This document shows, piece by piece, positions 1-64,000 of a stretch of DNA of 64,000 bases. Location: NCBI GenBank assembly GCA_028826165.1, contig JAPDFW010000063.1:744001-808000 (forward strand). The letters run 5' to 3'. The DNA comes from Anaeramoeba ignava BMAN (lineage: Eukaryota > Protista > Anaeramoebae). Within the stretch, counting starts at the first letter, position 1; every line of letters begins with the position of its first letter. A program made the translations under genes and the position numbers. The notes beneath the pieces were generated by a model that saw nothing but the letters and a program-made list of their open reading frames with translations, did no database searches and had not been told where the DNA came from.

Positions 1-803
1 TATTTTGGGAGGAGTAAATTTAGAAAGAATTCCAGTAAATATAAGATTATTAAATTTAAAATTAAAAGAAATTTTCTCTTCTCTTTTTTTTATTATTCAA
101 ATTACTTTTTATTAATTTTTTTTAGCAAAAATTAATTGAAAATGAAAAACTTCAAAAAATCAAGAAAGAATTTTCAATTAATTATGAAAATATTCAGAAA
201 ATTTATACAGAAAGTATCTTAACAGATTTTACATTCCAAATGTTTGGAAAAGATTATAAAATTCATCGAATTTTTGCAGAAGCAAGAATTGAAGGAAAAA
301 AAGTAGAAGAAGCAATTGAATTTTTTCGAAACAAAAAATGTGAAGAATTAGAAAGTTTTCTATCATGGATTTATGGAGGATTTTTTGAAAGCAAAATGTT
401 TAACAGAATGAAGAAATTACTTGTTAAATTTGGAATAAATAAAATTGGAAGAAAAACTGGACCAGTTGGAGTTCAAACTGCAATAGAAAAATTATATAAA
501 GAAGAACCAACAAAAGATTTTACAATAATTTGTGAAAACAAACCAATTAAAGTTCATAAGTTTGTTTTGCTATTGAAGAGTGAGCTATATAGAGGAATGT
601 TTTTAAGTGTTAATGATGATTCTAATCAAGTTAATGATTATAGTGGAAAATGTTTTGAAACTGTTTCTACAATTATTCAATTTATTTATTTGGATTGTTT
701 TAAATCAAAATTATCAAAAAAAATTCGAAAGGAAATGGAAGATGCTTCAGATTATTATCAATTAATTGGATCAAGTTTTGATAATAAACTTACTTTTATT
801 TGA
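1..803 (+). CDS. Tandem BTB/POZ-domain protein, 5'-truncated by the window edge; probable intron 35-125, last exon 126-803
   Basis: The ORF frame stays open upstream to a TTTTAG acceptor at 125. It has two BTB-like units (TDFTFQMFGKDYKIHRIF; KDFTIICENKPIKVHKFVLLLKSELYRGMF). The C-terminus closely resembles that of the RCC1-BTB gene at 51945-55523 (GMFLSV..D.SNQVNDYS, DA.DYYQ). Confidence 0.8.
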
Positions 804-859
804 TTTATTTTGGAAATGAAAATGAAAATGAAAATGAAAATTAAAATGAATTAAAAAAA

Positions 860-2032
860 TTATTTCTTTTCTTTTTTCTCAAAAAAACATCTTTCATGAA
901 CAATTTTTGCTCCTGTTTTCTTATATTCTTCTTTTGATATTAATAATTCTCTGAATTTAGGAAGTGAAGCTAAAATAGATCCTCCAATCCAAACTGTATT
1001 AGCTCTTTGTGATAAAGCAATAACTTTAACTTCTGTATTAAGTGGTGCTAATTGAATAATTTCTTTTTCAATTCTCTCAACAATTCCTGGAAATAAACTC
1101 GAACCTCCTGATAAAACAATATTTCCAAAAAGTTCTTTTCTTAAATTTTCTTCACATTTCATAATTGAATTGTAAATTTTTTGATGAATTGGTGCTCCTG
1201 ATACAAAAAAACTTCCAAAAATATCAGGTGGAAGATAACTTTGAAATAATTCAGATGGTTCAAATAATGCTTCAACACATTTAAATCTTTCATTTCCTAA
1301 TTTAATAATTTTTCCATCTTTTAATTGATAATCAATTTCTTTTGAGTTTTTTAATTCTTCTTGAAAATCCAAAGCAACATAACATGCTTTCTTTTTAATA
1401 TCTTCAATAATTTCTCTTTCTTCAAATGTTTGAAAAGAAAATCCTTTTTGATTTATCATTTTCATTAAATAATCAGTTAAAACTCTTCCTGCTAAATTAG
1501 ATCTCATAATAGCTTCATTAATAGCATATCCTTCATTAAGTGGAACAAAAGAAGTTGTTTGATCACCAATTCCAACAGAAATTCCATTTAATCTTCCAGA
1601 AGCATAAAATGAAAGAACATCAGATAAAGAAATAAAAAAAGAAGGAATATCAAATTTTTCAAACATAATTTCAATCATTTTTTCTCTGTTTGGTTTTAAA
1701 TTAAAAGGAGCTTCAGTCATTAAAATAGGATATTCTTTTGGATCTACTTTTAAATCTTGTTCAAAAACATAATTCCATAATTTTTCCATTTGATCCCAAT
1801 TTGTTATTATTCCATTTTGAATTGGATATTCAATTTTCAAAAATTCTCTTTTTGATTGGACTTCATTTCCAATATAAAAATCTTTTAATTCCAATTCATC
1901 TTTTTTTGTTTCATCTTTTGGTTTTCCTATTATTGAAGGAAAAATTGATTTTGATGTATCATCTCCACTAAATCCAGCTCTTATTGTTGAAGAACCATTA
2001 TCAATAACAATTACTTTTGATTGAGTTTGCAT
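860..2032 (-). CDS. Divergent actin-like protein, intronless, 390 aa
   Basis: Actin motifs VIDNGS, FPSIIG, YPIQNG, TEAP, LAGRVLTDYLMK, GNERFKCVEALF, NIVLSGGS and VWIGGSILASL. Confidence 0.93.
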   Translation of the reverse strand: MQTQSKVIVIDNGSSTIRAGFSGDDTSKSIFPSIIGKPKDETKKDELELKDFYIGNEVQSKREFLKIEYPIQNGIITNWDQMEKLWNYVFEQDLKVDPKEYPILMTEAPFNLKPNREKMIEIMFEKFDIPSFFISLSDVLSFYASGRLNGISVGIGDQTTSFVPLNEGYAINEAIMRSNLAGRVLTDYLMKMINQKGFSFQTFEEREIIEDIKKKACYVALDFQEELKNSKEIDYQLKDGKIIKLGNERFKCVEALFEPSELFQSYLPPDIFGSFFVSGAPIHQKIYNSIMKCEENLRKELFGNIVLSGGSSLFPGIVERIEKEIIQLAPLNTEVKVIALSQRANTVWIGGSILASLPKFRELLISKEEYKKTGAKIVHERCFFEKKEKK

Positions 2033-2199
2033 TTCTTATTAATTAATCCAAAATGAAAAAAATGAAAAATGAAAAATGAAAAAAAAAAAGCAAAAAATTT
2101 CTTTTTAAAAAAAAGAGAATAATCTTAAAATTTTGAAATTAAAATTAATAAGAAAAATTTTGGAAATTTTTTTGGATTTAAAAATAATTATTTTTTGAT

Positions 2200-3250
2200 A
2201 AAATGATTTCTTTGATTTTTATTTAACCTTATTTAATCTTATTTTGAATTATTTTGAATTGTTTTAAAAATTTGGATAAAATAATTTTGATTTGATTTCT
2301 TTATTTAATCTTATTTTGAATTATTTTGAATTATTTTGAAAATTTGGATAAATGATTTTAATTTGATTTCTTTATTTAATCTTATTTAATCTTATTTAAT
2401 CTTATTTTGGATTATTTTGAATTATTTTGAATTATTTTAAAAATTTTGGATAAAATGATTTTAATTTGATTTCCTTATTTAATCTTATTTTAAATTATTT
2501 TAAATTATTTTGGATTATTTTAAATTATTTTAAATTGTTTTAAAAAATTTGGATAAAAAATTTTTTGATTTATTTTTTGAATTATTTTAAAAATTTTGGA
2601 TTATTTTAAAATTTTGGATAAATGATTTTGATTTGATTTCATTATTTAATCTTATTTAATCTTATTTAATCTTATTTAGAATTGTTTTAAAAATTTGGAT
2701 AAAATAATTTTTAATTATTTTAAATTATTTTAAAAATTTGGATAAAATAATTTTGATTTGATTTCTTTATTTAATCTTATTTTGAATTATTTTGAATTAT
2801 TTTAAAAATTTTGGATAAAATGTGATTTTATTTAATCTTATTTTGATTTGGATTATTTTAAATTGTTTTAAAAATTAATTTTTTTAATCTTATTTAATCT
2901 TATTTTGAATTATTTTAAAAATTTGGATAAAATAATTTTGATTTGATTTCTTTATTTAATCTTATTTAATCTTATTTTGAATTGTTTTGAATTATTTAAT
3001 CTTATTTTAAATTGTTTTAAAAAATTTGGATAAAATAATTTTGATTTGATTTCTTTATTTAATCTTATTTAATCTTATTTTGAATTATTTTGGATTATTT
3101 TAAATTGTTTTAAAAATTTTGGATAAAATAATTTTGATTTGATTTCTTTATTTAATCTTATTTAATCTTATTTAATCTTATTTGAATTATTTTTTGAATT
3201 ATTTTAAATTGTTTTAAATTGTTTTAAATTGTTTTGAATTGTTTCAAAAT
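2200..3250. repeat. Complex AT-rich intergenic satellite
   Basis: Recurring modules TTATTTAATC, ATTTTGAATT and AAATTTGGATAAAATAATTTTGATTTGATTTC in variable order. Confidence 0.85.
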
Positions 3251-3257
3251 TTTGAAA

Positions 3258-4451
3258 TTATTTCTTCTTTTTTGGATCTTGTAAACTGCATTTTTTGTGA
3301 ATAATTGAAAAACCAGACTCTTCATATTCTTTTTTAGAAATCATCATATTTTTAAAAGAAGAAAGTGAAGCTAAAATAGATCCTCCAATCCAAACTGAAT
3401 ATTTTCTTTCAGGAGGAGCAATAATATTAACAACTGTTTTAGAAGGAGCTAATTGAACAATCTCCTTTTCAATTCTCTCAGCAATACCTGGAAACATAGT
3501 TGAACCTCCTGATAAAACAATATTTCCAAAAAGATCATTTCTCAACTTTTCTTCACATTTCATGATTGAATTAAAAGCAAATTTATGGATTCCTTCACCA
3601 TTGAACCGCATCATAGCAAAAGGTGAAGTAATAGGTGGAGGTTGCATCCCCATTCCGAAAATCAAATCAGGTTGAAATAAGGCTTCAGCAGTTTTGACTC
3701 TTTCTTCTTGTAAAATAACTACTTTTCCATTATCTAATTTATAGGATTTTTTTAACGAAGATTTTTCTAACTCTTTTTCAAAATCTAAAGCAACATAACA
3801 CATCTTCTCCTTCATTTCTCTCACCATTTCTTTTTGAACACCTGAACTCACAAATGGATATCCTTTTTCATTCAACATTTTCATCAAATACTCAGTTAGA
3901 TCTCTTCCTCCAAATTCCATTCTTACTATTCCCCTTTCAATAGGAAATCCTCCATAAAACGGAACAAAAGATGTTGATTGATCACCAATATCAAGAACAA
4001 ATCCTGTTGTTTTTCCTGCTTCATATAAAGCCAAAATTGCCAAATTACAACTGTAAAAATTTGGAACATTGAATTTTTCAAACATAATTTGTGCTGTTTT
4101 TTCTCGATTATATCTTGCATTGCTTGGAACTTCTGTTATCAAAATATCATTATTTTTTGGATCAACTTTTAATTCATTTTCAAAAATATGATTCCATATC
4201 TTTTCCATATCATCCCAGTTTTTCATCACTCCATTTTGAATTGGATATTCAATTTTCAAAGATTCCATTTTGGATTGAGCTTCATCTCCAATATAAAAAC
4301 TTTTTTGGTTTCTTCCAAAAACCATTCCTGTTGGTTTTCCGATTATTGAAGGAAAAGCTACTCTTGGTGCATCTTCTCCTGCAATTCCTGCTTTAATCAT
4401 TCCTGAACCGTTATCAATCACAATTTTTTGGTTATCTTTTAACTGATTCAT
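3258..4451 (-). CDS. Second divergent actin-like protein (MNQLKDNQK..., about 397 aa); the 3' part of the 619-aa ORF in the track
   Basis: Complete actin fold from IVIDNGSGMIKAG to APPERKYSVWIGGSILASL. It has its own ATG at 4451, with a TCATTT motif about 40 bp upstream. Confidence 0.9.
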   Translation of the reverse strand: MNQLKDNQKIVIDNGSGMIKAGIAGEDAPRVAFPSIIGKPTGMVFGRNQKSFYIGDEAQSKMESLKIEYPIQNGVMKNWDDMEKIWNHIFENELKVDPKNNDILITEVPSNARYNREKTAQIMFEKFNVPNFYSCNLAILALYEAGKTTGFVLDIGDQSTSFVPFYGGFPIERGIVRMEFGGRDLTEYLMKMLNEKGYPFVSSGVQKEMVREMKEKMCYVALDFEKELEKSSLKKSYKLDNGKVVILQEERVKTAEALFQPDLIFGMGMQPPPITSPFAMMRFNGEGIHKFAFNSIMKCEEKLRNDLFGNIVLSGGSTMFPGIAERIEKEIVQLAPSKTVVNIIAPPERKYSVWIGGSILASLSSFKNMMISKKEYEESGFSIIHKKCSLQDPKKKK

Positions 4452-4521
4452 TGAATTTTGAAAAATGTTCAATTCACTTTCAAAATAAAAAATGAAAAAA
4501 ATTTTTTTAAAATTCAAATCT

Positions 4522-5490
4522 TCAAAAAAAAAACATCTTTCATGAACAATTTTTGCTCCTGTTTTCTTATATTCTTCTTTTGATATTAATAATTCTCTGA
4601 ATTTAGGAAGTGAAGCTAAAATAGATCCTCCAATCCAAACTGTATTAGCTCTTTGTGATAAAACAATATTTCCAAAAAGTTCTTTTCTTAAATTTTCTTC
4701 ACATTTCATAATTGAATTGTAAATTTTTTGATGAATTGGTGCTCCTGATACAAAAAAACTTCCAAAAATATCAGGTGGAAGATAACTTTGAAATAATTCA
4801 GATGGTTCAAATAATGCTTCAACACATTTAAATCTTTCATTTCCTAATTTAATAATTTTTCCATCTTTTAATTGATAATCAGTTTCTTTTGAGTTTTTTA
4901 ATTCTTCTTGAAAATCCAAAGAAACATAACATGCTTTCTTTTTAATATCTTCAATAATTTCTCTTTCTTCAAATGTTTGAAAAGAAAATCCTTTTTGATT
5001 TATCATTTTCATTAAATAATCAGTTAAAACTCTTCCTGATAAATTAGATCTCATAATAGCTTCATTAATAGCATATCCTTCATTAAGTGGAACAACAAAT
5101 TTCAACAGAAATTCCATTTAATCTTCCAGAAGCATAAAATGAAAGAACATCAGATAAAGAAACAAAGAAAGAAGGAACATCAAATTTTTCAAACATAATT
5201 TCAATCATTTTTTCTCTGTTTGGTTTTAAATTAAAATAGGATATTCTTTTGGATTTACTTTTAAATCTTGTTCAAAAAAATAATTCCATAATTTTTCCAT
5301 TTGATCCCAATTTTCCAATATAAAAATCTTTTAATTTCAATTCATCTTTTTTTGTTTCATCTTTTTTTGTTTCATCTTTTGGTTTTCCTATTATTGAAGG
5401 AAAAATTGATTTTGATGTATCATCTCCACTAAATCCAGCTCTTATTGTTGAAGAACCATTATCAATAATTATTAATTATTCAAAATGAAA
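4522..5490 (-). pseudogene. Decayed duplicate of the 860-2032 actin-like gene
   Basis: Near-identical to about 879-2060, but the start-codon region is deleted. It also has several internal deletions (some frameshifting), a 15-bp tandem duplication and no stop codon. Confidence 0.88.
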
Positions 5491-5566
5491 AAATTCCAAT
5501 AAATTTTATTTTAGTTTTATTTAAATTTTATTTTAGTTTTATTTATAGATTGCTTTCTTCTTTTAA

Positions 5567-8500
5567 TTAGTTAAAAGAACAAAATTTATAAACTTCTTTA
5601 ATCTTATTAGTAATCCAAATACCACGATAATTTGAAGTAATTTCATCTTGAAATTTAAAAGGTTCTTTTGAATAAATTAAATAGGGAACAACTTTACGAA
5701 TTTTCTCATTAAGAAAAGAAGCAATGTGAGAAGCAGAAAAAGAATCAGAAACAATTCTTGTTGTAAACCCATTGCACATAACTTCTTTGGAAATCATTTT
5801 GGAAATGATCTCTTTTGTTGCCTTCAAATTGATATTTGATTTAATTTCCAAATTTCTTGAAACAGGAGCAACAATTATATTTGAGAAACTTGATTTCTTT
5901 TTGATTTTTGAGATGATTTCTTGTGGTAAACCGATGAGAAGAACTGATCTTTCCTTTTCGGATTCAAAAGTTTTTTGGAAAAGTGTTTGGAATTGAGGGA
6001 AAGTTAAGCTCTCGGCATATTGCAGAGCAAGATTTGAGATTGCGGAAAGAGTAGTTGAAATTGTTCCAAGTTTTGGATGAGATTGAGTTGCAAGACAATT
6101 ATCAACGCTTTTGCTGAGTTCCGAGAAAAGATCGATGAACTGGAGACGAGAAAAAAGACCTCCTGTTGATTTTGCAGGAAATTGCAAACTCAAAATAATA
6201 GATAGTCTTCCCCATATATTCAATTTATCAATTTTCTTTATTTGAAGACAAGATTTACGAATTTTCTCAAAAATTTGGGATGATTTTGAAAAAAAGGAAT
6301 CTGAATCAAGAACATCCAATTTCGAATCTCTTTTCATCTGGGCGAATAAGTTTGCAATCCGATCAAAGGATGTGGCCCAAATGTTTTTGTAATTCTTGGA
6401 GGCAATAAAGGTGTAGGCAGTTTCGACTCTTCTGCAGTAAATAAGAATGGGGATATCAAGCTTTAAATGGTCTCTCACAAAAGGAACAATTTTAAGTGAT
6501 GTTTTATTTGTGCATATGATGCGTATGTAAAGAGGCTCGCGAGAAAGAAAGGAGTCCTGGAAGGAGTCGAGATCATCTGGGGAAAGTGAGTAATGAATGG
6601 CAATTTGTGAGCCAAGAGATTTAGTGACTGAGTTTACGATTGATAAATTTTGATCATTTTGATCGAACCAAAAAATTTCGAATTTGGGACTTTCTGATTG
6701 TATTTGGATTTCTTCAGATTTTTCGATGGGAGAGGCTATTTTCTTGGGTGTGGTAATAGGAGATACTTCCCATGTGATGTTGTAAAGCTCGACAAAATGG
6801 TAGATGTTCATTTGGAGTTGGAATTGGAGGAGATTGAGAAGAAGAGTTCGAGGATGATCAATGATTCCCTTTGAAATTTGTTGGAAAATATCGAAAAGAA
6901 GATTATATTTTGGCAGGTTTTCTGGAACTTTATTTTCGGAAAGTTCCAGTATATCAAGAAGCACAGGTATTCTGTTTAAAAGAGGATTCTCTCTGTTGGA
7001 GTCTTTCGATTCAAGGGTGTTTTGAATTGAGGAGATGATTTCTTGGAAAGAAAAATTTCTCGTATTAACAGAAACTTTTTGAGCTGAATATCCGTCGTTT
7101 GTGCGGGAAGATTCAATAGGAGCGGTTGATATTTGGAGATTGGAAGGGTTTTTTGGAGCAGATTTTTGTTGGTGGATAATTTTGACGAAATTATTTTTTT
7201 GAAGTTGTTTTGCTAGTTCAAATACAGAAAGATCAAGTGAATTTTTAAGATTGAAAAAATCAACACTCAATTTTTGGAGAACAAGGAAACAATCAAGAGA
7301 ATCAAAACGGACACAGAGATGGGCAGGGGAATCACCGTTTGCGTCTTGGATTGCGAAGTCTGCGCCGTAGTTAACCAAAACTGAAAGAATTTTTGGATCA
7401 TTGTGGATGACAGCAAGATGACAAGCAGTCGCATCTCCATTGTTTTTGAGGTTAACTGAGGAACCGTGTTCGAGTAGAAAGGTTGCTACATCACTGTGTC
7501 CTCCACGCGCCGCCAGATGGAGAGGGGATGTGCGGAAACGGGTGAGAATATCAATATGGGCGCCTTTTGAGAGGAGTAATTGGATAATTTTGAGATGACC
7601 GTATTTGGCTGCATAATGAAGAGCAGTCCATCCAGCCTTTGTGGTCTTATTCACAGATGCGCCTAACTCAATTAATCTCAGACTCAAATCGGTCCAGCCG
7701 TTGCGAGAGGCGATGTGCAGTGGAGTCTCTCCATGCTTCGTCTCTGTATCAACAACTGAACCCTCACATTTTGAGAAGAGCAAAGAAAAAATCTCCACAT
7801 CCCCCTTTTCGGATGCGAAGTGAAGGGCAGACCAGCCATTGTAGTTCTTGTGTTCGATATATTCTCTGATACTGTGTTTTTTAAATAGAAAATTCTCGTT
7901 TTCCACTTTGTTTTCTTTGTCTTGCATTTGTTTTCCTCTGTTTGCATCGCCTTCACTCCATTTGGCACTTGGATTATGATGCGATTCCTCGTTTTTTGTT
8001 GTTCTGTTGCTTTGTTCTCGTTCTTGATTTGTTATTTTGCGGAAGGTCTCATCTTTTGTAAGAAAACCAAGTAATTTTTTAATTGAAGAAAAATTTCCGT
8101 TTTTAATAAAATGCACAATCAAAAAGTTTCCGAACAGATCCAGTTTAAAAAGAGAGCTAAAATCCTGCTCAAGCAGCAAAAGGAAGCAATCGAAGGAGTT
8201 GTGTTGAGCAGCGATATGAATTGGTTTGAGACCTTCCCTTGTGATTAAATTGATGTTTGCATGATGCCAAAGGAGGAAACGTGAGCAAAATGGATGGTTG
8301 TATTTAACTGTATAATGGAGAGGAGTAAGTCTTGCGCTGTCAAAACAATTAACATTTGCGTTGTATGTTAAGATTAGTAAATTAATGCCCTTCAAAAACC
8401 CAGCCTGACAGGCAAGATGAAGGGGTGATAACTGTTTGCCATCATTTGTTTTTTGATTAAAATCTGCTCCTTTATTAAGTAATTGATAAAGAATATAATG

Positions 8501-9121
8501 GTGTTTATAAAAGCAGGCATAATGGATCCCAGACCATCCGCGACCATCTCTTTTCTTCACAATATTCGGATGCGTTTTTAATATCTCTTCCACCCATTTT
8601 ATGCTTCCTAATTGGATGCACAGTGTAAAACAATTATGTCCTTCTTGATCTTCGAAATTTTTATTAATAAAATATTCAATGATTTCTTTGTGTCCCTTTT
8701 TTATCGCCATATGAAGCGCTGTTTCTTGGAAGCGGTTAGTTTTCTTTGTGCTGAATCCGTAGCGAATCAGTTTCTTGACACAACCTAATTTTCCGTTTAA
8801 CGAACTTAAATGAAGACAATTATTTCCAAATGTTGTTTCAACTTCGAAATTTTTCATTTTGTTTTTTTTTAGAAAACGAAGAATTGATGCTCCTCCTTGT
8901 TGCGCTGCAAAAAGAACCAAAGTATAGTTTTGCTCGATTTCTTCGTTTCCATTTTCGTCTATTTGATACTGAAATGGTTTTGTTAATGGGGAAAATTGTG
9001 TTATTTGTTGTATTTCTTTATCAATGATTAAATCTAAATTTAATGTTTGTTTGGTTTTTTGGAAGTTATTTTGAAATGATTCAAAATCGTGTTTATAGAT
9101 TGATATGAGTAAATTTTGCAT
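5567..9121 (-). CDS. Ankyrin-repeat protein, 1184 aa, with a C-terminal region holding two putative receiver-like alpha/beta domains
   Basis: Many TALH/TPLH/SPLH ankyrin repeats in the first 650 aa or so; single long ORF. Confidence 0.9.
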   Translation of the reverse strand: MQNLLISIYKHDFESFQNNFQKTKQTLNLDLIIDKEIQQITQFSPLTKPFQYQIDENGNEEIEQNYTLVLFAAQQGGASILRFLKKNKMKNFEVETTFGNNCLHLSSLNGKLGCVKKLIRYGFSTKKTNRFQETALHMAIKKGHKEIIEYFINKNFEDQEGHNCFTLCIQLGSIKWVEEILKTHPNIVKKRDGRGWSGIHYACFYKHHYILYQLLNKGADFNQKTNDGKQLSPLHLACQAGFLKGINLLILTYNANVNCFDSARLTPLHYTVKYNHPFCSRFLLWHHANINLITREGLKPIHIAAQHNSFDCFLLLLEQDFSSLFKLDLFGNFLIVHFIKNGNFSSIKKLLGFLTKDETFRKITNQEREQSNRTTKNEESHHNPSAKWSEGDANRGKQMQDKENKVENENFLFKKHSIREYIEHKNYNGWSALHFASEKGDVEIFSLLFSKCEGSVVDTETKHGETPLHIASRNGWTDLSLRLIELGASVNKTTKAGWTALHYAAKYGHLKIIQLLLSKGAHIDILTRFRTSPLHLAARGGHSDVATFLLEHGSSVNLKNNGDATACHLAVIHNDPKILSVLVNYGADFAIQDANGDSPAHLCVRFDSLDCFLVLQKLSVDFFNLKNSLDLSVFELAKQLQKNNFVKIIHQQKSAPKNPSNLQISTAPIESSRTNDGYSAQKVSVNTRNFSFQEIISSIQNTLESKDSNRENPLLNRIPVLLDILELSENKVPENLPKYNLLFDIFQQISKGIIDHPRTLLLNLLQFQLQMNIYHFVELYNITWEVSPITTPKKIASPIEKSEEIQIQSESPKFEIFWFDQNDQNLSIVNSVTKSLGSQIAIHYSLSPDDLDSFQDSFLSREPLYIRIICTNKTSLKIVPFVRDHLKLDIPILIYCRRVETAYTFIASKNYKNIWATSFDRIANLFAQMKRDSKLDVLDSDSFFSKSSQIFEKIRKSCLQIKKIDKLNIWGRLSIILSLQFPAKSTGGLFSRLQFIDLFSELSKSVDNCLATQSHPKLGTISTTLSAISNLALQYAESLTFPQFQTLFQKTFESEKERSVLLIGLPQEIISKIKKKSSFSNIIVAPVSRNLEIKSNINLKATKEIISKMISKEVMCNGFTTRIVSDSFSASHIASFLNEKIRKVVPYLIYSKEPFKFQDEITSNYRGIWITNKIKEVYKFCSFN

Positions 9122-9129
9122 TTAGAAAA

Positions 9130-9213
9130 AAAATGAATGAAAAATGAAAAATGAAAAATGAAAAATGAAAAATGAAAAATGAAAAATGAAAAATGAAAAA
9201 TGAAAAATGAAAA
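9130..9213 (-). promoter_or_regulatory. Tandem (TTTTTCA)n initiator-like array immediately upstream of the ankyrin ATG
   Basis: About 11 copies of AAAAATG on the + strand. The same TCATTT motif precedes most ATGs in the window, on the sense strand. Confidence 0.55.
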
Positions 9214-9365
9214 AGTGGAACAAAATTATTTTTTATTTTTTTATTTATTTTTTATTTTTGGAAATGTTTTATTTATTACTTCTTTTAGAAGTAAAAAAAA
9301 AAAAAAACAAAAAGAAGAAGAAAATTGAAAAAAAAAAAGGGAAAAAAAAATGAAACAATTCTTTC

Positions 9366-12300
9366 TTAAATCATATCAAGATCATCCAAATCATTTTTTA
9401 AAACTGTTGCAATTACACTTTTTGCAACACTATTAATGTTTTCAGTATCGATTGCACAAGTAGGAAAAGCAAAAATTGGACGAGCATCAAAATCTTTAAT
9501 TTCGGAAATTTCAAAAAATTTCTTTTCAATAAATTTAATTGCTTCTTCTGTTGTGTATCCTATTTATTTTTTATAAAAAATTCAATTAAAAAATTCAATT
9601 AAAAAATTCAATTAAAAAATTCAAACCATTAAAATCGGGAAAATAACTTGAAAGTGGAACTTCTTTTAATTGTTCATCAATTAAATCTTTTTTGTTTAAA
9701 AATAAAACAATTGATGATTTTGTAAACCAAGGACTTGTGCATATTTCTCGGAATAATGATAATGCTTCCTATTAAATTTTTTTTTCTTTTGTAAATAAAG
9801 AAAGTTGTAAATTTATTTTGCTTTAAATTACAGTCATTCTATTAACTTGTGCTTCTTCTCTAAGTGTTTGTGCATATTCAATTAATGAAACACAAAAAAT
9901 TACTGATGTAACACCTTCAAAACAATGAATCCTATTTATAAATCAATTAAATTAAATAAATCAATTAAATCCAAAATAAATTAATTAAATTAATTAAATC
10001 AATTAAATCAATTAAATTAAATCAATTAAATCAATTAAATCAATTAAATTAAATCAATTAAATCAATTAAATCAATTAAATCAATTAAATCAATTAAATC
10101 AATTAAATCAATTAAATCAATTAAATCAATTAAATCAATTAAATCAATTAAATTAATTAAATAAATTAAATTAAATCAATATAAATCCAAAATAATTAAA
10201 TCAATTAAATCAATTAAATCCAAAATATTTTATTTACCATTTCTTTCTTTCATTTCTTTGTCCACCAACATCAACTAAACGAAATTTAACACCATGAATT
10301 CTAAATTCTGTTTCATGTATTCCTGTTGTTTTAACACGTAAACGAAGAACATCTTGTTTTGTAGGAGTAAAATCTAAAGTAAAACGATCAATATTATCGA
10401 AAAAACTTTTGAAAAAATTTTATTAAGATTAAAAAAAATTTATTTAGGATTGAAGAAATTTTATTTAAAATTTAAATACTATTGGGCTGAATCATTTAAT
10501 TGAAATTTTCGGTTTCTATATTTAAAAATCTCTTTTATTCCTGAATCTTTCCATAAAGTTTTTATTCCTTGTTGAATTTCTTTTGTCCAAAAAGTACCTT
10601 CAGGAGAAATTCTTTTCAGATTTTCAGCTATTTCCTTTTTGATTTTAAATTAAATATTAAATTGAATTGAATATTGAATTGAATTGAATTGAATATTGAA
10701 TTGATTTGAATTGAATTAAATTGAATTAAATTGAATTGAATTAAATTGATTTAAATTAAATTGAATTGAATTGATTTGAATTGAATTGAATTGAATTGAA
10801 TTGATTTGATTTTATTTTAGATTGTTAATTGAAATTGGAATTTTTGATTTGATTTTAAATTAAATATTGAATTGAATTGAATTAAATTAAATTGAATTGA
10901 ATTGAATTGAATTGAATTGAATTGAATTGAATTAAATTAAATTGAATTGAATTGATTTGAATTGAATTGAATTGAATTGAATTAAATTAAATTAAATTAA
11001 ATTGAATATTAAATTTAATTGATTTGAATTGAATTAAATTGAATTGAATTGAATTGATTTTAAATTAAATATTAAATTAAATTGAATTGAATTGAATTGA
11101 ATTGAATTGAATTAAATTAAATTGAATTGAATTGAATATTGAATTGAATTGAATTGAATTGAATATTAATTTGAATTGATTTGAATTGAATTGAATTGAA
11201 TTGAATTTAATTGAATTGAATTGAATTGAATTGAATTGAATATTAAATATTGAATTGATTTTAGATTGCTAATTGAAATTGGAATTGAATTAAATTAAAT
11301 TAAATTGAATTGAATTTTGAAATGAAATGAATTATATTGAATTGAATTGAATTGAATTGAATTGAATTGAATATTGAATTAAATTGAATTAAATTGAATT
11401 GAATTGAATTGATTTGATTTTATTTTAGATTGTTAATTGAAATTGGAATTTTAGATTGTTAATTGAAATGATTGATTTTTTTAGATTGTAAATTGGAATT
11501 TAATTAAATATTGAATTGGATATTGAATTGAATTTTGAAATGAATTGAATTAAATTAAATTAAATTAAATTGAATTGAATTGAATTGAATTAAATTGATT
11601 TGATTTTAGATTGTTAATTGAAATTGGAATTTTTGATTGTTAATTGAAATTGGAATTTTAGATTGTAAATTGGAATTTAATTGAAATTTAATTGGATTTT
11701 GAAAGAGAGTTATTATTAAATTTTAATTAAATTTTAAATGGATTTTTTAATTGAATTTTTTTTTTGGATTTTTAAATGATCATTTCTTTATTCTAAAAAT
11801 AAGCAAAATAAATTAATAAAAAAAAATACCACGTTTTCAATTTGAATACCAAGTTTTTCAGCAGCAAAAATTAAAATTTGAATTTGAGAAAGACAATTAA
11901 TATAAACTATAGGTTTTGCATCATCAAGCTGGTCTTTATCAAAATCTCCATCTTGAAGAAGTTTCATTTGCTTAAATATAGTAGATTTTCCAGATTCTCC
12001 TCCTCCTATTAATTTTTAATTTAAATTTTTATTTAAATTATAATTTTTATTTTAATTTTTAATTTGAATTTTAATTTTAATTTTAATTTTTATTTTTATT
12101 TTAATTTTAATTTTAATTTTAATTTTAAATCTAAATTTTAATTTTAATTTTAAATCTAATTTTAATTCTAATTCTAATTTTAATTTTAATTTTAATTTTA
12201 ATTTTAATTTTAATTTTAATTTTAATTTTAATTTTAATTTTAATTTTAATTTAAATTTTAATTTTTAATTTAAATTTTAAATCTAATTCGTCATTTTTAT

Positions 12301-12705
12301 TCATTTTTATTAGATAAAATTTATTATTGAAAATTAAAAATCATAAAGAATTTTGAGATTAAAAATGATCTTTTTGTTGTTTTTTTTTTTTTTTGTTTAA
12401 ATTTAGATTTAATAATAATAAAAAAAAAATTAAATAAAAATGAAATTTAAAATTAAAATTAAATAAAATGAAAAAAAGAAAAACATCGTTATTTTTCTTT
12501 ATAAAAATTGGATTTAAAAAAATTGATAAAATTTTTTTTTTTAATTTGTTTGATCTAAATTTAAAAGAAAAATTTTACCAAGAAGAAGAAGTTTTTTTTC
12601 TTTATCTATTTGATTTTTTTGTTTTTTCAAAAGATTATTAATGGTTTTATTTCGTTTTTGTAAGCCTTTATCTTGTCCATCAGTTTCTGCTTCACAGTTT
12701 CCCAT
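9366..12705 (-). CDS. Heterotrimeric G-protein alpha subunit, 7 exons
   Basis: Manual splicing over six GT-AG introns gives MGNC (myristoylation/palmitoylation), [58 protein letters not shown] and TCAIDT, ending in TAA at 9366-9368. Confidence 0.93.
9940..10225. repeat. (AATTAAATC)n 9-mer satellite in a G-alpha intron
   Basis: Direct inspection of the sequence. Confidence 0.85.
10640..11700. repeat. (TTGAA)n pentamer satellite in a G-alpha intron
   Basis: Direct inspection; degenerate TTGAA/TTAAA units. Confidence 0.85.
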
Positions 12706-13270
12706 TTTAATAATCACAAAATTTTAAAAAGAAAAAATAAAAAATTTTAATTGAAAAAAAAAAAAAATGAAAATGAAAAATAAAAATAAAATTAAAAATA
12801 AAATTAAAATTAAAATTAAAACAATTTCATAAAGTCAAAAAAAAAAAAAAAACAAAATAAAAAAAATGATCAATTTATTTTAATTTAGATAAAAAAAACT
12901 TTTTTTTTTTTTTCATTTTAAAAAATTTAAAAAAAAGCAAAACTATTTTTATTTTGTGATTTTATTAATTAAAAAATTTTTATTTAACTTTTAAAAAAAA
13001 GAAAAGAAAAGAAAATAAAATTTTTTTTTTCTTTTTTTTTTTTATTATTAAAGACAAATTTCTCAATTATAAATTTTGAAATAATTTGGATTTAATTTTA
13101 ATTGTTTAATTTTAATCGACTTACGATCTCTTTTCTTTTATTTTTCTGATTAAATTTTTCTTTAATTAAAAAAATTAATAAAAAAAATAAAAAATTATTA
13201 ATAATTTTAAAAAATGATTTTCCAAATTTTTTTTTTGTTTTTTTTTTATTTTTTATTTTTCATTTTTTTC

Positions 13271-13299
<29 letters not shown>

Positions 13300-13301
<2 letters not shown>

Positions 13302-15850
13302 GGAAAAACCAAATTATGTTATTGTTTTTTTAAGACATGGAGAATCAACATGGAATAAAGATAATAGATTTACAGGTAAAAATAAGAATTATAAATAAAA
13401 ATTATAAATAAAAATTAAATTGAAAAAATTCTTAATAAAATTGAAATATTTTTAAAAAAGGTTGGACTGATGTTCCTTTAACAGAAACTGGATTACAAGA
13501 AGCAGTTGATGCAGGAAAATTATTAAAGAAAGAAGGTTATCAATTTGATTTAGTTTATACAAGTGTCTTAAAAAGATCTTTACAAACTACTTATTATACT
13601 CTTTTTGAACTTGACCAACTTTATCTTCAAGAAATTAAACATTGGAGATTAAATGAAAGACATTATGGTGCTCTTCAAGGTCTTAATAAATCAGAAACTG
13701 CTGAAAAATATGGAGATGAACAAGTTTTATTATGGAGAAGAAGGTTTACATTTAATTATTTATAATTTAATTTATATTTTTATTTATAATTTTATTTATA
13801 ATTTAATTTATAATTTTATTTATAATTTTATTTATAATTTTATTTATAATTTAATTTATAATTTTATTTATAATTTTAATTTATAATTTTATTTATAATT
13901 TTATTTATAATTTTATTTATAATTTTATTTATAATTTAATTTATAATTTTATTTATAATTTTATTTATAATTTTATTTATAATTTTATTTATAATTTTAT
14001 TTATATTTTATTTATAATTTTATTTATAATTTTATTTATAATTTTATTTATAATTTTATTTATAATTTTATTTATAATTTTATTTATAATTTAATTTATA
14101 ATTTTATTTATAATTTTATTTATAATTTTATTTAATTTTATTTATAATTTAATTTATAATTTTATTTATAATTTTTATTTATAATTTTATTTATAATTTT
14201 ATTTATAATTTTATTTATAATTTTATTTATAATTTTATTATAATTTAATTTTTAATTTTTTTTTAATTTTATTTTATAATTTAATTTATAATTTAATTTA
14301 TAATTTTATTTATAATTTTATTTTATAATTTTATTTTATTTTATATTTTAATTTTATTTATAATTTAATTTATAATTTTATTTATAATTTAATTTTATTT
14401 ATATTTTATTTATATTTTATTTATAATTTAATTTATTTTATTTTAATTTATTTATATTTTTATTTTATAATTTATTTTAATTTATAAATTTTATTTAATT
14501 TATATAATTTAATTTATATTTTAAATTTATTTAATTTAATTTATTTTAATTTATAATTTTTTATTTATAATTTTATTTATAATTTTATTTATAATTTAAT
14601 TTATATTTTTATTTTATAATTTTAATTTATAATTTTATTTATAATTTTATTTATAATTTTATTTATATTTTTATTTATAATTTAATTTATAATTTAATTT
14701 ATAATTTTATTTATATTTTTATTTATTTTTATTTATAATTTTTAATTTTATTTATATTTTATATTTTTATTTTTTTTTATTTATAATTTTATTTATAATT
14801 TAATTTATAATTTTAATTTATAATTTTATTTATAATTTTTATTTATAATTTTATTTATAATTTTATTTATAATTTAATTTTATAATTTTATTTATAATTT
14901 AATTTATAATTTTATTTATAATTTAATTTGTTATTTAATTTTTTTAATTTATAATTTTATTTATAATTTTATTTATAATTTAATTTATAATTTTATTTAA
15001 TTTTAATTTTATAATTTTATTTTATAATTTTTATTTATAATTTTAATTTATTTATAATTTTTATTTATAATTTAATTTTTATTTTATAATTTTATTTATA
15101 ATTTTATTTATAATTTTATTTATAATTTAATTTATAATTTAATTTATAATTTTAATTTATAATTTAATTTATAATTTAATTTTATTTAATTTTATTTTAT
15201 AATTTAATTTATAATTAATTTTATTTATAATTTATTTATAATTTTATTTATAATTTTATTTATAATTTTATTTATAATTTTATTTATAATTTAATTTATA
15301 ATTTAATTTATAATTTTATTTATAATTTTATTTATAATTTAATTTATAATTTTAATTTATAATTTTATTTAAAATTTTATTTATATTTTTATTTATATTT
15401 TTAATATTTATATTTATAATTTTATTTATAATTTTATTTAAAATATTAAGTTATTCAATTCCACCACCACCATTAACCAAAGAAGATGAAAGATATCCAG
15501 GAAAAGATCCAAAATATGCAGAATTAAAAGAAGAAGATTTACCATTATGCGAATGTTTAAAAGACACAGTAGCACGAGTGATGCCATTATGGAATGAAGA
15601 AATAGTACCAAAAATCAAAGAAGGAAAGAAATTATTGATATCTGCTCATGGAAACAGTCTCAGAGCAATTGTGAAATATCTTGACAACATGAGTGAAGAA
15701 GATGTCATTCAACTTAATATTCCAACTGGTGTTCCTCTTGTTTATCATTTGGATGCTGAATTAAAACCTATTAAGCATTTTTATCTTGGTGATGCTGAAG
15801 AAATTAGAAAAAAAGTTCAATCAGTTAAAAATCAAGCTCAAAAAAAATAA
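13300..15850 (+). CDS. gpmA: 2,3-bisphosphoglycerate-dependent phosphoglycerate mutase, 3 exons (about 13300-13375, 13461-13743, 15451-15850)
   Basis: [49 protein letters not shown] and [10 protein letters not shown] motifs joined across GT-AG introns. Confidence 0.95.
13755..15440. repeat. About 1.7-kb almost pure A/T 12-mer satellite (TTTATAATTTTA)n filling PGM intron 2
   Basis: Direct inspection; G and C are virtually absent. Confidence 0.9.
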
Positions 15851-15919
15851 GTTTTAACTTAACTTAAGAAATTCGGAAAAAAATCCAAATTCTTTCTTTT
15901 TTTTACTTTTGAATTAATT

Positions 15920-16150
15920 CGAATTCAATTCAATTCAATTCAATTCAATTCAATTCAATTTAAAATCAATTCAAATTAAATTCATTTCAATTCAATTCAA
16001 TACAAATCAATTCAATTTAAATTCATTTCAATTCAATTCAATACAAATCAATTCAATTTAAATTCATTTCATTTCAAATTCAATTCAATTCAATTCAATT
16101 CAAATTTAACTCAATTCAATTTAATTCAATTTAAATCAATTCAATTCAAA
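15920..16150. repeat. (AATTC)n intergenic pentamer satellite, the reverse complement of the TTGAA family
   Basis: Direct inspection of the sequence. Confidence 0.8.
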
Positions 16151-16279
16151 TTCTTTTTTTTTTTACTTTTAATTCAATTTCAAAAATAAAAACCAAATTC
16201 AAAAATTAAAATTAAAAAAAAAACAAATTTTTTTATTTTCATTTTTTTCATTTTTTTTTTCATTTTTTTCTTTCAAATT

Positions 16280-19118
16280 ATGACTTCAAAACCTATTCAA
16301 AAATTAGATGAAGTTGAAACAAAAGTTGATTCTGAAATTGAATCAATGTCAACTGATGAAATTGAAACTAGAATAAGATTATTAGAAAATGACATTCGTG
16401 TTTTACAATCTGAACAACAAAGATTAGCTCATGAAAAAAAAAGTAATCAAGCAAGACTTCAAGAAAATCAAAAGAAAGTCAAAATGCATAAGCAATTACC
16501 TTATTTAGTTAGTTCTGTAGTTAAAGTAAGTGATCAAAAATTAAAATTAAAATTAGTTTTTTTTCAAATTTAAAATTATAAATAAAATTATAAATAAAAA
16601 TATAATTTAAAATTTAAAATTTAAATTAAAAAAATCAAAATTAAAAATCAAAATTTAAAATTAAAATAAATTAAAAAAAATTAAAATTATAAATTAAAAT
16701 TATAAATTAAAATTAAAATTAAAATTAAAATTAAAATTATAAATTAAAATTAAAATTAAAATTAAAATTAAAATTATAATTAAAATTATAAATTAATATT
16801 AAAATTAAAAATGAAATTAAAATTAAAATTAAAATCAAAATTAAAATTAAAATTAAAATTAAAATTAAAATTCATTTATAAAATTAAAATTAAAATTAAA
16901 TTAAAAAGGTTATTGATATGCCTCCTGAAGATGAAAATCCAATGAAACAAGAAGGAAGTGGATTTATGGATCTTGAACAAGGTCAAGAAAAAGCTGTTGT
17001 TATTAAAACAACAACAAGACAAACTGTATTTCTTCCAGTTCCTGGTCTTGTTGATCCTTCTGCATTAAAACCTGGTGAACTTGTTGGTGTTAATAAAGAT
17101 TCCTTTTTAATTTTAGAACTTTTACCTCCAGAGTAAATTAATTTTAAAATCAAAATTAAAATCAAAATTAGAATCAAAATCAAAATCAAAATTAAAATTA
17201 AAATTAATATTAAAATTAAATTTAAAATCAAAATCAAAATCAAAATTTAAATCAAAATCAAAATTAAAATCAAAATCAAAATTAAAATTAAAATCAAAAT
17301 TAAAATCAAAATAAAAATCAAAATCAAAATTAAAATTAAAATCAAAATTAAAATCAAAATAAAAATCAAAATCAAAATTAAAATTAAAATTAAAATTATA
17401 ATTTAAATTAAAATCAAAATTTAAATTAAAATTTAAATTAAAATCAAAATCAAAATTTAAATCAAAATCAAAATTAAAATCAAAATTAAAATTAAAATCA
17501 AAATTAAAATCAAATAATTATTTTATTAGATATGATTCTCGTGTTAAAGCTTTCGAAATTGATGAGAGACCAACTGAAACTTATGCGGATATTGGAGGAT
17601 TAGACAAACAAATTAGAGAACTATATGAGGCAGTTATTCTTCCTTTAACACAAAAAGAAAGATTTGAATCAATTGGAATAAAACCACCAAAAGGTTTAAA
17701 ATTAAAATTAAAATTAAAATTAAAATTAAAATTAAAATTAAAATTAAAATTAAAATTAAAATTAAAATCAAATTTAAAATTAAAATTAAAATTAAAATCA
17801 AAATTAATATTCATTTATAAAATTAAAATTAAAATCAATATTAATATTAAATTCAAAATTAAATTCAAAATTAAAATTAAATTAATGAAATAAATAGGAT
17901 GCTTACTTTATGGACCACCTGGAACAGGAAAAGTAAAAAAATAACAATAAAAAAATCATTTATTAAAAGGAAAATTAAAATAAAATAATAAATGGAATAA
18001 AAATAGACACTTTTAGCAAGAGCATGTGCAGCACAAACAAATGCAACTTTCCTTAAATTAGCAGGACCACAACTTGTACAAATGTTTATTGGAGATGGTG
18101 CTAAACTTGTTAGAGATGCTTTTGAACTTGCTAAAACTAAAAAACCAGCAATTATTTTTATTGATGAATTAGATGCTGTTGGAACAAAAAGATTTGCTGG
18201 TGAAAATAGAGGTGATCGTGAAGTTCAAAGAACAATGCTTGAGTTATTGAATCAAGTACTTTGATGCTTTTATTTTTATTATTAAAACTAGAATTAAAAT
18301 TCATTTATAAAATCAAAATCAAAATTAAAATTAAAATTCATTTATAAAATTAAAATTAAAATTCATTTATAAAATTAAAACTAAAATCAAAATTAAAATT
18401 AAATTTAAAATTAAAATTAAAATTAAAATTAAAATCATAAATTATAATTAAAATTAAAATTAAAATTAAAATTAAAATCAAAATTAAAATCAAAATTAAA
18501 ATCAAAATTAAAATCAAAATTAAATTTAAAATTAAAATTAAAATTAAAATTAAAATTAAAATTAAAATTAAAATTAAAATTAAAATTAAAATTAAAATTA
18601 AAATTAAAATTAAAATTAAAATTAAAATTAAAATTAAAATTAAAATTAAAATTAAAATTAAAATTAAAATTAAAATTAAAATCAAAATCAAAATTAAAAT
18701 TAAAATTAAAATTAAAATTAAAATTCATTTATAAAATTAAAAATAGTTAGATGGATTTACAACAGATGATGATATAAAAGTAATTGCAGCTACAAACAGA
18801 GTAGATATTCTCGATCCTGCTTTACTTCGTTCAGGAAGATTAGATAGAAAAATTGAATTTCCTTTACCAGATGAAGAAGCAAGATCACAAATATTACACA
18901 TTCATTCCAAAAAAATGAAAGTATCAGAAAGTGTTAATTATCGAGAATTAGCTCGTTCAACAAATGATTTTAATGGTGCTCAACTTAAAGCTGTTTGTGT
19001 TGAAGCTGGAATGAATGCAATGAGAAGAGGTGCTATTCAAATTGAACATGAAGATTTTATGGAAGGAATTCTTCAAGTTCAAGCAAAAAAGAAAACTTCA
19101 CTTCAATATTATGCTTGA
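16280..19118 (+). CDS. RPT5: 26S proteasome AAA-ATPase subunit 6A (Rpt5/TBP-1), 6 exons
   Basis: [34 protein letters not shown]|[30 protein letters not shown] and [10 protein letters not shown]; the C-terminal HbYX tail LQYYA. Confidence 0.96.
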
Positions 19119-19397
19119 TTTTTCTTCTTTCTTTCTCTTTTTTTCTTTTTTTAAAAAAAAAGCAAACAATTTTTTTCGTTTTTTTTTTTTGAGAATTTTT
19201 TTGAGAATTTTTTTTTTTTTGATAAAGTTTGAATGAATCAAATAAAAGAAAAGAAAAGAAAAACAAAAAAAAAATTAATTAATTAATTTCCTTTTTTACT
19301 CTTGTTTGCTTTTTTAATTTTGTTTTTAATTTTGTTTTTGTTTTTGTTTTTAGATTGTTTTTAAATTTTGTTTTTGTTTTTGTTTTTAAAAGAAAAT

Positions 19398-21404
19398 TCA
19401 AATATCCAAAAGATCATTTGTAAATTTTTCATCAAATTCAGGTTTTGTTTCAAAAATTTGTTGTAATTTGGATTTTTCATGAAGCTTTAAATAATCGGTT
19501 CTAAATTGAAGAAAACACTTTTTCAAAAGTTTTGCTTCTAAATCAGAAGATAAAAGAAGAATAAGCTTTGTTTGGAGTTCTTGGATTTGGATGTAAACTT
19601 TAGCACGATTTGATTTATCAATAACAATAGAAACGCCACTAAAAAGTTGTGAAGTAAGCATATTAGTGTGAATATAAATGCGGAAGGAATTTGCATTCAA
19701 AACAATAAAGCAAGGAATTTCTTCCACAATCGAAAGAATTTTTCCGTTAAATCCACAGTTCTTTTTCTCATAAGCCTGCATTACTAAACTATCTAACTTT
19801 TCCCTTTTAATTTCAGAAGAGTTAAAAAGAAGTTTTGTTGGCACTTGATTTGACTTGAATTTTTTGACACTTTTTTTCTTAAGTTGATCTAGCAAATTTT
19901 TCATAAAAATTTCTGTTGTTTCCAAAAACAAGTTGAATTGTTGCTCGGTTGCAAACATCAAAAGGGTAGTTTTGGTAATATTAGGCGAACGCAATGAAAC
20001 ATATGCTTTGCGCGGATGATTGCTGGAAGTGACAACCTCAACTTCTTCAAGATTTGCTTGATGGATCCGAATGCCTTCTGAACGAATTTTGAAAATTTGT
20101 CGCCGAATCTTCAATAAAATTGGTTTTTTGGAGATTAAATGTTCGCATTCGAAATTGTGCTTTTTTTTCTTCATGACTTTTTCCACAAAGGCGCGATTGG
20201 TTTCCTCAAATTCTTTGTGGGTTATTAATAAAGAAAACACTGATAAATGATTATCAGTTTGCGAATCAATTGATTTTATTTTTTCAATCGAAGGTTCTCC
20301 AAGTTCGTCTTCATCCATTGCTCTTGGCGAGTTTTTCACGTGTTGGAAATGCTCTTCAAGATCAATCCATTGATTTTGTGAAAGTGTTGATATGAAAAAA
20401 TCCAACCGAAATGGATCAATCGGTGGTTGAATTTGAATTTCACTTGAAATTTCTATTGGTAAATTTTCTTCCAAAATAAAATCATCCATTTCAATTTCTT
20501 CTACTTCTCCAAAACGAACTACTGGTTCGTCAGTTTCCAGTTGAAGTTCTGAGTCTGTTAGTGGTTCTTCTTCTATTTTGTTTATTTCGTTTGTGTTTTC
20601 TTTCAATTCTCTGTTTTTTTCTTTTGAATCTTCTTTTGAATCTTCTTTTAAATCTTCTTTTAAATCTTCTTTTAAATCTTCTTTTAAATCTTCTTTTATT
20701 GTTTTTTCTAAATTCTTTTGCAATTCTTCTTTCGTTTTTTTTTTCAAATTTTCATCTTTTAAATCCTCAATTTCTTTTAAATCAACTGGGTTTGAATCTT
20801 CTTTTGTTATTTTTTCTAAATCCTTTTGCAGTTTTTCTTTGTTTTTTTTTTCCAAATTTTCTTTTAAATCTTCTTTTAATTTTTCATTTAATTTTTCATT
20901 TAAATCTTCATTTAAATCTTCATTTGAATTTTCTTTTGATTTTGATTTTGATTTTGATTTTGATTTTGATTTTGATTTTGATTTTGATTTTGATTTTGAA
21001 TTTTTATTTAAATCTTCTTTTAAATCTTCTTTTAAATCTTCTTTTAAATCTTCTTTTAAATCTTCTTTTAAATCTTCTTTTAAATCTTCTTTTAAATCTT
21101 CTTTTAAATCTTCTTTTAAATCTTCTTTTAAATCTTCTTTTGATTCTTCTTTTAAATCTTCTTTTAATTCTTCATTTGAATTTTCTTTAGATTTAGATTT
21201 AGATTTTGATTTTGATTTTGATTTTGATTTTGATTTAGATTTTGATTTTGATTTTGATTTTGATTTTGATTTTGATTTTGATTTTGATTTTGATTTTTCA
21301 CTTAAATCTTCAAATGAAATTTCATTTGGATCTTCGTTTGAATCTTCAAATGAATTTGAATTTGATTTTGATTTTGATTTTTGTGTATTTCTTTCAATTT
21401 CCAT
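19398..21404 (-). CDS. Uncharacterised protein, 668 aa: low-complexity (SK)n/(EDLK)n N-terminal half and a globular C-terminal half
   Basis: Long open frame; the C-terminal half has coding-like GC content and non-repetitive sequence. Confidence 0.75.
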   Translation of the reverse strand: MEIERNTQKSKSKSNSNSFEDSNEDPNEISFEDLSEKSKSKSKSKSKSKSKSKSKSKSKSKSKSKSKSKSKSKENSNEELKEDLKEESKEDLKEDLKEDLKEDLKEDLKEDLKEDLKEDLKEDLKEDLKEDLNKNSKSKSKSKSKSKSKSKSKSKSKENSNEDLNEDLNEKLNEKLKEDLKENLEKKNKEKLQKDLEKITKEDSNPVDLKEIEDLKDENLKKKTKEELQKNLEKTIKEDLKEDLKEDLKEDLKEDSKEDSKEKNRELKENTNEINKIEEEPLTDSELQLETDEPVVRFGEVEEIEMDDFILEENLPIEISSEIQIQPPIDPFRLDFFISTLSQNQWIDLEEHFQHVKNSPRAMDEDELGEPSIEKIKSIDSQTDNHLSVFSLLITHKEFEETNRAFVEKVMKKKKHNFECEHLISKKPILLKIRRQIFKIRSEGIRIHQANLEEVEVVTSSNHPRKAYVSLRSPNITKTTLLMFATEQQFNLFLETTEIFMKNLLDQLKKKSVKKFKSNQVPTKLLFNSSEIKREKLDSLVMQAYEKKNCGFNGKILSIVEEIPCFIVLNANSFRIYIHTNMLTSQLFSGVSIVIDKSNRAKVYIQIQELQTKLILLLSSDLEAKLLKKCFLQFRTDYLKLHEKSKLQQIFETKPEFDEKFTNDLLDI

Positions 21405-21619
21405 ATTATTATTATTATTATTTTTATTTTTGGTTTTTTGGTTTTAGAAAATTAAGAAAAAAAAATGATTTTAATTTTTTTCTCCTTTTTATTTTTTTTT
21501 AATTTTTTATTTTTATTTTTCTCCATTTTTTAATTCATTTTTTTTTTAATTTTGTTTTGTTTTGTTTTCTTTTTTAATTTATCAATTAAATTTTTTACTT
21601 TTTTTTAAAATAAAAAAGA

Positions 21620-23011
21620 ATGAACCTAAATGAAAAATTAAATGAAAAAGTAAATGAAAAATTAAATGAAAAATTAAATGAAAAATTAAATGAAAATGAA
21701 AAAGAAATTAAAACAATCTTTAATACAAAAAATTGGGTTAAAAATCATATTCAAAAAATAAAAATGTCATCTACGTTAGAAATGAATATGAAGATGAAAA
21801 AATTAGAAGATCAAGGAAAAAAAGTGTATAAATTTGGATTTGGACAATCACCATTTCCAATTCCAGAAAAAATGATAGAAAATATCAAAGAAAATGTTCA
21901 TGAAAATGCATATCCACCAGTTGAAGGAATTAAAGAACTAAGACAAACAATTGCGAAATTTGAATCAATTCAAAAAAAACAAGATCCAACTTTTTATTCA
22001 GAAAATAATGTTATTATTGGAACTGGTTCTAAAATAAATATGTTTAATTTAATGACTATTGCTAATTGCACTGTTATAGTTGTTACTCCTGCTTGGGTTT
22101 CATATGCAAAACATACAGAGATACTTGATTTGCCAATCGAATATATTCACACAAGTTTTGAAGATAATTATAAATTAAAACCTCAAATTCTTCAAGAAAA
22201 ACTGTCAAAAATCAACGGAAATGCTTTATTGGTAATTAACTCACCAAATAACCCAACTGGCCTATCTTATTCAAAACAAGAAATCGAAGAGCTCTCAGTT
22301 GTTTTGAAGAAACATCCAGTTATTGTTCTTGCTGATGAAATATATTCACTTCTTTCTTTTGATAATGATTATCATTCAATAGCTGAATTTTGTCCAGAAA
22401 GAACAATCATTTCATCAGGAATTTCCAAAACATTTGGTGCTGGCGGTTGGAGATTGGGATATTTTGTTTTTCCTGAAGAACTTACTTTTTTGATTCAACC
22501 AATGAAAATTATAACAAGTCATACTTTTTCTGCAGCAAATTTACCAGTTCAATTTACAACTAAATTTGCTTATTCAAATTTTGAACAATTTCAAGAAGAA
22601 ATCAATAAATCAATAATTATTTTGAGATCAATTGCTAATTTTGGATATAAAACATTTACAAAAGCAAAAATAAGAACAATTTTCCCAAATGGAGGTTTTT
22701 ATTTCTATATTGATTTTGAAAATTTTAGAACTTCTTTGGAATCTAATAATATTAAAGATTGTGATAGTTTATGTGAACATATTTTACAAGATGCTAATGT
22801 TGCTCTTCTTGCTGCTAATAGTTTTGATCGTGATATTAATGAACTTGCTGCAAGACTTGCTTTCGTTAATTTTGATGGCAAATTAGTTCTTGATAATTTT
22901 AGTTATGAATATGTTCAAAAAGATGGATTTCTTTCAGATTCTTTTCTTCGAGAGTTTTGTAGTGAAACTATTGAAGGATTTGAAAAACTTGCTGATTGGG
23001 TTCCAAAATAG
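21620..23011 (+). CDS. PLP-dependent class I/II aminotransferase (aspartate aminotransferase subgroup Ib-like), intronless
   Basis: GFGQSPF, GSK, PAWVSY, NSPNNPTG and DEIY motifs; SGISK(PLP-Lys)TFGAGGWRLG; terminal ARLAF arginine. Confidence 0.92.
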   Translation: MNLNEKLNEKVNEKLNEKLNEKLNENEKEIKTIFNTKNWVKNHIQKIKMSSTLEMNMKMKKLEDQGKKVYKFGFGQSPFPIPEKMIENIKENVHENAYPPVEGIKELRQTIAKFESIQKKQDPTFYSENNVIIGTGSKINMFNLMTIANCTVIVVTPAWVSYAKHTEILDLPIEYIHTSFEDNYKLKPQILQEKLSKINGNALLVINSPNNPTGLSYSKQEIEELSVVLKKHPVIVLADEIYSLLSFDNDYHSIAEFCPERTIISSGISKTFGAGGWRLGYFVFPEELTFLIQPMKIITSHTFSAANLPVQFTTKFAYSNFEQFQEEINKSIIILRSIANFGYKTFTKAKIRTIFPNGGFYFYIDFENFRTSLESNNIKDCDSLCEHILQDANVALLAANSFDRDINELAARLAFVNFDGKLVLDNFSYEYVQKDGFLSDSFLREFCSETIEGFEKLADWVPK

Positions 23012-23172
23012 TTTCAATTTTGAATTCCACTTTTTCTTTCAATTTTGAATTCCTTTTTTTTTCAATTTGAAATTCCTTTTTTTTTTTTCAATTTGAATTC
23101 CACTTTTTTTTTTTCAATTTGAAATTCCACTTTTTTTTGGAAATTCAAAAAAAAATAAAATTAATAAAATCA

Positions 23173-24280
23173 AATTAATTTTTATTTAAATTTTTGAATT
23201 AAATCGAATTAACTTTTATTTATAAATTATTTTAAAATATTAAAATAAAATAAATTTAATGTTTATTTCTAAATATTTTTTATTATTTTAAATTATAAAA
23301 AAAGGAATTATTTTTATTCCACTTTTTTTTATTTTTATTTTTCAAAAATTATTTCAAAATAATAAATAATAAAAATATATTTTAATTAATAAATTATTTT
23401 TATATATATATTTTTAAAATTAATTCCATTTTAATTTATAAATTAATTATAATTAAAAAATAAGAAATAAAATTAATTAAATTAAATTAAATTTTTCTTT
23501 AATTTTCAAATTATTTTTAATTAATTTTTATTTAAATTTTTGAATTAAATTGAATTAACTTTTATTTATAAATTGTTTTTAAAATATTAAAATAAAATAA
23601 ATTTAATGTTTATTTCAAAATATTTTTATTATTTTAAATTATAAAAAAAAGAATTATTTTTATTCCACTTTTTTTTTTTTATTTTTCAAAATTATCTCAA
23701 AATAATAAATAATAAAAATATATTTTAATTAATAAATTATTTATTAATATATATTTTTAAAATTAATTCCATTTTAATTTATAAATTAATTATAATTAAA
23801 AAATAAGAAATAAAATTAATTAAATTAAATTAAATTTTTTCTTTAATTTTCAAATTATTTTTAATTAATTTTTATTTAAATTTTTGAATTAAATTGAATT
23901 AACTTTTATTTATAAATTGTTTTAAAATATTAAAATAAAATAAATTTAATGTTTATTCCACTTTTTTTATTATTTTAAATTATAAAAAAAAGGAATTATT
24001 TTTATTCCACTTTTTTTTATTTTTATTTTTATAAATTATCTCAAAATAATAAATAATAAAAAAATATATTTTAAATAATAAATTATTTTATATATATATT
24101 TTTAAAATTAATTTCATTTTAATTTATAAATTAATTTTAATTAAAAATAAGAAATAAAATTAATTAAATTAAATTAATTTTTTTCTTTAATTTTCAAATT
24201 ATTTTTTAATTAATTTTTATTTAAATTTTGAATTAAATTGAATTAACTTTTATTTATAAATTGTTTTAAAATATTAAAAT
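23173..24280. repeat. About 345-bp unit tandem repeat, three copies plus a partial, between the aminotransferase paralogues
   Basis: AATTAATTTTTATTTAAATTTTTGAATTAAAT.GAATTAACTTTTATT recurs near 23173, 23519, 23863 and 24208. Confidence 0.85.
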
Positions 24281-24468
24281 AAAGAAAGGAGAATGATTTT
24301 AAAAATATTTTTTTTTTAAATTGAGGAAAATTTAATTTCATTTTCCTTTATTCTTTTTTTTTTTAATAAATTTTTTATTCTTTTTCCTTTTATTAAATTT
24401 TATTTTGTCATAAGAAGTAAATTCATTTAAAAAAAATAATAAAAAATAAAAAAGAAAAAGATCATAAA

Positions 24469-24757
24469 CACGTGTAAATTTATAACTAGAATTTATAACT
24501 AGAATTTAAATTTATAAATAGAAAATCTTTTAAATGTTGAATTTATAAATAGAATTTGAATTTATAAACAGAAAATCTTTTAAATGTTGAATTTATAAAT
24601 AGAATTTAAATTTATAAATAGAAAATCTTTTAAATGTTAAAATTATAAATAGAAAATCTTTTAAGTGTTGAATTTATAACTACAATTTAGATTTAAAAAT
24701 ATTTTAAAAAACAAAGAAACTGGAAAAAAAATTTTTTTCTATTAAACCACGTGTAAA
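24469..24757. promoter_or_regulatory. Two CACGTGTAAA (E-box/G-box) motifs upstream of aminotransferase 2
   Basis: CACGTG at 24469-24474 and 24748-24753, both followed by TAAA, in roughly 90% AT DNA. Confidence 0.4.
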
Positions 24758-24965
24758 AGAAAAGAAAATAAAAAAAAAGTCAAAAACACTAGATTTAAAA
24801 GAAAAATTAAAAGAAGAGAAAACAATCATTTTTATCATTCATTTTTTTTTATTATTTTTTTAATAATATTATTATCAATTTTTGATAATAAAATTTTTTT
24901 TTTATTTTTTGGATCACTTTTAATTCAAACAAATTATTAAAACAAATTATTCAAACAACAGAAAA

Positions 24966-26315
24966 ATGCAAATAGATCAAGAAGAAAAATACACAAAAGA
25001 AAAAGAAACAGAAAAAAGTCAATTTGATCCCTCAAAATGGATCCGATCACAATATCAAAATTTACAAATGTCATCAACACTAGCAATAAATCAAAGAAGC
25101 GCAGAATTAGAAAGTCAAGGAAGAAAGGTGTATAGATTTGGATTTGGACAATCACCATTTCCAGTTCCAGAAAGAATAGTGAAAAAATTACAAAAAAACG
25201 CTTTTCAAAACAAATACACAAGCGTTGAAGGAATTAAAGAACTAAGACAAACAATTGCGAAATTTGAATCAATGCAAAAAACACAAGATCCAACTTTTTA
25301 TTCAGAAAATAATGTTATTATTGCGCCTGGTTCTAAACTAAACATGGTTGATTTGATGATGATTTTAAAATGCACTACTCTTATAACCACTCCTGCTTGG
25401 GTTTCATATGCAAAACAGGCGCAAATACTTGATTTGCCAATCGAATATATTCACACAAGTTTTGAAGATGATTATAAAATAAAACCTCAAATTCTTCAAG
25501 AAAAACTGTCAAAAATCAACGGAACCGTTTTATTGATTCTTAATGCGCCAAATAACCCAACTGGCCAATCTTATTCAAAACAAGAACTCGAAGAGCTCTC
25601 AGTTGTTTTGAAGAAACATCCAGTTATTGTTCTTGCTGATGAAATATATTCATTTCTTTCTTTCGATAATGATTATCATTCAATAGCTGAATTTTGTCCA
25701 GAAAGAACAATCATTTCATCAGGAATTTCCAAAGGATTCGGTGCTGGCGGTTGGAGACTGGGATATCTTGTTTTTCCTGAGCAACTTAGCTTTCTCATCA
25801 AGCCCATTCAAAGTTTAGCTAGCGAAGTTTTCTCATCAACATCTTCGCCAATTCAATATTCTGCAGTTTCAATTTTTTCAAGTCTTCATAAACTTTCTGA
25901 ATATCTCGATAAATCAATAATTATTTTGAGATCAATTGCTAATTTTGGTTATAAAACATTTACAAAAGCAAAAATAAGAACAGTTTTTCCAAATGGAGGT
26001 TTTTATTTCTATATTGATTTTGAAAATTTTAGAACTTCTTTGGAATCTAATAATATTAAAGGCTCCCAAAGTTTATGTGAACATATTTTACAAGATGCTA
26101 ATGTTGCTCTTCTTGCTGCTAAAAATTTTAATCGTGATATTAATGAACTTGCTGCAAGACTTGCTTTTGTTGATTTTGATGGCAAATTGGCTCTGGATAA
26201 TTTTAGTTATGATCATGTTCAAAAAAATGGTTTTCTTACAGATTCTTTTCTTCGAGAATTTTGTGGGAAAACTATTGAAGGATTTGAAAAACTTGCTAAT
26301 TGGGTTCCAAAATAG
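24966..26315 (+). CDS. PLP-dependent aminotransferase, tandem paralogue of 21620-23011
   Basis: Same motifs (SGISKGFGAGGWRLG), long near-identical nucleotide tracts and a shared 3' flank. Confidence 0.92.
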   Translation: MQIDQEEKYTKEKETEKSQFDPSKWIRSQYQNLQMSSTLAINQRSAELESQGRKVYRFGFGQSPFPVPERIVKKLQKNAFQNKYTSVEGIKELRQTIAKFESMQKTQDPTFYSENNVIIAPGSKLNMVDLMMILKCTTLITTPAWVSYAKQAQILDLPIEYIHTSFEDDYKIKPQILQEKLSKINGTVLLILNAPNNPTGQSYSKQELEELSVVLKKHPVIVLADEIYSFLSFDNDYHSIAEFCPERTIISSGISKGFGAGGWRLGYLVFPEQLSFLIKPIQSLASEVFSSTSSPIQYSAVSIFSSLHKLSEYLDKSIIILRSIANFGYKTFTKAKIRTVFPNGGFYFYIDFENFRTSLESNNIKGSQSLCEHILQDANVALLAAKNFNRDINELAARLAFVDFDGKLALDNFSYDHVQKNGFLTDSFLREFCGKTIEGFEKLANWVPK

Positions 26316-26667
26316 TTTCAATTTTGAATTCCACTTTTTCTTTTTTTTTCAATTTTGAATTCCACTTTTTCTTTTCTTCTTTTTTTTTTTTAAATTTAAA
26401 ATTCTTTCCAATTATTTTTTTTTTGGAAATTTATTAAAATTTGTTTTAAATTTTCTTTTGAAATTTTAATAAATTTGAACTTAAATTATATTTTATTTTT
26501 AATTTTATTTTAATTTTATTTTAATTTTTTTTAACGGTTCTAACAGTTAGTCCTTTTCTTTTTTAAACAAAATTAATTATTTTTTTTTCCATTTTTCATT
26601 TATTCTTTTTATTTTTATTTTTATTTTTTTTATTTAAAAAAATTTTAATTTTTAAATTTAAAAGAAA

Positions 26668-29600
26668 ATGAGTTTTAGAGACAGATTTTTAAAAAGAAAA
26701 AACAGATTCAAAAAAACTTTTGATTTCAATGAATCAAGAGGAAAAAGAATGCAAACAGCAATTATGATTAGTAAAAATAAAAGAGATGAACAGTTGATGA
26801 AAAAAAGAAATATAAACATTTCTGTTAATCATATTGATTCAGATTCTGATGATGATGAACCAATTGATTTACTTGTTCGTTAAAAAAATTTATTTAAATT
26901 TTTTTCATTTTCCTTTTTTTTTTTCTCATTTTTTTGATCTTTAATTAATTTTTTCTTTCTTTTTTTTTTTTCTTTTTAGTTGAAAAATTTAAATTCTTAT
27001 GTTAATTCAATTAAATCAAATGATAATTCTCAAAAACAATTTGCTTTAATCAAAATTAGAAAAATTGTTTCTGTTGAAGAAAATCCACCAATTCAACAAA
27101 TTATTGATACTGGAATTATTCCTGATTTAATCAAAATTCTTTCACATGAAAAAAATGTCAAAATTCTTGTATTTAATTTTAATTTTGATTTTAATTTTAA
27201 TTTTGATTTTGATTTTGATTTTGATTTTAATTTTAATTTTAATTTTAGTTTGAAGCTGCTTGGATTTTAACAAATATTGCATCTGGAAATTCAAATCAAA
27301 CAAAAACCGTTACAAAAGCAGGTGCAATTCCACTTTTTGTTCGTTTATTAGAATCAAATGATGAAGATGTTCAAGAACAAGTAAAATAATTTGATTAAAA
27401 ATCAGAAAATTTTGATTAAAAATTAATTTAATTAAAATTAAAAAACAGGCAATTTGGGGAATTGCAAATATTGCAGGTGATCGTATTAAATATCGTGATC
27501 AATTTCTTCATTTTGGAGCTTTGTCCCAAATATTGAATATTATGAAACATACAACTTCACAAGATATTTTACAAAATGGAACTTGGGCAATTTCTAATCT
27601 TTGTAGAGGAAAACCGAAACCAGCTTTTTCCAAAGTATATTTTTCAAAATTCAAATATAAATATTTAAAATATAAATATAAATATAAATATAAATATAAA
27701 TATTTAAAATATAAATATAAATATAAATATAAATATAAATATAAATATAAATATCAATATTTAAAATATAAATAAATATAAATTCAAATTAAAATTTTAT
27801 TATTTTTAGTTAAGAATTGCTCTTCCATTTTTACAAAGATTATTGCAAAGTGTTGATTTAGGAATATTATCTGATGCTGCTTGGGCTGTTTCATATTTAA
27901 CAAATGGAGCAGATGAAGATATTGAAGAATGTGTTCAATCTGGAATTGTTCCTCCTTTAGTAAAATTACTTGAGTATTTATTGATATTTTTATTTGAAAA
28001 AAAAAATCAAAAAAAATTCCACTTTTTTTTGCTAGTTCAAATTATTTATTCAGGCAAAAATTTTTTCTTTCTTTTTTTTTTCTTTTTTATTTAGAATGAA
28101 TCAACCAAAATTAATTGCACCTGTTTTAAGAGCAATTGGAAATATTGTTTCTGGAACTGATGAACACACAACTGCTGTTCTAAAAGAAAATCCAATTCCT
28201 CGATTATTTGAACTTTCTTATAGTTCCCGTGATTCAATAAGAAAAGAAGTTTGTTGGATTCTTTCAAATATCAGTGCTGGAACTGAAGAACAAATTCAAC
28301 AATTTCTTCTTGTTGATGGAATTGTTGAAAGATTAGTAGAAATTTTGAAAACTGATAAATATGAAATTCGCAAGGAAGTTTCTTGGGTACTTTCAAATGC
28401 AATCACTGGAGGAAGTCCTGAACAAATCAAGTAAATATTTTATATTAAATTATTTTAAATTGGATTATTTTAATTGATTATTTTATTTGAATTATTTTAA
28501 TTGAATTATTTTATATTGGATTATTTTTTATTTATATTGAATTATTTTATATTGAATTATTTTATATTAAATTATTTTAATTGAATTATTTTATATTAAA
28601 TTATTTTAATTGAATTATTTTATATTGAATTATTTTATATTGAATTATTTTATATTGAATTATTTTAATTGAATTATTTTATTTGAATTATTTTAAATTG
28701 AATTATTTTAAATTAAATTATTTTAATTGAATTATTTTAATTGAATTATTTTAATTGATTATTTTATATTGAGTTATTTTATATTAAATTATTTTATATT
28801 AAATTATTTTATATTAAATTATTTTATTTTGAATTATTTTAATTATTTGAATTATTTTAATTATTTGAATTATTTTATATTGAATTATTTTAAATTGAAT
28901 TATTTTACATTGAATTATTTTATTTGATTATTTTATTTGATTATTTTATTTGATTATTTTATATTGAATTATTTTATATTGAATTATTTTATTTGAATTA
29001 TTTTATATTGAATTATTTTAATTGATTATTTTATTTGAATTATTTTATATTGGAATTATTTTATTTGAATTATTTTAATTGATTATTTTATATTGGAATT
29101 ATTTTAATTGAATTATTTTATATTGGATTATTTTATATTGAATTATTTTATATTGAATTATTTTATATTGAATTATTTTAATTGAATTATTTCGGATTAT
29201 TTTATATTGAATTATTTTATATTGAATTATTTTATAATTGAATTATTTTATATTGAATTATTTTATATTAAATTAATTAAATTATTTTATTTGAATTATT
29301 TTAATTGATTATTTTATTTGAATTATTTTAATTTAAATTAGAGCGATTGCACAAGAAGATTGTATTGAATCACTTTGTAATTTGTTGGAAATTAATGATA
29401 ATAAGATTTTTATTGTTGTTCTTGATGCTCTTAAATCTATTTTACAATTTGGAGAAGAACATTTTGAAGAAAATATTTATGCAAAATATTTAGAAGAAAT
29501 TGGAGCAGTTTCCAAAATTGAAACTCTTCAAAAACATTCAAATGATGAAGTTTATGAAAAAGCTTCTGATTTGATTCATCTTTATTTCTGGGAACCTAGT

Positions 29601-29729
29601 GATAATGATGTTGATGAAGAAATCTTCAATGATTCTTCTTTTGATTCTAATTTTCCAAATGTTGAAACTACTACTAATACTAATAATAATTTTTCTCAAA
29701 ATCAATCTCAACATATTTTTAATATTTGA
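26668..29729 (+). CDS. KPNA: Importin subunit alpha (karyopherin alpha), about 7 exons
   Basis: IBB domain ([13 protein letters not shown]) and ARM repeats ([56 protein letters not shown]), then [13 protein letters not shown]. Confidence 0.95.
28435..29335. repeat. About 15-mer satellite (TTGAATTATTTTATA)n in an importin intron
   Basis: Direct inspection of the sequence. Confidence 0.85.
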
Positions 29730-29969
29730 AAAAAAAAACAATTCAAATTTAATCAAAATTTAAATCAAATCAAATCAAAAAAAAAATAAATTTTCAAAAG
29801 TAAAATTATCTGTTTTTCTGTTTGTTTTTATTAAATTTGAATTTCATTTTGAATTTGATTTTGATTTTGAACTTGTTTTTGATTTTAATTTGAATTTTAA
29901 TTTTGATTTTTCATTTTTTTTTTCATTTTTTTTTTCCATTTTTAATTTTAATTTTTAATTTTTATAATA

Positions 29970-32900
29970 ATGAGTGATTCAAAAAATTCAAAATCAAAAT
30001 CCAAAACAAATGAAAAAACAGAAAAAAGCAAAAGCAAAAGCAATAATAATAATAATAAAGAAAAAGAAAAACCAAAAGAAAAAGAAAAACCAAAAGAAAA
30101 AGAAAAAGAAAAAAATAATGAAAAAGAAAATTCAAATGAGAAGCCATTAAATGAAGAAGATAAAAGAAGACAAGAACTTATTGAGAAAAGAAAGAAAGAA
30201 GATGAAGAAATGGAAAAACAAGATAAAGATGAAGGTCAACGTTTAATTGATATAGTCAATAAACTTCAAGATGCTTTTACTAAAGTTGGGTTTGTGTTAT
30301 AAAAATTATTTCAAAAAAAATTTAACTCAAAAAAAAATTAATTCAAAAAAAATTTAACTTTTAAAACATATTAGAATGGCAAATTTAGATTTACCTCAAA
30401 TTGCCGTTGTTGGTTGTCAAAGTTCTGGAAAAAGTAGTGTTCTTGAAAGTGTTGTTGGAAGGGATTTTCTTCCAAGGTTTGTTAAATCAATTTTATATCA
30501 ATTTTAAATCAATTTTAAATCAATTTTAAATCAATTTTATATCAATTTTATATCAATTTTAAATCAATTTTAAATCAATTTTATATCAATTTTAAATCAA
30601 TTTTATATCAATTTTAAATCAATTTTAAATCAATTTTAAATCAATTTTAAATCAATTTTATATCAATTTTATATCAATTTTAAATCAATTTTAAATCAAT
30701 TTTATATCAATTTTATATCAATTTTATATCAATTTTATATCAATTTTATATCAATTTTAAATCAATTTTAAATCAATTTTAAATCAATTTTAAATCAATT
30801 TTAAATTAATTTTATATTAATTTTAAATCAATTTTAAATCAAATTTAAATCAAATTTAATTAAATTTTAAATCAATTTTAAATCAATTTTAAATCAAATT
30901 TTAAATCAATTTTAAATCAATTTTATATCAATTTTAAATCAATTTTAAATCAATTTTAAATCAATTTTATATCAATTTTAAATCAATTTTAAATCAATTT
31001 TAAATCAATTTTATATTAATTTTATATCAATTTTATATCAATTTTAAATCAATTTTAAATCAATTTTATATCAATTTTAAATCAATTTTAAATCAATTTT
31101 ATATCAATTTTAAATCAATTTTAAATCAATTTTATATCAATTTTATATCAATTTTAAATCAATTTTAAATCAATTTTATATCAATTTTAAATCAATTTTA
31201 AATCAATTTTATATTAATTTTAAATCAATTTTATATTAATTTTAAATCAATTTTAAATCAATTTTATATTAATTTTAAATCAATTTTAAATCAATTTTAT
31301 ATTAATTTTAAATCAATTTTAAATCAAATTTATATCAATTTTAAATCAATTTTAAATCAAATTTAATTAAATTTTTAATCATAAAAGAGGAACAGGGATT
31401 GTGACAAGAAGGCCATTAGTCTTACAATTAATTAGAGATACAAGTCTTCAAGCTGGTAAATACAAAAATATTTTCAAAATAAATTTATTTTCTTATAAAT
31501 TTTTATTTTCTTTAAATTTAGAATATGGAGTATTTTTACATCGACCAAATGATAAGATTTATGATTTTAATGAAATTAGAGATGAAATTATTCGAGATAC
31601 TGAAAGAATTACAGGAAGAAATAAAGGACTTTCTCCTTTACCAATAAATCTCAAATTATTTTCACCAAATGTTGTTAATTTAACATTAATTGATTTACCT
31701 GGAGTAACAAAAATTGCAGTTGGTAAATCAAAACTATTATTATTTATTATTTATTTAATTATTTATTTATTATTTAATTATTTTATTATTTTTATTATTT
31801 TAATTATTTTATTATTTTTAGGTGATCAACCTGAAGATATTGAAAAACAAATTAATGATATGGTTTTAAATTATATTAAAAGACCAAATTGTATTATTTT
31901 AGCTGTTACACCAGCAAATACAGATTTAGCTAATTCAGATTCATTAAAACTTGCAAAAACTGTTGATCCAAAACGTAAAATTCAAAATAAAAATCAAAAT
32001 TAAAATCAAAATCAAAATCAAAATCAAAATCAAAATCAAAATCAAAATCAAAATCAAAATGGATATCAAAATCAAAATCAAAATCAAAATCAAAATTAAA
32101 ATCAAAATCAAAATCAAAATCAAAATCAAAATCAAAATCAAAATCAAAATCAAAATCAAAATCAAAAATAAAAAAATCAAAACCAAAATAAATTAAAATC
32201 AAAATCAAAATAAAAATCAAAATAAAAATCAAAATCAAATTCAAATTCAAAATAAAAATTAAAATTAAAATAAAAATTAAAATTAAAATCAAAATCAAAA
32301 TCAAAATCAAAATAAATCAAAATCAAAATCAAAATCAAAATCAAAATCACAAAATCAAAATCAAAATCAAAATAATCAAAATTCAAAATCAAAATCAAAA
32401 TCAAAATCAAAATCAAAATCAAAATAATCAAAATTAAAATTAAAATCAAAATCAAAATCAAAATCAAAATCAAAATCAAAATCAAAATTAAAATAAATAA
32501 AAATCAAAATCAAAATCAAAATAAAAATCAAAATAAAAATCAAATTCAAAAGGTGAAAGAACTATTGCAGTTTTAACAAAACTTGATTTAATGGATGAAG
32601 GAACAGATGCATCTGAAATTTTAGAAGGAAGAGTTATTGATATGAAATTTATAGGAGTTGTTAACAGAAGTCAAAAAGATATTGAAGAACACAAAAATAT
32701 AGATTCAGCAATTTCTGCTGAAGATGAATTTTTTCAATCACATCCTAAATATCATTATATGGCAGATTATATGGGAACACGTTATCTTGCAAAAATTTTG
32801 AATAATGTATTTTAATTTATAATAAAATATTTTAATTGAAAATAAATATTTTAATTGAAAATAAATATTTTAATTGAAATTATAATTTAGAAATTAATTC

Positions 32901-35156
32901 AACATATTCAAAAATGTCTTCCTGCAATTTGGAAAAATGTTGATAAAGAAAAAGAAAAAGTTCAAGAAGAACTTGAAAAACTTGGAGTTGATGATCAAGA
33001 TTTACATCGAAAACAAGTAATTTTCAATTTAAAATTAAAATTAAAATTAAAATTCATTTATAAAAATAATTAAAATTAAAATTAAAATTAAATTTAAAAT
33101 TAAAATTAAAATTCATTTATAAAAATAATTAAAATTAAAATTAAAATTAAAATTAAAATTAAAATTAAAATTAAAATTCATTTATAAAAATAATTAAAAT
33201 TAAAATTAAAATTAAATTTAAAATTAAAATTAAGATTGCATTTTCTGCTCTTTCAAAATTTGCTGAAGATTTTAATAATTATATTGATGGAAGTTCTGAA
33301 TTTGATACAATTAAAAATGAAAAATTTAGAGAGAGATTAATTGGAGGAGCAAGAATTAAATTTCATTTTACAAATAGTTTTGTAAAAGATATTGAAGAAT
33401 TAAGAATTGATGATGATTTAACTGATGAGAGTAAAATAATATTTATTCTTAAAATATTTATTTAAAATATTATTTATAAAATATTAATTCTTATAATATT
33501 TATTTAAAATATTTATTTAAAATAATATTTATTTAAAAAATATTTATTTATAATATTTATTTAAAATAATATTTATTTAAAATATTTATTTAAAATATTT
33601 ATTTATAATAATATTTATTTATAAGATTAATTTATAAAAATTATTTATTTTACAAAATTTTTAAAATATTTGAAAAAATTATTTATTTAAAATATTTATT
33701 TATAATATTTATTTATAATATTTATTTATAATATTTATTTATAATATTTATTTAAAAATATTTATTCTTAATATTTATTTAAAAAATAATATTTATAATA
33801 TTTATTTAAAATATTTATTCTTAATATTTATTTATAATATTTATTTAAAATATTTAAAATATTTATTTAAAATAATATTTATTTATAATATTTATTCTTA
33901 ATATTTATTTATAAAATATTTATTTATAAAATATTTATTTATAAAATATTTATTTAAAATAATATTTAAAATATTTATTTGAAATATTTATTTAAAATAA
34001 TATTTATAATATTTATTTAAAAAAAAAAGCAATCGAAAGATATATAAGTAACGCAGAAGGAGCAATATCAAGATTAGGAATTCCAGAAAAAGCATTTCAT
34101 TGGGCAATACGATTTGGATTAAACAAACTTGAAGCACCATGCGTACGATGTGCGGAAAATGTGGAGAGAGAACTAACAAACATATTAGTTCGTTCAGCAA
34201 ACAAAGTGAAAGAATTCACGAGTTTTCCAATGTTAAAAGAAAGAATATTACAAACATCAATAGCATTAGTAAAAAGATTACGAAAACCAACACACAAGCT
34301 GATCAAAGACTTAGTAAAAATGGAGCTAGCTTATATCAACTTCGATCATCCAGCACTTCATGTGAAAATGTTTACTGGAGATAAAACAGGAGAGATTGTT
34401 GAAGGTTGGATAACAAAAAGAGGAGGGAAATCAAAGAAATGGCAACAAAGATGGTTTGTATTAAAAGCAAGAACACTGTTTTATTATGCATCGCCAAAGG
34501 ATACAACAGCACTTGGAGTTGTGCCATTAGCAGGTTGTATTGTGGAAACAATGGAGGATATTAAAAAAGAAGATCCAAAATCACAAACAAATACTAGTAA
34601 TAAAACTGCGCCTTTGAATCAGAGTCAAAATCAAGATGAAAAAAAAGATACAAAAACAGAGCCCAAAAAATCCGTCTCGAAAAAAGAAAAGGATGCGCTC
34701 CCAAGAGGCGGACAGTTCTATTTCAGAGTTAGTCATCCAAGTTCAAGACAAGTTGTTCATGGAAGACCGGAAATCGAACTTTTTACTGAAGACATGAAAT
34801 CGTTTCAAAATTGGGTCAGTGCGCTCAAAAGAGCTTCACAAGGATCAATGAGAGATAAACAAGGCCAAAACAGGAATGCTTGGCTTATTAGAGAAGTCGT
34901 TGTTTCTTATTTCAAGGCTGTTAGAATGAATCTTTTCGATAAAATCCCTAAAGCTATTTCTTTAACAATGATTAATCCTATAAAGAAAAATCTTGAAGCT
35001 GAATTAATGACTAGAATTTATAGTGAGGAATTACTTGATGATATTATGAGTGAAGATCCGGGAATTAAAGAAAATAGACAAAGATTGAAAAGAACTTTAT
35101 TTCTTCTTAAGGAGGCAAGTGGGATTATGCAAAACTTAAAGAACATGAAATTTTAA
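29970..35156 (+). CDS. Dynamin-family GTPase with GTPase, middle, PH and GED domains and no proline-rich tail; 9 exons
   Basis: [32 protein letters not shown]|[27 protein letters not shown] and [13 protein letters not shown] is followed by the PH domain ([23 protein letters not shown]) and the GED (SYF...FDKIPKAI). All junctions splice in frame with GT-AG. Confidence 0.94.
30483..31375. repeat. 11-mer satellite (ATCAATTTTAW)n in dynamin intron 2
   Basis: Direct inspection of the sequence. Confidence 0.88.
31980..32548. repeat. (AAAATC)n hexamer satellite in a dynamin intron
   Basis: Direct inspection of the sequence. Confidence 0.88.
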
Positions 35157-35735
35157 ATTTATGAATTGATTTTTAAATTGATTTTTAAATTGATTTATGA
35201 ATTGATTTATGAATTGAATTATGAATTGAATTATGAATTGAATTATGAATTGATTTATGAATCGATTTATGAATTGATTTATGAATTAATTTATGAATTG
35301 ATTTATGAATTGAATTATGAATTGATTTATGAATTAATTTTTGAATTGAATTATGAATTGAATTATGAATTGATTTATGAATTGATTTTTGAATTGATTT
35401 TTAAATTGATTTATGAATTGATTTATGAATTAATTTATGAATTGATTTATGAATTGATTTATGAATTGATTTATGAATTGATTTATGAATTGATTTATGA
35501 ATTGATTTATGAATTGATTTATGAATTGATTTATGAATTGATTTATGAATTAATTTTTAAATTGATTTATGAATTGATTTTTAAATTGATTTTTAAATTG
35601 ATTTTTAAATTGATTTATAAATTGATTTTTGAATTGATTTTTGAATTGATTTATGAATTGATTTATAAATTGATTTTTAAATTGAATTATGAATTGATTT
35701 ATGAATTGATTTATGAATTGATTTATGAATTAATT
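35157..35735. repeat. 12-mer satellite (ATGAATTGATTT)n starting directly at the dynamin stop codon
   Basis: Direct inspection; this repeat produces the spurious YELI ORF. Confidence 0.88.
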
Positions 35736-35863
35736 TTAAAAAAAACACGTTTCAAATTTTTTCTTTCATCAACTTTTTTCACTTTTTTAATTTTCATTTA
35801 AATTTTTAATAAAAAAAAATTTTTTCATTTTTTATTTTTCCATTTTTTTAAATCAAAATCAAA

Positions 35864-37430
35864 ATGAAAAACTCCCAAATAATTTTAAATAAAAAAACAT
35901 TTTGGTGGAAAGCAATACAAATTTTTATAATAGCAGGAGTAGATTTTTTTGCAGAAACATTAACAACACCAATGGTAGCACATATGGTTAAAAAAAAATT
36001 CCATGTGAAATCATCAATGGTTGGAACAGCATCAGGAGCAATAGTTGGAGCATATACTTTTTCACAATTTCTATCCACATTTTATTTGGGTCATTTAAGT
36101 GATAATTTTGGTCGAAAAATTGTTATGACAATAAGTCTTACTGCAAGCATGATTGGTATGGTTTTGTTTGGGTTTGCTTGGTCGCTTGCTGCTTCTATTA
36201 TCATCAAACTTTGTGATGGATTACTTAATGCAACTTCTCCAATGTCAAAAGCAATTATGAGTGATTTAACTATGTTTTCTTTAAATAAATATCGCACTGT
36301 TTTTTTTGGATTTCTTGAGTTTTCTTTGATTTTTGCAAGAAGTATTGGTGCTTTAACTACTAGTTTTGCTTTTGATGAATCTGCTGGTATTTCTTGGCTC
36401 AAAAATTATCCTTATATGCTTCCTTGTTTATTTGGTGCTTTGTTTGAATTTATCACTTTGATTTTTATGATAATAGTTTATAGAGATTTACCAAAACCTG
36501 AAGAAATTAAGAAAGCAACTGAAAATACGTCTTTATTAGAAAAATCCAAAAATGAAAAATGAAAATGAAAATCAAAATGATGAAAATTTAAAATCAAATG
36601 ATGAAAATGAAAATCAAAAATCAAATGATGAAAATGAAATTGAAAATGAAAATGAAAATGAAAATGGAATTGAAAATCAAAAATTAAATATGGAATTTTT
36701 AAATGATGAAAATCAAAACCTTTTTTTCCCAAAACGTAAAAGAAAACTCTCTTTAGTTCCTGGCCTAAAAGCAATTTGGAAAAGTTCTGTTCTTAAAGTT
36801 GTTATATTCATGTGTGGTCTTACACATTTTGGAAATAGTTCTACAAATGTTGCTTGGGTTCTTTTTTCTTCAATGAAAAAATCAGAAAACGGACTTGATT
36901 TTTCACCAAAAGAAATTGGATTCATTTATGTTGTTCTTGGATTAGAATCATTAATTTTCTTATTCTTCATTTACAAACCATTAACAAGAAAAATTGGAAT
37001 CAAAAAAACATTTCTTTTTGGAAGTCTTAGTTTAGTAGTTGGAAATCTTGTGTTTCCTTTATCATCTTTCATTTACAAATGGTTTGGAGATGAAGCTCAA
37101 AAAAGTCCATACACTTGGATTTTAATATCCCTTATTATGATCCCAAGTACTTGTGGCTTTGTAACAATGTTGCCTAATTTATTCACAATGGCTGGTAATA
37201 TTTCTGCTTATGATCGCCAAGGATTAGTTATGGGAACTTTGGACTCAATTTCTTCTTTGGCTCAAGGATTAGGCCCTATTTTTGGTGGTGCTGTTTTTTC
37301 TCTTGCTGTTGTTATCGGCTTTACTTATCTTTATTTTATTATTGTTGCCTTACTTTATCTTCTTTGTTTTATTGCAATTTATCGAGTTAAAGAAGTTGAC
37401 TATCAAAAACCCAATTTAGGAATTAATTGA
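35864..37430 (+). CDS. MFS transporter (DHA1/TetA/ZIFL-like) split by a +1 frame break at about 36555
   Basis: Motif A GHLSDNFGRK in the N-terminal half. The second 6-TM bundle (RQGLVMG..SLAQGLGPIFGG) is in the next frame, and the break lies in an AAAATG-repeat-encoded loop. Confidence 0.85.
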
Positions 37431-37550
37431 TTTTCTAAATCAATTTATAATAACTTTTTAATTAACTTTAAAAAATTTTCTAGTAAAATTTCAAAATAAA
37501 TTTTTAATAAAAATTTTTTTCCGATTTTCATTTTTTTTCTTTCATTTTTT

Positions 37551-38456
37551 ATGAATTCAAAAACATCTATTCTTGAAGTTACAATTGAAAAAGCAAAAGA
37601 ACTTCCTCAACTTATACACAAAGAATCTCAAGTTTATTGTGTTTTATTTATTCCTGAACAAACAACAGTGGAAAAAGATCCAAATTCAAATTTTCTTATT
37701 GAAAAAGTAATTGGAAAGCAAATTGAAAAAACAAAGATTACTTCTTGTTTATCATCTGAATCAGAATGGCATGAAAAATTCCAGTTTAAAATTGTTGATT
37801 ACACAGATATTTATATTCAAATTTTCGAAATTTATGAGAGAAAAAGTACTTTTTTAGCTGGAATGCGTTTTCCACTTGCTCTTCTTAAACTAGATCAAGA
37901 TATTTTGAAATGGTTTCCTCTTTATAAATCAAATCATTTGGATGATTTTGATATATTTGGGAAAATTTTTGTTCGTTTGAGTTTGTTTTTATCAGAACCT
38001 CCTGTTCAAAAACATCTTATTTCTCAAACAAATGGAAAATCTTATTCTGATACTTCAAAATATATCATTACAAAATCATCAAAAAAAAATGTCATTTCTG
38101 ATGTTAATATTTCTTATGATTACATTTTGGATTCTCTTCTTGAAAATTTAAATCAAAATCGAAATCAAAATCGAAATCAAAATCAAAATCAAAATCAAAA
38201 TCAAAATCAAAATTTAAATCAAAATCAAAATTTAAATCAAAATCAAAATCAAAATCAAAATTTAAATCAAAATCAAAATCAAAATCAAAATTTAAATCAA
38301 AATCAAAATCAAAATCAAAATCAAAATCAAAATTCAAATACAAAAATTTACGTTTTAATTAGTGTTGGAATTATTACAATTTCTACTTGTTATTATATTT
38401 TCAATTACAAAAAAAACAAAAATGATAAAAAAAAGAAAAATAAAGAAAGAAAATAG
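37551..38456 (+). CDS. C2-domain protein with an (NQ)n linker and a C-terminal transmembrane anchor
   Basis: LEVTIEKAKEL, W.EKFQF and KWFPL..GKIFVRL match the C2 pattern; hydrophobic IYVLISVGIITISTCYYIF is followed by a basic tail. Confidence 0.75.
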   Translation: MNSKTSILEVTIEKAKELPQLIHKESQVYCVLFIPEQTTVEKDPNSNFLIEKVIGKQIEKTKITSCLSSESEWHEKFQFKIVDYTDIYIQIFEIYERKSTFLAGMRFPLALLKLDQDILKWFPLYKSNHLDDFDIFGKIFVRLSLFLSEPPVQKHLISQTNGKSYSDTSKYIITKSSKKNVISDVNISYDYILDSLLENLNQNRNQNRNQNQNQNQNQNQNLNQNQNLNQNQNQNQNLNQNQNQNQNLNQNQNQNQNQNQNSNTKIYVLISVGIITISTCYYIFNYKKNKNDKKKKNKERK

Positions 38457-38628
38457 ATGAATAATAATTATAATTATAATTTTTTTTTTGATTCAAAACA
38501 AAACAAAACAAAACTTTTCCCTTTTTTTATCTTTTTCCATAGTTTTTTTTTTCGCTTTTTTTTTTTCATTTTTTCATTTTGAAAAATTATTTTTTAAAAA
38601 AATAATAATAAAAATAATAAAAATAATA

Positions 38629-41600
38629 ATGAATTGGTTTTTGGATTTGATTCAAGAAATCTCAAAAGAAAACAAACAAGATCAAAAAAAAAAGAAAAAG
38701 AGGAAAACAACAAAAGATAAAAAAACAGAAAATAAAAAAAAAATAAAACAAATTCAAAATAAAATTCAACAAGTTAGTAAACATTCTCAAATTAAAGAAG
38801 AAAGTCAAACTTTCACAAACAAAGAGTTACAAATTCTTTGGAATAAAAAAAATAACCCAAATGATGTAAAAAAATTTTTTATTTTAAAAATCTATTTAAA
38901 CAAAAAAAATATCAAATTTTAAATTTTCTCATTTTAATTTTTTGCTTATTTTAAATAAATTTAGAAAAATGAAGATTGGTTCTTTGAATTTTCATTAAGT
39001 TTTATTAAAAATTTTACATTTGCAAATAATCCAAATGTTGAAAAATTAAATATAAATTCACTTACAAATTCTTTTATCAATAAATTTGTTAAAGAAGAGA
39101 AAATGAATCCACCATCTCTTCTTTATGAAACTTTAAAATTTAGCATGAATATTTTAAAAATGTTTTATGAAGGTTTGAATTAAATTCCAAATTAAATTCG
39201 AAATTCAAAATTAAATTCAAAATTAAATTAAAAATTAAATTCAATTCAAAATTAAATTCAAAATTAAATTCAAAATTAAATTCAAAATTAAATTCAAAAA
39301 ATTAAATTCAAAAAATTAAATTCAAAAATTAAATCCAAAAATTAAATCCAAAATTAAATTCAAAATCCAAAAAATTAAATTCAAAATTAAATTCAAAAAT
39401 TAAATTCAAAAATTAAATCCAAAAATTAAATTCAAAAATTAAATTCAAAATTAAATTCAAAATTAAATTCAAAATTAAATTCAAAATTAAATTCAAAATT
39501 AAATTAAAAATTAAATTCAAAATTAAATTCAAAATTAAATTCCAAAATTAAATTTAAAATTAAATTTAAAATTAAATTCAATATTAAATTCAATATTAAA
39601 TTCAAAAATTAAATTCAAAATTAAATTAAAAATTAAATTCAAAATTAAATTCAAAATTAAATTCCAAAATTAAATTCCAAAATTAAATTCAAAATTAAAT
39701 TCAAAATTAAATTAAAAATTAAATTCAAAATTAAATTCAAAATTAAATCCAAAATTAAATTCAAAAATAAATTCAAAATTCAATTCCAATTTAAATTCAA
39801 AATTAAATTCAAAATTAAATTCAAAATTAAATTCAAAATTAAATTTAAAATTCAAATTCAAAATTAAATTCAAAATTAAATTCAAAATTAAATTCAAAAT
39901 TAAATTCAAAAAATTAAGATTCTTTTGGAAAAATTGAATTTGCAGATTATAGAATTTTACTTCCTTTAGATATGATTTATTTTCTTTCAAATTCTATTTA
40001 TAATCAAAATATGTTCTTAAAATTTGAAATATTTCAAATACTTTGTCCACTTGCAAGATCTAATATACACAGAATTTTATTAGCTTTAGAAAAAGATGTA
40101 AATAAAAACGATTCTTTTCTTTATTATTTCAATTCTTTTCTTTATTATTTTGATTCTTTTCTTTATTATTTTAATTCTTTTCTTTATTATTTTAATTCTT
40201 TTCTTTATTATTTTAATTCTTTTCTTTATTATTTTAATTCTTTTCTTTATTATTTTAATTCTTTTATTTATTATTTTGATTCTTTTCTTTATTAATTAGA
40301 TTGATCCAAAATTATCCGAAAATTGCTTATTTTATTTTTTTCAATATATTTTTGAAAAAATTATTGAAATATTTTGGATTTTCCTTAAAAATTCATTGTT
40401 ACCTTCTACTCAAGAAGTTATAAATACTATAATTGGTAATAAAAATAATAATAATACTTATTCAATTACATTTATTCATTCATCTTCTTTTTAGAAAGTT
40501 TCTTTGTTTTAGTTAAAGCTAATCAAAAATTTATTCTTGGTCAAAATTTATTTAATATTAAATCTCATTTATTCCAAATTATTGAATATTTTTTTCAAGA
40601 AAATACCCTTTCAAAAATTCAACAACTTTCCATTTCAAATATTTTAATGCAATTATTAACTTCAATAGAAATTCCAATTTTACAAGAAAAAGAATTTTTT
40701 GAAAATCCATTCCAAAATTTAGATCCAAATTCAATACTTTATTTTCTGATAAATTACTATAATGAATCAGTTTCTAACTTATCAAATGAACAGATCCAAT
40801 ATTTCGAGTTTCATTTTAAAATATCTTATTTAAATTTAGTTCAAAAAATGCTCAAATATCATAAAGAAGTTGAAATTATTTTTATTAAGCATCAAAACTT
40901 CGAAAAAATTCCAAATTTACTAACTTGGGTTATACAATTTTCCAAATCAATGAAGAAAGAAAATAATGGAATCAAAGATGAACAGAATAATATGCCAAAA
41001 AGTAAGAAAAAAATTTGTTTGTTTTTTTGGATTTAGAATTGAAAATTAAAATGAAAATTTGTTTTTTTTATTAAAGATAAAAATAAAAGTGATTCTGATT
41101 CAACTTTTTCAGAAAAAGTTGTTGAAATTGTTCCACTTCCAGTAATTTATATACAAAATAAACTATCTGTTATACAACAATTATTACAGAATTGGAAGAA
41201 TATTTGTTCTCAAAGTTTGGAAAATAATCTTTTCCAAGATGGAAATAACAAAAACAAATACGATATAGACCCAGATATTTACCATTTTTTTCCAGAAAGA
41301 ACATCTCAAAAAATTCTCAAGAATTCAATAAGAAATTTAAAAAATGAAATTGAGATTGAAAATATCGCCACAAAATTAATTCGAATATTTGTTCAATTAA
41401 TATGCTCATTTACAATTGAAAAAAATGAGGAATTCTTACCAGAATATTTTCTGGAATTTATTCTCTCTTTCTGGAAAAACGAATATCATCAAATATTGAT
41501 TGGAGCTAATTTTTGGAGTGTGATTATTGGACAAATTTATGCGAATAATCCTGAAAAAAATGGAATGATTTGGATGAAAAAAACAAAAAAAGTCATCTTT

Positions 41601-44600
41601 TCATTTCTTGCGCATTGCGCCACTTCTCATCTTGAAAATAATGAAGTTGAAATTCAAATTTTGTTGTCATTACTGAAAAAAAATCCATCCAAATTTGATA
41701 TTATTAATAATGTTTCCAAAACATTACTTCAAATATTGAAAGCAAATTTCAATGTATTTTCTTTAGTGCTCCAAAAAAATCAAGTTGATCAAGTGATTCT
41801 TGAATGCTTGAAGCTAATTGACTATGATAAAAGGCTTGAGGAAAAAGAACTAAAAAGTGTGATGAATATGTTCAAGTTTCTTCGTTTGTTTTTCTCAAAT
41901 CGAGAATCTAGAATTATTGCTATTAGCTATTTGGGGTTTCGAAAAACACTTTTGCAATTAGCATTTCATCCACAAGTCTCTGAGTTATCTTTGAATATAA
42001 TTTTGATGGTGGCATCTTTAATTGATGATTCCAATATAACTTATATTCATTTTTTGAATGATATTTTTGGAATATTTTGGATTTTATCAGTTTTACATAA
42101 AAAATTAAACCAAAAGTCAAATCAAACTTCAAACGACGAAACTTCAAATGATGAAAGAATAAATAATGAAAACTCAAATAATGAAAATGAAAATGGAAAT
42201 GCAAATGCAAATGAAAAAATAAATGATGAAAATTCGAACGAATACCAAATAGAAGATATAAACCAATATTTAACTAATTATCAAGATTTGTATCAGCTTC
42301 TGAAATCAAAAATTGAGGATGATGAAGAAATAATCTATAATATGTCAAAATTGTTGAAATGCATCATCAAAGCTATTTCTCAAAACAAAATTCTTCTTCA
42401 AAGCTTGTTAATGAAAATCAATTCTCTAAAAAAAATTCAAGAATCTCTTGCTATTATTGAAAATAAAACGTTGATTATTGAGGAAGTGAATTTATTGCAC
42501 CAACTTCTGAACTCAAATGAAGAAAATACTCAAAAATTCGAAAAAGAAATTGGATTTCATAATTTAAGCCAAACACTTTCCAAGAAATTCCAAAACAGAA
42601 ACACAAAATCAATCGAACAAAAATTATTTTGGGCACTTTTCATGTTTTTCATAGACGAGGCAAATTATATAATACAAAATGTTTATGGAATAATTCCGAT
42701 TTTTGAGTTTTACCTGAAATGCGGGAATGAAGCAGAAATACTTTATCTGATCAGAGCCTTCAAGCATTTGTGCTTAGCGTCAATTCGAAATTGTGAATGT
42801 TTTTCTAATGAAGGATTTGTGTTTTTTCTTGCTAATAGAATCATCGCGTTTTCTAATCAAGAATTTATAAAGGAATCACAAAACTTGCTCGGAATTATCA
42901 GTTCAAACTCACTATCAATAACGGAAATTAAGAAGGTGTTTTCGTTGTTGAAAGGAGGGAAATCACCAGAAAAAGCGCTTAATTTAATTGTCGATGTTTT
43001 TGAGCAAGTGGTTGATTCATTGGAACATAAAAAATCTCATCTTTTTTCAAAAAGCTTTTTCGATTTCAGTTCTGGCTATTTTTCGCTTCCCAAAATACAA
43101 AAATGGCCAACAAAAGGTTGGTCCTTTTGCAGTTGGATACGATTTGAGGAGATTCCAGAAGAGAAATATGTATTATTTGAATTTCGAACAGGAGATGGTG
43201 ATGGAATATCTTTATCTTTTTTGGCTGATCCAAATCAATCCACAGAAAAAACAGGAAAAACAGAAACTGAATTGTTTTCGCATGTTTTATTTATACTTTC
43301 TTTCTATCGCCAATCTGAAGAAACTAAACTAGAGTTCCCATACAAAATAGAATTGAAAAACTGGAATTTGATAGGAATATCACACAAAATGTTGTGGTCA
43401 AAAAGCAAAATCAAGTTTTTTCTCAACAAAAGCTCACAGGAAAAAGTGTCTCAGAATTATCCAAGTTTCAATGATAGTCTGATCTCTAATTTTATAGGCA
43501 CAAAAATCAATAAATTACGTTCAGGCAGTTTGAAATACAATCATCCAGAAATTTTCCTCAACAAAAATAATGAGAATAATTTATATCATGAAAATATTAG
43601 AAATGATGAGAATAATTTATATAATGAAAATATTAGAAATGACAAGAATAATTTATATAATGAAAATATCAGAAATAATGAGAAAAAATCATTTCGTGGA
43701 CAAATTGTGATGAGTTATTTTTTCGAAGAAGATTTGAAACACAATTTCTTCTCTTCATTTTATGATCACAGTCCAGATTATTTTACTCTTATAGATTCAG
43801 CAGATAAATCAATATTAACATCAATATCAACAACATCAACAACTCCACCAACAACACCAACAACAACAGCACCTCCGCTATCAACAACACCAACAACCAC
43901 ATCTGTGCCTACAGCCAAATCCTTACCTAAACTAAGCAGTGATTTTCTCAAGTTGATTTACCAGAAATCTTTTTTGCTTTATCACAACAGGTGCATCCAA
44001 GAAAACACATGTTTGGATGTGAGTAAATTTTCATCAGAAAAACGCAAGGCGTTGATGATCGGAATTAGAAAATGTGTTGTTTCATCATTTGAAGATATTC
44101 TTATTTGTCTTGGAGGAGTCGAGGTTTTTCTTCCGTTGTTATTTTCAGAAAAAAGGATTGATAATATTGAGGATGAACAACGACTTAATGGGAAAACGTT
44201 CAGGTTAATTCTCAAAATATGCGTGAAATTTCCGCATTTGGTTCCTGGTAATTTCTTTAAAGTTTTGGGGTTTTTGATGAAGCAAACAGATCCAAGAAAA
44301 TTTTCTCCAGAAATCATTGCTTATATTTGGAATTTATTGGAAAAATCCAAAGCAAACTCTTTCTTCCCTGATATAATCCACAAACTTTTGCTGGATTTTG
44401 ATATTTGGATTCGATACTCAAATGAATTCCAAATCACGTTCATTTCATATATTAACATGTTATTGGATGATTCTCTGTTTCAATTAGACAGTAATTCTGA
44501 AGTTGGATTTGATGAACTATTTTTTTTATTATCAGAATATTATGAAAATGAAGTGGAAGAAGTTGAAGAAAATCAAGTATTACAAGCAAAACCAAGAAAC

Positions 44601-47600
44601 CAGAGTGTGATAAAGTTGCGACAGGAATTGATTTCTGTGATTAAAACAAAGCTTCTCAAGAAATTTGATGCAATTCCTGAAAATTACTACCAAAAATTCT
44701 TTTCTGCAATATTCCAGTATTTTTTGAAAATTCAAAATCCGAATTCATGCATTGATGTTTTTCGTTTTTTCTCAGAAATTTTACACTTGAAGAATATCAA
44801 AGAAATGCTTGATTATGTAAATCCTAATCAGAAAGCATTCCTCGATCCTTTCATTTACTTGTTAAACAAAAGCAACCAAACACTTCGTGATTTAGTTATT
44901 AAGATTATCTTCAGGATGGACTATTTATTATCATTTTATGGATTTGAATCAAGATTAAAAATTGAAAACGGTTATTTGACCATTTCTGAATTGATGATAA
45001 AATATCCATTAACAAATGTTTTATCAGAACAACTTTCCAATCTTTTGATTGGAAGTAATTTTACAGATGAGAAAAAATCATTCGTTTTCAAAAACATTTG
45101 GATCATCTTCACAATCACGGAATTTATCCAAAAATTCCACGGAACGCACTCAATTGCGTTTCTGAAGAGTATTCTTACGTTTATGGACTATCACGAGGAA
45201 AACCAAGTTGTGATTTCTTCGCATTTACTTTGGCAAATCAAACTATTCCATTTGATAAGGATTGATGATCTTCGAGAAGAAGAAGAGAAAAGAATTTTAT
45301 CGCTTCCGTTTGTCAGACAATCTGCACACGGAATTGAAGAGGAGAAACAGAAAGATGTTGTTGTTTGCGAAGAAGATCCTCATAACAAACAAATCAATAC
45401 AATTATATTTCGGATCTTCAAAACAATACATTTTCGGAAAATGCAAGAAAAAGATGGATGGAAATCAATCCAAAAAACAGTTTCTCTTTTAAAGAGAAGA
45501 TCACTTGGATTAAGTGGGAAAAACGACTCTTTGATTGTGAGAAAGTTCATTGGCGATGTTGTTCGTTCGATAATCAAAAATATATCAACGGAAAGAACTG
45601 TTTGCACACAAAATCAATTCCAAATTTTTAGTGCAAATATACTTAAACTAATTGGAATGTCCCTGCTTTATTTTTTCACGAGTATGGAACCCAAATCACC
45701 AACAGAATTCCATTTCCCATTCAAAACAGATCACATAAACGATGTTTTCGTTGTGGAACTTTTTTACGAACTTGCCCAAAAACATATTTTCTTAAGCAAG
45801 CAGAAAATTTTTGAAGAAAAAACAGACAAAATTTATGAAATCATTGAAATCATAATTGTTTTCCATCTGCATTTGGTTCCAAAACCTAGGTTTGCATGCA
45901 ACAAAGATTTATCTTGAGAGAATTAAGCAGATTCTCGTTCTTTTCCCAAATCCGGATGTTTTTATGTACTGTATTGCGTTTGTTCTCGAGATTCTCTTCT
46001 CATCAAAAGAAAATGCAATTGAAAAAAGAGAAAATCACGAAAATACTGATATTGAAATTGATTTGGATCAGCAAGAAAAACAGGCAAAATTGGTTTGTTT
46101 ATTGGAGTTTATTCGCACAATATTTGACACACACTATTTGACAATTTCGTCGATGTTCAAACAAGAAGAAAACAAGAAAAAATTCAAGATCCAAAAATAC
46201 AAGTTCCAACTTCTTAAGATTCCAATTAATCAAATATTGGATGTTCTTCAAGGAGATGAATGGAGCGGATTTGTTTCGGAGATTTTTGAGGCAAAGAAAG
46301 TTTTAGATACAAAAATAAAGGTTTCTGTCATGCAATTCGAGGACGCAATGCTGATGGAAATGAGGATTCAATCCCCAATTATTTCACAAGAAAAAGACGA
46401 AATTGCAACGCATAAAACACGATTTAAAGAGGAAATCAAAAAAACAATTGAATTTCAAATGAAGAAGAATTTGGAGCAAAATATTCTTCGCAAGAAAAAG
46501 CGGATTGTATCTCAATTGAAATCAGCAATTCAATGGAAAAAGTTATCACGAAAATTAAACCACCAACAAGCACATTGGTCAAAATTGAAGAGCGTGTTTC
46601 GGTACAAAATGGATCGTGTTCAAGGAAATTTGGGTCAAAGAAAAAAGCTGAAAATCAATTACAATTATTGTGATTACAACGCTTTAAACAAAACCGGAAA
46701 GCGATTCTGATTTCCGATCACAAACAAAAAAAGAAGAAAAAAATGAGGAAAAGGATCTTTTCCAATTGTATTTGGATTTTAATGATTTCACAATCATTCC
46801 GAGCATTGATAATTTGAACAGGTTTTCGGACTTTCGAGATTTAGTAAACCCAAAAAACATATTGTTTTCTGAACCGTGTTTTATTCGTGATTTTATGAAG
46901 AACATTCCAGGAGTTTTCCAAATCAAATCAGAGAAAATATGTTTTTTTATTGAAACAACCAAAAATTGGGAATTGGATTTGAAAAACCCAAAAAAGATTA
47001 AAAAACAATGGGGAATAAACTCAATAGCAAAGATTCGCCAAATGAAGTTTAATTTCCAGCCAACAGCAATCGAAATTTTGTTTTTGAATCGGAAAAGTTA
47101 TTTTTTTAATTTCCCAACAAAGGAAATTGCGAATTCTGCTTTTGAAAATTTGAAGAATTTGAATTTAATCAATTTAACAGAAGAAGAATGGAATTTGGGG
47201 AATTTTCAACAATTGACAACAAAATGGCAGAATTTTGAAGTTAGCAATTTTGAGTATTTGATGAGATTAAATTATCTTGCAGGAAGAACATTTAATGATC
47301 TTTCGCAGTATCCTGTATTTCCTTGGATCTTATCAAATTATGAATCCAAATCAATTAATTTAAGTGATCCAAAAAATTATCGGGATCTAAGTAAGCCTAT
47401 TGGTGCTTTAAATAGTGATAGGCTAGAGAAGGTTGTAAAAAGATTTAACGACATGAGTACGAAAGATGCACTTTTTCCTCCGTTTCATTACGGATCTCTT
47501 TATTCATCATCAGGTAATTTTAAATTTTAAATTTTAAATTTTTGAATTTTTAATTTTAAATTTTAATTTCAAATAAAAAGGGATCGCACTTTATTATTTA

Positions 47601-49169
47601 GTCCGTTTGGAACCTTTCACAAAAATGTCTTACGAACTTCATAACCAAACTTTCGATCATCCAGACAGAATCTTCTTTTCAATAAATTCAGCTTGGAAAT
47701 CTGTGCTAACAAATTTTTCAGATATTCGAGAATTAATTCCCGAATTTTTTTACTTCCCTGAATTTTTGGAAAACAGAGAAAAAATTGATTTTGGAAAGCA
47801 ATTCACAGGAGACACAATTTCGGAAGTAATTCTTCCACTTTGGAGTCGTAATTCAGACACATTCATCCAGAAACACATGCAAGCATTCGAAAGCGAACAT
47901 GTTTCCAGCAATTTTCACAACTGGATCGATCTAATTTTCGGGTACAAACAACGGGGAAAACAAGCGAAAAATGCTCACAATGTATTTTTCCATCTTTCAT
48001 ATGAAAAAAACAACGATCTTTCAAGCCAAGAAGAGAAGGAAACTATAAATAAACACGTTGAGAATTTTGGACAAATTCCACGTCAACTTTTTACTGATCC
48101 ACATCCGGCAAAAAAAATAATAAAAGAGTCCCCTTTAATTTCTAAAATATCCCCCAAAAATATACTTGATAATATTGTCATTTGTCAATTACAAATCTCG
48201 GAGCATCCCATTTCTCATCTTCTGCTTTTGCACACTTCCAAAGACTCTGTTCCCGATACAAGTTTCGATAAACTTATTTCAATTGATTCGAGAAAGCATC
48301 TTCGGAACCACAAGTGGAACATTCACAAATTTGACTTCGAAACAATTTCTCTTCAGAAATCACCGAAAAAATTTGGATCGGAATTTTTTGAATTGGGATT
48401 TTTTCACTCGAGTTTGTATTCAGTGAATTCAAATTCTTTGATTTTCAGTTGCGGTTACAGTGATTTTAGTTTCCGTGTTCATAGCAGTGAATTTTTGGGG
48501 TTTCTGGGAGCGTTTATCAAGCACAAGGATATTGTAACATGCATTGCCTGCACAGACACCATTTTTGTCACAGGTTCACGCGATACTACTGTTGTTGTTT
48601 GGGATATTCTTTCCTCCAAAAAGCCGATTCAAATACAGCAAAGATATCAGCTTACAGATCATAAATATGAAGTGAATTGCGTTGCTATCAATCAGGAATA
48701 TGATATGCTTGTTACTGGATCAGAAGGCGGAAGTGTTCTTATTTATTCCTTGAATTCGGGCCGTTTTTTTTGTTCATTGGATTTGAAAAATTTGAATGAA
48801 AAAACATCAAAAATTTTGCAAGTTAGAATCAATAATAATGGAGGAATTATTGTTTTTTCAAGCAATATTATTTCTTCTATTTTTTCTACTTCGTATACTT
48901 TTTCTTTCTATTCCATTAATGCAAGATTTTTGGGTTCGATATCATTTGGCTATCCGATTACTTCTTGGGATGTTTCTTTCAATAATCTTTATCTTGTTGT
49001 TGGTTGTGAGAATGAGAAGATGGAAATTTTTGATCTTCAGAATTATAAAAGGGTGAAATCTTTTAAGATTACTTCACGTTGTTCTTCTGTCTGTATAACG
49101 AATGATGGGAAGTATTTATTAGTTGGATGTGAAAATGGGATGTTATTATTTATTCAGAGTGATGTTTAA
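38629..49169 (+). CDS. Large BEACH-domain protein (neurobeachin/LYST-like: ARM-like region, ConA-like, PH, BEACH, WD40); about 7 exons plus two +1 frame breaks
   Basis: WPTKGWSFCSWIRF (ConA-like); SNFEYLMRLNYLAGRTFNDLSQYPVFPW, RDLSKPIGAL, RELIPEFF, WIDLIFGYKQ and FGQIPRQLF; WD40 VTGSRDTTVVVWD. The upstream exons splice GT-AG from the ATG at 38629. Confidence 0.9.
39180..39915. repeat. 12-mer satellite (AAAATTAAATTC)n in a BEACH intron
   Basis: Direct inspection of the sequence. Confidence 0.88.
40110..40292. repeat. 21-mer minisatellite (ATTCTTTTCTTTATTATTTTA)n in a BEACH intron
   Basis: About nine near-perfect copies. Confidence 0.88.
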
Positions 49170-51200
49170 AATTGAATTGAAAATTGGAACGAAAATTGAA
49201 ATGAAAATTCATTTGAAAAGTGGAACAAAATTGAAATGAAAATTCATTTGAAAATTCATTTGAAAAGTGGAACAAAATTGAAATGAAAATTGAAATGAAA
49301 ATTAAAATTGAAATTGAAATTAAAATTGAAATTAAAATTCCTTTGAAAATTGGAACAAAATTGAAATGAAAATTGAAATGAAAATTTATTTGAAAATTGA
49401 AATGAAAATTGAAATGAAAATTTATTTGAAAATTGAAATGAAAATTGAAATTAAAATTGAAATGAAAATTCATTTGAAAATTGATTTGAAAAGTGGAACA
49501 AAATTAAAATGAAAATTCATTTGAAAAGTGGAACAAAATTGAAATGAAAATTGAAATGAAAATTAAAATTAAAATTGAAATGAAAATTCATTTGAAAATT
49601 GAAATGAAAATTGAAATGAAAATTAAAATGAAAATTCATTTGAAAAGTGGAACAAAATTGAAATGAAAATTGAAATGAAAATTAAAATTAAAATTGAAAT
49701 GAAAATTGAAATGAAAATTAAAATGAAAATTCATTTGAAAAGTGGAACAAAATTGAAATGAAAATTGAAATGAAAATTAAAATTAAAATTGAAATGAAAA
49801 TTCATTTGAAAATTGATTTGAAAAGTGGAACAAAATTGAAATGAAAATTGAAATGAAAATTGAAATGAAAATTGAAATGAAAATTGAAATGAAAATTAAA
49901 TTGAAAAGTGGAACAAAATTTATTTGAAAAGTTGAACAAAATTGAAATGAAAATTAAAATGAAAATTCATTTGAAAAGTGGAACAAAATTCATTTGAAAA
50001 GTTGAACAAAATTGAAATGAAAATTAAAATGAAAATTAAAATGAAAATTCATTTGAAAATTAAAATGAAAATTGAAATGAAAATTGAAATGAAATTGAAA
50101 TGAAAATTGAAATGAAATTGAAATGAAAATTGAAATGAAATTGAAATGAAAATTGAAATGAAATTGAAATGAAAATTGAAATGAAATTGAAATGAAAATT
50201 GAAATGAAATTGAAATGAAAATTGAAATGAAAATTCATTTGAAAAGTGGAACAAAATTAAAATGAAAATTCATTTGAAAAGTTGAACAAAATTGAAATGA
50301 AAATTAAAATGAAAATTCATTTGAAAAGTGGAACAAAATTGAAATGAAAATTGAAATGAAAATTTATTTGAAAAGTGGAAAAAAATTGAAATGAAAATTG
50401 AAATGAAAATTCATTTGAAAAGTGGAATGAAAATTGAAATGAAAATTAAAATGAAAATCAAAATTAAAATTGAAATGAAAATTGAAATGAAAATTGAAAT
50501 GAAAATTAAAATTAAAATTGAAATGAAAATTCATTTGAAAATTGATTTGAAAAGTGGAACAAAATTGAAATGAAAATTAAATTGAAAATTGAAATGAAAA
50601 TTGAAATGAAAATTGATTTGAAAATTGGAACAAAATTGAAATTAAAATTAATTTGAAAATTGGAACAAAATTGAAATGAAAATTGAAATGAAAATTGAAA
50701 TGAAAATTAAAATTAAAATTCATTTGAAAAGTGGAACAAAATTGAAATGAAAATTCATTTGAAAATTTATTTGAAAAGTGGAACAAAATTAAAATGAAAA
50801 TTGAAATGAAAATTGAAATGAAAATTGAAATGAAAATTAAAATTAAAATTGAAATGAAAATTCATTTGAAAATTTATTTGAAAAGTGGAACAAAATTGAA
50901 ATGAAAATTAAATTGAAAATTGAAATGAAAATTGAAATGAAAATTGATTTGAAAAGTGGAACAAAATTGAAATGAAAATTTATTTGAAAATTGGAACAAA
51001 ATTGAAATGAAAATTGAAATGAAAATTGAAATGAAAATTGAAATTAAAATTCATTTGAAAATTGAAATGAAAATTAAAATGAAAATTAAATTGAAAATTA
51101 AAATGAAAATTAAAATGAAAATTAAAATGAAAATTGAAATGAAAATTAAAATGAAAATTCATTTGAAAATTGAAATGAAAATTAAAATGAAAATTAGAAT
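49170..51200. repeat. 2-kb intergenic satellite (GAAAATTGAAAT)n punctuated by TTTGAAAAGTGGAACAAAATT modules
   Basis: Direct inspection; it lies between two convergent stop codons. Confidence 0.88.
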
Positions 51201-51308
51201 GAATTTAATTATTTTGAATTGATTTTTGAAATAAATTTTGAATTAAATTTTGAAATAAATTTTGAAATAAATTTAAATTGAATTTGGAAATAAATTTTGG
51301 ATTGAATT

Positions 51309-51860
51309 TTAAAGGAATTTTTTGAGTTTTTCTTCAAAATCTTCTGTGCTTCCAAGATTTTCAACAACTTGGTCAGCCAATTCCATTGTAGCTTTATTTT
51401 GCTGAGCAGAAGGATCAGAACTTTCGAATTCTTTTTTTTCTTGTTCAATAAACTTTTCCAAAGTAATAGGGTCATCATCATCTCTTTTTCTTTGGATCAT
51501 TCTTTTAAAACGTTCTTCAACAGGACTTGAAACACATAAAAGAGTAAATGCTTTATTTTTTCTGAGTTCTTTAACTTCTTCAGGATGTCGAATACTATCA
51601 ACAATAAAATTTTGAAAATCGGTTTTTTTTGAAATTAATTCTAATGCTTTTTTTGCTAAACAACCTTCTCCTAATTCTTTTCTTAAATCATTCCCACAAA
51701 CTCTCATGTTTTCTCTTGTTATTTGTTTGTTTCCATCTCGTAATTCTTGTCGAATTATATCAGAAAGTGAAAAAGTATAATATCCTTTTGATTCAAAAAA
51801 TTTTAATGCTGTTGTTTTTCCTGAACAATTTAATCCACAAAGTCCTATAATTTTTGCCAT
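51309..51860 (-). CDS. P-loop nucleotide kinase-like protein (dephospho-CoA kinase-like, UPF0200-type), intronless
   Basis: IIGLCGLNCSGKTT Walker A, SLSDIIR, TREN..GNDLR, IVDSIRHPEEV, RFKRM..RKR and ADQVVEN. Confidence 0.85.
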   Translation of the reverse strand: MAKIIGLCGLNCSGKTTALKFFESKGYYTFSLSDIIRQELRDGNKQITRENMRVCGNDLRKELGEGCLAKKALELISKKTDFQNFIVDSIRHPEEVKELRKNKAFTLLCVSSPVEERFKRMIQRKRDDDDPITLEKFIEQEKKEFESSDPSAQQNKATMELADQVVENLGSTEDFEEKLKKFL

Positions 51861-51944
51861 TAAAAAATGAAAAAAATGAATTTTTTTTTTTCATTTTTTT
51901 TTTTCATTTTTTCTTTCATTTTTCTTTCTTTCATTTTTCTTTTA
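51861..51944. promoter_or_regulatory. Putative 84-bp bidirectional promoter
   Basis: Divergent ATGs at 51860 (-) and 51945 (+). The left part has AAATGA twice and the right part has TCATTT four times. Confidence 0.65.
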
Positions 51945-54900
51945 ATGCATTTTTCTTGGGGGTTTGTTTTTTTATCAATTTTTAAATCATTAACCATTTA
52001 ATTTCAGTTCAAGAAATTTATTTAAATTTAAAATCACAATGAAAATCAAATTCAAATCAAAATCAAAATCAAAACCAAAAATCAAAAATTAAAATCAAAA
52101 TCAATATCAAAATAAAAATCAAAATCAAAATCAAAATCAAAAATCAAAATCAAAATCAAAATCAAAATCAAAATCAAAATCAAAATTAAATTTAAAATTA
52201 AAATCAAAATCAAAATCAAAATCAAAATCAAAATCAAAATCAAAATCAAAATCAAAATCAAAATCAAAATCAAAATCAAAATCAAAATCAAAATCAAAAT
52301 CAAAATCAAAATCAAAATCAAATCAAAATCAAAATCAAAATCAAAATCAAAATCAAAATCAAAATCAAAATCAAATTTAAAATCAAAATCAAAATCAAAA
52401 TCAAAATCAAAATCAAAAATCAAAATCAAAATCAAAATCAAAATCAAATTTAAAATTAAAATCAAAATCAAAATCAAAATCAAAATCAAAATCAAAATCA
52501 AAATCAAAATCAAAATCAAAATTAAAATCAAAATCAAAATCAAAATTAAAATCAATATCAAAAATCAAAATCAAAATCAAAATCAAAATCAAAATCAAAA
52601 TCAAAATCAAAATCAAAATCAAAATCAAAATCAAAAATCAAAATTAAAATCAAAATCAAAATAAAAATCAATATCAAAATCAAAATGAAAATCAAAATAA
52701 AAATCAAAATCAAAATCAAAATCAAAATCAAAATCAAAATCAAAATCAAAATCAAAATCAATTCAAAATCAAAATCAAAATCAAAATTAAAATTAAAATC
52801 AAAATAAAAATCAAAAATCAAAATCAAAATCAAAATAAAAACCAAAATCAAAATCAAAATCAAAATCAAAATTAAAATCAAAATTAAAATCAAAATTAAA
52901 ATTAAAATCAAAATTAAAATCAAAATTAAAATCAAAATCAAAATCAAAATCAAAATCAAAATCAAATCAAAATCAAAAATAAAAATAAAAATCAAAAATC
53001 AATATCAAAATTAAAAAAAAAATCAAAATCAAAAATCAAAATTAAAATCAAAAATCAAAATCAAAAATCAAAATTAAAATTAAAATCAAAATCAAAATCA
53101 AAATTAAAATCAATATCAAATATAAAATTCAAAATCAAAATAAAAATCAATATCAATAAAAATCAAAATCAAAATCAAAATCTAAATCTCAAAATCAAAA
53201 TCAAAATCAAAATCAAAATCAAAATCAAAATCAAAATCAAAATCAAAATCAAAATCAATTAAAAATCAAAATCAAAATCAAAATCAAAATCAAAATCAAA
53301 ATCAAAATCAAAATCAAAATCAAAATCAAAATCAAAATTAAAATCAAAATCAAAATCAAAATCAAAATCAAAATCAAAATCAAAATCAAAATCAAAATCA
53401 AAATCAAAATCAAAATTAAAATCAATATCTAAATCAAAATCAAAATTAAAATTAAAATCAAAATAAAAATAAAAATCAATATCAAAATCAAAATCAAAAT
53501 CCAAAATCAAAATCAAAATCAAAATCAAAATCAAAATTAAAATTAAAATCAAAATTAATATCAAAATTAATATCAAAATTAAAATCAATATCAAATATAA
53601 AATTCAAAATCAAAATAAAAATCAATATCAATATCAAAATTAAAATTAAAATCAAAATCAATATCAAAATTAAAATCAATATCAAAATCTAAATCAATAT
53701 CAATATCAAATTGAAAATCAAAATCAAAATCAAAATCAAAACCAAAATTAAAATCAAAATCAAAATCAAAATCAAAATTAAAATAAAAATCAATATTAAA
53801 ATTGAAATGAAATAGATATAACAGTCACAATCAACTGGGTGAAATCAAAGAAAACTTGAAAGAAAAAATCTATGAACCAAGTCCAATAACATCATTTGGA
53901 AAACGAACTTACATTCAATCAGTATCACCATCAATGTACAACACATGTTTTATAACAGAAGACGGAACTCTAAGACAAATCGGAAGTCACACACACAAAA
54001 AATGGCACAAACACAATAAAATGGATTCCATCGATCAAATCGATTGTGGATCTGAATTTTGGATTGTGAAAACAACATCAGGAAAGGTATTTTCATGGGG
54101 AGAAAACAAACACGGTCAATTAGGATTTGAAGTGATAAAATCCACCGATGAACCAACTCAAATACCCTTCTTCAAAGACAAGTCTGTGAGGGATGTGGCA
54201 TGTGGAGTGCTCACAACATACATAATAACTGAGGATCATAAATTGTATTCTTTTGGATACAATTATTATGGACAAACAGGAAAAATCACTGAGAGCAGAG
54301 TGGTTCTCAAAGTGACTCAAGTTGCCTCAAATGCGCTCAAAGTTTTTTCGGGTAGAGATTCGCATTTCATGTTTTTGCAAACTCTCGACCACGAAATTTA
54401 CGCTTGTGGAAGAAACGAATACGGACAACTTGGCGTTCCAAAAATTGAACGACTTGATTCACTTACTTTACTTCCTTTTTTTGAAGGCAAAAATATTGTT
54501 TCTTTTGCTTGTAGCTTTTATCATACTAGCGTCTTGGTTATTGAGAATGGGGTCTATACGGTTTATACTTCTGGAGGAGGAAAAACTAATGGAATTGGTG
54601 TTAATTCAGATAGTTTTGTTGTGATTCCTAGTTTTATCAACGAGGACATCAGATGGATCACCTCAGGAAGCGCCCATTCGTTAGCTATGAACTCCAAAAA
54701 GGAGATTTTTATATGGGGCAAAAATGCTGGCTATGGAGAACTTGGTATGGGAGATAATCCCCAATTTTTGTTAATTCCTACTAGGATTATCATCAACAAC
54801 TTGGATCTTTTTGGCCAAATAGATATCATTTGTGGATCACTAAATACTTTTGTTTATTCACAATGCAAATCCACTTTGCATGAGGAATTGAGAGATTTTT

Positions 54901-55523
54901 TTTTTGAGAAAAAACTTGCGAATTTTGTCATTCCGTTCCAAAATGGAGATCACAAAATTGAAGTTCATTTGGAATTTATTAATGCTAGAATTGGAAGTGA
55001 AAATGCAGAAAAATTGAAGGGTTTTTTGTTGACAAAATCCGCGAATTTTGTTGAGCATTTCTTTCAATGGGTTTATTATGGAGAGTTTTCTTCTGCAGTG
55101 AAAGAAACACTGATGTATTTAGGGTTTGATGAGGAAACGATCCAAAAAAATATAAGAAAAAATTCATTGATTGAAATGGTTAATAAAATGTATCTTGATG
55201 AAAATACAAAAGATTTCGCAATTGTTGTTGGGAATCAAAAAATAAAAGCTCACAAATCAATTCTGTATTCACGAAGTGGATTATTCAAAGGGATGTTTTT
55301 ATCCGTAACTAATGACAAATCTAATCAAGTTAATGATTATTCAAATCGATCAGCAAAATCAATTGAACAATTCATTTATTTTCTTTATCATGATAAATTT
55401 GAAGGGAAAGTAAAAAAGAAAAAGAAATTTTTGAAAGAATTGGATGATGCTGATGATTATTATCAAATATATAATAAAAATTATTTTAGAAAGATACTTC
55501 AAGGATTAAGAATAAAAATTTAA
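51945..55523 (+). CDS. RCC1-repeat plus tandem BTB protein; 17-nt first coding exon (51945-51961), intron 51962-53815
   Basis: Splicing ATGCATTTTTCTTGGGG|GTTTGT...AATAG|ATATAAC gives MHFSWGYNSHNQLG, matching the internal RCC1 repeats (FSWGENKHGQLG, ACGRNEYGQLG). It is in frame with the 53856 ORF; C-terminal BTB KDFAIVVGNQKIKAHK. Confidence 0.88.
52040..53800. repeat. About 1.8-kb (AAAATC)n hexamer satellite filling intron 1 of the RCC1-BTB gene
   Basis: Direct inspection of the sequence. Confidence 0.9.
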
Positions 55524-55585
55524 AAAATTTAAAAAATAATTTTTTCATTTTTCATTTTTCATTTTTCAATTTTTTAATAAAAAAA

Positions 55586-56237
55586 ATGTCAACTATTGAA
55601 AACATTCAAAATGAAAGATTTAAAAAATATCTTCCAGAAATTACAAAAATAACACAAAATCTTATTGAAAAGTTTATACATCAAATACTAGATTCATTTT
55701 ATAAGAAACAAGAAAATCTTTTTAAAATTTATGGTCAACAAACAATTGAAATTGAAGAAATTTTTGAAACTTATAAAGAATTTTTCATTTTTGGAGTTAA
55801 AAAGAATATGAATGAAGAAGAAATGTCAAATAATTTACAAACATTTGGCATTTCAAAAGAAGTTTCCAATTTTATTTCTGATGCTTTTATTGCCAGAAAA
55901 CTTGAAATTGAAGCAGTTTTAAAAATTGATTCTTCAAAAATTAGTTCATGTTTTTTAAAAGATTTTGATTGGAAAATTAATGTAATTTGTTTTAATTAAT
56001 GTCTTATTATCAATGTCAAATGTTTAATGTTTTTGTTTATGTTGTTTTTTTTAGTATGTTATGTCAAGTAATACAATTTCAGAAATTCAACATCCTTTAT
56101 TAACATTAAATTTATATCTTCAATCAAATGGTCAAGTCCAAGAAGTTTTGCTAGAATTTACACCTCCAGAACTTGAGGAGTTTATTGATGAACTTCAAAA
56201 AGCAGGAAATATTATTCAAAAATTAACATTTAAATAA
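55586..56237 (+). CDS. COMM-domain protein (COMMD8-like), 2 exons (intron about 55982-56054)
   Basis: Spliced LKDFDWKIN|YVMSSNTISEIQHPLLTLNLYL...LLEFTPPELEEFIDEL matches the COMM domain signature. Confidence 0.85.
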
Positions 56238-56411
56238 TAAAAAAAAAGAAAATTTAAAAAAAAAGAAGAAAAGAAGAAAATTTTTTTTTCTCTATTTTTT
56301 TTTTAATTAAAAAATTTTAATAATTTTTAAATCATTTTTTTTCATTTTTTCCTTTTTTTTCCATTTTTAAATTTTTTTTCCGTTTATTTTTTCATTTTTG
56401 CTTTTTTTTAA

Positions 56412-58616
56412 ATGAAATTTTTCTATTTAATTTTAATACAATTTTTAATTTTGAAAGTATTTGGTTCAGTTGACACAATTCATTCAATTAGTCGATATGA
56501 TCTTCATGGAGAAATAAACAATAAATTTTGTACCGAACAAGATGGAGAATGTAATTGGGATAAATATGAAGAATCTATGGTTCTTTTAGGACTTTGGGGG
56601 ATTATACCAGCTTTTATTGTTTTAATTTTATTTCTTATTTTATGTTGTTGTTTTTCAGTTAAAAAATCAAAAGAACTTTGTGCTGGAAAAAAAGAATATA
56701 CTTATAAAGATCGAAGAATTTTTCTTTTGATTACTTTTATTTTATCTTTTATTTCTTCTGTTGTTTGGATTACTGGTATTGTTTCTAATAATAAAGTTGC
56801 AAATGGTTATAATCAAGTTAAGGATGTTATTGTTGATACTTCTGATGAAATTGTTGCTATTTCTGAAGATATTTGTTCTTCTCTTCAGTTTTATCAAAGT
56901 ATTAATGTTGTTGATGCTAATACTCAAGCTGCTCTTAATGAAGCTTATAATATTGCGTAATTTTATAAATGAATTTTAATTTTAATTTATAAATGAATTT
57001 TAATTATAATTTTATAAATGAATTTTAATTTTAATTATAATTTATAAATGAATTTTAATTTATAAATGAATTTTAAATTTAATTTTATAAATGAATTTTA
57101 ATTTATAAATGAATTTTAATTTATAAATGAATTTATAAATGAATTTTAATTTATAATTTATAAATGAATTTTAATTATAATTTTAATTTTAATTTTAATT
57201 TTAATTTATAAATGAATTTGAAATGAATTTTAATTATAATTTATAAATGAATTTTAATTATAATTTATAAATGAATTTGAAATGAATTTTAATTTATAAA
57301 CAAATTTTAATTTATAAATGAATTTGAAATGAATTTTAATTTATAAATTAATTTATAAATGAATTTTAATTTTAATTATAATTTATAAATTAATTTGAAA
57401 TGAATTTGAAATGAATTTGAAATGAATTTGAAATGAATTTGAAATGAATTTGAAATGAATTTTAATTTTAAAAATTAGAAATCAAACTCATACAATGATA
57501 GATAAAATAAAAGGAATAAACCAAAAAAGACACATTGGAACAATAACTTTTTGGACTGTTCAAATATCATTTTTCATATTTGCATTACTTTTGGTTTCAT
57601 GCAAAAAAGGTTCAGGAGGAAGATTTATGGGATTTTTAATGCTTTTTTCTTGCATTTTTTTATTTTTATTATATGGAATATCATATGTAGTTACAGTTTG
57701 TGTAAGTGATGCATGCTACGAACTAGAAACAAACAAAGATAACAGGACTTCATTCAATTTTATTTTGGATTGTTCGTCTCTGGGAGCATTTGACAACTTC
57801 GAAACAGGATGTTTACAAGTTCAAAATTATTGTATTGAAGAAATTTGCAATTCAACAAAACTACTTTGTCAACAAAAAGAAAATTTGACTCAAAATCACA
57901 CTCATTGCGAATATGATCCCTCAACTTGTTGTTTGGATAATTTCACCATTTGGGAAAATGAGACTGTCCCGAATTTCGGTTACGGTTGTTATAATTTATC
58001 TGATCCTTATCAACCTCAAAAATGTGGAGAAATCAATCAATCACAGTGTGAATTTGGTCTTAATTGGACCAGTTCTGATTGTATATCTCTCATCTCCATT
58101 TCAGACTGTGCTTCTGTTTGTACTGATCAGGATCTGAAGGATGATTCGCTTAATTTTACAAACGCAGTCCAAAATTTCTCACAGTTTCTTAACTTTGAAC
58201 AAAGTACTTTTGCTTTAATGAATTGCTCAATTATTAACGATGCTTTAAGTTCTATTTCAAATACAATTTGCACTGATGTTTTTGATGGTTTTGTTGGTCT
58301 TTTTAGTTCATTACTTCCTTTTATAATTAGTTTTTTTATTGGAAGTCTTTTATTGATATTTTGCAAAAGTAGATTTTTGGAAAAGAATCCAAATGAATTA
58401 TCTTTTAAAGGTGATGAATCTGTTGCAAAAGATAAAATTATGAAAGAACTTAATCAAGATAATAATTTGAAAGATTTTGATAATGATCGTAAATTGATTG
58501 TTAATTTACAAAATGGTGTTGATGATATTCAAGATACATTAGATTTTTTTGAAGATAATCAAGAAAATCCACTTATTAATAAAAGAGGAAAAAATAAAGA
58601 GAAAAAGAGGAAATAA
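56412..58616 (+). CDS. Prominin/tweety-like multi-pass membrane protein, 2 exons (intron 56957-57478)
   Basis: Signal peptide, then TM1 followed by CCC and TM2, a helical loop, TM3-4, a VSDAC motif, a large Cys-rich glycosylated loop and TM5. The junction GC|A splices in frame. Confidence 0.6.
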
Positions 58617-58801
58617 AAGAAAAGATTTTGAAATTAAATTTGAAATTAAATTTGAAATTAAATTTGAATTTAAATTTGAAACTTATTCAATATTTTTTGA
58701 ATATTTTTTTTTAAATATTTTTTGAAATTTTTCATTGATTTGAGATTAAAATTTGCATAAAAAAATTTCTTTCTTTTTTCTTTTTTTCTTTTTTGTTTTT
58801 T

Positions 58802-61140
58802 TTATGGATCTGTAATTTCCCAATCATCAGGATTTGTTAATATTTGAGTAAAATAATAAAGTGGAGAGATTATTAAAGGAGCAACCAAAACTACAATCAA
58901 ATATAAATTATTATCTAAACCAGTTTGTTGAGTAATTGCATATAAAGATAAAGCTAGTAAAGCATATCTTAAAAAATAAGATCCAACAATTTGTTTTTTC
59001 TTTGTAAAAGTATATAAATAGAAGATAACATCAACAGAAACTGAATAAATTAATAAAATCCATGAGAAAGAATAATCTATTTTATAAAAGAATTTTAATT
59101 TTATAAAAGAATTTTGATTTTAAATTTTTGATTTTTAAAATACATATTAATCCACTTAATAATAAAAAACCAAGTAAAAAAAATGGAATTGGATGTATTG
59201 AACGTAAAAATATTGTTGTAAAAAATGCTTTTTCAATATATCTCCAAATTATCACTCTACAAATCATAAAAAAAATAAACCAATATCCAAAAAAAGCAAG
59301 AACCATTGACCATCTAAAAAATTTAATTTTGATTTTGATATTAATTTTAATTTTAATTTGAATTTTAATTTTAATTTTGATTTTAATTTTAATTTTAATT
59401 TTAATTTTAATTTTAATTTTGATTTAATTTTGAATTTTAATTTTAATTTTAATTTTAATTTTAATTTTAATTTTAATTTTAATTTTAATTTTGAATTTTA
59501 ATTTTGATTTTAATTTAAATTTTAATTTTGATTTAATTTTAATTTTGATTTTGATTTAAATTTTAATTTTAAATTTAATTTTAAATTTTAATTTTAATTT
59601 TTAATTTTAATTTTGATTTTGATTTTAATTTTAATTTTGATTTTGAATTTAAATTTTGATTTTGAATTTAAATTTGAATTTGAATTTTAATTTCAATTTT
59701 AATTTTAAATTGAATTTTAATTTTAATTTTAATTTTAATTTTAATTTTAATTTGAATTTGAATTTTAATTTCAATTTCAATTTTGAATTTTAATTTGAAT
59801 TTTAATTTTAATTTGGATTTGGATTTGGATTTGGATTTGGATTTCAAATTTACAAAGGAAAAACAGCTTCACTCATACAATGATTATCATTAGAATTATG
59901 AAATCCAGTATACCAATCAGCCAAAGCAGTAGAATTACAAGTTGTTACTTTTACATTACCATAAGGAGGAAAAGTAATTGTTGTGACAAAAAAAGCAATA
60001 ACTGTTTCAACAACTGAAAAAACAATGTGTGATAATCTAATCAAAATTAAATAATTTTTATTCAATTATTGCTTTTTGCTTATGATTCTTCTTTTTTTAT
60101 TACCTTTCTCTCTTGACGTTTGTTGAGAAAATGGTAATAATTATTAAATAACTTGTTATTAATACTGGAAAAAATACAAAATAACTCCATTGATATCCTG
60201 TTAAATTTTTCTTGCATGGAAGGCAAACATATCCATCAGTTCTATATCCTTTTTGACAACTCTTTTTAATTTTAATTTTAATTTGAATTTTAATTTTAAT
60301 TTTAATTTTAATTTTAATTTTAATTTTAATTTTAATTTTAATTTTAATTTTAATTTTAATTTTAATTTTAATTTTAATTTTAATTTTAATTTTAATTTTA
60401 ATTTTGATTTTTAATTTTGATTTTAATTTTAATTTTGAATTTTAATTTTAATATTAATATTAATTTTAATTTTAATTTAAATTTTAATTAATTTTAATTT
60501 TTAATTTTAATTTTGATTTTGATTTTAATTTTAATTTTAATTTTGAATTTTAATTTTAATTTTAATTTTAATTTTAATTTTAATTTTAATTTTAATTTTA
60601 ATTTTAATTTTAATTTTAATTTTAATTTTGATTTTGATTTTAATTTTAATTTTAATTTTAATTTTATAAATAATTTTTAATTTTAATTTTAATTTTAATT
60701 TTAATTTTAATTTTAATTTTAATTTTAATTTTAATTTTAATTTTAATTTTAATTTTAATTTTAATTTTAATTTTAATTTTAATTTTAATTTAAATTTTAA
60801 TTTGAATTTTAATTTTAATTTTAATTTTGAATTTTAATATTAATTTTAATTTTGATTTTAATTTTAATTTTATAAATGAATTTTAATTTTAATTATAATT
60901 TTAATTTTGAATTTAATTTTAATTTTAATTTTAATTTTTTAAATGAAAGCTTACTGAACACGATAATGAGGTTACTTCTCCATTTTTATATTTTCTTCCA
61001 CAATATGTTCCTCCGCATTTTGTATAATTTGTTTGAAAATCAATTTTACATTGATCTGTATCATAACAAATTGAAATAGATTTAACGGAAATTATAAAGA
61101 GAATAAATATAAAAAAATAAAATGAAAATAAATTTCTCAT
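58802..61140 (-). CDS. JKAMP: JNK1/MAPK8-associated membrane protein homologue, 5 exons
   Basis: CGGTYCGR..CSSCQKGYRTDGYVCLPC, LADWYTGFHN..HCMSEAVFPL and GLIYYSFSW match JKAMP motifs (C.G.YCG, C..G.RT, SDWYT, HCT.EAVYPL, GLLYY.FPY). Confidence 0.85.
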
Positions 61141-61270
61141 TAAATTAAAACAAAAATGAAAAAAATGAAAAAATGAAAAATGAAAAATGAAAAAATGAAA
61201 AAAATTGTTTTTTTTTTTGGAAATTGATTTTATTTAAAAATTTAATTTTGTTTTGTTTTGTTTTCTTTCT

Positions 61271-63196
61271 TTAACAACATCCCGATTTATCAATTTCATC
61301 ATTTGAAAGAACTGCTTGTTTCTTTTTCTTATTTTTTCCACCAGATAAACTAAATTAAAATTTAAATGAAAAATTTTTTTTAGATTTAAAAAAAAAAAAG
61401 GAAAAAAAAATTTGTTTTAAAAATTTTACTTTTTGAAAGTTATTTCTGCTAAATTTTCAAAAGATTTTTCAACACCTTCTCCTGATTTTGCAGAAACTTC
61501 AAAGAAAGAACAATTATAAGATTTTGCTAATTCCTAAAAAAAAAAAGTCAAAAAAAAAGTGGATCAAAAAAATAAAAATTAAGGAAAATAAAAAATATAA
61601 AAATAAAAAATACTTGTCCTTGTTGTTGTGAAATAACTCTAGATTGTTGAAGATCTATTTTGTTTGCTACTAAAATTTTGGCAACATTTGGTGGTGCATG
61701 TTTTTTAATTTCTTTAAACCAAGTTGATATTTGTTTAAATGATTCTTCGTTTGTAATATCATAAACAACCATAATTCCATCAGCTTTTCTGTAATAAGTG
61801 CCTGTAATTGTTCTAAATCTTTCTTGACCTTAAAATTTATATTTTTAATTTTGAATTTTAATTTTGAATTTTAATTTTAATTTTAATTTTTAATTTTGAT
61901 TTTGATTTTGATTTTAATTTTGATTTTAATTTTAATTTTAATTTTAATTTTAAATTTAATTTTAATTTTAATTTTAATTTTGATTTTAATTTTAATTTTA
62001 ATTTTAATTTTAATTTGAATTTTGATTTTGATTTTGATTTTGATTTTAATTTTAATTTTGATTTTGATTTTGATTTTGATTTTAATTTTAATTTTAATTT
62101 TGATTTTGATTTTAATATTTAATTTTAATATTTATATTTATATTTTAATTTTATTTTTAATTTGAATTTTAATTTGAATTTTAATTTTGATTTTGATTTT
62201 GATGTTGATTTTGAATTTTGATTTTGATTTTGATTTTAATTTTAATTTTGATTTTGATTTTGATTTTGATTTTGATTTTGATTTTGATTTTGATTTTAAT
62301 TTTAATTTTAATTTTAATTTTAATTTTGATTTTAATTTTAATATTATAAATAATTTTAATTTTAATTTTGTTTTGATTTTAATTTTGATTTTAATTTTAA
62401 TTTTAATTTTGATTTTAATTTTAATTTTAATTTTGATTTTAATTTTGATTTTGATTTTAATTTTAATTTTAATTTTAATTTTGATTTTAATTTTAATTTT
62501 AATTTTAATTTTAATTTTAATTTTAATTTTAATTTTGATTTTAATTTTAATTTTAATTTTGATTTTGATTTTTGATTTTGATTTTGATTTTTATTTTAAT
62601 TTTTATTTTAATTTTAAATTTAATTTTGATAAATGAATTTTGATTTTAATTTTGATTTTGATTTTGATTTTAAATTTTAATTTGAATTTTAATTTTGATT
62701 TTAATTTTAATTTTGATTTTAATTTGAATTTTGGATTTGAATCAAAGGAAATGAAATAAAATAGGTTTTACCAGCAGTATCCCACTAAATAAAAGAGAAA
62801 AAAGAAAATAGAGAAAATGAATAAAATTTTTTTTTGATTTTTAGTTTTGATCTTTAATTAAAAAAATGAATAAATTTTTGGGGTATTTATTAAAAAATTT
62901 TAATTAGAAGAATAAGTAAAAAAAAAAACAAAAAATATTGAAATAGCAAAATAAATATGAAAGTAAGAAAAAAAAAATAATAAAAAAATAATAAAAAAGA
63001 AAAGGGTTACAATTTGAAGCTTTATTGGTTTTCCTGTAACTTCAAGTGTTTTAAAACGAAAATCAACGCCTATTGTTGTTGATAAATCATCATTAAATTC
63101 TCCATCACAATAACGAAGAAGAATTGAACTTTTTCCAACCATTGAATTACCAATAACTAATAATTTAAGAGTTTTATACACTACTTTTTTAGACAT
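61271..63196 (-). CDS. Rab GTPase (Rab1/8/18 supergroup), 5 exons including a 13-nt microexon
   Basis: GNSMVGKS, TIGVDF, WDTAG|QERFRTIT, NKID and EVSAK motifs; C-terminal GCC prenylation motif. Confidence 0.93.
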
Positions 63197-63374
63197 TATT
63201 GTATCTCTTTTCAATAAATGTTTTTTTTTATTTTGAAATCAAAAAAAAAAGAAGAAGGAATTGAAAAGAAAAAAATGATAAAAAAAAAATGATAAAAAAA
63301 ACTTTTTTTTTTGCTTTTAATTTTTGGAATTAAAATTGGATTTTATTTTAATTTGTTAAAAAATAAATTTTCTT

Positions 63375-64000
63375 GTATTGATAAACTTGTTATAAATTGT
63401 TTAAATTGATAAATTTGTTATAAATTGTTAAATTTGTTATAAATTGTTAAATTTGTTATAAATTGATAAATTTCTTGTAAATTGATAAATTTGTTATAAA
63501 TTGATAAATTTGTTATAAATTTGTTATAAATTGTTTAATTTATTAAATTTGTTATAAATTGATAAATTCTTATAAATTGTTAAATTTGTTATAAATTGTT
63601 AAATTTGTTATAAATTGTTAAATTTGTTATAAATTGATAAATTTCTTGTAAATTGATAAATTTCTTGTAAATTGATAAATTTGTTATAAATTGTTTAATT
63701 GATAAATTTGTTATAAATTGTTTAATTTATTAAATTTGTTATAAATTGATAAACTTCTTATAAATTGATAAATTTGTTTTAAAATTGATTAAATTGATAA
63801 ATTTGTGATAAATTGATAAATTTTCTTAAAAAATAAAATTGTTTAAATTGATAAATTTCTTATAAATTGATAAATTTGTTATAAATTGTTAAATTTGTTA
63901 TAAATTTGTTAAATTTGTTATAAATTGATAAAATTTCTTGTAAATTGATAAATTTGTTATAAATTGATTAAATTGATTAAATTGATAAATTTGTTATAAA
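63375..64000. repeat. Intergenic satellite built from TTGTTATAAAT and TGATAAAT modules
   Basis: Direct inspection; it runs off the window end. Confidence 0.85.

Follow-up and report, generated by a model that had tools for sequence, protein, structure and literature searches.

Plant DRP2 is characterised by a PH domain together with a proline-rich tail (PRD), and by an expected position as sister to DRP1 on Middle and GED sequences. The PH-bearing classical dynamin, an endocytic protein, has been dated to holozoans, with plant DRP2 as a separate case, while DRPs without a PH domain are reported for all the rest (PMC4824007, PMC11789081). The sequence-only reading of the DNA analyzed here had likewise observed that PH-dynamins are usually ascribed to animals/holozoans and to plant DRP2, as both papers state.

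The window, a stretch of 64,000 nucleotides of DNA from the anaerobic amoeba Anaeramoeba ignava (Metamonada), contains a gene at 29970-35156 (+), with 9 exons and 848 codons plus the stop. It encodes an 848-residue dynamin, composed of a disordered N-terminal extension, a GTPase domain, a stalk, a PH domain and a GED, and devoid of a PRD. Its features are reported below, ordered by position.

29970-30289, + strand: exon 1, coding for the low-complexity, Lys/Glu-rich N-terminal extension (about 85 aa), before the first conserved dynamin helix
30375-31974, + strand: GTPase domain (exons 2-5), located by Dynamin_N matches and motifs
30375-30476, + strand: exon 2, part of the GTPase domain
31388-31455, + strand: exon 3, part of the GTPase domain
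31522-31722, + strand: exon 4, part of the GTPase domain
31822-31974, + strand: exon 5, part of the GTPase domain
32553-34355, + strand: middle (stalk) domain, Dynamin_M (exons 6-8 plus 108 codons at the start of exon 9)
32553-32806, + strand: exon 6, with TKLD at its start; stalk
32891-33016, + strand: exon 7; stalk
33235-33430, + strand: exon 8; stalk
34030-35156, + strand: exon 9, with the end of the stalk, PH, GED and stop
34398-34838, + strand: PH domain, Pfam PF00169, aa 123-269 of the last-exon frame
34416-34454, + strand: basic beta1-loop-beta2 stretch of the PH domain, the presumed inositol-phosphate pocket, aligned to GRP1 without gaps
34575-34688, + strand: disordered beta5-beta6 loop of the PH domain, 38 aa, low-complexity, rich in Lys/Glu/Gln/Asn
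34875-35135, + strand: GED, PF02212, aa 282-368 of the last-exon frame, E 1.4e-21
35154-35156, + strand: stop codon, 6 codons past the end of the GED match

Exons were searched singly against Pfam, and the full length was obtained from summed exon lengths and phases, which give 2547 nt; all eight introns are of the GT-AG type. The per-exon matches are collinear along the gene: none is found for exon 1, while Dynamin_N profile positions 1-25, 59-115 and 116-157 are matched by exons 2, 4 and 5, and Dynamin_M positions 1-69, 71-106, 117-170 and 172-277 follow, in order, in exons 6-9. Every exon piece also matches, in the same order, the paralogue P0151, and the pieces align to fish dynamin-1 over the whole core. 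The GTPase motifs may be read directly: the P-loop GCQSSGKS, the switch-I GIVTRRP, DLPG and, at the start of exon 6, TKLD. The marks of the dynamin family are thus all present, namely a GTPase domain with P-loop, switch I, DxxG and TKxD, a stalk and a C-terminal GED. Long tandem-repeat introns surround the coding parts.

The last exon reads through 374 aa without a stop in one frame, at 34032-35153 (+), where Pfam places the end of Dynamin_M (aa 1-108, E 3e-20), the PH domain (E 7.2e-16, 59.1 bits vs a cut-off of 25.1) and the GED one after the other. The arrangement proposed from the sequence alone, a protist dynamin with a PH domain between middle domain and GED, is therefore found within one exon; the position proposed for the PH domain, 34390-34840, closely brackets the Pfam match, and all the motifs then quoted, including ALKRAS, occur in this frame. 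Since the stop follows the GED match after 6 codons, a proline-rich tail is absent, as had also been noticed.

The segment models confidently as a PH fold, when analyzed by AlphaFold2, Foldseek and VIA-align. In the AlphaFold2 model, where the core has pLDDT above 90, seven strands (residues 4-12, 19-27, 30-34, 44-47, 52-55, 112-116 and 129-133) are capped by a C-terminal helix (137-152); residues 64-101, with pLDDT below 50, form the disordered loop. The top Foldseek match is the GRP1 PH domain with bound Ins(1,3,4,5)P4 (E 3e-8). GRP1 also leads the VIA-align list (Z 16.2, rmsd 2.0 A over 105 residues), where the dynamin structure 1DYN ranks 45 (Z 13.3). Sequence comparisons give the same picture: in a PDB search with the family profile, GRP1 and ARHGAP25 come first (58 bits, E 1e-14), while the PH domain of dynamin-2 is found at about the 37th place (28.5 bits) and that of dynamin-1 at about the 51st. 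With an HMM of the metamonad PH domains, generic PH proteins reach 40-64 bits, and animal dynamin PH domains 20 bits at most; the reverse search, with a holozoan dynamin-PH HMM, gives 11.5 bits at most, or no match, on metamonad PH domains. HMM comparison did not reveal a specific similarity to the Cantina-type PH domain either.

As modelled, the domain has a genuine PH fold, but does not belong to the subtype found in animal dynamins; the solved structures closest to it are the PH domains of GRP1/cytohesin, ARHGAP25 and PLEKHA. The label "classical-dynamin-like", given to it earlier, has therefore to be dropped for its sequence, in view of the HMM scores and of the low rank of dynamin PH domains. 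The same holds for the parallel drawn between its C-terminal end and that of animal dynamin, which is not specific, because HMM, profile and structure ranks all favour a PH domain of the GRP1 type, closer in both sequence and structure.

The beta1-loop-beta2 stretch aligns gap-free to GRP1 (KLGGRVKTWKRRW). Within it K129 (beta1) and R140 (beta2), in last-exon numbering, are invariant in 6 proteins of the family and nearly so in 10, although in one A. flamelloides paralogue the beta2 Arg is replaced by Met; an aromatic beta3 residue (Tyr) is also kept across the metamonad family. Two residues ahead of the beta2 Arg, where the consensus has a basic residue, the A. ignava domain has Gln (WQQRW), and most members have either Gln or Glu. 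The Kxn(K/R)xR consensus, recognized earlier in this stretch, is thus present only in part: its two outer positions are conserved and fall on the strands of the GRP1 pocket, while the middle one is Gln. In addition, a Leu of the A. ignava domain aligns to a GRP1 Arg; because of these two substitutions, the sequence does not reveal the lipid specificity. A protein-atlas feature search returned weak leads only (0.77).

The gene does not stand alone: the A. ignava genome has five PH-bearing paralogues, this one included, along with four PH-less Dynamin_M genes, and the clade to which this gene belongs, supported at 100/100, spans several metamonad lineages. Orthologues are present in A. flamelloides, Barthelona sp. 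PCE, Eukaryota sp. GEM-RC1, TZLM1-RC and the trimastigid Trimastix marina, with the same PH type, loop and disordered N-terminal extension. The loop is inserted at one PH position in every metamonad member, with variable length and sequence. The extension, about 105-175 aa long, is found in all full-length metamonad PH-dynamins: it is polybasic in Anaeramoeba and Ser/Thr/Pro-rich in Barthelona, GEM-RC1 and TZLM1-RC. Neither the extensions nor the C-terminal ends feature PxxP clusters, and a tail is absent throughout. Homologue searches detected no PH-dynamin in Trichomonas or Giardia, and no Monocercomonoides exilis protein is found among the PH-dynamin matches. Within metamonads, PH-dynamins are seen only in free-living phagotrophs.

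A survey of protist dynamins, suggested by the sequence-only reading, extends the layout beyond metamonads, to stramenopiles (Cantina marsupialis and the Parmales Tetraparma/Triparma) and to the environmental sequences P0189, P0101, P0047 and P0052. A literature search found no paper describing these metamonad and stramenopile PH-dynamins.

Core trees were built after removal of the PH/insert-B columns, with the last exon as the only contribution of this gene and with P0162 represented by a truncated gene model; plant DRP1/DRP2, Parabasalia, Fornicata sensu stricto, alveolates and many other groups lie outside their sampling. In a careful LG+C20 tree of 45 rows all the PH-bearing dynamins (21 out of 21) fall on one side of a branch with UFBoot 82 and SH-aLRT 88. 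A quick site-heterogeneous tree of 88 rows also brings them together (25 out of 25, SH-aLRT 97), with none of the 34 PH-less unnamed dynamins inside the clade, so that PH presence may be described by a single change over 88 sequences. Two of the 25, P0095 and P0101, had been flagged as PH-bearing by domain scan prior to tree building, the former by a custom HMM only (24 bits), Pfam making no call. The group is recovered also from the G domain alone (SH-aLRT 80) and from Middle+GED alone (66). One of the closest groups without a PH domain is fungal Vps1. Forcing holozoan Dyn to join it costs 10.5 lnL (p-AU 0.049); a clade of metamonad and holozoan sequences is not rejected (AU p 0.476). Separate phylogenies of the GTPase and PH domains, proposed earlier as a check, were informative for the former only: in a PH-only tree against 26 A. 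ignava PH domains, metamonad and holozoan sequences do join (80/55), but the signal is too low, and the background is biased towards canonical PH domains.

These trees may be explained by descent of the metamonad, holozoan and stramenopile PH-dynamins from one ancient PH-bearing paralogue, whose PH domain would later have diverged strongly in holozoans, and which would have been lost in many lineages. The chances that such a single paralogue was the origin are put at about even. The full scenario is equally finely balanced: the paralogue would already have existed before Metamonada, stramenopiles and Holozoa separated, in LECA or close to it; animal dynamin would be its holozoan descendant, with a remodelled PH domain and an added PRD; the metamonad and stramenopile proteins would be GRP1-like orthologues; and most lineages would have lost the gene. 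Among the points against a single origin, the patchy distribution demands many losses, and the metamonad PH domain has no specific similarity to that of either holozoan dynamin or the Cantina type.

Convergence is a close competitor, held to fall a little short of an even chance. Under this alternative an early metamonad DRP would have acquired a generic PH domain of the GRP1-like kind at its insert-B site, as would dynamins of holozoans, plants and stramenopiles, each separately. That the PH-bearing dynamins come together on core trees would be due to constraints common to their stalks and GEDs, or to attraction among fast-evolving specialised paralogues. Both explanations, which the sequence-only reading had rightly set side by side, are plausible, because under LG+G4 a quick tree does not resolve the PH-bearing group as one clade; even in the careful tree its support reaches only 82/88. 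The site-heterogeneous model, however, fits better, and it finds the clade with all the data as well as with either partition alone, even with the G domain, a part remote from the inserted PH domain. The longest branches, which belong to Bodo and to the A. ignava DRPs without a PH domain, stay outside the clade; the single change in PH presence also speaks against repeated insertion. The domains themselves favour convergence: the two PH classes are not specifically related in either search direction, GRP1 and ARHGAP25 precede dynamin in the PDB ranking, and no signature residue sets the three PH-bearing subclades jointly apart from the dynamins without a PH domain. Yet P0047 and P0052, sister to holozoan Dyn in the LG+C20 core tree (99/97), have GRP1-like PH domains, scoring 11 bits at most with the holozoan dynamin-PH HMM. 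Within a well-supported dynamin clade the PH domain can thus diverge past HMM recognition, and dissimilarity of PH domains is for this reason weak evidence against common descent. In the literature, holozoan and plant PH-dynamins are treated as separate (PMC11789081), and a passage of PMC6759080 cites work inferring that a number of lineages recruited their endocytic DRPs independently.

The A. ignava protein would work like classical dynamin: it would form helices around a membrane neck through its stalk and GED, constrict that neck by means of its GTPase domains, and bind the membrane through the PH domain, placed at the tip of the stalk. Most likely this domain binds a phosphoinositide headgroup directly, as suggested by the conservation of the beta1 Lys, beta2 Arg and beta3 Tyr of a GRP1-like PH domain. 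Recruitment may accordingly dispense with PRD/SH3 partners, and the polybasic extension may add electrostatic affinity for membranes. The putative job of the protein is most likely scission at the plasma membrane, or in the phagocytic/endosomal pathway, of free-living phagotrophs. Taken as a whole, a dynamin of this layout with a classical-like mechanism and an evenly balanced case for ancient origin is, on balance, the probable explanation.

Division of the mitochondrion-related organelle (the hydrogenosome), in place of endocytosis or phagocytosis, is an unlikely alternative role. It is suggested by the report of a second class-A DRP form in trimastigids, lacking in the amitochondriate M. 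exilis, for which a function in MRO fission has been speculated (PMC6759080). Since no M. exilis protein is found among the matches, the PH-dynamin may be that second form. Among metamonads the PH-dynamin has, however, been found in free-living phagotrophs only, and four PH-less DRPs are also encoded by A. ignava. Trichomonas and Giardia have MROs, yet no PH-dynamin was detected there. Drp1 and Dnm1, moreover, divide organelles by means of insert B and adaptor proteins, not of a canonical PH domain of the phosphoinositide type.

That the gene is an artefact or dead, i.e. a chimeric model, an assembly error or a pseudogene, is barely credible: the surrounding tandem-repeat introns and the absence of a public protein model of this exact gene among homologue matches of 469-1491 aa might raise the suspicion, but the end of the stalk, PH and GED share one uninterrupted exon, so that neither gene modelling nor splicing can have produced the architecture, the whole frame is open, splice sites are canonical, every GTPase motif is intact, and the layout is common to four paralogues and to orthologues in other metamonad lineages, one paralogue transcript having the identical order of parts. 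This EukProt transcript, of paralogue P0002, carries M, PH and GED on one mRNA; support for expression comes from it, and hence from a paralogue, not from this gene.

The metamonad and stramenopile PH-dynamins run counter to the view that such proteins are limited to holozoans and plants. If their origin is ancient, the PH-dynamin design is much older, and the membrane-fission apparatus of early eukaryotes has to be reconstructed differently; if it is convergent, a PH domain at the stalk tip arose on three or four separate occasions at least, and would clearly exemplify convergent protein engineering. With either origin, a natural dynamin with a canonical PH domain and free of a PRD is available for asking to what extent dynamin function depends on SH3 partners. 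Anaeramoeba has a very elaborate membrane system, and its five paralogues are candidate players in phagocytosis or symbiosome biology.

Vps1, Dnm1/Drp1 and Dictyostelium DymA share with the A. ignava protein the core of GTPase, stalk and GED, but feature an unstructured insert B where a folded PH domain is found here. Outside animals, plant DRP2 (ADL6/ADL3 type) also has a PH domain between middle domain and GED (PMC11789081, PMC4154393); DRP2, compared by description only, has a PRD, unlike the A. ignava protein. The stramenopile and environmental proteins have the same PRD-free order Dynamin_N-M-PH-GED and belong to one clade with it on site-heterogeneous core trees, but differ in PH sequence, and in the absence of both the long beta5-beta6 loop and the long N-terminal extension. 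For the PH domain taken alone, the best matches in sequence and structure are those of GRP1/cytohesin, ARHGAP25 and PLEKHA4-7, of the 3-phosphoinositide-binding class, aligned without gaps over the beta1-beta2 signature, although their protein context is wholly different from that of a dynamin. Classical dynamin (Dyn1-3) differs by its C-terminal PRD for SH3 partners, absent here, while the A. ignava protein has a disordered N-terminal extension of about 85-105 aa and a PH domain of GRP1-like type with a disordered 38-aa beta5-beta6 loop. Yet the order GTPase-stalk-PH-GED is the same, with Dynamin_M before the PH domain and the GED after it, and with this domain likewise at the tip of the stalk, and on site-heterogeneous core trees classical dynamin and the A. 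ignava gene are grouped together.

The PH domain lies in a nine-exon dynamin gene, in a window with a G+C content of about 20%. Exon borders were first set by reading the DNA, and afterwards checked by splice sites, by the sum of lengths and by alignment to the paralogue P0151. All eight introns are GT-AG; the exons total 2547 nt, corresponding to 848 codons plus a stop. The in-frame exon pieces align collinearly with P0151, with no coverage gaps: from exon 1 to exon 9, the matched residues are 1-102, 104-136, 138-158, 161-226, 228-277, 279-362, 363-404, 405-468 and 471-847. Domain searches were run exon by exon, on unjoined exons.

PH-dynamin gene and its domain matches
29970-35156, + strand: nine-exon gene, exons read from the sequence, then checked
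Exons 2, 4 and 5, + strand: Dynamin_N, matches per exon
Exons 6-8, + strand: Dynamin_M, matches per exon
Last exon, aa 1-108, + strand: Dynamin_M positions 172-277, Pfam match
Last exon, aa 123-269, nt 34398-34838, + strand: PH (PF00169), E 7.2e-16, 59 bits against a cut-off of 25
Last exon, aa 282-368, + strand: GED, Pfam match

The last exon (34030-35156) is one open frame: since the stalk end, the PH domain and the GED are found together in it, the architecture does not stem from a wrong gene model. The PH-bearing protist dynamin described by the sequence-only reading is real, and the position proposed for its PH domain, 34390-34840, agrees with the Pfam match. The stop codon falls six codons past the GED match, and therefore the proline-rich tail is missing, as had been claimed. 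Middle domain, PH and GED are also found on a single mRNA, a EukProt transcript of one A. ignava paralogue.

Among the full-length matches of the database search, no public protein model corresponds to this exact gene; four paralogues are annotated. Annotation may have missed the gene, or its repeat-filled introns may have broken it up. Introns 2, 5, 7 and 8 and the 3' flank are each almost wholly composed of one tandem repeat, each intron having its own satellite.

Tandem repeats
30482-31381: 11-mer x82, intron 2
31978-32551: 6-mer x97, intron 5
33029-33243: 59/65-mer x3.5, intron 7
33438-34022: 13-mer x43, intron 8
35157-35736: 12-mer x48, 3' flank

Downstream, at 35864-37430 (+), two overlapping long ORFs would specify a hydrophobic protein with several membrane spans, interrupted by an insert rich in Asn and Glu.

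The closest database proteins are the NCBI "dynamin [Anaeramoeba ignava]" entries. A six-frame genome search revealed the stalk-PH-GED layout at four further loci (contigs C2, C67, C145 and C65), and a Dynamin_M scan brings the dynamin genes to nine: five intron-rich PH-dynamins and four genes devoid of PH, one of them annotated as "dynamin related protein 1 isoform a".

PH-less dynamin genes of A. ignava (genome G000; loci L010, L021, L022)
C64:1057688-1058956, - strand
C58:430382-431227, - strand
C58:433263-434114, - strand
C126:597737-598582, - strand

In the PH-less genes Dynamin_M is contained within single long ORFs, and the two on C58 are in tandem. Their tree branches are very long (1.0-1.2 changes per site); PH-dynamins evolve slowly.

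The PH segment, modelled by AlphaFold2 on ten aligned family members, folds into seven strands and a C-terminal helix (pLDDT >90 in the core); model residues 64-101 (nt 34575-34688) are a disordered loop. The model's structural neighbours are PH domains; the structure prediction suggested by the sequence-only reading thus yields a PH fold. By Foldseek and VIA-align, the top match is GRP1/cytohesin-3 with Ins(1,3,4,5)P4 (E 3e-8; Z 16.2, rmsd 2.0 A over 105 residues), followed by PLEKHA7, PEPP1, ARNO, DAPP1 and AKT; human dynamin PH (1DYN) ranks 45 (Z 13.3). The sequence ranking agrees: in a single-sequence search GRP1 has E 1.4e-10, and the best 60 of 76 hits (E <=1) include no dynamin PH. A search with the profile of the family gives 58 bits for ARHGAP25 and GRP1, against 28.5 bits for dynamin-2 PH (near rank 37) and 22 bits for dynamin-1. 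An HMM built from 56 animal dynamin PH domains gives the metamonad domains at most 11.5 bits, or no match; conversely, the metamonad HMM gives animal dynamin PH at most 20 bits, against 40-64 bits for many unrelated PH proteins. Because GRP1-type matches outrank dynamin PH by structure, sequence and HMM, it belongs to the canonical PH domains and not to the dynamin subtype, and its description as "classical-dynamin-like" is inaccurate in detail.

An exhaustive HMMER search with the last exon, against 1.84 billion cluster representatives, found only 11 proteins at E <=1e-30. Matches spanning the whole query were few, and belong to Anaeramoeba, Barthelona sp. PCE, "Eukaryota sp. GEM-RC1" and one metagenome. 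Searching with a profile brought in two A. flamelloides proteins, as well as "Eukaryota sp. TZLM1-RC" and Trimastix marina. In all these proteins the PH has its conserved blocks in common and a variable-length insertion at the same beta5-beta6 position, and the N-terminus is extended by some 105-175 disordered residues; a PRD is found in none. No Trichomonas, Giardia or Monocercomonoides protein was detected among the matches, which does not prove absence. In the A. flamelloides proteins P0155 and P0156 the otherwise conserved beta2 pocket Arg is replaced by Met (KWGQMWF), the PH loop reaches about 80 aa and the N-terminal extension is 30-37% Lys+Arg. The Trimastix protein P0154 (EukProt EP00771_P001598) carries RA_2 and FERM_M (residues 5-194) upstream of the GTPase domain, which may reflect a genuine fusion or a chimera in the transcriptome assembly.

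PH-dynamins are also present in the stramenopiles Cantina marsupialis, Tetraparma gracilis and Triparma columacea, and in additional proteins from outside metamonads, animals and plants (P0189, P0101, P0325, P0047, P0052); P0095 was counted as PH-bearing solely on our own HMM. P0047 (Logan, SRR9661224, 11 kb contig) and P0052 (ENA metagenome scaffold, locus L023:8001-9857) have no PRD and a GRP1-like PH. A survey of protist dynamins had been proposed; the broader point proves stronger than first realized, since metamonads have a conserved family of PH-dynamins and other protist lineages have PH-dynamins too.

Published accounts agree with the view that PH-dynamins are usually described for holozoans and plant DRP2: dynamin homologues are reported in holozoans only, DRPs elsewhere lacking PH and PRD (PMC4824007), and PH in animal Dyn and plant DRP2 only (PMC11789081). 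Trimastigids have two class-A DRP forms, one absent from Monocercomonoides, with no mention of PH (PMC6759080); the Anaeramoeba genome paper leaves dynamins undiscussed, merely listing the PANTHER family in a supplement (PMC11550330), and the word "dynamin" is absent from a report on new free-living metamonads (PMC11316075). Our literature search found no paper on these PH-dynamins; the proteins themselves are already public database entries with generic names.

Core-domain trees were built without the PH/insert-B columns, plants and many protist groups not being included. In the careful 47-row LG+C20 tree, metamonad PH-dynamins are one clade (100/100), which joins holozoan Dyn, fungal Vps1, the Cantina type and Bodo in a grouping of weak support. 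With three more PH-dynamins, in a 45-row tree, 21/21 PH-bearing sequences share one side of a branch that has UFBoot 82 and SH-aLRT 88 and is present in 78% of bootstrap trees. Three subclades lie on that side: the metamonad one (100/100), the stramenopile-like one (98/96), and holozoan Dyn + P0047/P0052 (99/97). In an 88-row quick tree, 25/25 PH-bearing sequences form a clade (SH-aLRT 97), including 0/34 PH-less unnamed dynamins. Separate GTPase and PH phylogenies had been suggested earlier: the G domain alone, far from the insertion, recovers the PH-bearing group minus one fragmentary row (SH-aLRT 80); Middle+GED alone recovers it weakly (66). A tree constrained to unite holozoan Dyn and fungal Vps1 is worse by 10.5 log-likelihood units, a borderline result (p-AU 0.049); a metamonad + holozoan clade is not rejected (p 0.476).

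A single ancient origin is about as probable as convergence, in which PH was inserted independently into dynamins of separate lineages. Against the former, the PH-bearing group is not resolved as one clade under LG+G4, no signature residues common to its subclades were found, the PH-only tree is uninformative, and the trees lack the groups mentioned. Dissimilarity between PH domains is, by itself, a weak argument for convergence: P0047 and P0052, strongly sister to holozoan Dyn, have a PH barely detected by the holozoan dynamin-PH HMM, and therefore it cannot show independent insertion. The question is testable.

The dynamin core is intact, and the family is conserved, with expanded paralogues and no PRD; its PH domain is folded and canonical. 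The key pocket residues of PH domains are a beta1 Lys and a beta2 Arg. Both (K129 and R140, in last-exon numbering) are kept across the family, so that the proposed Kxn(K/R)xR consensus holds at its ends; its middle basic position, two before the beta2 Arg, is Gln in this protein. Lipid specificity cannot be read from sequence. The protein would self-assemble and act in fission as a GTPase; an acidic phosphoinositide would recruit it directly, probably at the plasma membrane or in the phagocytic/endosomal pathway of these free-living phagotrophs; its main functional rival is division of the mitochondrion-related organelle. The GRP1 stretch KLGGRVKTWKRRW aligns, gap-free, with the beta1-loop-beta2 stretch (nt 34416-34454) of this dynamin.
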